From the NCBI GenBank assembly GCA_964016885.1, contig OZ024742.1:137144001-137208000 (forward strand): a stretch of DNA of 64,000 nt, in the 5' to 3' direction. Source of the stretch: Eledone cirrhosa (taxonomy: Eukaryota). The notes below the pieces were generated by a model. That model saw only the letters and a list, made by a program, of their open reading frames with translations, searched no databases and was not told where the DNA came from. Position numbers and translations under genes: made by a program. This document shows, piece after piece, positions 1 through 64,000 of this stretch; the stretch's first letter is position 1; each line of letters opens with the position of its first letter.

Positions 1-3000
1 TCAGCTGATAGCTGGATCCGTCCTACACGTGACAGCAGGTGTTTGACATAAACCCACAAGTCAGCAATGCTCGGACACTAGACGAGTGCGTGCAGGACGG
101 TTTCGTCGCCCTGTGCGCATCTCGGACATGCCCGCTGACGGCACCTCCATGCCTGTAGAGTTTATCTCGAACTGGCAAAGCTCACCGGTAGCACTGCCAG
201 GCCAGGGATTTCTGGAAGTTGTCCAGAGGCCCTGGCCCGAAAGTCCGTCCGAAGAGATTGGCTAGTTGATTTTCGTCGACGCCTAGAGTTTCTCCAAGTA
301 CGTCGTCGCTCTTCCCCTCCACTAATCCTCTATAGAACGCCAAGGTGGAGTTTCCACCGTTCACATTGCCCGATTGGTCGAGGGCTGTGAGCGCCTGAAG
401 AGATTCCAGTCCGCAAGCGCTCCCTCTCGGTCTTCGCTTGACCCAGGACTGCAGCTCCGTCAAGGAGACGAGCTGGGGAAAGACGTGTCTAGCAAACGGC
501 GACCACACCTGATCACCGACGAGGAAGAGGTGGAGATGTCGTAGCCTGAGCGCGTGTCTGCGCATCATCAACCACGGCATGCCCAGCCCTCCACGTAGCG
601 GGTGTTGACAGCAGATGGACCGCCTGACCATCGGAGCGCGTCCCTTCCACAAAGAGCGAAAGAGCAAACGCTCCAGCGCAGTCAGGCGGGGCTTAGGACA
701 AGGTACGACGGTCAGGCTGTAGTAGATCATGTATGCGAGCGATATACGCGTTAGCCACCTCCGCTCGACCTTTAAGGGATAGCTTCATCTCGGCCTATTT
801 CTGGGTGAGAGAAGCCACCCTGCTCGTCACCTCGTCCCAGATTTTGTCCGTCTGGAGATCCGGACCGAACCAGACCCCGAGAAATTTAACTGGTCCGTCC
901 GTCCAGCTCCCGACGACGCTGTTGGACAGCATGGACCTGCCTCTCCAGGTGCCGAGCTGCAGGCCCACTGACTTTTCTTGGTTGATCATTGCTCCTGTCA
1001 CCGCTTCGTATTCTCTTATTGTAGTGCCGATCGCCTCGATGTGTTTGGCGTTTGACACCACTGCAGTGACATCGTCCGCATATGCTGACACGGATCTTCC
1101 GCATCCTAGTTCGCGCGGGACCCCCCTCAACGTCTCCAGTTTGTGCAGTAATGGCTCGAGAGTCAATACGTACAAGAGGGACGAGAGGGGACATCCTTGG
1201 CGGACCGAGCGCATGATGTTGAACGGTTCCACAAGGTGACCGTTCACTCTCACCACAGAGCAGATGTTGCTGTGCATGGCAGCGATCCAGCCTCTGAAGA
1301 CGGGCCCAAAGCCAGCCGCCCTCAGGACTGCCGCTAGGTAACGATAGTCGACCCTATCGAAAGCTTTCTACTGATCTAAATTGATCAAGGACCCACCCGT
1401 GCCAGGTTCCCTAGCTACCCTCTATACGATGTATCGCATGAGGTGGAGATTGCCGTGGATAGATCTGTCGGGAATGGCGCATGTCTGCGCCTCTCCCACC
1501 AGACCAATGACAAGCGCCAACCTCTTTGCTAGCACCTTGGCCAACATTTTGAACACTGTGTTTAGTAAAGTTATGGGCCTAAAATTATCTATGTTATCCC
1601 CCTTTTTCGGATCCTTTCTCAGCAGCGCCACAGCTCCTCGGCTCACAGAGCTGGGAATTCTCCCGTTCTGTTGCCAGTTGCAGTAGACGTCCGCCAAGAG
1701 GCCTCCGAACAAGTCTGGCATCTGTACGTAAAGTTCATAGGGCAGACCATCCAAACCAGGCGATTTACCCCTTGTGCAGCCACTCATTGCCTCCCGTATT
1801 TCAGCAGCTGTTATCGGCTTTTCGCAACACTCCGGCTCAGTGGCCAAGAGCCGTGGCAGTCCGTCGAGGTAGACACTAAAGTCCATCCCTCGACCGGGCC
1901 CACCAATGCCCCCGAACAGCTGAGCGAAATGTCGCTGAAAAGCTTCACACATTTGCCCGGGATCGAGTAGCATGCGCCCGTCATTGTCCACCAAAGACCG
2001 GATCGTGGCTTTGTTGGCACGACGCGCCTCCGCCACTCGGGCCCATTGAACGGCTTTCGTCCTCTCGTGTCTGAGAGCACGCACCCTAGCTCTGACAGCG
2101 CAGCCTTCGTGCTTTCATTGAAGAATTGGTCAATGGCCAGTTGCGACGCAAGCACGTCGGTCGCGATGCCTTTGCTAAGCGCCTCGTCTAATTTTCTAAC
2201 TAGTTCTCCCTCTGCTCTATTTTTCTCTATTGCTAAAGCCTTACTAAACCTAATGGACTCTATTCTAATCGCTATTTTTAGAGCAAACCAGCACTTGTTG
2301 TTGACGATGGCCCCCGTCAACGCCCGCTTAACTAGATCGCTAATCCAGTTTCTGTAGGCCTTGCGCGCTGGTAAGGACGCGTTTAGCTTCCAGTAGCCGG
2401 GTCCTCGTCTATGAAGCCTATCTAAATCAAGCACACAGATCACAAATTTGTGATCCGTGTAGCTGACTACATTGAATTGTAGACAGCCTATGCTAGACCT
2501 ATCTATTTCCCTACAAAATACTCTATCTAGATATGATCTGGATGACCCTACGCGATTTGTCCAAGTCAACACTGGCACATTCGGGAAATCCAATCGGTAC
2601 CTGTCAGACAGATCAAAACACCTGAGCAGGCTGGTGAGGCTCTTGCACCCTCCTCCCCTATCCACTAATCCCACAGTCCTAGCGTGCATCTAAGATCCCG
2701 TTCCAGTCGCCCACTAACACTAAAGAGCGGGACGTTCCAAGAAAGGTCTCCAGACGCCTGAAGAAATCAGGCCGCCCTGCTCCTGTCGGGGCATAGACGG
2801 CCACTAGCCTGAAAGCTTGCCCGTCTCCGCTGGTCAAGTCCAGCACCACCAACTTACCCTCTGGGTCCAGGAAGATGGCCCGTATGGCGATATCCAAACC
2901 TCTCCGAAAAAGCACAGCAACTCCTCCCCACGATCCAGGACAGCTGGGAGATGCGTACACATCGTAGCCGCCGAAGATCGGTGCGAAGGCCCGTGCCTCG

Positions 3001-3128
3001 GAGATTCTGGTCTCGCTGATGGCCACTATATCTATGTTTAGTGACCTGAGGTCGTTGAGCAGGTGAGGCTGCTTCCATGACGACCCCAAGCCACTTGCAT
3101 TTATGCTGCCTATTCTGAGTGAGGTCAT
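1..3128 (-). pseudogene. ORF2 (APE endonuclease, reverse transcriptase, CCHC zinc finger), frameshifted
   Basis: APE motifs IGSINASGL, ISET, VYAP, LVGDWN, YLDRVF, TDHKFV, GPGYWKLN. RT motifs KSPGLDGLP, NFRPITLLN, VRQGCPLS, AYADD, FLGVWF. Bases 1-130 (minus) read CPRCAQGDETVLHALV*CP. Confidence 0.93.
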
Positions 3129-3162
3129 GTTGAAATGGAGTGGAAAAGATGGGAAAGACCAC

Positions 3163-5120
3163 TTACCTTACTTCTCGTAGAGGAACGATGGTGTGTCCAT
3201 CCTTTTCACTGCTTGTGGCCTCCTCCGGAAGGATGTCCTTATAAATCCTCCTGGAGAGTGTTTGTCGGAAGTCTACGATGTCTTTGCGGAATTTTTGTTT
3301 TAGTGTCATGTACGTTTTCTGTGTGATATGAGTGATTTGTATGTGCGGAGGTGGTGTGAACTTTTGGGTTGTTGTGTAGTCTTTTTCTGTGATGCTGGTG
3401 TTGTGTTCCATGTAGTGTAATAATTGGTTGTTGTTAAAATTTAATGCTGCGTAGTGTGTATCGTTTTGGTTGTTTTGTTTTGTTTGCGTTTGTTGTGGGT
3501 TTGTTTCTGTTACGCATTTTGGTGACTTTTGTGGTGTTGGTGATGGTGGTGTTGGGGTTAATGATGGTGATAGTGTTGGTGTTTGTGGTGATGGGGTTGG
3601 TGATGCTGGTGTGGATGGTGGCATATATGTCTTAACTTTCTTGTTCGATAATTTATTTGTTTCCCTCTGTATTTTGTTTTTTGAGGGGGAAGGAAGAGAT
3701 TTTCTTCTTTTTTGGTTTCTTTTTTTTTCTTTTTTCCTGATACCGTTTCCCACTCCTCGTCGTCACAATCTGTCTCCAGTTGCGATAAGCCTGGAAGTAG
3801 AAAATCCTCCACAGGCGTTGGTTTTGGTTGTGGCGTGGCGGATGGTGTAGGCGCTGGTGCTAGTTCTGGGGCGTTGGGTGGTGGTGGTGTTGGTTTTGCT
3901 ACTGTTGCTGGGGTTGTCGCTGTTACAGTTGCTTCTGTTGTTGCTGCTACAGTTGTTGCTGCTATTTCTGCTGCTGGTGGTGTTGATGGTTGAGTCACTG
4001 GGGTGGGTAAGAGAGGTGGCCTCAACCTTTTAGCCTGAGGTCAGAAAGCCCTTATGTGGGTTCCTTCACCACAAACGACACACCTAGGTCTTCTGCCCTC
4101 GACGATTACGGTGACGTGGCTGCCGTCAGTGAAGTCTATTAACTCTGGGATCTCCTCAATGCTTTTATGGTCCGCTTGGATCAGGAGCTCTATCCCAGAT
4201 CCGGACCAGTTCTCCTGCTTTTCTTTTGCTATTTCTATTATTTTGGTGTTGGCCTCGATGCCGGAGAGGACGGCAGCCATTAACCAGGGAATTTCGATGG
4301 CCGGTGGAACGTGGGTCACACTGATCTTCACAAGTCTCTGGCCACAATAGCTTGGGATGAGTGTGAAGTCGTCACTTCTTAATGGGGCCATGGAGTGTTC
4401 TCTGGCCTCCTGTGGTGTTTCAAAGAACACGTCCACGGTTCCATACTTCTGCCCACGTCTGATGTGGGTTTTTTTTGCCCACACATGTCCCAAAGCTTTT
4501 GGGATTTGGGACTCAGATGCCCGTTCCACTCGGCGCGATCTTATGTTTATTGTCCGATAAGACACGGTGCTTTGGCGACGTTGTTCCATTTTATTAGGGG
4601 GGGGGGGCTGACCCTGTACCCATCTTTCTTTACCATTCCTTTGGCTTCCTCTAATTCTTCCTGAGTTACCTGGATCGCTTCGCACGTTTTTGCTACTCTG
4701 GCAAAACTCATGGTAGCTTTCTTAATTTCATTGTTGTTGTTGTTATTATCGTTATTTTTGTTATTGTTAATTTTAGTTTCAGTTGTGGTGGTGGTGGCGT
4801 CAGTGGTGTTCGGTGTGGAAGAGTTCATTTTGGTTGAATTCATTTCGATATCATGAGTTAATTTATTTTTTATCTTCTTTTGTTTCTGTTGAGGCGGTGG
4901 TGGTGGTGGGGGTGGTGGTTGTCGCGGTGATGGTGGTTGTGGTGGCGGCTTTAACACCTGCAGTCATTGGTAATGGCGGGAAATGAACGTCTGCCTGAGA
5001 CAAATTTAAAATATTGCTACTGCCTACAATTCCAATGTTGGAAAACGTAGTAATATTTACAATGGTGGTGTCGGTCTGAGGTCTTAGTTTGTGAGGAAGG
5101 AGTGAATCTGAGTTATCCAT
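3163..5120 (-). pseudogene. ORF1 (gag-like nucleic-acid-binding protein) of the Tx1/L1 element, frameshifted
   Basis: Overlapping ORF pieces 5120-4863, 4957-4547, 4685-4041, 4025-3558 and 3753-3163. RRM-like segment, zinc knuckle CVVCGEGTHIRAF* (last Cys is TGA, in frame with the next ORF), Pro/Thr-rich linker, and WETVSGKKKKK basic motif. Confidence 0.8.
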
Positions 5121-5337
5121 TATTTTTCAAAGAAAAAATTTTTTGTTTGATAATTATAAAAAGTTTAAATTTTGGGCTGCAGGCCCCAATATTTTTGAGT
5201 GTCCTTTTCAGAAATCAATGTATGTGCACTTATATATAGTTAACAATAACAATTTTCCATAAATGGCAATTTTAAATAACTGAAAATAACAAACCATTGC
5301 GGAGCTTACGATGATACGATTTACTACGTAGGTCGCC

Positions 5338-5387
<50 letters not shown>
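5338..5387. repeat. (AAT)n microsatellite, probably the tail of the adjacent SINE
   Basis: Direct reading. Confidence 0.95.
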
Positions 5388-5388
<1 letters not shown>

Positions 5389-5389
5389 T

Positions 5390-5500
5390 TATTATTTGTT
5401 TCTCACAAGGCAAGCAATTTTTGGGGAAGAGAAAATCCATTGAATCGACCCCATTGCAATACTGGTGCTTTATTTATCGAACCCATAAGGATTAAAATTA
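5390..5500 (-). mobile_element. 3' part of the abundant tRNA-derived SINE (family S1)
   Basis: Matches the reverse complement of S1 copies (ggttcgataaataaagcaccagt...aattgcttgccttgtg). Confidence 0.7.
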
Positions 5501-6155
5501 AAGCTATAGCTACACAAGGCTGACATTAAGGAAATATTAAAGATGGTACTGGACAATACAGTGAAGGTTTTTTTTAATAAAATAAAATTTATAAAGAGAC
5601 TAAGAAAATAAACATTTAAAAACAAACTTCCCAAACAAATTCCCCAAAGGAGTTTCACTCGTAGAGAAATCCCATAAAAGCCATGATCACCCTGTCCGCT
5701 GGGGAAAGTGTACTCTCCCAGTTCTTCTCCTCCAATCTACAGATGTATGCTGAAGTCAGGCCTATTTCCTAAAGAATTAATCTCTGGTTTTTTTGAAAAC
5801 AAACCCAAGAACACGTTGTTACCATTCCATTAACATCTGCGTGGATACCGTAATCTACATGCTGAATCAGTGATAACATGTATCACACAATCATTATCCA
5901 CTCATTTATAAGTACAATCCATCAACTACAAGCTTCGTATCTACTTTAGGATAGGTTACACTTACCTAAGATTCTACGTAAGGAGACTTCATGATAAGCC
6001 GAAAATATTAAATACCATATCAGTGTCCCTGTATGTAAAGATACATAGATGCACACAGCCAGACGGGCAGACTTTCATGCGCGCACACACGCACATGTAC
6101 ATGTACATTGCATATTCATATATAATTATTTCTTTATTCAGTTCCATAAATATCC

Positions 6156-6340
<185 letters not shown>

Positions 6341-6429
6341 TTAAGGTGCAAGTTAATTGCGGTCCATCACTACTCAATAAACGTACTGAAGATATAACAA
6401 ATCATCCTTAAACTATTATTATTAATATA

Positions 6430-6615
6430 GGTGGATTGGCAGTATCGGTAGCGGGTCTAACGCCATGCTTTGCAGCAATGAGTTACGAACCTTTATGGTC
6501 TGAGTTCAAATCCCGCAGAAGTTAACTTCTCCTTTCATCATTACAGGGTCGATAAAATAAAGTAACAGTAATACACTAAGATAATTGCTGGCCTTGTACC
6601 AAATGTAGAAAAAAA

Positions 6616-6622
<7 letters not shown>
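6430..6622 (+). mobile_element. tRNA-derived SINE S1
   Basis: A-box-like TGGCAGTATCGG, B-box GAGTTCAAATCCC, central domain ctttcatc...gggtcgataaaataaagtaacagt (resembles the Meta/MESC SINE domain, from memory), ATT tail. Confidence 0.85.
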
Positions 6623-6653
<31 letters not shown>

Positions 6654-6657
<4 letters not shown>

Positions 6658-6753
6658 GTTTCTATCTACATTTGGGACAAGGCCAGCAATTATCTCAGTG
6701 TATTACTGGTACTTTATTTTATCGACCCTGTAAGCATGAAAGAGAAAGTTAAC
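6654..6753 (-). mobile_element. Inverted partial SINE S1, fold-back partner of 6521-6619
   Basis: Near-identical reverse complement of 6521-6619. Confidence 0.85.
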
Positions 6754-6756
6754 ACT

Positions 6757-6800
<44 letters not shown>

Positions 6801-6808
<8 letters not shown>

Positions 6809-6930
6809 TAACAGATTAAAGTTTAAGCAAAAAATCGCTGCTTTTACCCTTAGCGGGATCTTCTGAAATGAATATTTGCTCCAGGGTCCCTATATATTTG
6901 ATATATATTTATTCTTATCGAGCCCTCTCT
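6801..6930. mobile_element. Rearranged copy of the 161-nt hammerhead-like unit (family H1): segment A inverted, then segment B forward
   Basis: Matches 26107-26274 and 53782-54017. Confidence 0.75.
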
Positions 6931-6939
6931 GGGCTGTAC

Positions 6940-7078
6940 GGATATAGCTGTCGAAACGGCTGGAGCTCAACCGTCGGGTTCCTGATTATTTTCCTATTAC
7001 TCACTCTACTACCCTACGTATTGAATACTTTGGTTCGTTATGGTCCACCTGGTATCTTACCAAACCCTCTTTGTTATG
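6940..7078 (+). mobile_element. Short non-coding repeat family H2 (half-hammerhead; PLE pLTR/retrozyme-like)
   Basis: Homologous to 54150-54288 and to the reverse complement of 53341-53470. Confidence 0.7.
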
Positions 7079-7548
7079 TATTGTCTAATTCATTATACGT
7101 ATTTCAAAGATGCAAAGGTAGTTACGTAATAAACACTCTGCACGTTTTCTTCAGATTAATCGAGATGTGGTTTTCTATCCATTGTAATGTGACGAGTTTA
7201 GTGTTATTAACATCGCTGTCCCGTTCACATATGAATTTTTTTTTTTGTCATAGCACTTCTATTTGGAGCGGGAGACATTATTGTTGCTGGCGTTGGTGAT
7301 TGAAAGCTGGCTCTGGTATCGAATTACCAGAGGGGTCATTTGTTTCTTAGAATGGCTATAAGGCAGTGTTAATTTCTTTTATTTCTGGGCTTAATTCTAC
7401 ATACATAGATTTCATAATATATAAAAGTCAAAATAGATAGAATAACAAATAAAAGTTGAAATAGGAAGATAGAAGATGAGAAGAGGAAAGAACAGAAAAT
7501 AGTTTATTGAGAAAATGCACGTGTGTATTCATTCAGCCATTTGAGGGA

Positions 7549-7587
<39 letters not shown>

Positions 7588-7718
7588 AATATATATATAT
7601 AATATATGTGTGTGTGAGTGAGTGCATCCGTGGTGGTGTCTATGTTATGTGTGTACAGTATATTTAGATATAGTTATGTAAATGAAAATGCAGACAGATA
7701 AACAAGTTAGTTGATAGT

Positions 7719-7762
<44 letters not shown>

Positions 7763-8351
7763 GGTGTGTATGTATATATATATAACATGCCTATGAAGAA
7801 TGACTCAACTTCATACATAACTATGCCAATGTATGTTTTTTATGCATATGTGAATATACACTCACATTCATCAGAGATAAACCTATAGGCAAAGAACTAG
7901 TCCTATGGGAATCAGTTGAATGAATGCAGCGAAACGAAAGCAATTCCTTAAAGAAGGTGGGTAATCCCACATGTAAAGCACGAGTATTATTATGATTGGA
8001 TGTTTTACTTTGATGAGGGGCATCTATATCCTACGACAGTGTGTTGTTCATTGTTTGCTTTGAGCTCAAAATAATGAGAAAGTTCTAGAAATAGACTTAG
8101 AATTATCTGGCTTCAACAGTAGTAACGTTTGGAATAAATAACGGGAGTGTAGGCAAAAATTGATCTATTTGAAGATTTTAATTACACACTCAGACGAGTA
8201 CTCGTAAAGCTAAATTAGCATGTATGTATGTATGTATGTATATTTATTCATTTACATCTCTCTCTGTCGCTCACTCTCTCTATATATATGCATATATATA
8301 GAGAGAGACAGCAACAGAGAGTGAGCGACAGGAAGAGATGTAAATGAATAA

Positions 8352-8452
<101 letters not shown>

Positions 8453-8470
8453 AATATATATATAGAAAGA

Positions 8471-8501
<31 letters not shown>

Positions 8502-8960
8502 GGAAAGAGAATATATATATATATTCAAACGTGCCTATGTATGCCATTTTCTTCTTCAGCGAGAATGAATAGAATTCGTGAAAATCCTAGTAATGTAGTA
8601 ATGCTGATGGCACGAGATATTAGCGAACATCTCATGCTGTGACATTCGTGGTATACGAGTGACTCGAATGTAAACCTACAAATTAGCATTTTGCTTTTGT
8701 CTCCAGCCGTCTAATACGAAACCGGTTAGCTTAACAGTATCTATATAATCGGTTTCTACTAATCAACTAACGGAACAACCGGTTTATCAGCTTAGCTTGA
8801 AAGCTGTAAACAAACATGCCTATTGCACCACCTGTGTACCAATGAAGTTTATGTAGTAGATGATATATTAGCATGTATCTCAGGTCTAACAAATGGATAA
8901 AGTTACCCTAATGTTCGCAGTGTTTCCAGGCGTGTAAACTAGTCATTATAGGTTGGGTCA

Positions 8961-9174
8961 GGGCGAGGTTTTGGCTGTATCGGTAGAGCGTCAGACACCA
9001 TGCTTTGCAACATAGAGTTATGGCCCTTTGCGTTCTGAGTTCAAATTCCGCCGTGGTTAACTTTGGCTTTCATCCTTACGGGGTCGATAAAATAAAGCAC
9101 CAGTAACGTACTGAGGTCGATTTAATCGACTTTCCCTTCTCCCCAAATTACTAGTCTTGGGCCTATACTAGAAA
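8961..9174 (+). mobile_element. Full-length SINE S1 with an 18-bp target-site duplication
   Basis: A/B boxes; TSD tcattataggttgg(g/a)tca at 8943-8960 and 9175-9192. Confidence 0.9.
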
Positions 9175-9732
9175 TCATTATAGGTTGGATCAATTGTCAC
9201 ACGCAGGAGATGCACTACCACAACAAAAATACTAGCTATCAAATTTTCCTGGGTTTTGTTGCAGCGTAGTTAATCCTAAAGGATATAGAAAAAGAATTAG
9301 CACCAAGACATGAACTCATCAAGAAAGATACATCTGTATTGATAATAAAGTTACGTTAGCTTCAATGCAGATAACTCTAAATAAAAGTCCATATTTTATG
9401 TCTCCATGGTTATTTTACTTGATTATTCAGCTATAATTCATAATTATCTCTATTGAAACTGACATAATTTCAAATTTCAAATTTCGCCAATGCTTCGTAA
9501 ATTAACCAAAAAGAAATGTTATTTATACTTTAAGCTTCTAAAGGTAGGGAAATGTGGGACAGATCCGCTTAAATGTAATTATTAGACACTCGTCCAACAT
9601 AAGTGAGATGGGTGGTTCGGTTCCTGCAGATGTCTCTCTCTCCTTTTCTCTATCTCCCGGGTACTCTACTCGACTTATTCAACCACTATTTATAATTATC
9701 AACTTTTATTTATCATATATCCTTGTGTTAAA

Positions 9733-9900
9733 GGCAGTGTGGGTTAGGAGTTCACTTGGCAAATACATTGATTTGAATTCAGATGCACTGCTTAGTACAT
9801 TGGGAAGTGTGTTCTACTAAAGCGATAGTAGAATTAATACGGCTTGTGAGTGAAATAAATTTGGTGAACGGAAACTGTGTGAACGCCTGTCATATATATA
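9733..9900 (+). mobile_element. Degraded tRNA-derived SINE of a second family
   Basis: tRNA-like head (gcagtgtgggttaggag...ttgaattcag) and tail cggaaactgtgtgaacgcctgtcatatata. Confidence 0.45.
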
Positions 9901-9945
9901 TACATAGCAGTGAAACCCATGCTAGTCCCGTCAAATTCATCATTA

Positions 9946-10160
9946 TCAGTATCGGTAGAGGGTCGGACGACATGCTTTGCAGCATAGAGTTACGGCCCTT
10001 TATGATCTGAGTTCAAATCCCGCCGAGGTTACCTTTGCCTTTCATCCTTTCGGGGTCGGTAAAATAAAGTACCAGTCACGCACGTGGGTCGATTTAATCG
10101 ACTTTCCCATCACCCAAAATTGCTGGCCTTGTTTCTATATAAGAAACCATTATTATTATT
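9946..10160 (+). mobile_element. SINE S1
   Basis: cagtatcggtagag...gagttcaaatcccgccgagg...ggggtcggtaaaataaagtaccagt...(att)n. Confidence 0.88.
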
Positions 10161-10204
10161 GTTATATATATAATAAAAAGGACGATTTTTTGTCTTCATT
10201 ACTT

Positions 10205-10295
10205 AGTAGTGACACGCGTTTCGCTATTGATTAGATCAAGGTTCAATCCGTATCGATCTAGCCTGATTCTGAAATCAGTAGCTCGTCGGACTGCT
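10205..10295 (-). ncRNA. Hammerhead ribozyme-like motif (type I, long stem II) in a ~200-bp (TA)n-flanked element
   Basis: Minus strand reads agcagt-CCGACGA-GCTACTGATT...AATCAATAGC-GAAA-CGCGT-GTC-actact. One core deviation (CCGACGA for CUGANGA). Confidence 0.6.
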
Positions 10296-11472
10296 GTTGT
10301 GTCATTACCACGATCGAGTGTTCAGTCTGGTAAACCTATAGTAACTGGACGTCACAATCCCTATATTTATATATATATATATATATAATTTAATAAAAAC
10401 AATGAATAAAAACAAAGAACAAGTTCCTTATATTAAAAAAATTCATCATTTTACGATCGTTTCTAGGATATGTATGTTTGTTGGTATGTATAACATATAG
10501 ATCTATGTAAAAATATTACAAACTATCAGAGGAAATATACATACCTTCACATATATATGCTGTCTTCAGAAATGATGAGATTTGTTTATTGAAAAGAAAA
10601 CAACAAAGATTTAATATAATAGGTCTGTTTGGGATCAGGTTTTGAATTGACCAATAGAAAAGTAGTAAGAGGTCAAGTTGATCGAATAGTAGTAGTAGAA
10701 ATTTAATTTAGAGGTAGAGAGGTGCAGACTTATGTTTTGAATAGAAATAATACTTTGAATGAAAAGAATACTTTGGGGTCAATTCAAAACCTGGTTGGTT
10801 TAATATTTAATTTATCTATCTAGTGAAAATAAAAATATATAGTCACCAAAACTATTTATATAAATACTTATATAAATAACCCGTTGTTATATAATAAACT
10901 AAAATATACTTACAACCTTAAAATATACTTATAAACATTCTCTATATAATATCATAACTCATGATTTGAATAGATCCAATAATTTCTTGTATATCTCAAT
11001 TTTTTTTAATTTTAAATTGGTATTCTACCACTCTAAACACATTCTTAACTCTCATATTATTTTATAGATTCTGTACTACCAAAATATATGATTACATAAT
11101 TAAATAATTAAATATAATTATATCATTCTCTTTACACCATCCCTGATATGATCCATACAATTTTATCTTAATAATAATAGTGTATTTCTAACTATAATTT
11201 TTTTCTTATAATCATTCCTTAAATTTTCTTACACCATGTTATTAATATTAGCCACTTTTTTTTCTTTTTATAAATTAACCTTATAAATTATCTTAATAAT
11301 TATTTAAATTTACCTAGCGTCTAAATATAACGATCTTTTTCCAGCCTTACATTTCAACCTCATTTACATATTCATCCTAAGGATTTGAAATTTTTCTTTC
11401 ATTGTCCAAACTGAACCTGAACCGATAAGGTCTGGTTTCTTGGGCACGTCAAAATTTATAAAGCAAATTTTG

Positions 11473-11533
11473 TATTTTATCTGATGAGTGCGTACCAAAA
11501 TGTTGGTACCCTTGAAATATATATAATAAAATA
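11473..11533 (+). ncRNA. Minimal type I hammerhead ribozyme (PLE-type)
   Basis: tattttat-CTGATGA-gtgcgtaccaaaatgttggtaccctt-GAAA-tatata-TA-ataaaata: 8-bp stem I, hairpin stem II, palindromic TATATA stem III. Confidence 0.75.
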
Positions 11534-11574
11534 AATATGGTTTTATAAATATAGTTTCCATTCATTAATATCAT

Positions 11575-11683
<109 letters not shown>

Positions 11684-11724
11684 TTCAAAATATTAACAAA
11701 AATAGAACTTCTTGTGATCAAGTA

Positions 11725-11791
11725 TATTTTATTATATATATTACAGAGGTACTGAGCTAACTTCAACAGTACGTCCTCATTAGATAAAATA
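11725..11791 (-). ncRNA. Degenerate hammerhead motif at the inferred 3' end of the PLE
   Basis: Minus strand reads tattttat-CTAATGA-ggacgtactg...cagtacctct-GTAA-tatata-TA-ataaaata. Stems I and III are identical to 11473-11533; two core mutations. Confidence 0.6.
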
Positions 11792-13778
11792 AGATGATGC
11801 ATGACATACTCTGACATAGTAGATGGTTAATATCCAGTCATGGTAGTTAGTAAGATATGACAAAACTCAATATTTATATACCTTAAGATTTAGACATGAA
11901 AAAACTTACATATAATACATATAATACAGAGGGTGCGTGTGAGAAAGCTTAAAAATACATAACAGCAATTTACATAACTGTTAGAGATTCAAATAATTTA
12001 AATTATTGAAGAAAAAGGAAAGAAAAAAGTAAGACAGAGAGAAAATAGATGAGGGTATAATATAGCTAGTAGAAGTATAGAGAGCAAAAGAGAATTGATC
12101 AAGGAAAGAGAGACAAAGAGGAATAATTTTTATAGTCTAAAATATAGGGTGTGATGAATTATATATATCTATACAGAACTATACATTTGGGCATAGCTTT
12201 GCGAAAGCGTAAACTCGTATCTTTGAATTATTGAATTTTCTAGAAGTATTCCTCAATCTAAACCTTAAATATAACTGGGTGTAATTATATGAAGGTTAAT
12301 TTCCAGTCCTTAGTTAATTAGTTATATATACTATCCAAACGTAATCGGTTAACCGTTAACTTTCAAATCATTTAAGTTAGTTCAGAGTAATGAATTAATC
12401 AAAGTGTATAATATTTCAGGCAATAAAAGTTTATAAATATCTGTATTAATATTAAAGTAGACTATCCTATTTAATTTATAAAATCATATTTCATGAAAGC
12501 ATATTTAAAGTATTTGCTAACATGAGAAAGAAGACTTAATATTTTCATCCTCACTAAGGTAATTCTTATTAAATGTTATCATATTATATTTAATTATTTA
12601 TATTATATTGAAAATAATTCACATTATATAATTTATAAAATAATTACAGTTATAATTTTAAAAATTAAGATTAACAATTAGAATGCCTTAAAGCATCTAA
12701 AGGCCTTATAATTAAACTTTAAAAAAGTTTATTATTAAATTAGATATATGCATTTGTCTAAATATAAACAAAGATTACATTGTTCAAAGATTAAGATGAT
12801 ACCTATCAGTTACATATAACATAATACAATACAATAAATAATATTGTTAAAAATTAAGGTTTTAGATCAATTATTATAATAGGATCATGTAATACATATA
12901 TACTATAAATATACAAGTCAAACTTCATGAATCATAAGGATAAGAACCAGATTCAAATTAAAAATTGAATTGTTTGCGATCTTACAAGTGCCCAATATCC
13001 AAGTTATCTAGTTTAAAAATACAAGAAATTTTTTTTGTAAATTTATATAGTAGTATATTGTGTCTGCAAACATGAGAACGAGAAAACCTAAGGATTTCAT
13101 TGACCCGAAGGTAACCCGAATTAAATTAAATTAAATTAAATAATAATCGTTCTATAATTTAGAAAATTTAGAAAATATTTAGAAAATATTTAACGATTAT
13201 AACACTAGAAAGTAATTAAAGTATCTAAAGTACTTATAAATGTAACTAGAAGCCTGTTATTATACTAGATATAAAGATTTGTTCAAATATATATACAGAG
13301 AGAGTATTCCAGATATTAGTGATCGATATACATATAATAAAAAATAATAAGTACAATCATTGTTAGTAATGTTATAATTGAAGTTTTACATCAAGTTAAG
13401 TGGAAAAAAGCTTTGTCGACTAGTATCGTGTGTGACGCATATACCATAAATATATATAAATACAAATATATAAATCAAACTTCCTGAAACGTAAAACATA
13501 CTCCAAATGAATAAATATACAAAAACATAAATGCATGAATGATTTACGGTTCATTATAACTGTTAAGCATATAAGCTTTATATTTAAAAAATGTACAAGA
13601 ATCCCAATCTAAATTAAATATATCTAAACAATCAAATGATATGCACATTCATCAAGAGATCATGTTAACCAGTAATATGTTTATATACCTATACAGGACC
13701 CTTTAATCTAACATTAATCATATCATAAATGAATAAAAAAATAAAAAATTATTAAAGTTTTATAATCTGTTAAACGTT

Positions 13779-14630
13779 TTAGGTACACAGTTCATAAGAG
13801 ACGTCAAAAATTAGAACCTGTTTATTTAGTGTTTTTTTCCTGACTTTTTGCGAGGCTTGGAATGTAGACAAAGCTTTATGAAGGCAGTTTGAGAATAATT
13901 CACTTTTTTTGTTAATTATATTTTCATAATTAGTAATTATTAATAGGGTCTCCATGGTACAGAGATTGCAGTTAGGTGATATTGAAGAATTCAAGTAAAT
14001 TCTACTATTACACAACTTCGTCCAAGAAATCGACTATTTTAAATTTTTGTCTTTTAATGACCATATAAGTTGTGATAAAAAGTCGAAGATTTTCTATTAG
14101 GATTCGAAAAAGAGCATTTGTGATTCGCAAATCTTGATTTAAATGTCGAAGAAGTTGCACCCATATAGTTGTATGTGATGTTATTTGCTTTTACGGTGCA
14201 TTTATAGACCAGATTGCTATCCAGACAATTAATTTGCAAAGGGCAATCTGGTCTATTTCTACAATTACATTTCGATTTATTGTTATTACTATAAATTGTA
14301 CTATTTACATTCACATTATTAGTACTCCGAAATGTTCTATTGATTGTGCTTATATTCCTAATATTGGTAGTGTTATTATATTCATTATCGTTAAATGTAT
14401 GTTGATTATGATTTAGAATTCTACTATTTATTTTAGCGATGTTCTGGGCCATATTCATAGTTGTAGAATAAGAAAGCTTAATTGTGTGTCTGTTAAATAT
14501 GGGACGGTATTTATGTTGAATGGGGAAGGATTTATCTAAAGCTTTAAAGAATAGATTTGCGAGTGGTGTTTTTATTGCTACAGAAGCCGGGGGGGGGGGG
14601 AACCATATAACTGATTTAGTTCTGATTTTT
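13779..14630 (-). pseudogene. PLE linker and GIY-YIG endonuclease, frameshifted
   Basis: VIWFPPP...IFNRHTIKLSYS, CNCRNRPDCPL...C, VYKCTV...YMGATSSTFKSRFANH, CNLCTME...INKKSELFSNCLH. Confidence 0.88.
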
Positions 14631-14744
14631 TCCCCGATTTATTCATGGTACTGGTGTTTGTATTATAATTTTTAGAATCTCGTATATGTATGTTAGTCTT
14701 ATTTTTAGCAGGATTATAATTCAAATTATTATTATCTATATATT

Positions 14745-15812
14745 CTATATTATTTTTATTTTTCGTAGCGCGTCATTATAATATCCTGCTTTTTCATAAA
14801 ATATGGATTTATTAGCGGATATTCTAGTTATGCGTTTCTGTACACTATTGACTATTGCGTTTTTCACTGATTTAGGGTGATTACAGTAATAGCTAACGTA
14901 GTTTAAGTTTTCATTGGGCTTATGAAAAGGGCAATATAAACCCGAGTTTAAGTTAAGGGTAACGTCAAAGAAATTAACTATTTTGGTACTACTTTCAACT
15001 TCTAATTTAAGGTCGTAATTTTTAAAGAATACAATAATAGTTTTCTTAACCCTATTTAGTTTTGTATTGCTATGTTTGATAACCGTAAATAAAATATCGC
15101 CCCTATATAAACCACCGGTAATCTCCGGTGGTTTTCTATTTATCATATTTAAGATAAAAATCCCCAGAAGATCTGTGACCTGCGCTGAGTCCGATGATCC
15201 CATGGTAATGTCAAAGTTTCTATTCCTATCTGAACGGGTCCAATACGCATTGTTGAAATTAATTAGAGTTCTTCTAGCAGTTAATATGATATAGATTTCA
15301 TCCGTAGTTAGATCTGTATGTTTGTAAGTATACGATAAAGCCTTATTTAATAGGTTAGGTGTAATAGAAGAATAATAGCTTGCTATGTCCATTTGGATGA
15401 ATTTGTGATTTTTCTTATAATCTACATTTTTAAACCAGTTAATCACTTCATTAGTGTCCTTCCATAAGCTCAATTTAGACTTCAATTTCAGAGTAGGTAG
15501 AATTCTATCAATAATATTTTTACTGATTACTCCAATATCCGATTTAGATGGAGCAATCAGTCTAACTGGCAGGCCTTCCTCAAAGTTTCTTTTGTGATCC
15601 TTAAAATTTATCCTCGGCTGTCTAGGTATAAAAGGCTCAGTTCTTCCTTCAATTCCAAATGTTGCTATTAATTTAAGTGCATCATTATTGATGTCTGTAA
15701 GATCTTCGGCCGAGGCTTTTCTATAATTTTTCCTTAGTTCTTTTAAAATCAAATCATTATATTCATCTTTATCTATCCCATATAAATTGTTGGTTTTGTC
15801 AGACTTCACCAA
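14745..15812 (-). pseudogene. PLE reverse transcriptase (resembles the Hydra clade of C-terminal-EN PLEs)
   Basis: KSDKTNN, FKDHKRNF, VRLIAPSKS, FIQMDIASYYSSI, FDITMGSSDSAQVTDLLG, GLYRGD (catalytic YRDD mutated), VNFFDVTLNL, SYYCNHP. Confidence 0.88.
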
Positions 15813-16394
15813 TATTTTTTATATACAAGATTTTTTCTTTAAGAGTTCTAATGTATTGGTGACCTATATATGGGTTTTTCCTGAAATTAATTTTCTTTAG
15901 TATATTGAGTATTCTGTTTCAAATTTCATATTACTATATATATATAGTAATAATAATAAATGTATACATAATAAATATATATATATATATTTGAAAAGAA
16001 GGAAAAGAATGACTTCACTTGTAGTTCTAAACAATTTGATTTAATTTTATAATATTATAATATTTTGAGTTGGTAGATCTAGTAGTTCCGCATCGAGGGT
16101 CCCCACATTTCTTAACGTGCATTGCTTCACTTATTAGACGTAAATACTGATTGGTAAGCATTTTTTTAGGTTGGGTGCATGGCGTCTACTATATATTATT
16201 TGTGCGTCTTTTATGAGCGCATTCATTTTAGGGGACTGCTGGAGAATCGGAAGATATTGTTTAGCGGCTTTCACAATGTTAAAGTTCCTTGGATTGTGAG
16301 TGATGACAATGTATGTATGTATATATATATCTAAGTGTGTTTGTGTTTCTATGCGTATTGTGTGTGCGTATCTGTTTCTGTTTGTTTATGATGT

Positions 16395-16532
16395 GTAACT
16401 TAGCGGTTCAGCAACAAGCGTTTATAGATTAGTATTTATTTAAAAAAATAAATACTAGTGCTAATATATTCGACTAAATTAGTGGCACAGCCTGGCCGTA
16501 GTCTTATGACTTAAACCAGTAAACGAATAAAC
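16395..16532 (+). mobile_element. Degraded SINE 3' part of another family
   Basis: aacttagcggttcagcaa...attcgactaa...cagcctggccgtagtcttatgacttaaaccagtaaa resembles an abundant octopus repeat (recalled, not searched). Confidence 0.4.
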
Positions 16533-17189
16533 AGTGAACAAGTATTGCTTATGTCTAAGATTTTAGTATGAACGTTCTCATGAGTAACAGACACGCCAAA
16601 TTGAAATATAATGTTATCGACTTCGATAAATCTTCGATTTTGGTCTCTATTGAAATTTTCGGAAAGGGTAGAATTCTAGTCTGCTGAGTCTGTTTCGATT
16701 ATGTCTTCAATTTCCTTCCATAGTCGAAATTCTTAGAAGCATAACATACGAATATATTCAGTCTCGGTGAGAATAACACTGTAGATATATAGTTTTAATG
16801 TATTATTTGACATTCATTTCTATTATGTTTAAACGAAAAGTATATATTTTGTGGTGTTTCCTTTAAGTGAATTCTAGTAAAGAATATATCATTTTCGCCT
16901 CGAATAGAATTGTTGATATTAGAGAATATCCGGTTGCGATTATACGATTGAAGTAGCATTAAACATTTCCACCAACTCCGAAAATATTTCTATATAATTT
17001 TCACTGTTATGTCTACCCAGTATTAGATGTCTATCCAGTGTTTATAGATTCCATTTGTACTAATTGACCATGTAATATCATCAGATTAGATTTGGTCAAA
17101 TGTTTTTAAGTACTTTGAAATATCAGACAAGTGAACGTCTTCTTATATTTTCTTTATACTTACAGTCATGTTGAGAATGTCGATGACAA

Positions 17190-17460
17190 TAATGATTGTG
17201 TGATGATTATGATTATGTTTATGTTAATTAATCTCATCGTAGTGGTGGTGGTAATGGTGGTGGTAGTCGACATCGTCGTCGTTGTCGTCATCACCATTAT
17301 TATTATCATCGTTATCATCATCACTACCACCATCATCATGGCCATCATCAATATCATCATCACAACCACCAACACTACCACAACCACCAATACAACAACT
17401 GCTACGAAGTTGACCACCACCACCACCACCATTATCATCATCACCATGAATGTCCTCATG
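17190..17460. repeat. Degenerate trinucleotide array (ATC/ACC/GTG)
   Basis: Direct reading. Confidence 0.85.
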
Positions 17461-17557
17461 ATCTTAATAAATGTAAGATAAACAGAAAATGAATACACAC
17501 ATTCTTGTTAGTATGTATACATACGTGTATATCACGTATATATCCTACACTTATTAA

Positions 17558-17752
17558 TTATAATTGTTTCTATTTTTGGCACAAGGCCAGCAATTAACCA
17601 GTACATTACTGGTACTTTATTTTATCGACCCCGTAAGGTTGAAAGGCAAAGTTAACCTCGACTGGATTTGAACTCAGATCACAAAGGGAGGTAACTCTAT
17701 GCTTCAAAGCATGGCGTCTGACCCCCCTACCGATACTGCCAATCGACATCCC
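17558..17752 (-). mobile_element. SINE S1
   Basis: Reverse complement of the S1 pattern, including the B box (ggatttgaactc) and head (cgatactgcca). Confidence 0.88.
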
Positions 17753-17764
17753 TTTTATTAATTA

Positions 17765-18474
17765 CTAGCAGTGGTACCCGGCGTTGCACGGGATAGGTAT
17801 TTTGGAACGCGAGCCGCCAACAGACCTAATCGTGGAAAAACTGCATGCCTGGGCAACATGTAAAAAAAATAAACCGAATACTCTGATGGCTGGATAATCT
17901 TTAAGATTTTCCTCGATGAAGCAGAAAAAATGCAGGTTTTCACCTAATGCGGAGCCTAGGGGATCAAGAAAATGAATTTTTTTATGTGCATAATATGCCT
18001 TGAAATTTCGGGAAAATCGGCTAGACGTAACGCCGCAAAATATTCCTAAAAAGCTTAAAAAATGAAGTTTTTCACCTAATGCGGGCTCTAGGCCATAAAA
18101 AAGTTGGATTTTCTTTGCTCAGAGTATGAAGAAGAGATTGACTAATAGATAGTTATAATTTCAAGTAAATCGGTCGGACGTAACGCCTCAAAAGACCCCT
18201 AAAAACTGAAAAAAATGCAGTTTTTCACCTAATGCGGGCACTAGGGGATCGCAAAGTTGATGTTTTTAATGTGCATAACGCTCCCTGAAACATAAGTAAT
18301 ACACATGTAGATTTTGAAAAAAATCGGTTGGGTACTTCTCGAGTTTTAGGGATTCAAACTCACAGACATACACACACAAACACACACAAACACACAAACA
18401 CACAAACACACACACACACACACATACACACACACACACACACACACAGACATCCTCAGTTTTATATAAATAGA
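17765..18474 (-). mobile_element. Non-autonomous Helitron
   Basis: Minus strand starts with TC (A|TCTATTTATATAAA) and ends CTAG|T. GC-rich hairpin cccggcgttgcacggg (17777-17792) just before the 3' end. No TSD. Three internal ~130-150-bp subrepeats (ttttcacctaatgcgg) and a (CA)n tract. Confidence 0.85.
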
Positions 18475-18992
18475 TAACGTTTATATCTTCATGTCTTATT
18501 ACTCCTCTTCTGGAATACTGACAAAAGTCACCCACTAACTTATCACATTTCCTTACCCTGACATAAGCATTATTAAGATGATCATGTGAATAATGTGTAA
18601 GTGCAATTAAAAAGCCGTGGTGTAAAATTAAGCTAGTAGTGTAACGTGATCAATGCCTCATTTGAATATATAGTATATTCCCAAGGGCAGACAAATTATG
18701 TGTTTATACATGTGCGTATGTATGTATGTATGTATATATATGTATGTATGTATGCATCTATGTATGTATATATATGTATGTATATATGTATGTTCTTCTG
18801 GTTTTATAATTTCGTAAAATTAAGCTAGTAGTGTAACGTGATCAATGCCTCATTTGAATATATAGTATATTCCCAAGGGCAGACAAATTATGTGTTTATA
18901 CATGTGCGTATGTATGTATGTATGTATATATATGTATGTATGCATCTATGTATGTATATATATGTATGTATATATGTATGTATATATGTATG

Positions 18993-20507
18993 TTCTTCTG
19001 GTTTTATAATTTCACAAATTTTTTCCGCAATAGAGAGAGAGAGAGTCGGTTTCTAACATAGATACACGACTCTCTTGGAATTTACACAACATCAACTAGG
19101 TAGATATGTATGTCTGCATGCATGCATGTGTAGATATGGATGTTATTGTATGTGTGGATGTGGATGTTTTGAGATGTATGCGTGCATGTATATATGCTTT
19201 GTATCTGTCCATGTGTATATGCAGTTATTAGAGGCAAAACCTTTGGAATATCTTACACATTTTTACTAGATTGTACTAGTAATTTCCTAACTAGTTGTGT
19301 TTTTTCTGTTCCTGTGAAGCCTAGCTTCTCAAGATTTGTATGGAGACAGTTACTAACATACCCCAGTTCCCCAATAGTCACAGGCATAAATCTGAAGGTG
19401 TAATCAGGGTGGAGTATCTGCAGATTTTCTCATCAGTTCTGCATAAATATTCTCCTTTTCGCTAATCTTTGATATTATATTGGCCTCTGCTGGGCAGCTA
19501 ATTTCCACTACTGTGCATGCTTTCTTCTCTCTGTCCCATATCATAATATCTGGTCTGTTATGCCTGCATTTTATTGGGGTTTTTAGTGGAATATTCTAGC
19601 GGTACTCTTTCATATTAAGTACATGAATGTCTTCCACATTGCTGTAGCTTTTAATGTGTTTATTATCAGCGCTATCTTTTTCACGGATTGCATTGTACAG
19701 CTACTGATGTCATGGATGATTACTTCGATGTTAGTTCTGCAGAGTCTGCACATGTTATCACATCTAGGTGTTTTGCCTGCATTCTTATCTCTTTTGAGAA
19801 TCAGGTATTTCGTGTAAATTTCCTGTTCTAGGTTTGCAAAAGCGCATCCTTCAAAGTGGGAGCCAATATAGCGGTTGTTGGTCCAAGATAGACTACTTTC
19901 CTTATCTATATTACTCACTCTGCAGCTTCTTGGCAACATATACATGCATGATTTTTTGCTGATAAGCATGCAGTTTTTCATCCATAAATTCACTGCGATA
20001 CTGTTGAGTGACTTGCCTGGGTGTGAGATTTTGGTTATCACGCAGGGAATATCTCTCGAGGAGTTCCTTCCCAACTCTCATGATCTTATCTGTTTCATGC
20101 AGATAGACTTGCTCGAGAGACGGGTTCCTACGCTTCGAGGTTCGTAGATGTTGTCGGAGGGATATGATGCGACATTCAAATGCTATCTGGACAGATGTTA
20201 GGCCTCTGCTTCCCTGCTTACGTTTCAAGAAAAGGCACTATATATCACTGTTGATGTAAAAGTTTCCGGTGTTGTTTAGTATTTTTCGAGTTCCAACTGC
20301 TCGGATTTCGTCTATCGTCCAATTGAGTATTCCAAACTTTGTTATTAGGACAGGCACAGCAAACACATTGTGAGCCACTGTTTTGTTTTGCGCAGAGAGT
20401 TCCGATGACCAAATCTTTCTTAATCGGCTGTAGTATTTCGTGGTTACGCGTTCCTTATTACAGATACCATTATGGGATATGTTCTCATCTATCCCCAGGT
20501 ATCTGTA
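18993..20507 (-). mobile_element. 5'-truncated R4/Dong-like non-LTR retrotransposon (RLE endonuclease), copy 1
   Basis: YRYLGIDE, RKQGSRGL, CRLCRTNIEVIIHDISSC, NRPDIMIWD. Both junctions lie in (TATG)n. Confidence 0.88.
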
Positions 20508-20571
20508 TGTATGTATGCATATATGTATGTAGGTATGCGTGTATGTATGTATGTATATATATATGTGTGTG

Positions 20572-20605
<34 letters not shown>

Positions 20606-20697
20606 TGTATGTATGTATGTATGTATGTATGTATGTATGTATGTATGTATGCATGTATGTATGTATGTATATATGTATGTAGGTATGTTTGTATGTA
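20508..20697. repeat. (TATG)n microsatellite
   Basis: Direct reading. Confidence 0.95.
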
Positions 20698-21031
20698 AAC
20701 GGAATATGTGCTGTACCTCATAGAATCAATTCTGTTTGTATTATGATTGAAGACTCTTTCTGTTCCATGGCAAAAGAATACCATCTTGTTAAGTTGTGTC
20801 ATTAGCAACATATCTAATAATAACTTCTCCCTTCAAATCATCAATATAGGAGGCTCTGCGAAATCTCGTGGAGATGGGCCTTCTTCCTCTCAATAAGCCC
20901 ATAGCCAACTATAAAGAAGGAAATTGTGCGAAAAGTGATGGTTCAGCATAAATGATATTTACAACAAAACGCATACGCATAGACACACAGACACTCATAT
21001 ACACCCCCTCCAGAACCACAAATACGTACAC

Positions 21032-21137
<106 letters not shown>

Positions 21138-21271
21138 GAGAGATAGATTTTATTTTTATATACCCATACATTTAGAAACTTATGAAATCTATATGAATCG
21201 GTATATTGCTTATGAACACTTATTCATTATACACACGCACGCATACACAAACCCCATATATATAAATATAA

Positions 21272-21331
<60 letters not shown>

Positions 21332-21384
21332 ATATATATATATGTATGTATATATACATGAATATATAAGTATGTATGTATATT

Positions 21385-21444
<60 letters not shown>

Positions 21445-21471
21445 TACATCATATAGAAATGACTTCTACAG

Positions 21472-21539
<68 letters not shown>

Positions 21540-22215
21540 ATGTGTGTGTATCTTAGAGACAGTGTTCTTTTTTCCATTTCCTTTCAATGACATACAAATT
21601 CCTTTGATGGAACAGAAAAAAATATATTTGTAAATGCGACTATAGAATGTAAAACACAGTCCCTTTTACTTTCCTCATATATGAAATAAAATATAGGATA
21701 CTATTATTTTCCGGTATATTTCGCTCTGTTCTATATCTGAAAAGAATTCATATAAGTAATACAACATACTAAAATCTGTTGCTAAGAAGACGTCATTTAG
21801 GTATGAGAGCTTTGGTGTGGCTATCAAAAGGAATAGAATTGACCGAACAATATAGTGTATTTGTAGGATTCTTTGCTTTTATTGAAGTTGTAGTGGTGGT
21901 ATAAAAATGTTGATAGTGAAAGTATTTTGGATAGAGATGTAGTCACACTTGATTATATTGTTGGTGGTTGTGTTAGTAAATTGGTAGTGGTAGGAGAGCT
22001 TCGTATTGTTAATTAGTTTACAGTGAAGATGAATAAAGTAGGGAAGAAAACTTCAATGTGCCAAATTGAAAAAATGTAAGTATATGCACATACACACACA
22101 CATATACACACAGACATATACCACAACGACGCCCCCCCCCCCACACACAGGCACATATGTATGTGTATCTTTATCTAGATATATCTACCCGTATATATAT
22201 ATATCATGTGTATAT

Positions 22216-22282
<67 letters not shown>

Positions 22283-22288
<6 letters not shown>

Positions 22289-23146
22289 TAAATTTAGTCC
22301 TTCATCTGTGATCTTGAAACCTTCATTGGTATTTCATCGCTTTAAAGACCATATACCTCCGGTTGGTGCGAGCAACGGCTAAAGAATGTCGTTGGGACAC
22401 GTAAATAGGGGGACCGAGTGAGACTGTAAACAATCAAAGATGGTAATGCAACGAAATGTGAGGAAGAAGGAGTCAAGTCCCTGAAATCGATGAACATAAG
22501 TTCTGTGAAATCGTGGACGAGAGAGAATAAAGACCATCAAACCTGGTCGAAATGTGAGTAGGGAAAGAATTTCGCCCAGGTCAAACGGGACGAAGATGGA
22601 GTCAAGTCCCTGAAATCGATTAACATAAGTTCTGTGAGAGAGAATAAAGACGAGAGAGAATAAAGACGAGAGAGAATAAAGACGAGAGAGAATAAAGACG
22701 AGAGAGAATAAAGACGAGAGAGAATAAAGACCATACGACCTGCTCGAAGTGTGCGTGAGGAAAGAATCTCGCACAGGTCAAACAGGAGGAAGTAGGAGAG
22801 AGAGTAACAGAGTGAGTGAAAATGTGAGAAAGAGGCTAACAGAGAGAGTGATTGTTAGAGGGGGTAAAAGGAAGTAAGTGATACAGAGAAAAGGACAAGC
22901 AGTAAGAAAGAAACAGACGGGTCATAGCGGAAAAAAATATATATGGATATGGAAACATGGCGTGCTGCGTGGTTGCAAATGGGTTACATATGAATAAATT
23001 TAGTCCTTCATCAGTGATCTTCCAGCCTTCATTGGTATTTCATCGCTTTAAAGACCACATACATCCGGTTGATGCGAGCAACGTCTAAAGAAAGTCGTTG
23101 GGACACGTAAATAGGGGGGATAAGCGAGACAGTAAACAATCAAAGA
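22283..23146. mobile_element. Non-coding element (family D) with ~160-bp terminal direct repeats, inserted in (TA)n
   Basis: 22283-22441 matches 22989-23146 (period 706). Internal ~130-bp duplication and six copies of GAGAGAGAATAAAGAC (22636-22731). Confidence 0.75.
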
Positions 23147-23190
23147 TATATATTTATATATAGATAGATATATTCGAGAGAATGAAACAG

Positions 23191-23270
<80 letters not shown>

Positions 23271-23439
23271 ATTATATATATAATTTGTTGATTGCTTTAT
23301 ATTAGTTATAAAAATATTTGCTTGTTGTATCCCAACAAATTAAATATAACTTCTACACATATATATATATATTATATATATATATAACAATGATTTTTGT
23401 GCAAGTTGTACTAGGTCAGAAAAAATATGAAGGGAAATA

Positions 23440-23960
23440 GGAAAGCAGTTGAATTAGCGAAGTAGAGAGCACAAAGGAAAATAATAAATATAGCTGAAAC
23501 TCCAACTCTATCGCAACTGAAATCGTCTAGAAAAAAGTATAATCAGCCAAGGGTGGAAAATGTTCTGGAGAAATCTTGAAATATGTTCTCAAATTGCAAT
23601 CCTCCACTGCTTCAACTCGACCTGTCAACATTTAAAACATATTAGACACTGAAACATATACATAAACAAAGAATCTGCTGTCTTTGAACGGGCCATTACA
23701 TACTGCTCGTAGATAATCACCTCTATGTTCGTGTGTATACTTCCCAGAAGATCTTTGGTAATATTTCTTCCAATGCAGAAGCTATCAGTCTGAGAGAAAG
23801 GATATCTCGTAGCTAATCATTAAAAAACTACCAAGATTGAAGATACAATATATCTTTCAGTAAATGGAGGCTACGCAAATAGTGAACAACAGAAACGCTT
23901 TAGCTGCTATGTAGGGTTCCCTGTTTGTTTCACATTTTTTATCTAATTTATGCTTCTTTT
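23440..23960 (+). mobile_element. Degraded LINE 3' fragment (CR1/L2/Jockey-like C-terminal Cys motif)
   Basis: Translates SPLCSCVYFPEDLW*YFFQCRSYQSER. Confidence 0.35.
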
Positions 23961-24091
23961 ACCTCCCATTGGCTTCCTATTTTTATTTCTCTATCTGTTT
24001 TGATTTTGTGTTGTAGCTTTAAGTCATACGAAATACATCCAGTCTGTCGTCTATTACCATCTCTCTTTCTCTCCCGTTCTCATACACACAG

Positions 24092-24148
<57 letters not shown>

Positions 24149-24621
24149 TTCTCTCTCCCTCTATCTCTCTGTATATATTTATATATATATATGAGAGAGA
24201 GAAAGAATGAGAGCGACTGATAGATTGATATACCCATTTATTAAAATACCTCATTCTAAACGGTACTAGATCTCTTAAACTCAATCTCCTTTTAACTCTA
24301 TCTTATTTCTTCCCCACATCTCTCTCTTCTTCATTCTCACACACATTTTTTATGCTTTTTATTTTGCCAATATAAAATAATAATCAATAAATTTGCAAAC
24401 TTTATGACGTTACAAACTTTTAACTTAATTGATAATTGACACCTTTACGTTCACTGGGTTTTTTTCTCCTCTAATACTTAAACATTGCTTTGCGATTCTT
24501 AAAACGTGTGTTTTTGGTTTGATTATGGTGTGATTGTTCTTTTGTTTACGACACACACATGCATATACAGACAAATATTCACAGAAACACACACACACAC
24601 GCACATACATACGCACACACA

Positions 24622-24669
<48 letters not shown>

Positions 24670-25110
24670 ACCACTTTTTATGGTTAATGCTTTGTTTATG
24701 CTTTTTTATATGAATGTGCATATGTGTGTTTGTGCGTGTATGTGAGTGTGGTTGAGTGTGGTTGAGTGTGGTTGAGTGAGGTTAAGTGTGTGTAAGTGAA
24801 AAGTTATAAATTTGCTTATATATATATATATTTATATGTGTGTATTTGTTTATTAAAGTTATTGATTTACACAGTTTCTTCCTTACATACGGGTGTTTAT
24901 TTATACAATTGTTATTTTCTTTTCTTTATTTAGTTAGTCATCTATTTTAATTATTCCGGGTTTTTTGGATATAACTCTTGCACTGTAAGATGATTTTTAA
25001 TGAGATTTTCTCCAAATAGGAATAGGAAAAACCCTTACTTCACCTTCTCGCCCTATGTTATTTTAAGTATTTATCGATTAATTTCGTGGAATTATGGGCA
25101 TATACTCACA

Positions 25111-25238
<128 letters not shown>

Positions 25239-25285
25239 ATGCATGTACATATATATTTAAATGTTTCTATTTATCTCTCTCTCTC

Positions 25286-25373
<88 letters not shown>

Positions 25374-25833
25374 ATATATATGCATTATAATTTTCTCATA
25401 CATTTTATATATTTGGTTATCAATTCATTTTTTATCTTCATTATTCTTTTTTTGTTTTGAAGAAAAAGGTCTTTTTTTTAACTCTCTTGCTGTCAAGTTT
25501 GTGCTTGTCGATATTTTGACACTACCGCTAAATGTATTATTTCAATATTTTTTTAGTTTTTAGTTCACTTCCCTGATACTGTTGCTGTTGCCACTATTTC
25601 TGTTTATGCATTAACCAAGTGGGGTTGACATCAAGTAGGTTGGTGTTGTTGTTAATGAAAAGCTGCAAAGATACAATAATAACAATACAGAAAATACATT
25701 GAAATAAATTCAAATAAAATGTTACTCCCTTCCAGAAGAGCGCTGCCAACACATTGCGTCTTTCCCCCGATAACGGTTTTAGGAACTTTAAATAAAGGTT
25801 ACCAAGTGCATCATGTCGGTTAGAGGATAATAT

Positions 25834-25950
<117 letters not shown>

Positions 25951-26106
25951 TTTGGATTTTAGTCTTCAAATTTATTATTATTACTATATGTATATATATA
26001 CATTTTATTAAAATAACATATATGATATGACTAGCAGATATTCACAGAAGCCTATAGTTGTTTTGCTTTCTTCTAAAAAACGGATCATTTTCCGGCTGGG
26101 TATGAT

Positions 26107-26266
26107 TAAATATTTGCTCTACGATTCTTGTATATTTGATATATATTTATCCTTATCGAGCCCTCTTTGGATTTTAGTCTTCAAATTTATTATTATTACA
26201 GTTTCAGAATATCCCGTTAAGGGTGAAAGCAGCGATTCTTTGTTTAAACTTTAATCTGTTATTTTA

Positions 26267-26274
<8 letters not shown>
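26107..26274 (+). mobile_element. Complete 161-nt monomer of family H1 (order B-A), terminally redundant, followed by (TA)n
   Basis: Begins and ends with TAAATAT (26107-26113 and 26268-26274). Hammerhead-like fold at 26200-26250. Confidence 0.75.
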
Positions 26275-26335
<61 letters not shown>

Positions 26336-26437
26336 CATACATGTATATATGAATACATATATATATATTTATATATTTGTGTGTATATATATACACACAC
26401 ATACATGTATATATGAATACATATATATATATTTATA

Positions 26438-26509
<72 letters not shown>

Positions 26510-26582
26510 GAGAGAGAGAGAGAGAGAGAGAGATAGTGAGAGAGAGTGAGAGAGAGAGAGTGAGAGAGAGTGAGAGAGAGAG

Positions 26583-26627
<45 letters not shown>

Positions 26628-26629
<2 letters not shown>

Positions 26630-26887
26630 AGGTTCCATCTACTATGCACCAACAGGAGAAGCGGAGGAAATCTACCAGTATTTCAGTAGGGTAGTTAAAA
26701 GCACCCAAAACCATCCAGTGATACTGGAATGTGATAATTTCAACTCCCATGTAAATGAATAGTACGCACTCTACCTCATTTTAAAAACAGACGCACAGAA
26801 AATGCAATCTTCTTTAAAACTTAAGTGAATGTAATTTCCGGATTACCAACAAAGCCTCAAAAAGAAAAATGAAAAAGCGTGGACATT
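26628..26887 (+). mobile_element. LINE APE-endonuclease fragment
   Basis: YAPTGEAEE and DNFNSHV-like motifs, degraded. Confidence 0.45.
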
Positions 26888-28200
26888 CATATATGATATG
26901 ACTAGCAGATATTCACAGAAGCCTATAGTTGTTTTGATTTCTTCTAAAAAACGGATCATTTTCCGGCTGGGTATGATTGAATATCATTTTCTTTATGACT
27001 TTCGCGACGACTGAAGAGATACCTAATCACGTCTAATTTCCTGTGTCACCAAGGTCGCTTGATTAAGGGAGAGGAATCGTCATTTTCTCAGGTTTCTAGC
27101 TGTCAATGATTAGTTTATTTGATTCACATCTTTTTGTTACATCTGCTTGTATATCGGCAGGACCAGCAATCGGCTTTTCTATCGCATAGACATTTCTTTG
27201 TTTTTAAAACTTCTGGCTTTATGAAAAGGTCATCGCTGATTCCCAAGTAATTCTAAATAGGCATGTGGTCCTTTTCTTCATCTTCATCAGGGACTTCTGA
27301 TCTCTTCACTAGTAATCGTTGAAGTATGCATACCAATGATTTTAGCATACTTTCTACAGGAAATTTCGTCTATAAAACTCCAGCATTGGCTATGTCTGTA
27401 TTTTGAGACAGGCTCATCTACTCTCTGATCTATTTGTTTAAGTTCTTTTTGTAATGTAGTTTAGAATTATGTTAGCTTCTCCTTATCTACTTGACGTTTG
27501 CTTCGATGTTCTGAGGTACGAATTGTCTGGTATGAGGATTAAGCATAATGAACGTTTTCTAGCTGCACCAATATGTTCACCATTAGCTGTCTATCTTTCT
27601 TATTCTTTAGGATAAGCATTATAGCAGTCTTGTTATTAGCTTTCACGAACTACTCATAATTTTCTGAATCATATTCCTCTAGAACTGACAATTTCTTTTA
27701 TATCTGTTGGACACCATGTAGAATTCTGTTCTGCAGATCTGAGAACACCAGTCATATTTGATTTCCCTTGGTTGATTTCTACCATGTATAGTATTTATTC
27801 GATATTAGTTGTTAGTATTCGATGGTTAGTTCTAAAACTATTAAGGTAATTATATGTCTTCACATCCAAAATAAAATGTATCCACTTCTATTTGATTAGA
27901 ATGTAGTCAAATTGAAATTTACTCCCATTCATATCCGAATGAGTTTTCTTCTCTTTAAATTACTGGTGAATACGTTGCATTCCTGTGCATGTATGTCCAC
28001 ATTTATTAGTGATTTCATGATATGCGTCTTTTGTAAGTTGTGCGTTAAAGTCTCCAAAATTTTCTACAGTACACGGTGGTTGATGATGTTATGCACGACA
28101 GTACAAAATCATTCGTAATGTTCTTCAGCTTCATCTCAGGAGCATCGTTGACAATTGTTGAGGTTAGTAGATTCTTACTAACTTCTATTTAGGGAATATT
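26888..28200 (-). mobile_element. Degraded LINE (RTE-like) endonuclease-linker fragment
   Basis: Fragmentary APE-like translation (NHRILTTNI, LILIK) with many stops. Confidence 0.45.
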
Positions 28201-29329
28201 GAGACACCCCCCGACACACACACAGTGTGTTTACAGTGAGAGACAGAGTTGAAATATTGATAGAAATATTGATAGAAAATGTGAGCAAATATGTCAAAGT
28301 TTTGTAATAAAGAAAATATGAAACAAATGTGTGGAAAGAGTTGTTAGTATGAGGGATGGGATTTAAAATTGGGTATGTACGTTAGTGTATGTGACTTAAG
28401 ACTGGTAAAGAGTAAATCGTTGAAAGCAATAAAGAGAGAAGAAAGGTTTGGATTAAAAATAAACGATATATTAAAGGTTGAAAAGGAAGGTATATATGAT
28501 AGAACGTAGGCTACGTAGGAAGAGTAGGTAACGAGAAAAAAAAATAAAGCGATAAACGAAACCTTATATTAGATAGTAGATAATAGCAATGCGAACATGA
28601 GTCTTTTGTAATAATATAATTATTATTATTATTATTATCAATATTATTATTATGATAGTAATAATAATAAAAATAATAATAAAGACAATCTTGTCACTTG
28701 TTCATTAGAACTGTTTTGAAGAACTTATTTGACAATCTTTATTGAATTTTGATAAATCTCCAAACATGTTTTCAACACTAAAAATTGTTGTTTTTTTCAT
28801 TTCTCGTACATCGAAATAAAAGGAAGCACCAGTAATTCAAATACTATTGTTAAGTCGGAAGATAACCCTAAACAATATAAGTAAAATATATCAACAAAAT
28901 TGCCCTTTCGGGTCCTGACTTAGTAACAAGGGATTGATCTTCAAGATTATGTTTGTTCCATTGTTCTGAGAGAAACTGAACTTGTATTCAATAATCGAAT
29001 CATAGATGTTTGTGTGAACAATGAAATTCTTGGCATTTGTTGATGCTATTGTTGTTACTATTGAGGATGGGGGCAATAATAATGGTATTAATGGTAATGA
29101 TAGTGTTGATTGTAATGATGGTGATGATGCCGAGTGCTTCTTTCAAAGTGTTCAACTGTTCTATAGTTATACCTATTCACAGTATGTTCTTGATTAATAA
29201 TAGAACATTTTTTTTTCAATTTAGTTTATTTTCATTTTAGTTTAATTTACTTATCTATATATTGATTCTTTATTTGATTCAAATCCTCATTTTCTTTCAT
29301 TTATTTTCAGACAATAAATATTAACTAGC

Positions 29330-30070
29330 CTGGCTAATGTTTCCCAGCAACTTTTCTTTTCCATATAATGATGCAAGCAAATTAGTTGCGAGATTTATGG
29401 AAAAAAGCCAGCGCTCCGGTCAAGATACCCGATGCTGTTTGGGAACAGAGTGTCTTAATCACGTGATGTCACTCGATATTTCTTTCACTACACATCATTT
29501 CTTTATTGCTATCTGGTTCAAATGACCTGCAAAGACTTGGTAATACTCTATGTACTTTTGCGCCAGCCACTGATCACATGTACTGCCTGGCTAAGTTCCA
29601 TGAATTCAAAAATATATCTTGCCTATTAATTATTGATTCTGTGAAATTCTCGATATAACCCAACCTCACTATCCTTGTCCATGATTCGTTATTTTTTTTT
29701 TTTTCATTTATCACCACTTCCCATTATAGTGTGAATTACAGAACCAAGTTGGGCAGGAGACAGAAATTGTCAAAGATTTTTCTTGCGAAATATACCTTAC
29801 TAATAATTGCTTTTAAATCACGTAAATCTACATTCTATCAATCCTGTAAAATAAGACTAGCTTCTGATTCATTCATAATGTACACAGTTTCAGTTTTGTA
29901 AATTCCAATTCCATTATAACAATATTTTAAGAAGTCATATTATTATTGTATTCCATGTGACTTCGTGTTGTCTATAAACAGGAATCTATAATATTTTCTG
30001 AATCTAAATATCGACGTTTGTTCTCTGCACCTATTACCGGTATATATTTCTCACCATACAATCTGAAAAC
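29330..30070 (-). mobile_element. Highly degraded RLE-type (R4/NeSL-like) non-LTR 3' fragment
   Basis: Fragmentary KW..NHGQ, DQWLAQKY, SG..LA...RN.FACIIIWK across frames. Confidence 0.35.
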
Positions 30071-30289
30071 ATTGTTTCGCTCTCTATGGTCTAAAATGTA
30101 GACTTCAGCTTACTACTTTAACTAGATAAATATGATTTCAGCCACAGCACCCATATTATTTCCAAAACACACTCAAACCCATACTCGTGCACACGCGCAT
30201 ATATGCGTGCGGACATACACAAACACATACTTACATACATATATATAAATATATATATATATATCTACTGAGATGTTCTGTTAGAAAAC

Positions 30290-32015
30290 GTGTTGCAGGT
30301 GGCTGATAGTGATGAAGCCCATATACATGATGGTTACTTGCGATATATGTGGCCTCCTACTGAACAAATAAGAACCCCGATCCAGAGTGCGTGAAACTAC
30401 CAGGGGAGATACAGCAATGGGTGAAAATGTCGGCTCCCAGGAAAACTTTGACAATTCACCGATGTCGTTAAGGGATGGCGAGTAGAGGTCGCCTCTAAAA
30501 AAATAATAATCTTCGCAAGTCTAATGAAATTATCAACTTTGTGGCTGAAGCAAATAAGTTGATAACATCTGCATTGTGATGAGATTCAATAAAAGCACTC
30601 ATACTGCCTCGTTCTGCGCGAAAGGTAGTAAAGCAGGCGTTCAAACGTTATGTAGAAATGCGTGTTCGATAATCATCATCGAACGCTGTAAAAATTGGTG
30701 ATGGACAGATAATCTGTCCTGGGAGACGTGGATTCACAAATGTTGACTATCTTAAAACATCATAGAGAAGTCAGAAGGGAGCAATCTTTAAAATTGGCAA
30801 CTGGAACCTTACCAATCTTACGGGTAAGGAACAGGAAACTAGAGAAGGAAGCTAGATGTTACCAATAGATATAGACGGGGTTTATTTAACAAAGTTCCGT
30901 GGCGCTGGTATCGTAGATGTGGTTGGAGGATAGAAACTGCACTATTCAGGTGTGGTGGCAGAAAGTATATTATGGACTGGATCACATTGGAAGGGAAGTT
31001 TTGCCACATAAGACATTGGCTGAATGAGAGTTATATGCAAGTTTATGCACCAAACAGGGAGACGGAATATAGATCCTTCCTTGATGAAGCCTCTGCAACC
31101 TTAGATGTACCTAAGACTCAGTAATATATGCTAATGGGGGATCTCAATAGAAATGCTATCATTGACCACCTGACATGGTAAGGCGTGATTGGAAGAAATG
31201 ATGAACCCTATCTAAATATAAACTGAAAGGCCTTATCAGATTTCTGTTTTATTAATGAGCTCTCTATTATGGACAACATCTTTCGACACGAATACACCAA
31301 TAAAAATAATATACATGGCATAAGTGAAATCGGGGACAGATCAGTAGTTGAATTTCATTTTTGCTTCTGGTGTCTTCTGTTCTGTGCAGGCTATTCTGGC
31401 TAAGAGAGGGGCTGAGCTGTCAACTGCTCAGCATATAGTTATCTATAACGTGAGACTACATAAATTAAGACTTTCCACAAAACTGGTAAATCCAACTCAA
31501 ACCAATAGAAAAAGTGGGAAGCACTGGCTAATGTGGATGTCAGGACCAAGTATGCAGTTATCATTGCATTAAATTTCAAAGAACTCCCTGATCAAACTGA
31601 GTACGTTGAAACAGAGAGGAGACTGCTCATCACGGCAGTTTCTGCTTCAACCATTAAAGATGCCATCCGAGAAAAGCAGAAGGCTTACAAATCTAGGTTT
31701 GGAAATGAGTTTTCCTTCTTGCAATTGCAATACAAGCAGATGCGAATCGTTGCAGCGAAGAAAGTAAAGGTATCCAAGGTTAAGACATGGGAAGATTTTG
31801 CAATTAAGCTGGAATCCGACTTTAGATTAGCAAATAAATTATTTTGACAACCATCCACTGAGTTCGTAATAACACGTTCCCCCTCCCCGCCTGATATCAA
31901 GATCTCTACTGCGGTCTTCTCAAGTTAGGTATATCCTCGCGAGGTGGCTTGAATACTTAGCTGATCTCCTAAATCCGGTCACAACAACATCTTATGTACA
32001 TGAGGTGCCTGCATA
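30290..32015 (+). mobile_element. 5' part of an RTE-clade LINE (5' UTR, APE, linker), degraded
   Basis: KIGNWNLTNLTGKEQE, KLHYSGV, QVYAPNRETEY, LMGDLN, WEDFAIKLESDFRLANKLF. Confidence 0.8.
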
Positions 32016-32804
32016 GATGAAGCACGCATATTCACATACTTACACACGCATTAATTCAACAGTGCTGTTAAATTAATCTGTGCTAGTGGTGCCAATACAT
32101 ATATTTAAGTACATTTGTGTGAGAAATTTATTACAGTATGTTTTACAATTATCCTGCCAATAACATAAGAGGAATCAGCCAGGACTTTACTGTTTTTGTA
32201 TGGTATTGCATCACCTCACCTAAAACATGTCTTAATAGTTGGCCCTTGATAAGTTCCTGAAATGTGTAAGACAATCTGTTAAACTAAAAAAGCTGAATAT
32301 CAGATTTTTGTTGATTATATAATCACCAGTTATACAGATCTAATATCAGATTGCTAAAACAAACAACTGTTGTTTAAAATGTGTGCAATGGCAGTCAAAC
32401 AGTATACAAGTTAAAAGAAGCAATTATACAAACAAGCTATGGAACAATACAAGAAGTAAAACCTAGATTTAAAATATCACCCCTTTCCCCTGCTACTTTA
32501 ATACTATGCTATTTAGCTGTCCGTCTCACTTTACAGTTTATTATTTGATAACTTAATTGGCTCTCACTTGTATCTTTATATATAGCTTTCTAAAATATTT
32601 CCTTTTATGGAAATCAATACATAGAAAAATAAAGAGAAAAGAGCAATACAAGAGAATTCAACAAGGCGAATCATTTTTTTCCACTCATTTTAATTAACTC
32701 AAATTTTAAAGTTAATTTGATTCCGCCATTTTTTCGGTCAAAATAATAAACATTCTTCCATGTAAGTGCAATGCAATTTGTTTTTATGCATTTTTTAAAA
32801 GTCA

Positions 32805-33060
32805 ACACCACTACTACAACCAACATTACCAATAACATCCCAAGCACCATTACAAGCACAACCTGGACCACTAGCACCACTCCCATCTCCAAAAATCATT
32901 ACCATAACCAACACTTTGACCGCATACTCAACCATTATTAACAGCAACAACACAACCACAACCACCACCACCACCACCACCAACGCCACATCAACCACCG
33001 ACACCATCACTTCCATCATCATCAACGACGCTGCTATTATTATTATCATTAATATTATTA
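32805..33060. repeat. Degenerate (ACC/ATC)n trinucleotide array
   Basis: Direct reading. Confidence 0.85.
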
Positions 33061-33067
33061 ATTCCAA

Positions 33068-33258
33068 GCGTTGGACACCATGCTTTGCATCATAGTGCTA
33101 TAGCCCTTTACGTTCTGAGTTCAAATCCCGCCGAGGTTAGCTTTGCTTTTCATCGTTACGGGGTCAATAAAATAAAGCACCAGTAATGCACTTGACTCGA
33201 TATAATCGACGTTCCTCTCCACCAAATTGCTGGCATTGTGTCTATAGTAGAAATCATC
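33068..33258 (+). mobile_element. SINE S1
   Basis: B box gagttcaaatcccgccgagg and central domain. Confidence 0.85.
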
Positions 33259-33484
33259 ATGTATATAGTCATTGTTATTATTACTGTTGCTGTTAATTTT
33301 CACCAAAATGTTGACATACATTGTGATTTGAAGTTATCACAAATTCGAAACAATAGATATAGTTTCATGGATAAATATGTTCCAATAACCACAGAGATCA
33401 GCACATAGGACAAATTATTTCAATGCAATTTTACATTTAACATATAGTTATCCAAATTGGGTAATGTATTTAAGTGTGTATATA

Positions 33485-34383
33485 GGAGGTGGGTCAGAAA
33501 AGTTCCAGGACTGATGCCATAAAAGATTTATTTCAAACCCAAACTTTACACTAAGAGTGTTCTACTTCAAAGTAATCCCGCTGGAGTATGTAACTGTAAT
33601 CTTAGCTCTCTGCAGCGATCAACATTTTTTCTTCATAATTGTATATACATGTCCCCTGTTTCAGGTCGTCAAGCAATGAGCAAAGAGCAACGAACAAACT
33701 TGAAAACTCCGTCAGAAGCACTGGGATTGCTGCAGAAAGTGTATGGAGATGAGACGATATCACGCTCACGTGTTTGTTTTTGAGTGGTGCAAGAGGTTGA
33801 AAGAAGGACGCGAGGACGTGGAAGATGACTCGAGGAGGGGAAGGCCCTCAACAACCAGGACTGGGGTCAACGTTGAGCGCGTCAGGCAGATGGTGCGTAG
33901 CGATCGTCGGCTGATTGTTCGACTGATGGCAAATGAGCTGGGCATGTATCGGGACAGCGTCTGGATGATTTTCACTGAAGATTTGGACATGCGGAAAGTC
34001 TGCGCGAAGATGGTGCCAAAACTGCTGAACGATGACCAGAAGGGTCGACGCATTCAAGTGTGCCAGGACATCCTCGAGCGTCTTGAAACCGAACCAGACT
34101 TGCTAGGGACAGTCGTCACCGGTGATGTGTCATGGATCGTCGAGTACGACCCGGAGGGGACCCGTTTTGAAGACGAGGACGACATCAAAAAGGCCATTAC
34201 GACGGAACTGCAGAGGATCCGAAAGAATCCTCCCAGGAGTGCATGCAAGCGTGGCAGAAAAGGATGGAAAAGTGCATTAGACTCCAGGGGGATTACTTTG
34301 AAGGAGAAAACTCTTAGTGTGAACTTTGGGATTGAAATAAATCTTTTGTGACAGCAGTCCTGGAATTGTTCTGACCCACCTCG
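33485..34383 (+). mobile_element. Internally deleted mariner transposon with ~105-bp TIRs and TA target site
   Basis: TIRs gaggtgggtcagaa...ctggagt and actccag...ctgacccacctcg. Transposase remnant EQRTNLK, VFEWCKRLKEGREDVEDDSRRGRPST, KVCAKMVPKLL, VVTGDVSWIVEYDPE; most of the catalytic domain is deleted. Confidence 0.93.
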
Positions 34384-34403
34384 TATATATATATATGAAA
34401 ATG

Positions 34404-34492
<89 letters not shown>

Positions 34493-34569
34493 GTGCGTTC
34501 GTGTATGTGTCTGTGTGTGTGTGTGTCTGTGTGTGTCTGTCTGTCTGTGTGTGTGTGTGTCTGTGTGAT

Positions 34570-35700
34570 AAAGCCCAAACCCTCCATTTACATATGCGAT
34601 CCAACAGAGTTATAGAAACACATACATCACTTTATCCACTACATGCAGTTCTCTGGTTATCACCAATGATTCAGGACCTGGGTGTATAAAATAACTATGG
34701 CTAAATTCAAAACCATTTTGGAGAATGATGAGTGGAATTTGCCCACAATACAGGAACAAATCGTGGAATAGCATAAAAAGGACTAAGATAAAGATAGAGA
34801 AGGAGAACTCATGGTATAACAGCCAAAATATCAGAGTGTCATGTTCATCGATGCTATCCTTACTAGGAAACTAGTGTGTTGTTTTAGAAAAGTTTTAGAA
34901 CAAATGAACCTCAGGATTAAAGTAGTAGACAAACCGGGAGCTACCATAAATCCTATGATGAGTATGACAAACTCTCTATAATGATAGAAAATATATATTT
35001 TGTAAGTTAAGCCCACAGATAAAATGTAAAGCTAGAAATGTAGTCAAAAGAATAAGATGTAAAGAGGATGATGCAGTAACTAGACGATGTCATATATAGG
35101 AGAGACAGCCCGTAGTGTAGGAGGGATTAAAGCAACACTGGCGAGAACTTAAGGGGGTGAAAAGCTCATCAGTGCCATATCACCATGCAAAATTAGAACA
35201 CGAGTGCTCAATAGATAACATAGAAATAAAAATAATGTCCACACATTGAATTGATGCAACATTCAGACAAATTACGGAGGCTACATTCATAATAGAAAAT
35301 TGTTCTAGCCTGAACAGAAAGCACGCGTGGAATAGTAACAGACCGCAACTTAATGACTGGAGACAGAATAAAGACACACAGAGCAAAACAGCAAACAATT
35401 CATATCCACACACACATATAAAACACACGAAGATATGACAAACACATACACACAGAGAGACGCACGCACAAATGCATGCGCAGACGCGAAACATAAAAGC
35501 GTACCACAAAACACACAAAGTCGAGGCTGATTAGAAGTTTAAGACTAAGAAAAAGAGGAGGCACAAAAGAGATAACAATTGCTGAGATCATCGAATGTGT
35601 GACAAAAGAAGTTTGGTAAACAAATTAATAACGAACAATAAAGTTAAAGTGTTTCTTTCTATTGGTAATATTGGCAACCTGACGAACTATTCTCAAATAT
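34570..35700 (+). mobile_element. Second PLE fragment (linker and GIY-YIG endonuclease), degraded, flanked by microsatellites
   Basis: YQSVMFID...IKVVDKPG, CKARNVV..IRC, YIGETARS, HHAKLEH, FRQITEATFI...LNRKHAW across frames. Confidence 0.75.
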
Positions 35701-35720
35701 AACAATACACACACACACCA

Positions 35721-35778
<58 letters not shown>

Positions 35779-36501
35779 TCGTGAGAAGAGTCAGCAAAAG
35801 CAAAGATAACGTTGTTATAAAGGAACAAAAACAACAGATTATTTTCATTAGCTGCTGTAAAACGTCAACAAATCGAAAAATAACATTGCAACCTATATTT
35901 TTCAGTAGGGGCTTTCAAGTATATTCAGAATTCGTGACCTGCTCTCATGTCATAAAAATATTTAGGTAGTATGTTTAAAACAAAAGTGAAGAAACATACA
36001 GTTGAAGGTGCAACGAAACAGAACTTTATGTTGTAAACAAAAAGATAAATACAAAATTAAAACTAGAAAAAATTCAGAAGTAATACAAAATGTAAAATTT
36101 AAGATAAATAAATATACATTCCATTCATGCTTATATTGGTATTTCAGTCGGTTGATTTGAAGACATCATGATGAGAAAGATGGGAATTTCTTCGTGGGGG
36201 AAAAACTTATGATTGCACGCATTCTTGTAAGTACCGAAAACCAACAAACACAACGTTCATTGGCGTGTCAACTTGAAATTATTTGATGGGTATAAAGAAG
36301 TGTTATATGTACGTAAACATATAAAACAACCAGTTATACATACACGCACACATAAGAAAAACGTGCTCACACACATATGTATATATATACACACACACAT
36401 ACACACACACACACACACACACATATATATTAAAAAATATATATATATATTATTGAAGGACTATTAAATATATATGTAAATGTATATACACGAAAATGTA
36501 C

Positions 36502-36563
<62 letters not shown>

Positions 36564-37089
36564 ATTTTCGTGTCTGTGTGTGCGCGTATATATACATTTA
36601 CATATATATTTAATAGTCCTTCAATAAATTTTTCCACAATATAACTACCGCTTTGTGTATCTAATCGACACTTGTAAATGGTTATCTATTCGTTTTAGGA
36701 TATTGTATTCAAGATATATTTATGATTATGTTAATCCATTTTGAATAAGTAAGATATCAATTGAATGGGAAGTGGTTGCTAATTCTAACAGGTTAGTGAA
36801 GCTTTGACATTTTTCTTATTTATTGAGTTATAAGCATTTCGACTTGTTTAAATTCCTTCTAATTAAGCGATATTTCAAATTATATCTTACAAAATATTAT
36901 TAAATTTAGTTTGATGTAGCTAATAGCTTTTAGCTAATAGCTAATAGCTTTAGTCAGTAAAATGTGTGCTTGCGCCATACAATAATCTTTTCATGTATTA
37001 ATACATTGATCTAAATTGACCATATGTATGGAAATGTATTCACCTTTTCTTGAGTGTGATTGTTTAATATTTACATGTATGTTTGTCCT

Positions 37090-38580
37090 TTATATTGATA
37101 AAGATCCGCCGGCAAGAGTACCAAACACAATATTTTAACAACACGCACAGCATATTTTACAGAATAATTACCATTACAAACAACAAAACCTTAGCCGTAT
37201 TCCAAAACTAATCAAAGGCGTTCGTAAGTAATTTCACACACATCAGCTACTAAACACTGAACAAAAGACAGTAACACAAAACTTGCCTATCACCAGAAAG
37301 GCAAAACCAAATGCGAAAGCTGCAAATCCTTAGATCCTGAAATAATTGAAAAAACATACACATAGAGCATAATAATATTATTTCCACTCAACAATATATA
37401 AAGCAACTGGTAGAACCACTATCTAAAGAAACCGAGAACTTGGTGGAATTATAACAATTCGAAAGCAAAACAAAATCCTATCGCCCATGCATTTAATGAA
37501 AACGCATTCACACATTCTCTGCAATTCATAACACGAATTCAGATCACCAAACAAACATGAGCTTGAAGGCTTGAAACATAGTTACAATTAATAAATGAAA
37601 AAAAAACAAATATACCTTTCTAACTATCAATGGCATCAATAACATATTTGATTTTATTCTCACTATTCATCTCTATCCGTAATCCTCAACAGCAGCATAA
37701 GAAACAACACAAAATGTTGACTAACGAACTCCTCCGTTCCTAAGTCACCAATTGCTTTCAGTAATACAAAAAAAAAAAAAAGACTTTAGTTATTCTCATG
37801 AAAGAACGCCCTATCATACATTATTTTCATTCATGATTACATGACTTTTAATCTTCTCTTCAAATTACTCACACAAATCCATAGTCGGATGGCATCCCAT
37901 TCTCATCAGTCAAACATTCTCCAGACACCACTGACTTCTCCCATCCTACGTTAATCACCTGCATGATTTCAAAATATACAGAGTATAAAATAGAGTACTT
38001 CTCCATGCTCCAGCAAAGTAACTTTAATCAGGCCATTTGATCTACTAGAAAGTAATAACAACAAACAAAATATCCCCTAATCATTTGTCTTTTTAAAATG
38101 GGGTTTGGCAGTGTTTGATCGGATGAACAGGAAATCCAGAGAACATGACATTAAGTAGAATTAACCATTTCAAACAACAGCATAGAAACACCACATAACA
38201 TTACATAATTCACTAATAGATATACATAACACACGTACGAAGTTAGAAACAAAGACATGACAAAGAAGGATGAAAGAGGCCAACAATCACATCCAAGCAT
38301 AATATGACACAGAAATCCTGGCTAGCATAATAAACAAATATCTATAAGATTTAAAAACCAAGCATGGATTACGTCAGATCTGTCTCAATGTCCACACTGT
38401 ATGTAACTGCATGAACTACAAGCACTGACACATCCTACATAGCCCAGCTACGCACACAAAAAAGCATGGAATTGCTGCATCAGGAATATCCTCAGTTTCC
38501 ACCCACATTGTGCCTGAATGCACTCCACCATTAGTTAATACAGTGGAACAAAAGATCTCACTCTCTGACAGTGTCAGGGC
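37090..38580 (+). mobile_element. Highly degraded LINE-like sequence
   Basis: A/C-rich strand bias; DGIP-like and WI...QCPHC remnants. Confidence 0.3.
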
Positions 38581-38852
38581 AGCGTACATCCGCTTTGGAT
38601 TTACCATAATGTATAGACATAGAGAAACAGACTAAACCTACACTGGAAAGTATTATTCATTATATTCAGAATATAACACTGCCCATTATACAATACATAA
38701 CTGCATGTACATGTAAGTCCCTCCTTCACTCTCTCTCTCTCTCTCTTTCTCAATATATATACACACACATACACACACATACACACACACATATATATAT
38801 ATATGTGTGTGTGTGTGACAGAGAGAGTGTGTGTGTGTATGTGTATATATGT

Positions 38853-38925
38853 GAAGGCGTATGGGATAGTAGTTAGAGCATTGGGCTTGCAATCAAAAGG
38901 TTGTGTGTTCGATTCTCACAGCCAA
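38853..38925 (+). mobile_element. tRNA-derived SINE head
   Basis: A-box-like tagtagttagagc and B-box-like tgttcgattctc. Confidence 0.45.
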
Positions 38926-39469
38926 CTTTTTACCGTCTCAAGTCTTTATATGAGCAACGTTTTAGACTATTTATTGTAGTACCTGACGATAAGCTACGAT
39001 ACTTTCAAAATTCAAATTTTCTCAAGGCTTTGTGAAAAAATTGATTCATTATAAATCGAATTATAAATATAATTTGTTTTCAATTAGAAGATACATTAAA
39101 AACCAACCGCTGCTGAAAAGAAAAAAACCCTGAAATGCTTGTAATCAGCTTAAGTAAATATTTAAGCGGATTTATTCTGAAAACAGCAGGGTTTCTGTTG
39201 TATGTAATTGACACTAAGCAATCAAGTATGGCTATATATATAGTTAAAATATTGACTTATATACCTCAATATATCGCAGTAAGTGATCGTTTTGGAAATT
39301 AATAAAAACCCTTAAATACATGCATACAGCAACCTTTTACTCGTGTTTATTATACATAAACGTATTGTATATGGACGCCTTAATTCCGGACCCTCCTGTG
39401 TTACTGTTATCAACATATATACATATAGCTGCATTTTACATACTTAGATGCATGTAAATATTTGTAACG

Positions 39470-39725
39470 AATGACCAAGGGATTTGCAGTTAGAAAGTTC
39501 CCATCCACGACACAAGTCCGGGCAAGGTTGTTTGTGGAAGACCGTACTGTTCATTCCTTCCTACGCCACCGATGCTGTCTAAGAGAAAGGGAAAGGCCAA
39601 TACAGCTTGGCACTAGTGACATCGCAATTCATTTCTACAGCTCAGGGAACAAGAGAAACGAGTGTCATGCTCAAGGACATAACGCATAACCTCGTCCGCG
39701 AATCGAACATGCAAACACACTATCA
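39470..39725 (-). mobile_element. SINE of another family
   Basis: tgctcaaggacataacgca...gcgaatcgaac (reverse B box). Confidence 0.5.
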
Positions 39726-41402
39726 CATGTTATACATATGTGCATGTGTATATGTATATATAGTAAAATATGACCAAAGTTCAGATAAATGCACTGTGGC
39801 CAATAAACAACTTTCTGTCAACAAGAGAGTCGTTAAAGGCCAGTATAAAACGAAGACATCACCATTATTATCATCTTGTAAACCAGCCACAGCAACAAAA
39901 TAACAAGAACAGCATATAAAATACAGCAGTCACAACAGAATCTCCATTTCCTTCGCACGCTAAGCTGAACTTTGTTTTGTAGTCATAGCAGTGATACTTC
40001 ATTCTTCGTGGTTGCTACTGCCACAGCTACTGCTGCTGCTGTTGTTGTAAATGATTGTATATATATATGTGTGTGGGCGCGACAAAACAACAACCATCGT
40101 TGTAGTTTTCGTAGTCATACTGAGTGTAGTGCTGTTGGGGGTGAAACAGATAGAGCTATATATGCTATAGCTTTAAATAGATCATTTATTACTCACAACT
40201 TTAAATGAAGGAGACGGCCATCTTTTTTTCCACTTTCCACTTTTTATTTATTTATCTTTTATTTTCTCTCGTTACCTTAATATTTGTTTGTTTTGTTTTC
40301 ATTGGTTTTCTTTTTTCGGTTATTTCATTATTACTTTTCGTTTTCACCTCTAATTTATTATGCTATTGCACTACCGTGACTAAACTTCATTGCCTTTCTT
40401 TAAAGAGACAATTTATATACGTTTAGAAAGCAACTGTTATTCCTTGGAGAGATGCTGGCCAAGTGTATATAATCATGCATTAGTCTACCTACGAAACGAA
40501 ATTATATTGATTTCTGTTTTAACTAGTAATAAAGACTTCACTACCAGTTTGCTTAAGAACGAAATACGAAGCTGTGATATTTATACTTTTTCGGAGAGTA
40601 TTTGCTGCTTCAGTGTAGAAGTGGGTTTCAATTGAATATTGAAATTGCATCAAGGTTTCAGCATGTCAGGAATGTAATTCTTGATGTATAGCATTTGCAA
40701 CGTGAAAACAGAATTATAGAGAAATTGTATTTTTAAATCGTCAGGTCAGGTTTCTGCCTGCTACTGGTACCATGTGACGTAGTGCAACCTGCTTCATGGT
40801 CGAGTGGTCGGTGACTAAACTGACCCCCCTCACCAACCCGTAATTGGCCAAGCGCGGTGAGTCCGAATACACCCTTAATATGAACAAAACCAAACAGAAA
40901 GCAGTGGAGCTCAACCAGGGAGGGGTTCTCCGACTAGAGTGAAAAGGCTCTGGGTTGGAGTGGATGCTTAAAGTAATAGCAGACGGATGTGAATGGAGAT
41001 AGCATTTACATATTATTGTAATTATTCGTTTCGTTGCTAGTGAATGTATGCGGAAGACTTTTACACAACACACATGGATCTCTATGAGCCTATCTCCACT
41101 TAAATATTTAGCATTGTTGTACCTGGCTTTAAGTATTCATATAATGGTCAAGTTTCTATTAACATTATGTTAAAATCATTGCATATTTAAGATATTCACG
41201 ATGGCATATTACAACGTGTTTAGACGTGAGTCATAGTTAATAAATAAACTATAATAGATTAACTAATTTCTTTTAATGTATTAACATCAGAGAAAGACTT
41301 ATTAGATCGGTCATGATATATGAATTGAAAGCAAAATTTGTTTTCGCTTTTAACTTGGTGGCTACCTAAATATATTCGTGAGTGAATTATCATAATATTA
41401 TA

Positions 41403-41565
41403 ATAATTGTTTCTACATTTGGCACAACGCCAGCAATTATCCCAGTACATTACTGGTGCTTTATTTTATCGACCCCGTAAGGATGAATAGCAAAGTTAAC
41501 CTAGGCGGGATTTTAACCGTAAAGGGCCGTAACTCTATGATGTAAAACAAGGCATCCGACCCTAA
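41403..41565 (-). mobile_element. SINE S1, left arm of a fold-back
   Basis: Reverse complement of S1. Confidence 0.8.
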
Positions 41566-41796
41566 TATCATTAATATGCCCTTTGTTTACAATTAAACAG
41601 CTTCAGAAAAAAACACGTGGTAAATGACGGCAGACTTACGCAAGACATAGGAATCTCTATGTGCCTATCTCCACTTGAAAAATTTAGCATGGGTGTACCG
41701 GGCTTTAAGTATTCATATCATGACGTCGTCATCTAACACGTGGTGTTTTATGAGGCTGTTTACTTGTAAACACACCGAATATTAATAATATTATGA

Positions 41797-41958
41797 TATT
41801 CGGACGCCATGCTGTGCAGCATAGAGTTGGGGCCCTTTGCAGTCTTAGTTCAAATCCCGCCGTGCTTATCTTTGCCTTTCATTATTACGGGGTCGATAAA
41901 ATAAAGTACCAGTAATGCACTGTTATATTTGCCGGCCTTGTGCCAAAACTATTGTTAT
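41797..41958 (+). mobile_element. SINE S1, right arm of a fold-back
   Basis: B box agttcaaatcccgcc and central domain. Confidence 0.8.
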
Positions 41959-41984
41959 CATTCACTCACGATATATATAATTTC

Positions 41985-42295
41985 TACAATGACATATTTG
42001 CGTAATATGGTGACACAGTCAATTCCCAAGCAAGACCAACCAATCTCAAGGATGTTTCCCGACCATCTTTCTCGGGGGCTACTTCTGGAACTCCTGCTGG
42101 TTTGTTTTGCCCGTAAAATCTGTCCAGCGATTCGTTTCTGGGACATTCTAACCACATGCCTATATTATCGGAGCAGTGATCTCTCAATTCGGAGAAGTAG
42201 TAGCTCTACTAGGAGTGACTGCCTAAACTCCGAGCTACGTACTCTATCGAGGATCGTTACTCAACAGACCCGTCGGAGGAACCCCATTTCTTACA
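41985..42295 (-). mobile_element. RTE LINE 3' fragment
   Basis: MGFLRRVC..TILDRVRSSEFRQSL...HVVRMSQKRIAGQIL...PRERWSGNI. Confidence 0.8.
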
Positions 42296-42319
42296 AATAA
42301 TACATATTATTCTGGCCAT

Positions 42320-42540
42320 GGTGGGTGGTGGATTTGCAATACTGGTAGAGCGTCGGATACCATGTTTGCGGCATATATTTATGGCCTTTTGCATTCTGAT
42401 TGTAAATCCCTCAGAGGTTAGCTTTGTTGTTCATCCTTACAAAGTCGATAAAATAAAAAACCAGTGTCGCTCTGGGCTCGAAATAATCGGCTTTGCCTCC
42501 TCCAAAAGTTTTGGCTTGTGTCTAATTTAGTAAACATTAT
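42320..42540 (+). mobile_element. SINE S1, diverged
   Basis: Head gcaatactggtagagcgtcggatacc and central domain. Confidence 0.75.
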
Positions 42541-43803
42541 TCCGGCCACGAAAACGTGGTAGCATATGAATTGCCAGCTTTCCAGCTTGTTGAATGGTAT
42601 TTCGTTCTCTAAGCTACCAATGCTCTCAACCGAAACAATCTCGTCTCATAAAAAGAAATAACAAAAAAAAAAAAGACAAATATGGAAGTCATGTTAGATT
42701 TCATAGTTGAAAGTGTAACTATAATTTCGCTTCCAAATGGGTAAAACATAGTTGTTTCGACATCAAGCAGCGATCAATTTTGCCTTTTACTTTATCGGGA
42801 TCGATAAATAAAGTAACATTGTAGGATATTGGACTGGCAAAATTATGATACCTCTTTCGAGGTATTAAGTTTGCCTGCAATGTCGCTAGTCCCAAAATGT
42901 CCCAGCCTTTGACCTACGTTTTAACAAATCGGTGGTTTAGTGAGGGGAATGTTACTTGCATCGGCGCCTACTAATCTTCAATCATGAAACGTTGTAGCTT
43001 GAAGAAGAACTGTTCAGATATAGGCCTTTGAGCAAACGAGTGCCTTGGAAGCCCTCAACATTTGAGAGATTGATTAATATTGAACATGCCATGCAAAAGT
43101 TATGAATTAAATATAAAGAGCTAAATAGGAAATTGAACTTGATTCGCAAAATTCTAAAACTTATAGCATGTCATAACTATATCGTAAACACTAAATCATG
43201 TTTTAAGGAAGAAAAAGATTTTATGAAGTTGGGAATGCACTTCAAAGACATTATTCATATTATTCAGTTATTAAGATTGTCATTGGAGACGATATTCACA
43301 GTGTATTTCTGCAGTGTTAGAGATTCTTGGTTGAATTCTTCAGATGTAGTTGAAGAAATCTTTCGATAGACGCGTACGTGTGCAGCAATCTCTACTTGGT
43401 TTTCAGCCAAAATGACGCCAAAATGACGCCGGTTGATGTTCAACTAGCAATTGACATTATCTAACCCCCAACTTGTTGTGTTGGAAGTGTTTTATAATAT
43501 AGCCTGGAAAATCAATGGCAAGAGGCAGGTAAAAACAGTTTGTAATTTCGTGATTTTAGCGCATATAATGTAGGGATGACTGTGATTAAGGACATTGTTT
43601 GATTCTATAATATGCAGAAACTTTCCAACTAGTTAGACACAACGTATTCACCACAGGCTCTCCCAGTTCCCTCTCACATCAAACAAATACGCATACACAC
43701 ATATCTATACATTAGCCACTTGCACAGACATAATATACATGCAGACATACATACATATATATATAATATATATATATACGTATATATATATATATATATA
43801 TAC

Positions 43804-43867
<64 letters not shown>

Positions 43868-43970
43868 ATATTTAATTACATAAAAAAACACGTTATCTAT
43901 CTGTCTATCGATCTCTATTTCTCTCTATCTATCCATGTATCTATCTACTTCTCTCCCTCTCTCTCTCTCT

Positions 43971-44002
<32 letters not shown>

Positions 44003-44017
44003 TATATTTTAATACAT

Positions 44018-44083
<66 letters not shown>

Positions 44084-44663
44084 ATGTATTAAAATTACCA
44101 AATAATCATCCCGTATGAAGATGCTTGTTTAATATAAACATCCACAAATGCTTCCTCGTGTAAACATCATATATTTACTGATACAGACACACACTAGTTT
44201 ATAGCTACATATATACAATGATATATAAATCCACAATGGTAGATTTCTAATGATTTCACACATATTGGAAATATATACATAAACATACTCGTCGTCATAC
44301 ACATGGACTTATAGAAAAATACATTCCGTCTCACATCACAAACTCCCAAAACTAACAGACACACACATGTATATATATATATAATCGTTTCAAATTTGCA
44401 GTTCCAAGTTAACCCTGAAGCCATCTATCTTGGCATCGTGTCAAACATCTTACTATACACCGCTTTTCCAATCGAAAATCATATTTAATCGACAGATTAG
44501 CTTGTCTACCACGGTTAAGAACACGTTTGCGATTATAAATTCTCGCACGAATTTGTCGGCGTTGAGTTCTATAATCCTTTTCTTTCCATTCATTTTATGT
44601 TTGTATTTATTTCTTGTATTTACGTATTTAGCTTTTTTGTTTTTCTTCTACTTCTTGCATGTT

Positions 44664-44761
<98 letters not shown>

Positions 44762-45155
44762 GTATATATATTTTTTTCATTTTTCTCTTTAGTGTTTTGG
44801 TATTTTGGCACATATATATTTTCCATCTGTATCGATCTGGTTTTTTCTGTAGATGAATTTCTGAAGCACTTTTTATTCTTAACGTTCCTGTCGCTCTCTT
44901 TCTGATTTACCTTCTTTATTTCTATTTGCTTCCTTTTATTTTCATACATGTGTGTGTATGTGTGTATGTGTGCGTTGGTGTGTAGGTGTGGGATGTAGGG
45001 CGTATGTGTATATGTGTGTACAGACATGTATGTGTAAGTTTATGTATAACATGCTTCTATATAGTCCACATTAGCAGAGAGTTGATAGGAAAACTGATGT
45101 AGACGTATACAGACGCAGACGTGTGCAAACGCATACATACCCACACACTCAGCCC

Positions 45156-45223
<68 letters not shown>

Positions 45224-45645
45224 GATTTTAAGTGTATATGTGTGTGTTTTTGAAGCGAATACATATGGATGATGTTCAAAGAAAATGTCGAATATAATAT
45301 GAGAGAAATGTTTCGTTTGAAGTTATAAGTTTATCATATTTTTGATTCTATGTTGTTTATTGTATCGTATTATTTTCTTTTCCCAAATATGTCAATGGGT
45401 CTTATTTACCCTAATTCTGATGCTTTATAAAGGACAATATTTTAAATCCGAAGATAAATGTGAATATAAATGATTAGAAATTTTGATATTATTTCCGTTA
45501 AAACGTTGTTTGGCTTGTGTGCCAACGATAATTTCCTCTACAAATTTTAACAGCTCATCCATCATGCTATTATCTGCTTTCCTACAATGTATGTATGTAA
45601 GTATGTATATATGTATGTTTGTATGATTGTATCTATGTATGTATG

Positions 45646-48600
45646 TTCTTCTGGTTTTATAATTTCACAAATGTTTTCCCAATAGAGAGAGAGTCAGTTT
45701 CTAACATAGACACATGTCTCTCTCATTGGAATTTACACAACATCAACTAGGTAGAATATGTATGCATGCATGCATGTGTAGATATGGATGTTATTGTATG
45801 TGTAGATGTGGTTGTTTTGAGTTGTATGTGTGCATGTGTATATGCTTTGTATCTGTACATGTGTATATGCAGTTATTAGATGCACAATTTTTGGAATATT
45901 TTACATAATTTTACTGTTCAATTAATGGATTGTACTTGTAATTTCCTAACTAGTTGTGTTCTTTCTATTCCTGTGAAGCATAGCTTCTCAAGATTGGTTT
46001 TGAGGCAGTTACTAATGTGCCCCAATAACCACAGGCATAAATCTGAAGGTGTAATCAGAGTGGAGTATCTGCAGATTTCTCATCAGTTCTGGATAAATAT
46101 TTTCCTTTTCGCTAATCTTCGATATTATATTGGCATCTGCTGGGCAGCTAATTTCCACTACTGTGCATGCTTTCTTTTCCCTGTCCCATATCATAATATC
46201 TGGTCTGTTATGCCTGCATTTTATTGGGGTTTTTAGTGGAATATTCTAGCGGTACTCTTTCATATTATGTACATGGATGTCTTCCACATTGCTGTAGCTT
46301 TTAATGTGTTTATTATCGGGGCTATCTTTTATACGAACTGCATTGTACAGTATTTTGGCCACTACATCCTGCCTCATAGGTAGATAGTACCGCGATGACA
46401 TATTTGGACAGCTGCTGATGACATGGGTGATATCCTTGATGTTAGTTCTGCAGAGTCTGCACTTGTTATCACATCTATGACTTTTGCCTGCCTCCCTATC
46501 TCTTTTGTGAATCAGGTATTTCGTGTTAATCTCCTGTTTTTGGATTGCAAAAGCGTATCCTTCAAAGTGGGAACAAATATAGCGGTTGATGGTCCGAGAT
46601 AGACTACTTTCCTTATCTATATTACTCTCATTCTGGAGCTTTCTGGCAACATATACATGCATATTCTTTTGCTGATAAGCATGCAGTTTTTCATCCTTGG
46701 ATTCACTGCGATACTGCTGAGCGACATCGCTGGGCCTGAGTTTTTGATTATCACACAGGAAATATCTCTCGAGGTGTTCCTTCCCAACTCTCATGATCTG
46801 AATTGTTTCATGCAGATAGACTTGCTCGAGAAATGGGCTCCTACGCTTCGAGGTTCGTAGATGTTATCGGTGAGATATGATGCAACATTCAAATGCTGTC
46901 TGGACTCATGTTAGGCTTCTGCCTCCCTGCTTACGTTTCAAGTAAAGGCGGTCTATGTCACTGTTGATGTGGAGGTTTCCGGTGTTGTTTAGTATTTTTC
47001 GAGTTCCAACATCAACTGCTCGGATTTCGTCTATGGTCCAATTGAGTATTCCAAACGCTGGTGTTAGGACAGGCACAGCAAACACATTGTGACCAAACCT
47101 TTCTTAATCGGGTGTAGTATTCCCTGGTTACGTGTTCCTTATTACAGATACCGTTATAGGATATGCTCTCATCTATCCCCAGGTATCTGTAGTAGTCCTC
47201 ATCAGATATCTGTGAAATAGTTAGGCCATTGATGACAATGTTGCTAGATTGGGTTGTTGTTTTTCCCGGCTTTACAATCATGTATGAGCATTTATCTAGG
47301 CCAAACTCCATTCCTATATCCTTTGAGAACGTTGTAACCAGGTCAATATTTTTCTTCATCCCATCCATGTTCTTGGCATAGAGTTTCAGATCGTCCAGAA
47401 AGAAACCATGGGTTAGGTTCGCATTTCTGTCCTCCTATTAGCCAATGGTGTATCCCTCACATTTCTTCAGCAGAAAAGACAAGGGGTTTAATGACAAGAT
47501 GAATAATATCACAGAGAGACTGTCCCCCTGAAACATACCCCTGCGATATTTTATTTTAGCAGTGAAAATAGTGTCCTCCCTTTCTGATTTAATCTTAGGG
47601 TAGTAGCCCAAGAAGAAGACAGCCTCTCTATGGCTCTGACAATAATGCCTGGGACTTTAAAGTTGGAGGACGTCTATCATCCAAGAATGGGGAACAGAAT
47701 CGAAAGCTTTCCTGTAGTCCAGCCAGACTGTAGCCATATTCCTCCTAAGTTGTCGCACCTCCGACATCGCAGTTTTGTTGATTAGGAGTTGTTCAGCACA
47801 TCCCCAAACCCCTTTCTTTCCAGCTGTTTGTTCATCTGTGATGATGTTATTAATTTCACAGTGATCTTGGAGGAATAGTTTTCAGGCAGGCTTTATACAT
47901 CTTATACATCAGGTTCTGGCATGCAATGGGTCGTTAGTTTTTTGCCAAGTGGGTGTCTTTGTTCTTGGGGACCAGTAATGTTTGTGCTAATGTCAATCAT
48001 TCTGGTATAAGTGTATCTCCCTTACGAACTTGTTGGTAGAGGTCAGTAAGAATCCTCCGATAGAATATCAGTTTTGTGTACCAGTAGCCGACAATCATGT
48101 GTCTTCCTGGTGTTTTCTTATCTTAGAGTTTTCCTATCACAGTCTCAAGTGTACCCTCACTTATTTCGTATGTTTTTGTTGTAGTGTAAGAACAATAGTT
48201 CTTTCCGATTTCTCTTAGCCACACTGCATCTTGGTTGACATTCTTCTTTTGCTCCAAAAGGAATCTATGTCTATCTGGGATGGGCCCTCAGTGACACTTT
48301 TTATTTTGTTCTTCATATCTCTATAGACTAATGTTTGGTTTCGTCTGAATCTTTTATTAAGAACTTTTCTCTCATTTACTTTCTTCAGATATCGGCGTTT
48401 TTCGATAACTGCTCTCAATTCTTGTTTGAGGGTGATCAGCTTATATTGAAGAGTTCTGGTTCTACTGTTACCAAACATCGTCTCTATTTTATCTTTCACT
48501 CTTTTTTGGTGAGGAGTGAGGTTTTTTTGTTTGTTTACATGTAAGGAGCATTGTCACATATCCTATGGTTTTTCGTAGGTCAGCAATCTTTTTTTCTATT

Positions 48601-49705
48601 TTAGTTTTACATGATGGTATTTTTGGTGGTGTTCTGTTCTTGTTAATATCTCTGCTATCACCAAGATAATGCTTCACTGTCGTTGCTAAGGCTTATAAAC
48701 AGGCGTTGATTTGCCAAAATATTGGGGTTTTTATCCCCTATTTCGTCAATAACACGTAATATTTCATTATTTGTTTTTTTATTAAACATTGTCGTTTTAA
48801 TACGTTCAACAAGAGAGATATTTATACATGAATTAATTTCTCTCTGGGAGATTTTGTTGAGGGAAATTTTCAATTGTTTATACTTTTGATTATTATCTTT
48901 ATCGATAGTATTTTCCACAACAGTTGAGGTAGACTCGGATGGTACACGTGGTGTCAAATTTCTTCGCTTATTATTATTATTTCTTCGATTATTATTATTA
49001 TCGATAGTGTTTACCCGAGCATTCGAGGTAGACTTAGATAGTACAGGTGGTGTCAAGTTTCTTACAGGCATAGTTGTTTCAAGGCGCTGTTCGACCTGGC
49101 TGCTAGGAAGTCTAGTAGCATGGCGACCTGTAGCACGTGTTGTTGATCCCATCGTTGTTGTGGGGGACTTACAATTAATACTATTTATCTTATTTTTACG
49201 TTCATCAAACGTCGCTTGTTGGTGTAATTGTTTAGCTGTGAAATAATTTAGCTCTGGGTGCATTTCGTCCCAGTGTAGCTTCATTCTGTTCATATAGCCA
49301 ATGGAGGGATTGTTTTTTGCCATTTTATAACAATTAAATAAATCATTATTAATTTCGCAACTCCAAGAGAAATACGATTTAAAATTTCGGTTTCTTCTGT
49401 AGCTACAACTGAATGAAGTTTTTTAACTTTCTTGTTGTTCGTCTTCGATACTTCCTTAATGCTGTTGTTGATGTTGTGTTCAGCCATGCTGTTTGTAGCA
49501 AATCCTTGTAAAATGAATTATGTATTTAGTCGGATATCTCTACGATTTCGAATAAAAGGTGTATTCAAAAGATACAGTTAGAAGATTAACCAGTTATTCA
49601 ACATGATTGTAGTTGTGGCATTACTGTCAGATATAGTATTCATCTTAAATTTAATAAATAGTCTCCCATCTTAAATTTAATAAATAGTCTCTCACGTTGA
49701 CTGTA
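45646..49705 (-). mobile_element. Near full-length R4/Dong-like non-LTR retrotransposon (single ORF: N-terminal domain, RT, CCHC, PD-(D/E)xK RLE), copy 2, disrupted
   Basis: From about 49487: GYMNRMKLHWDEMHP; RPIACQNLMYK, GKKGVWGCAEQLLIN, VWLDYRKAFDSVPH, GMFQGDSLS, FFLDDLKLYAK, FGLDKC, YRYLG, CRLCRTNIKDITHVISSC, NRPDIMIWD...VEISCP...EKENIY. Ends in a (CATA)n tail. Confidence 0.92.
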
Positions 49706-49724
49706 TAGTATGTATGTATGTATG

Positions 49725-50530
49725 TTCTTTTGGTTTTATAATTTCACAAATGTTTTCCCAAGAGAGAGAGAGTCGGTTTCTAACATAGATACAAGACTCT
49801 CTCATTTAAATTTACACATCAACTAGGTAGATAATGCACTTGTTATCACATCTAGGTGTTTTGCCTGCATCCCTATCTATTTCGTGAATCAGGTATTTCG
49901 TGTTAATCTCCTGTTCTTGGATTGCAAAAGCGGATCCTTTAAAGTGGGAGCCAATATAGCGGTTGTTGGTCCAAGATAGACTACTTTCCTTATCTATACT
50001 AGTCTCAGTCTGGAGCTTTCTGGCAACATATACATGCATGATTTTTTGCTGATAAGCATGCAGTTTTTCATCCTTGGATTCACTGCGATACTGCTTAGCG
50101 ACTTCCCTGGGTGAGAGTTTTTGATTATCACACAGGGAATATCTCTCGAGGAGTTCCTTCCCAACTCTCATGATCTGATATGTTTCATGCAGATAGACTT
50201 GGTCGAGAGACGGGCTCCTACGCTTCGAGGTTCGTAGATGTTGTCGGAGAGTTATGATGCGACATTCAAATGCTGTCTGGACTCATGTTAGGTCTCTGCC
50301 TCCCTGCTTACGTTTCAAGTAAAGGCGGTCTATGTCACTGTTGATGTGGATGTTTCCGGTGTTGTTTAGTATTTTTCGAGTTCCAACATCAACTGCTCGG
50401 ATTTCGTCTATGGTCCAATTGAGTATTCCAAACGTTGGTGGTAGGACAGGCACAGCAAACACATTGTGAGCCACTGTTCAGGTTTGCGCAGAGAGTTCCG
50501 ATGACCAAAACCTTCTTAATCGGGTGTAGT
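49725..50530 (-). mobile_element. 5'-truncated, internally deleted R4/Dong-like copy 3, in tandem with copy 2
   Basis: High similarity to 46460-47120 plus the same 3' end. (TATG)n at both junctions. Confidence 0.9.
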
Positions 50531-50543
50531 GTATGTATGTATG

Positions 50544-50574
<31 letters not shown>

Positions 50575-50815
50575 GCATCAGTGTATGTATGTATGCATGT
50601 GTGTATGTTTGTTTGGATGTATGTATGTATCCATGTTTATATGTATGTATGTATGTACGTACATATCCATGTTTATATGTTTGTATGTATGTATCCATGT
50701 ATGTATATATACTTGTATGTATGTATGTATGTATGTATGTATGTATGTATGTATGTATGTATGTATGTATGTATGTATGTATGTATGTATGTATGTTTGT
50801 TTGTATGTACGTATG
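50531..50815. repeat. (TATG)n microsatellite
   Basis: Direct reading. Confidence 0.95.
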
Positions 50816-51304
50816 AATGTAGATGTATGTGTATATGTTTTTATCTATGTGTCGCCGCAATCTCACACTAACATCAATATTACTGATTGTATTGGAGGCA
50901 CTGTTCTGCAAGTGACTGGCCAGCTTCATCCCAATTATGAAGTCTCAACAATATGCTGATCCTCAAGTTGTCAGTCACTCTTATGAATTCTACCTCAAAT
51001 TCAACAAATAAAATATATACATTTTATTGATGTACCGATTTCACTTCCTTCTAATGGTATCCATGCCTACTGTTTTATATATATATATACATATATATAT
51101 ATACATATATACACCCCCCCCCCATATATATATATATAATTCAAATTAAACGATATATATATATATATATCGATAGAAAGAGCCATTTATCGTAATTGAT
51201 GCTCTAGGCAAATATCAATTGAGCTTTTCTACTGAACAACATGAATATCGTATGTTGTGATGGCTTAAATTCTTAAATTAGTATGTATATATATATATAA
51301 GAAA

Positions 51305-52507
51305 TATAACGGTTTACATATACATAAACTAGACAGAGCCATAGATATATATATGTGTTATTCACGGTGTGGCTCAATGACGATTTAATTAATCAAATAA
51401 TCAACAATCAGAGCAATATATAAGAAAGTAAGTCCATAGAATCATTTGTTAAAATATATACAGTATTTCTCCTCAAAATCAGCATAATTAACCAACCAAA
51501 AAATCAATTAAACGAGTCTATATGTTTAAAATGTACCTATGAAGAAACCATAGGTAAATAAAAGATAGCTATTTTATCCGCGATCCACAGCCACAGTTTT
51601 TCTAATAGCCCGTAGATATTGATTAGGCATATAGCCAACCATACACAATTAGGTACAAAATCAAATTTAGAAGAAAAAATGTTGGTATGTTTTGGTATGT
51701 TTATGTACATTTTTTCTTCTAACTTTGATTTTGTACCTAATTGTATTTTTTACCAATTTCTACGGGCTATTAGAAATATATTTTATCAAATGATTCTATG
51801 GACTTACTTTCTTATATATTGCTCTGATTGTTAATTATTTGATTAATTAATTAGTCATTGCCAATAACACATATATATATCTATGGCTCTGACTAGTTTA
51901 TGTATATATATAAACCTATATATTTTTTATATACACCCGTATATATATTTTTTATATACACCCGTATGGTTGAGTACCAATTTAGGCAGTATTCGGCCGC
52001 GCTTTCTTGCAACCTGCCTACTCGCCGTCAGGCACCAATCACAAGCTTTCTGACTTGACCACTAGCCATGTGACAATTCTTAGCCATTTTGAATTCGTTT
52101 CTGGCGGGGATCATTTCAGAACAATCTTTGTCCAACTGAGTTTGTTTCCTGATGATTTCGAAACTCATGAATTTATCCATGATCGGGTATTTCCAAAAAG
52201 CGAATGAAACTTCATGGGGTAGAAACATAATTTTGGTATGTTTATGTACATTTTTTCTTCTAACTTTGATTTTGTACATAATTGTGAATGATTGGCTATA
52301 TGTCTAATCATTTTCTATGAGAAATACTGGGTAAATCTTCTGTGGCTGTTGATCGCGGATAAAATAGCTATCATTTATTTATTTACTGTTTCTTCATAGG
52401 TACATTTTAAACTTATAACCTCGTTTAATTGATTTTGTGTCTGGTCAATTATGCTGATTGGGGGGAGAAATACTGCATATATTTTATCAAATGATTCTAT
52501 GGACTTA

Positions 52508-52564
<57 letters not shown>

Positions 52565-53275
52565 TAAAACATGTCTTTAGAATCACTAGATATAATATAT
52601 ACCATTTCCTCTCCCAATTATCATAATTAACCATATAAAAAATCAATTAGACCAAGCTATAAGAATAAAGGCTCCTATGAAGAAATCTTCGACAAATAAC
52701 CGAAAGCAGCCCCTTCGCGGTGGCTACAATAGATTATTTATCTAATATTTCGACAGCATGTAAAAATCGACCAGATATACAGTCAACTAAACACAATTAC
52801 GTGTAAAATTGAACTTAGAAGAATTGCGTACATATCAAATTACCTCTACCATGGTTTCCTCTGTATTTTAACACATCCTATAACAAGGTATATCCGGAGC
52901 TTCGGAATCATCAGGAGCGAGCTCAAATTAAGACATTTAATTTTCCAAAGTGATCGCGCCAAAAATACATTCAAAAATGGCTAAGAATCGTGACGTGGCA
53001 GTGGTCAAGTTAGAAAGGATGTGACTAGTTGCTTACGGCAGGTAGGCTTATTGCAAGAAAGCGCAGCCTAATATCGCCAAATTGTATCTCAACCTAACGG
53101 AAGATTATTACATATAAATATTTAAATACATATATATAAAGTCATAGATATATAGGTGTTTTGCAATCGGTCACTTTGTGGCTCAATGAGAAATTAATAA
53201 ATTAAATAAAATAAAATAATCAGAGCTATATATCATAAAATATGTCTTTAGAATCACAAGATATATAATATAAAT
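51305..53275. mobile_element. Cluster of non-coding family E copies (~671-nt unit) in (TA)n: forward, fold-back, reverse, and a diverged terminally redundant copy
   Basis: 51305-51685 (+), 51690-51920 (-), 51960-52510 (-), 52561-53272 (+; the first ~38 nt recur at 53232). Confidence 0.75.
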
Positions 53276-53276
53276 A

Positions 53277-53340
<64 letters not shown>

Positions 53341-53343
<3 letters not shown>

Positions 53344-53531
53344 CGAACGAGGTGTGGTAAGGAACCAGATGGACCATAACGTACCAGAGCACTTAGGGTA
53401 GTAGAGTGGGTAATAGGAAAATAAAATGTATGACCCCGACGGCAGAGCTCAAGCCGTTTCGACCGCTATTTCTAATCCAGAAATACCCGTCGAAACAACT
53501 TGACCTCTACCGTCGGGGTCATACATTTTCC

Positions 53532-53533
<2 letters not shown>
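53341..53533 (-). mobile_element. Family H2 copy ending in a ~120-bp palindrome
   Basis: Inverted homolog of 54105-54288; palindrome at 53414-53533. Confidence 0.75.
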
Positions 53534-53562
<29 letters not shown>

Positions 53563-53644
53563 AATTAGTATATCTAGTAACATATATATACACACAGATG
53601 CATACCTATGCTAGCAAATCTCTATAAAAAACATGAGAAGAAAA

Positions 53645-53732
53645 AAGAATACTGCGTGGTTGCACATGGGTTACATATGATAAAATTAGTCCTTCGTCAG
53701 TGATTTGCCAACCATCATTGATATTTCGTCGC

Positions 53733-53733
<1 letters not shown>
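53645..53733. mobile_element. Family D fragment spanning the unit junction
   Basis: ctgcgtggttgca.atgggttacatatga...ttagtccttc.tcagtgat matches 22965-23047. Confidence 0.7.
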
Positions 53734-53775
<42 letters not shown>

Positions 53776-53781
53776 AAATAT

Positions 53782-54017
53782 ATATTTATTAAAATAAATG
53801 ATTAAAGTGTAAGCAAAGAATCGCTGCTTTCACCCTTAACGGGATCTTCTGAAACTGATTTTCAGAAGATCCCGTTAAGGGTGAAAGCACCGATTCTTTG
53901 CTTAATCTTTAATCTGTTATTTTAATAAATATTTGCTCTACGGTTCTTATCCATTTGATTATATTTATCCTTATCTAGCCCTATTTGGATGTTAATCTTC
54001 AAATGTATTATTATTAC
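53782..54017. mobile_element. Family H1: inverted segment A plus a full monomer in order A-B; palindrome with ~73-bp arms
   Basis: Arms 53782-53854 and 53860-53932, loop CTGAT; monomer 53860-54017. Confidence 0.8.
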
Positions 54018-54044
54018 TATATAAATATATATATATATATACAT

Positions 54045-54078
<34 letters not shown>

Positions 54079-54104
54079 CATTATATATATATATATTATA
54101 TATA

Positions 54105-54288
54105 TAGGAAAATGTTCAAGACCCCGTTTCGATGGCTATTTCTGGACTCAGAAATAGCCGTCGAAACGGCTCGAGCTCTGCCTTCGGGGTCTTGAACATT
54201 TTCCTATTAGCCACTCTACTACCCTAAGTATTGAGTACTCTGGTGCGTTATGGTCCACCTAGTTCCTTACCACACTTCCTACGTTATA
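54105..54288 (+). mobile_element. Family H2 copy starting with a palindrome
   Basis: Palindrome 54105-54206; homologous to 6940-7078. Confidence 0.75.
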
Positions 54289-54295
54289 TTATATA

Positions 54296-54348
<53 letters not shown>

Positions 54349-54592
54349 TCACGGACGGACATCCACATATAGATATATACGTGTGGCTAAAAGCGAGTAT
54401 ATATTCTCCATTGTAGGTGATGAAACACATGAAATGGAGTCTTAATATTTGTTTTAAAATTTTAACTCTGAAATGCATTACTGATCTTTTCAGAAGCATA
54501 AAGTACATCTCACAAACTGGACGGTTAACGCTGAATATTTACCGCCCCTGGAACATAAAGTAAAGCAAATAGGTGTCCTAATGTTAATAATA

Positions 54593-54661
<69 letters not shown>

Positions 54662-55397
54662 TGTGTGTGTATGTATATATGTGTGTGTCTCGTATATTAT
54701 AAATACAAATGGAAGTACAGCATAATCGAAGCTCTAGCTGCAGCTAAGCTAACGAATGCAATCGGGATGTTCAGCTAAGCACTCAATAAGGTATTTTACC
54801 TTAGAGTAATAACATTACGTTTAGACAGCTTTGCAAATTGAAGACATTATATATATATATGTATATATGTATGTATGTAGTCAATATTTCCCATCTTAGA
54901 AATATATTAAGGCCGTTGATGTCTGTCTATATCCCTGAGAAAATGAAATGTCTTGCGCCTATTTTTAGTATCTTTGTTTTCGGTTAATGTTCGGATATTA
55001 TTTACATATAGTGTATATTTCAATAAAACATCATTAGATATGAATCTGCTGGACATACGATCACCTTTAACATCCTGAAAATTGTCTCATGTCATGCTGG
55101 AAGCAATATACACGAAGGCTGAAGTCGACGCCTTTCCTTCATAATAAAAACACGAGACCGCAAAGAAACCGAGCCAACTCCTACCAGACCAATATCTCAG
55201 CTGACAATTTCAATCTCAAACTGCGCAATCTTTGAACTATTTACAATATCCGTTATAATTTTTGACATCTGTCAAATATCCGCTAAAACGTACCACTAAT
55301 TTCTTCCTTGACCTCTGCTGGTCGACACAAAACAATCAGAATATACACCCACTCACACACACACATACAAAGACAAATACACACAAAACTCACTCAC

Positions 55398-55463
<66 letters not shown>

Positions 55464-55860
55464 TTATATATATATATATATATAAAAATACATACATGCA
55501 GGCATACACAAATATAAACACACATATATATGTATGCTGTAAAGTCCGAGTGATTGTGCTTTGGGCTGACACATAGCTTTACAGAATTTTAAGTGACGAC
55601 CAGACAGGGGTGATAAAAGTTTAGTATTATGGAAGCGAGCAACAGAAGAGATATTTGAAACTGTCATGATGGTGAAGAATGAAAGATGTAGAATTGGCGC
55701 ACAGAGATGTTATATAGAATTAATATCGAATTGTTTGAATGATGGATGAAATGCTTTCCCACACATTCTGTTTAGTTTATCTAAATCATGTAAGGATGTA
55801 TCAATCCTTCTCTCTCTCTATCTTCCATCGTTCTATTTCTATTCATCTCCCTACCTCTCT

Positions 55861-55922
<62 letters not shown>

Positions 55923-55953
55923 AGAGGTATGTATTTAGATATGTATATATATT

Positions 55954-55994
<41 letters not shown>

Positions 55995-55998
55995 TTAG

Positions 55999-56036
<38 letters not shown>

Positions 56037-56564
56037 GGAATGTGAGGATGTAACATATCTGTATATGTTTCTATGATGGATGGGAATTCGTCTCTGTGTA
56101 TTTCTATATTTTTTATTTGTGTTTGCATTTGTGCGTGTTTATATATGGATATATATACCTTCATCAATAGTATTTCATTTAAAGCTGACATTTTGTTATG
56201 GTAAATATGTCTGCAAACTTTTACTAGCTTCTTTTAAATGTTCCTACAAACAAGAAGCAACTGAAGACAGTGAGTAGTCATAACAACTTATATATAATTG
56301 ATGTAATTCTATTGCCGAAAAAAATCTTTAAATAACATTTTTTTTATTAAATGTAAGGAAATATGACAAGTATGACAAGAACTTTGATTGACGATGTGAC
56401 GAATCGGATAATCCAAATTATTGTTGAATGATTTCTAAATGCTTTTGTATTTTGGATGTGTCAAACATTCTGTAAATATATGTGTAGTACTTGTTAATGC
56501 TTTTGAGTGTCATGTGTACCTATGTATGTATGAAAACACACACAAGACACACTCATATATATGC

Positions 56565-56756
56565 ATTTGTCCAGCGGTATTCGCGAGGCTTACGTTCCTA
56601 GTGCACCGACGCAGAGTGAAAAACCGCGGTCCATAAAAATGCCTATAAACGTCAAAATATAACGTAAAATATAATTAAAAATAGAGGGAACATCTTATGC
56701 GAAGGGGCGTCCAATAGGACGACAAATAGAGTATATTGTTATTAATAATTTAGCTT

Positions 56757-56801
<45 letters not shown>

Positions 56802-56904
56802 CCACGAAAAAAGCCATAAAAATATCGCGGGAGATATTAACGATTCCAAGAATATGCCGTGTTTTCCACGAACAATTCAATTATTAGTTGTCAGGGGTAC
56901 ACTG

Positions 56905-56905
<1 letters not shown>
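56565..56905. mobile_element. Possible pogo/Tigger-like MITE remnant
   Basis: Ends ggggtacactg|ta; left end has gcggtattcgcgagg...aaaaccgcgg, Tigger-like but weak. Confidence 0.3.
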
Positions 56906-56954
<49 letters not shown>

Positions 56955-57374
56955 GAGAGTGGGAGAGAGGGGAGAGAGAAGGGAAGGTATAAACGTCGTT
57001 GTTCCATGCTTGCCGAATGCAATCCGAAACCACTTGGAATCGCGGTTGGGTTTTCACCTGTCTCTCTACGCACTCTGTTTTCCTTTCTCCCATCCATAGA
57101 GTATTCCCCTGATTTGTGGTCTTCCTGGTCTCAAATGAAACTTCAAAGCGATAGTCCGGAACGTTTGATCTGAGAGTTCCCGATACTCTAAGGAAGGAAT
57201 TCTAAGTCCCGAAATATTAGGACAAAACAAATGATAATACTAATAAATACTATGTAAGACAAACTTCGTGGTTGCCTTCATTTTACCGTCCATTTTGCAT
57301 TGACTTAGCCTTCTTACTATACACAATGCTTCAAGCAAACTACAACATGCTATTATCTGAAAGAAGGTCTCCTC

Positions 57375-57512
57375 ATTTACAGCGACTGTGATTGTTCTGG
57401 GTATCATTTACAATGAAGATGTCATGCCTCCTCATGTTTTTTCTCAGGGCATAAAATTCAATGTTGCTGCCTACGAAGAGGTGTTGGAGACAGTTATGAA
57501 ACCCTGGATAGA
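57375..57512 (+). mobile_element. Tc1/mariner-superfamily transposase fragment (DD37D/maT-like)
   Basis: VLGII...VMPPHVFSQGIKFNVAAYEEVLETVMKPWID. Confidence 0.7.
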
Positions 57513-58404
57513 CAGGTATCAAAAGGTTCCCGGATTAGTTATGTTTATAAAAAAAATAATATATTTAACTAAGTTTTAACAGTTTCTCCTTCTGAATAGT
57601 CACCTTGCGCTGCAATACACCGGTCCCAGTGTTCCTATCACTTTTGGAAACAGGCCTGGGAATCATTTCCGAAAATGAGTCGAGGACCTTCTGCGATTCG
57701 CTCTGGAACTCGGCAGAAGTGTTAAAGTAGTGACCTTTGAGCCGCATTTTCAACTTGGAGAAGAGATGGAAATCTGCAGGTGCTAAATCTGGCAAATAGC
57801 GTGGAGGCGGAAGCGATACAATATTGGTTTCGTGAGAAACTCACGAGTGAGGAGAGCTCAGTTACAAGATGCACTGTCGTGCTGAAGAATCCAATTATTT
57901 GTGTTCCACAGATCCGGTCGTTTTCACCGAACCCTTTCCTTCAAATACATCAAAACTTTGCAGTAGATCTCTCGATTGAAGATCTGGCCCTAGCGGTCGA
58001 ATTCTCGATGCACAATACTGCGGACGGCGAAAAAAGGATGACCATGTTCTTGATTGAGCTACGGCTCTGTCTTGCCTTCATCGGTCGTGGAGATGAAGGG
58101 CATTTCAACCATATCGACTACTGCTTCATCGCCGTAAGTTTGCCGAAGCAGACTTTCTAAGTTAAACGCAAAATTTCACGTTAGCTCTTTGTTCCAACTT
58201 TCTGTTATATAACAATATTGCTGGCTACAGCATAAATGTGAACATAAACAGACAATTCTCACAACTTGCGAAGTGAACACAGCGATGTCACTGGGCACAC
58301 AGGCGCATGTAGGTCATTGCTAGCTCTCACTACTCACACAACCCTGTGCTGCAATCATTTGGCGCGCTACAAAATTTGTTCTGAAACCTTTTGACACCAC
58401 CTCG
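57513..58404 (-). mobile_element. Internally deleted mariner transposon
   Basis: LEQRANVKFCV and YLPDLAPADFHLFSKLKMRLKG. Degraded TIRs ggtatcaaaaggttcc and aaccttttgacaccacctcg|ta. Confidence 0.85.
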
Positions 58405-58491
58405 TATATATATGTGATTGGTGGCTGAGAGAGGAGTACTCAACAGCGAACTAGAGTTTTATTATTAATTTTATTAAGGTTAACTTGTGAG

Positions 58492-58541
58492 TCTTGTTAC
58501 TCTGGAATTTCGCCTGTTTATCACAGGGTATTCAGACAAGA
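58492..58541 (-). ncRNA. Hammerhead ribozyme-like motif (type I) in a short pLTR-like element (about 58415-58561)
   Basis: Minus strand reads tcttgt-CTGAATA-ccctgtgataaacaggc-GAAA-ttccaga-GTA-acaaga. The adjacent inverted partial copy reads CTGATGA-ccctgtga. Confidence 0.65.
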
Positions 58542-58968
58542 ACTTTCTGATGACCCTGTGAGAGAGAGGGAGAGGGAGAGAGGGGGAGAGAGAGAGAGAG
58601 AAAAACACAGAGAGAGAGAGATGGGTAGATTGTTGCTACTATAAATAAATGGTGGGGAAATCAATCATAATACGTCTAGAGACAAAAGGAAATGGGCAGA
58701 GGTACTTGTGAATAATTGGGCGAGTGTATTAAACAATAGGATAAAGAGACACCCGTCGCCAATTTCTGTCTTTTGAAAACACTTTAAGCTTCTAACTTAA
58801 ATTTGTCCAAACGCTTCAACTGAGACTTATAGTATTCGCCTCTTGTTATAATCATCAGCGCTGTGACGACTACATTTCAAATTACAAATATTCCAAATAT
58901 CTTGTAAGTCAACAAACTTGATGCATATATATTTCTATATCTATTTATGTTGTTCTTTTTCAAGTAGC

Positions 58969-59077
<109 letters not shown>

Positions 59078-59387
59078 ATATGTGTATCAATTCTTCTGCT
59101 TGTCATTTTATATATGTTTGTACGTATGCGTGCATGCACAAATGTATATAAGTTCGATGTAGATTTAAGTATATAAAACCACGCATGTGGGTACGTGGTT
59201 ATGCGCATGTTTGCCTGACTAAATCCACAGAGGCAACACTAGAGATAAGTAAGAATATATAGGAAGTAATCGAAAACATAGAAGGAAGTAGAAGTGTCAA
59301 CACAATTATACACGCGAATGTGTTCGTTTTGTTATTTTATAATTATATTTATATATATTTGCGTGTAAAATTATGATTTCACTTCTT

Positions 59388-59424
<37 letters not shown>

Positions 59425-60594
59425 ATTTATATATATATATGTGTGTATATGTAAATATACATATATATATATATGGGGGGGGGGGGATATGTGGTGTGTG
59501 TGTGTATGAATGTATGTATGTATATATTTTGTGAGTGTGAGGGTAAAGAAAGTGTTAGATATCGAAACAAAATGCTTTTTCCCCCACCTCAACCTCTAAA
59601 ATGTAATAATGTAATATAAAGAACAATAAAAATAATAAAAAAATAAAAAATTATATAAAATAACAAGAAGACAAAAAATGAGACGAAACTAAAGTAAGCA
59701 AAGTAGCAAATAAACGAATGATTGTACCAATAGAGGATACTTCTGTATTGATTTCTCAATAGTTCGTTACTGATACGAGTATTTGCTGATCTTCGCTTAT
59801 TCTGTTGTATTTTGTCTCTTATATTTGTTGGGGAATATTCAGCAAGACAATCAATCGTTAATAAACTGGCCTTGAACAAACATTGATATATTATACGCAT
59901 ACACTTCATTCACACTGCAAGCTGACCTCGTCTTTGCTAAGACGTGATCTTGCACAAATAGTTAGAAGATTTTTAATCCAAGATGGCAAGCAGCAGCAAA
60001 TTTGGTTGGTTTGTTGGATGGTTGGCTGCTTGACTGGTCGTATTTGAATCAATCTACTGACACCCGTTGTTGCAAATATTAATATACCAGCAGCAGCAAC
60101 CATAGCAGCAACAACTACTACAACATCATCAACAGGAGCGTTACCACGTCTATATAATCATCACGAACGGAACCACTACCAGCAAAACCAACAAAACGAA
60201 CGCCACCACCACCTACATTATTAACATCACTAGCATCATTATCACATATCATGACTAATATGATCACTATCATCACTATTACCACTGCCCTTACTATCAA
60301 TATAGCCATCCAACCGTCCATTACCAATGCGACCCTGTATATCAACCCCACTAATCTTCAAAGGTTATAGCCACCCATCATAGCAAAATAAGTTTCTCTA
60401 TTACAACCACCACTACCAAAACCATCACTAACAAGAGACGTGGTTTGTGTTGTCTAAATAATAGTAGTGTTGGTGGTTTCTGTGTTTTGAATACAATTGT
60501 TTGATGCGAGTAGATATTATCTTACGTTGATGGTGACCATCAACAGTAAAACCAATACCGACGAGCGAGTATTTATGTAGTCGTTCGACTTCCT

Positions 60595-60783
60595 AATAAT
60601 TGTTTCTACTTTTGGCACAAGGCCAGCGATTATCCCAGTGTATTACTGGTACTTTATTTTATCAACCCCGTCAGGTTCAAGGGCAAAACTAACCTCGACG
60701 GGATTTGAACTCTGATCTTAAAGGGCCGTAACTCCATGCTGCAAAGCATGGTGTCTGACGCACTTTCGATACTGCCAATCCAC
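60595..60783 (-). mobile_element. SINE S1
   Basis: Reverse complement of S1 with B box gggatttgaactc. Confidence 0.88.
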
Positions 60784-60789
60784 AATAAT

Positions 60790-60982
60790 GTTGCCCGATT
60801 TGGGCACAAGACCAACGATTTTGAGGTAGAGGAATGTCGATTAAATCAACCCCAGTGCGTTATTGGTACTTTATTTTATCGACACCGGAAGAATAAAAGG
60901 AAACGCTAAGCTGTTTTGAACCCTGAATAAATGGGCCATAACTATATGCCATGAAGCTCTACTGATACTGCCAATCTACCGC
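60790..60982 (-). mobile_element. SINE S1, diverged, tandem with the previous copy
   Basis: ggtactttattttatcgac and head gatactgccaatctacc. Confidence 0.75.
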
Positions 60983-61316
60983 TTTACTCAACCTCCTAAT
61001 AATAACAATTAATTCTCCCACAAATCACACAATCTATTTTTAAAATGTAAGCCTAGATACCTCACACCTGGAAACATAGCCGGATAGGATCATAAGGGTG
61101 ACTCCTCTGGTCATGTTTACTCAATCAATGATGAATTGAAGCTAAACTACAACAACACTTATATAAACACCACTAATACTTCGAAAGAAAACTCAACAAA
61201 AAGGTTTCTAAACTGCCGCAGAACACGCTAGAAATAGCTGCTAGCTCATCTTTCAATCATAATCTACACAAAAAAAAAAACATATCGGATAATTTAATCA
61301 ATTAAGATTCACTTCT

Positions 61317-61548
61317 GCATCTTCTTTAGCCCACATATTTCTGGGACGGTCGTGGTGGCAAAGTCATAAAACACTCCTTTCAACGACCCTGTCAGCATCA
61401 ATCATCTCCAATTCATCCGGCTGGATTCCCAAGCAAAACTAGCCGAGCTAATGGATGCTATTCAGCCATGTTACTCCGGGTCTACCCTTGGGTCTGCTGC
61501 CAGTTAGTTTTGCTCGTAAAATTTGTCCAGCGGTTCTTTCCTGTGACA
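61317..61548 (-). mobile_element. 5'-truncated RTE LINE 3' end with a 14-bp TSD
   Basis: SQERTAGQILRAKLTGSRPKGRPGVTW; TSD taagattcacttct at 61303-61316 and 61549-61562. Confidence 0.85.
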
Positions 61549-61813
61549 TAAGATTCACTTCTTTTTTAAAATATGAGATAATCGTTGCTGGATAACTTTT
61601 CGTCATTGGTTTGTCCAACCAACGTTGGTTTGCTGTTGTTTAACTCAAAGTCAATCGAATTTCAGAAGCTAGTCATTAGAAAGTCTACATTATCTATAGT
61701 GAATCTATGATACTTGCCTGCAATTTTCAGAAAGCCGAGCGATCACTTTATGACTGACATTTTGTTGCTGTTCTTTTGACGTTGGTAATCGAGCTGCTTT
61801 GGTTTTCCTTGGT

Positions 61814-61929
61814 CGTTGTTGTGTTTGTTGTTGTTGTTGTTGTTGTTGTTCTTCTTCTTCTTCTTCTTCTTCTTCTTCTTCTTCTTCTTCTTCTTCTTCT
61901 TCTTCTTCTTCTTCTTCTTCTTCTTCTTC
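61814..61929. repeat. (GTT)n-(CTT)n compound microsatellite
   Basis: Direct reading. Confidence 0.97.
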
Positions 61930-63084
61930 CCTCCCTACCCTTTCTTCTTTTTCTTCTTCTAGAACAAAATAAAATAAAAACAATATAACCTGAGCATTCA
62001 ATAATAGGAGCACTCAGAATAATAACCACAATAAACCAGTGAGGGAGCCTCTATGCTCTTGTTGCCAAATAATTTGCTCCCGTCTAAAAACAAAATCAAT
62101 GTAAGATATATAATGTCTGAAAAACGGTGCCATCGATATGGAACACCTATAATCATAGTGTTGCTCGACCAAATTAAATAACGTAGTCTTAGATATATCG
62201 AAAAAGTGCCATAGACACCGTTGCCCTACCTATGATCATAGGTCTGCTTGATCAAATCTAATTTGGGTCTAAACAACAACTCACAACTTACTAATTTGAT
62301 CACCAATAAGTATGTCAATAACATTCCTTTCTTCACACGCTATTTTCCTTGTTGATTCTATCAGTACATTGCTTCATCATTTCGACTGTCAGGCGTACCA
62401 TAGTGTTTCACACATGATTTCTTTAAATTAACAGCAAAATCCTTCTTAAATAAAGCTCTATTGATTTCACACATTGCTAAAATTAGCAGCAAAGGCTTTC
62501 TTAAATAAAGCTCTATTGATTTCAAACAGGAAGGATATGCTGGATAATGTAGTGCTAGATGCATTATACCTTGCAAAAGGTTAGGGAAGTAACGTCCTTG
62601 ATTATTTATCTGCTCAATTTGTACTGAATTTGAAGTAAACAATACACATTTCAAAACTTTTTTTTTTTGCTGGTTAGTTTGATCAGATTTGATGTGAACT
62701 TCTCAGAACATTGATATTTGAAATTATATCTACACGCTAAAGTATATAGTACATTTCGTTACGCTAGCGGATATTCAACTGATGGATCGATTGCTTGCAT
62801 CCTGTCAGCGGTAATGTGGTTATGTCTGTCACTGCGTGAAGGATTTCTCAAATGTACCATTAGAACTAGTTGAAAATAGTTAATACTGATGAGGCATGTG
62901 TATGTCTGTTATATCTCCGTCGATTCTGAGGACGCATGCTCCAGTTGTGTGTGTGTGTGTGTGTGTGTGTAGTGTGTGTGTGTGTCTAGTGTGTGGGTGC
63001 GTGCGTTTAAGAATGTGTATGTATACGTGCCTGTGTGTGTTTTAGGCCGCCGTCTATTCTAACAACGGGTGTTCTAGTGCTTCA

Positions 63085-63347
63085 AACAGGGGAGACAACT
63101 GCAAATGAAATTAACGTGCAAGTGACCGAGCATTCTTGATAAATGGCATCTACAGCATAGTTCTCGGGAATATTTAGGGTGATATAGAGAGTAACAAGGC
63201 TTGCATTTGGACCTGTAAGTATAACTTAGTTTCAGTAACTCAGTGAACTGGAGCAACGGGAAGGAATACGATGGACCACAAGGAGTGAAACTTGAAATCT
63301 TACGATTGTTAGTTGAACACCCTAACCACTAAGCCACATGTCATCAC
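63085..63347 (-). mobile_element. Degraded tRNA-derived SINE
   Basis: cagtgaactggagcaac...aacaccctaaccactaagccacatg (reverse tRNA-like head). Confidence 0.5.
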
Positions 63348-64000
63348 TTGATTATGAACAACTCATGACTATAATCAATATCCAGGAAGTGGTTTTTTAC
63401 TTGTCTGTACGGAGTTCAGTTATTCTTGTGGATATAGCCCGTCGAATAATGATACTTTACACTGGTTAATTAATGAAGATGGAGAATACATGAGGAAGGA
63501 ATCAAAGCGAAACACTGTACAATATCTTTTTGAAATCAACATCTTCCTTGGTGCCGGAAGGAAAAGCCACAGTCTGCAAATTCTCTAGATAACTCCTTTC
63601 GTCTATTTGAAGGTCTGCTTCTGTTTTCGGTATAGAAATCATAGGGAAAAGTCTTAAACCTTATAGAATCACAAGGATCGATAAGACAAAGAGAACCACT
63701 TCGGTTTAATTGCCTTATGTTGATTATAGCTAAAATCCAATGTTCTTTATACAGTCCAGAAAAAATTCAATTTCTGCACTGAAAAATGTTGGATAGTTGA
63801 AATTATATTATTCATTAAACAACATGGGATGAAAATGCAGACCAATCGTATTCACAGGGACATATAATGAGGAATGCATCACTTGTGGTGCCTGGTATGT
63901 TATTGAAGCAATCACGAAACAAAAGCGACAAAATAGAGTGAAAGGTGCTGTTATCGGAATGTTAGAAAAATGATTATATATATATACATATATATGTGCG

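Follow-up and report, generated by a model that had tools for sequence, protein, structure and literature searches.

The 64-kb stretch of DNA analysed here (the window) carries several copies of two short segments, A and B, which match one another in BLAST comparisons within the window at E values of 1e-12 to 1e-30 and all of which lie within or adjoin (TA)n (Table 1). Positions are numbered so that the last base of segment B is -1 and the start of segment A is -161. The Penelope-like element (PLE) family to which A and B belong is termed F1, and F2 and F3 are sister PLE families in the same genome. The initial annotation had read the two segments as a 161-nt unit present in two circular permutations, and the individual copies it described were borne out by the sequence: B precedes A at 26107-26274, with TAAATAT at both ends and a period of 161; A precedes B at 53860-54017, next to an inverted A arm; the rearranged copy placed at 6801-6930 is present as an inverted A followed by a partial B; and the B fragment at 25951-25984 is the last 34 nt of B. 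The period is simply the length of A plus B, numbered back from the B end. Both orders of the segments do exist in the window; as a property of the family, the permutation does not hold, with the exact B-to-A order found once genome-wide. The CAG that the inverted arm was thought to keep from the B-to-A junction turned out to be one C before the normal AGTTT start of A, at the fold-back joint at 53857 and with no preceding B.

Table 1. Copies of segments A and B, neighbouring features and elements of the hammerhead motif in the window
Feature	Position	Strand	Description
5'-truncated copy	25951..25984	+	B alone; ends at the fixed -1 end
Inverted stub of A end	26004..26021	-	Faces (TA)n; weak match, 17/18 bases, E 0.03
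97-bp copy of 26888-26984	26017..26113	+	98% identity; B joined via T(G/A)AATAT microhomology
Segment B	26107..26199	+	F1 -93..-1: TAAATAT plus the 86-nt tail after the pLTR end
Segment A	26200..26274	+	F1 -161..-87: pLTR end, from the 5'-end hotspot up to the shorter of the fixed 3' ends, in (TA)n
Type I hammerhead-like motif	26200..26250	+	Stem I 26200-04/26246-50, core 26205-11
Core substitutions of this motif	26206, 26210	+	A4 at 26206, G8>U at 26210
U.U pair, stem II and GAA	26212-26227	+	U.U 26212/26224; stem II 26213-15/26221-23; GAA 26225-27
Stem III and predicted cut	26228-26245	+	Stem III 26228-31/26241-44; predicted cut after 26245
Inverted arm of fold-back insertion	53782..53857	-	F1 -161..-87
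Direct arm	53860..54017	+	F1 -159..-1; A then B, into (TA)n, the normal F1 order
Inverted arm	6796..6868	-	F1 -159..-87, with G12>A
Partial B	6871..6932	+	F1 -91..-30; an F2 piece follows at 6941
F2 ends (second Hydra-type PLE family)	54151-54275, 53336-53529, 6941-7065		U3-A8 hammerhead with long stem II

Exact junctions were counted in the 3.0-Gb genome. The A-to-B junction occurs 10,743 times and the exact B-to-A junction once, in the window itself; an A stem follows within 30 nt of a B end at nine sites genome-wide, each with its own junction. Nearly all of 40 scored F1 candidates have A before B and share the same end base ahead of (TA)n. Copy anatomy was examined in 90 of 100 listed A-to-B matches. 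A spread of copy phases and the presence of multimers had been proposed as signs of a circular template; instead, 3' ends fell at -5..-1 in 84 of the 90 copies, and a second direct copy followed none of them (0/90). Five copies ran on into a leader, and 36 had an inverted partner, which ended at -89..-87 in 31 cases. The 5' ends were variable with a single peak (19/90 at -166..-151, 2.3 expected; P ~1e-11), and about a fifth of the sampled copies were a bare ~161-nt A-B unit. Within (TA)n, F1 insertions thus have their 3' ends at -1 or -87 and have lost 5' sequence, and they are often fold-backs whose two arms differ in end type. Published PLE insertions show this anatomy as well, with 5' truncation, an inverted arm and a tail on one side (PMC8557442), except that the F1 tail is 86 nt long rather than the 30-40 nt given there for Hydra-clade PLEs. 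Along F1, summed contig depth in the terminal region is ~25-40 times that at the ORF start, and runs X1 and X4, from the genome's organism, behave like DNA when aligned with the element. Two alignment columns differ in frequency between short and long copies (p ~0.007-0.008), with both states in both classes; no private diagnostic variant of the short copies was found relative to the long ones. Five loci (L100, L101, L103, L104 and L108, at ~1350-1690) have the order A-B-(TA)n-A, with two hammerhead motifs ~175-180 nt apart. Each has its own junction, a retrozyme-like layout and no sign of amplification; no third unit was seen at any of the five, and L002 is similar.

The copies are one end of a much longer element. 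Upstream of A, more than 1.5 kb is common to the copies and reaches GIY-YIG coding sequence. Downstream of B, in copies that carry the leader, an ATG follows after 44 nt in 29 of 30 loci and after 32 nt in the other, and the RT frame comes next; exact B-to-leader junctions number 363 genome-wide. The F1 unit, ~3.25 kb in all (the published norm is <3 kb), consists of the pLTR through A, B, the 44-nt leader, an ORF encoding RT, linker and GIY-YIG, a ~1.1-kb UTR ending in A, and the B tail. Near full-length copies lie at loci L139-L146. At L139, pLTR-B-leader precedes a 641-aa open RT frame, which is interrupted close to its end; ~1.1 kb of UTR comes next and then another A, which runs into (TA)n. 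The A/B repeats are clipped right-hand ends of F1, ordinary PLE debris.

The single F1 ORF combines RT motifs with a C-terminal GIY..YIG-like core. It carries RWR at 37, DKT at 115 and CxCX5C at 564, and its C terminus has CxxC and CxH (CDLC..E, CKH), with one Cys between the two Tyr motifs; motif inspection found neither a CX2-5CxxC linker nor CCHH. Scoring of 8,000 candidates yielded 567 relatives, and among the best 120 of these 567, at 38-57% identity, each Hydra motif is present in 110-112. One relative, P0095, has a GIY-YIG match (E 1e-5), and ESM look-alike clusters carry RVT_1 or GIY-YIG. Pfam and PDB searches with the ORF gave no match, and a search of metagenome loci found no relative. 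A remnant ORF on the minus strand of the window (14081-15815) belongs to another PLE family and is 38-42% identical to the F1 protein.

The marks given for the Hydra clade in PMC8557442 are RWK, DKT, CxCX5C, the absence of CCHH, and CxxC and CxH flanking E and N; its members, among them an octopus family, insert into (TA)n (PMC8557442). On these motifs, F1 is placed as a Hydra-type PLE. With the EN+ PLEs of this clade, such as Hydra-1_Obim and Penelope-5_HM, it shares an RT followed by GIY-YIG in a single ORF, the RWK-type motif, DKT, CxCX5C and lack of CCHH, insertion into (TA)n, 5' truncation, a pLTR, an inverted arm and a tail, as well as a 3' type I hammerhead whose stem II often has U.U at its base (Craig et al. 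2021, PMC8557442). Neptune and Naiad PLEs also show a (TA)n bias, fold-back insertions and a Cys-rich linker, but F1 differs from them in having DKT instead of DKG/DKA and no CX2-5CxxC or CCHH, and its endonuclease is C-terminal, unlike that of Naiad. An assignment of F1 to Neptune was dropped for the missing CX2-5CxxC and CCHH and for DKT in place of DKG.

The type I hammerhead that the initial annotation had drawn by eye in A is supported as a structure by a motif descriptor, by sister family F3 and by a published Hydra-clade table; the complete fold is present in no window copy. G8>U is present in the copy at 26200 and G12>A in that at 6868, the 53857 arm has a mismatch in stem I, and the copy at 53860 is truncated within stem I. 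Left to fold freely, these four copies gave z scores of -0.44 to +0.81 and none adopted a hammerhead fold, and an Rfam scan had no hammerhead family among the matches listed (150 of 204). The non-canonical core, CA at positions 3-4 in all four window A copies, proved to be family-wide: A4 is present in 79 of 80 F1 copies, including L208, which is 82-87% diverged, and a hammerhead 32-mer with positions 4 and 7 left free has at least 17,706 exact matches genome-wide, with A4 in 100/100 of those listed. Across F1, stems I-III and the whole of the remaining core are conserved. The family has the three stems round a core that characterize type I, and compared with CUGANGA / GAAA / NUH it departs at position 4 (A) and conforms at the other core bases. 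The literature searched contained no natural U4A hammerhead, although A4 forms may be listed in Lunse et al. 2016, on PLE hammerhead variants.

A descriptor with position 4 left free gave 158 matches in ~0.8 Mb of partly overlapping loci, compared with 0.8 per shuffle. U4 is present in 39 of 40 descriptor matches outside F1, which represent about ten families and are not independent, and the canonical-core motifs in these other families lie mostly ahead of (TA)n. Stem sequences differ between families yet pair in every one, a pairing imposed by the descriptor, and F1 copies are too alike for within-family covariation to be informative. The F3 hammerhead is laid out as in F1, with U.U and with stems II and III of 3 and 4 bp. 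The published table of Hydra-clade hammerheads was made with a canonical descriptor; in it, CUGA stands in 26/26 rows and U.U in 14/26, and these 14 rows share the U.U and short stem II of F1; F1 has A4 and a G-C pair at 15.2-16.2, as opposed to CUGA and A-C at 15.1-15.2 in all 26 rows (PMC8557442). Canonical hammerhead motifs are described in the same source as universal in the Hydra clade. By its layout, the F1 hammerhead is the clade's usual one with a fixed U4-to-A change. Two other readings were rejected. For splicing that would restore CUGA, there was no conserved upstream CTG/GT with a matching stem I (loci up to the 10th) and no spliced genomic copy (one donor), and an F1 fold with a long stem II via upstream TTGAAA has a non-conforming position 9 and was never chosen by the descriptor. 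About seven further families with canonical-U4 hammerheads, most of them followed by (TA)n, were seen at L050, L096, L135, L188, L016, L236, L301 and L033; these are likely ends of other PLE families.

The 5'-end hotspot at -161 suggests the start of the F1 RNA, and hotspots in both sister families are matched by TATA- or Inr-like motifs. In F1 itself the TATA-like motif is weak: TATTTA at -34, seen in two of the four copies shown. F3, whose ORF is ~51% identical to that of F1 and whose canonical hammerhead motif has at least 20,104 exact matches, has 34 of 70 5' ends at -135..-122, and TATAAA lies 24-30 nt upstream of this peak in 4/4 copies shown; some starts outside the peak reflect subfamily divergence from the reference. 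The F3 loci L219-L248, L309-L338 and L341-L380 (e.g. L232:1495-1550) show a variable loop 2 and very frequent fold-backs. F2, with an ORF 29-62% identical to F1 over fragments, has 26 of 29 5' ends at -141..-134 in a sample of top-scoring rather than random matches, and the peak lies 29 nt after a TATA-like motif in two of the three copies shown. Since the F2 peak falls inside hammerhead loop II, its position is not set by a ribozyme boundary; with the predicted start inside the ribozyme, RNA made from this promoter would lack half of it, so that only read-through RNA could cleave. PLE promoters are located in the pLTR (PMC6765202; PMC2377424), and the hotspots predict transcription starts for all three families. 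We infer that the peak marks where the RNA begins, at the initiator-like TTAGTY/CCAGATT.

Taken together, A and B are best explained as the terminal 161 nt of a high-copy Hydra-type PLE, comprising the pLTR end with its hammerhead motif and the 86-nt tail, which was probably inserted into (TA)n by its own RT/endonuclease, with the single B-A arrangement likely produced by a template jump (probability roughly 0.9). Target-primed reverse transcription would start at either end (-1 or -87), primed by short stretches of AU microhomology to nicked (TA)n, and many cDNAs would extend as far as -161, the 5' end of the RNA and probably the point where pLTR transcription starts. cDNAs that stop at this end would account for the 161-nt "unit". 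The transcription start, the priming and the template jumps are steps that we infer from the anatomy of the genomic copies.

The A4 hammerhead is predicted, with reasonable confidence, to be weak or inactive. In one type III hammerhead subjected to deep mutagenesis, all single changes in CUGA gave low activity (PMC9901934), and PLE hammerheads are weak in vitro (PMC4209133). In folding calculations, a rival helix that sequesters GAAA has a probability of 0.36 with A4 and 0.02 in a natural U4 copy, and stem I has a probability of ~0.05 with either base at position 4, as against ~0.58 in F3. Genomic starts at -113..-110 were seen in 3 of 90 F1 copies (~1.4 expected), and the canonical F3 likewise has no pile-up at the cut site, so that this footprint does not tell active motifs from inactive ones. 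That the A4 motif is a natural core variant able to cleave, perhaps in dimeric form or aided by the protein of the element, is a less likely reading, for which the stems and other core bases kept across F1, even in the diverged L208, would speak, together with two variants known elsewhere, natural U4C, with which viroids remain infectious, and U10.1.U11.1, which is active (PMC3088659); the mutagenesis result, the GAAA-burying helix and the poor stem I argue against it, and conservation among copies after insertion reflects young age, not selection. Another possibility is that the CAG is kept as the 3' splice site of a pLTR intron whose splicing removes the 5' half of the ribozyme. F1 and F2 share the position of TTAGT(Y)1-2CAG, both families have a donor-like CATAG/GTA ~100 nt past the stop codon (L139:4830 and L202:890 regions), and the end of the intron in Penelope of D. 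virilis coincides with helix I (PMC4209133). However, genomic copies with this donor joined to either acceptor gave 0 matches, F1 copies stop at -161 with no upstream exon, and TTAGT(Y)1-2CAG is equally readable as an initiator; we regard the splicing explanation as improbable. F3 (U4) and F1 (A4) are related, similar in abundance and near-identical in ribozyme layout, so that comparing them would be a natural test of whether PLE spread depends on cleavage.

The initial annotation had favoured a non-LTR retrozyme, a 161-nt unit copied from circular or multimeric RNA. Retrozymes are tandem arrays of 150-450 bp with hammerheads in two or more consecutive units, and yield circles (PMC7229834; 10.64898/2026.07.22.740005). 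F1 resembles the metazoan non-LTR retrozymes (Cervera & de la Pena 2020; Li et al. 2026) in being represented by a short hammerhead-bearing repeat, and a pLTR origin of retrozymes has been argued in the Li et al. preprint; the window junction joins -1 and -161 exactly, head to tail, as a short-RNA circle would, and the bare units and the five A-B-(TA)n-A loci with two hammerheads also fit. It differs in its lack of tandem arrays, its fixed 3' ends and non-canonical core, and in being no stand-alone non-coding unit, with PLE UTR and the autonomous ORF adjoining on both sides. A circle made by the ribozyme would, moreover, join at the cut site, -116/-115, and not at -1/-161, the window locus has a single hammerhead with G8>U, the two-ribozyme loci each have their own junction, and the short copies have no variant of their own. 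Because the copies extend upstream into the PLE ORF, have fixed 3' ends, include no tandems and yield a single permuted junction against 10,743 in the usual order, the retrozyme reading is refuted by the very finding that had been named as decisive against it, that the copies are one end of a longer PLE, and we consider it extremely improbable. Also very unlikely is that the A4 hammerhead is active and has been fixed in more than 17,000 copies, and that the two-ribozyme loci release small circles; if so, these loci would be retrozymes at birth from the ends of Hydra-type Penelope elements.

The B-A arrangement in the window is best read as a template jump within one complex insertion. At 26200, a cDNA primed at -87 would have been copied to -161, would then have jumped to the -1 end of another RNA and would next have passed onto neighbouring DNA. 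The 97-bp stretch found at 26017-26113 and 26888-26984 has only these two matches in the genome and is otherwise single-copy DNA, and its copy beside B marks a complex insertion or local duplication; alternatively, a transduced segment flanked by a long duplication of the target could account for the repeat. The joint between the 97-bp copy and B is spanned by a contig of run X3, and the B-to-A joint itself is spanned by no run contig among the matches listed. Self-comparison of the window revealed other long inverted repeats or palindromes at 51941-53121, 11506-11752 and 8221-8374. An abundant SINE-like repeat, presumably akin to octopus tRNA-derived SINEs, forms fold-backs around (TA)n at 6431-6753, 8971-9181, 17552-17748, 41396-41951 and 60594-60949.
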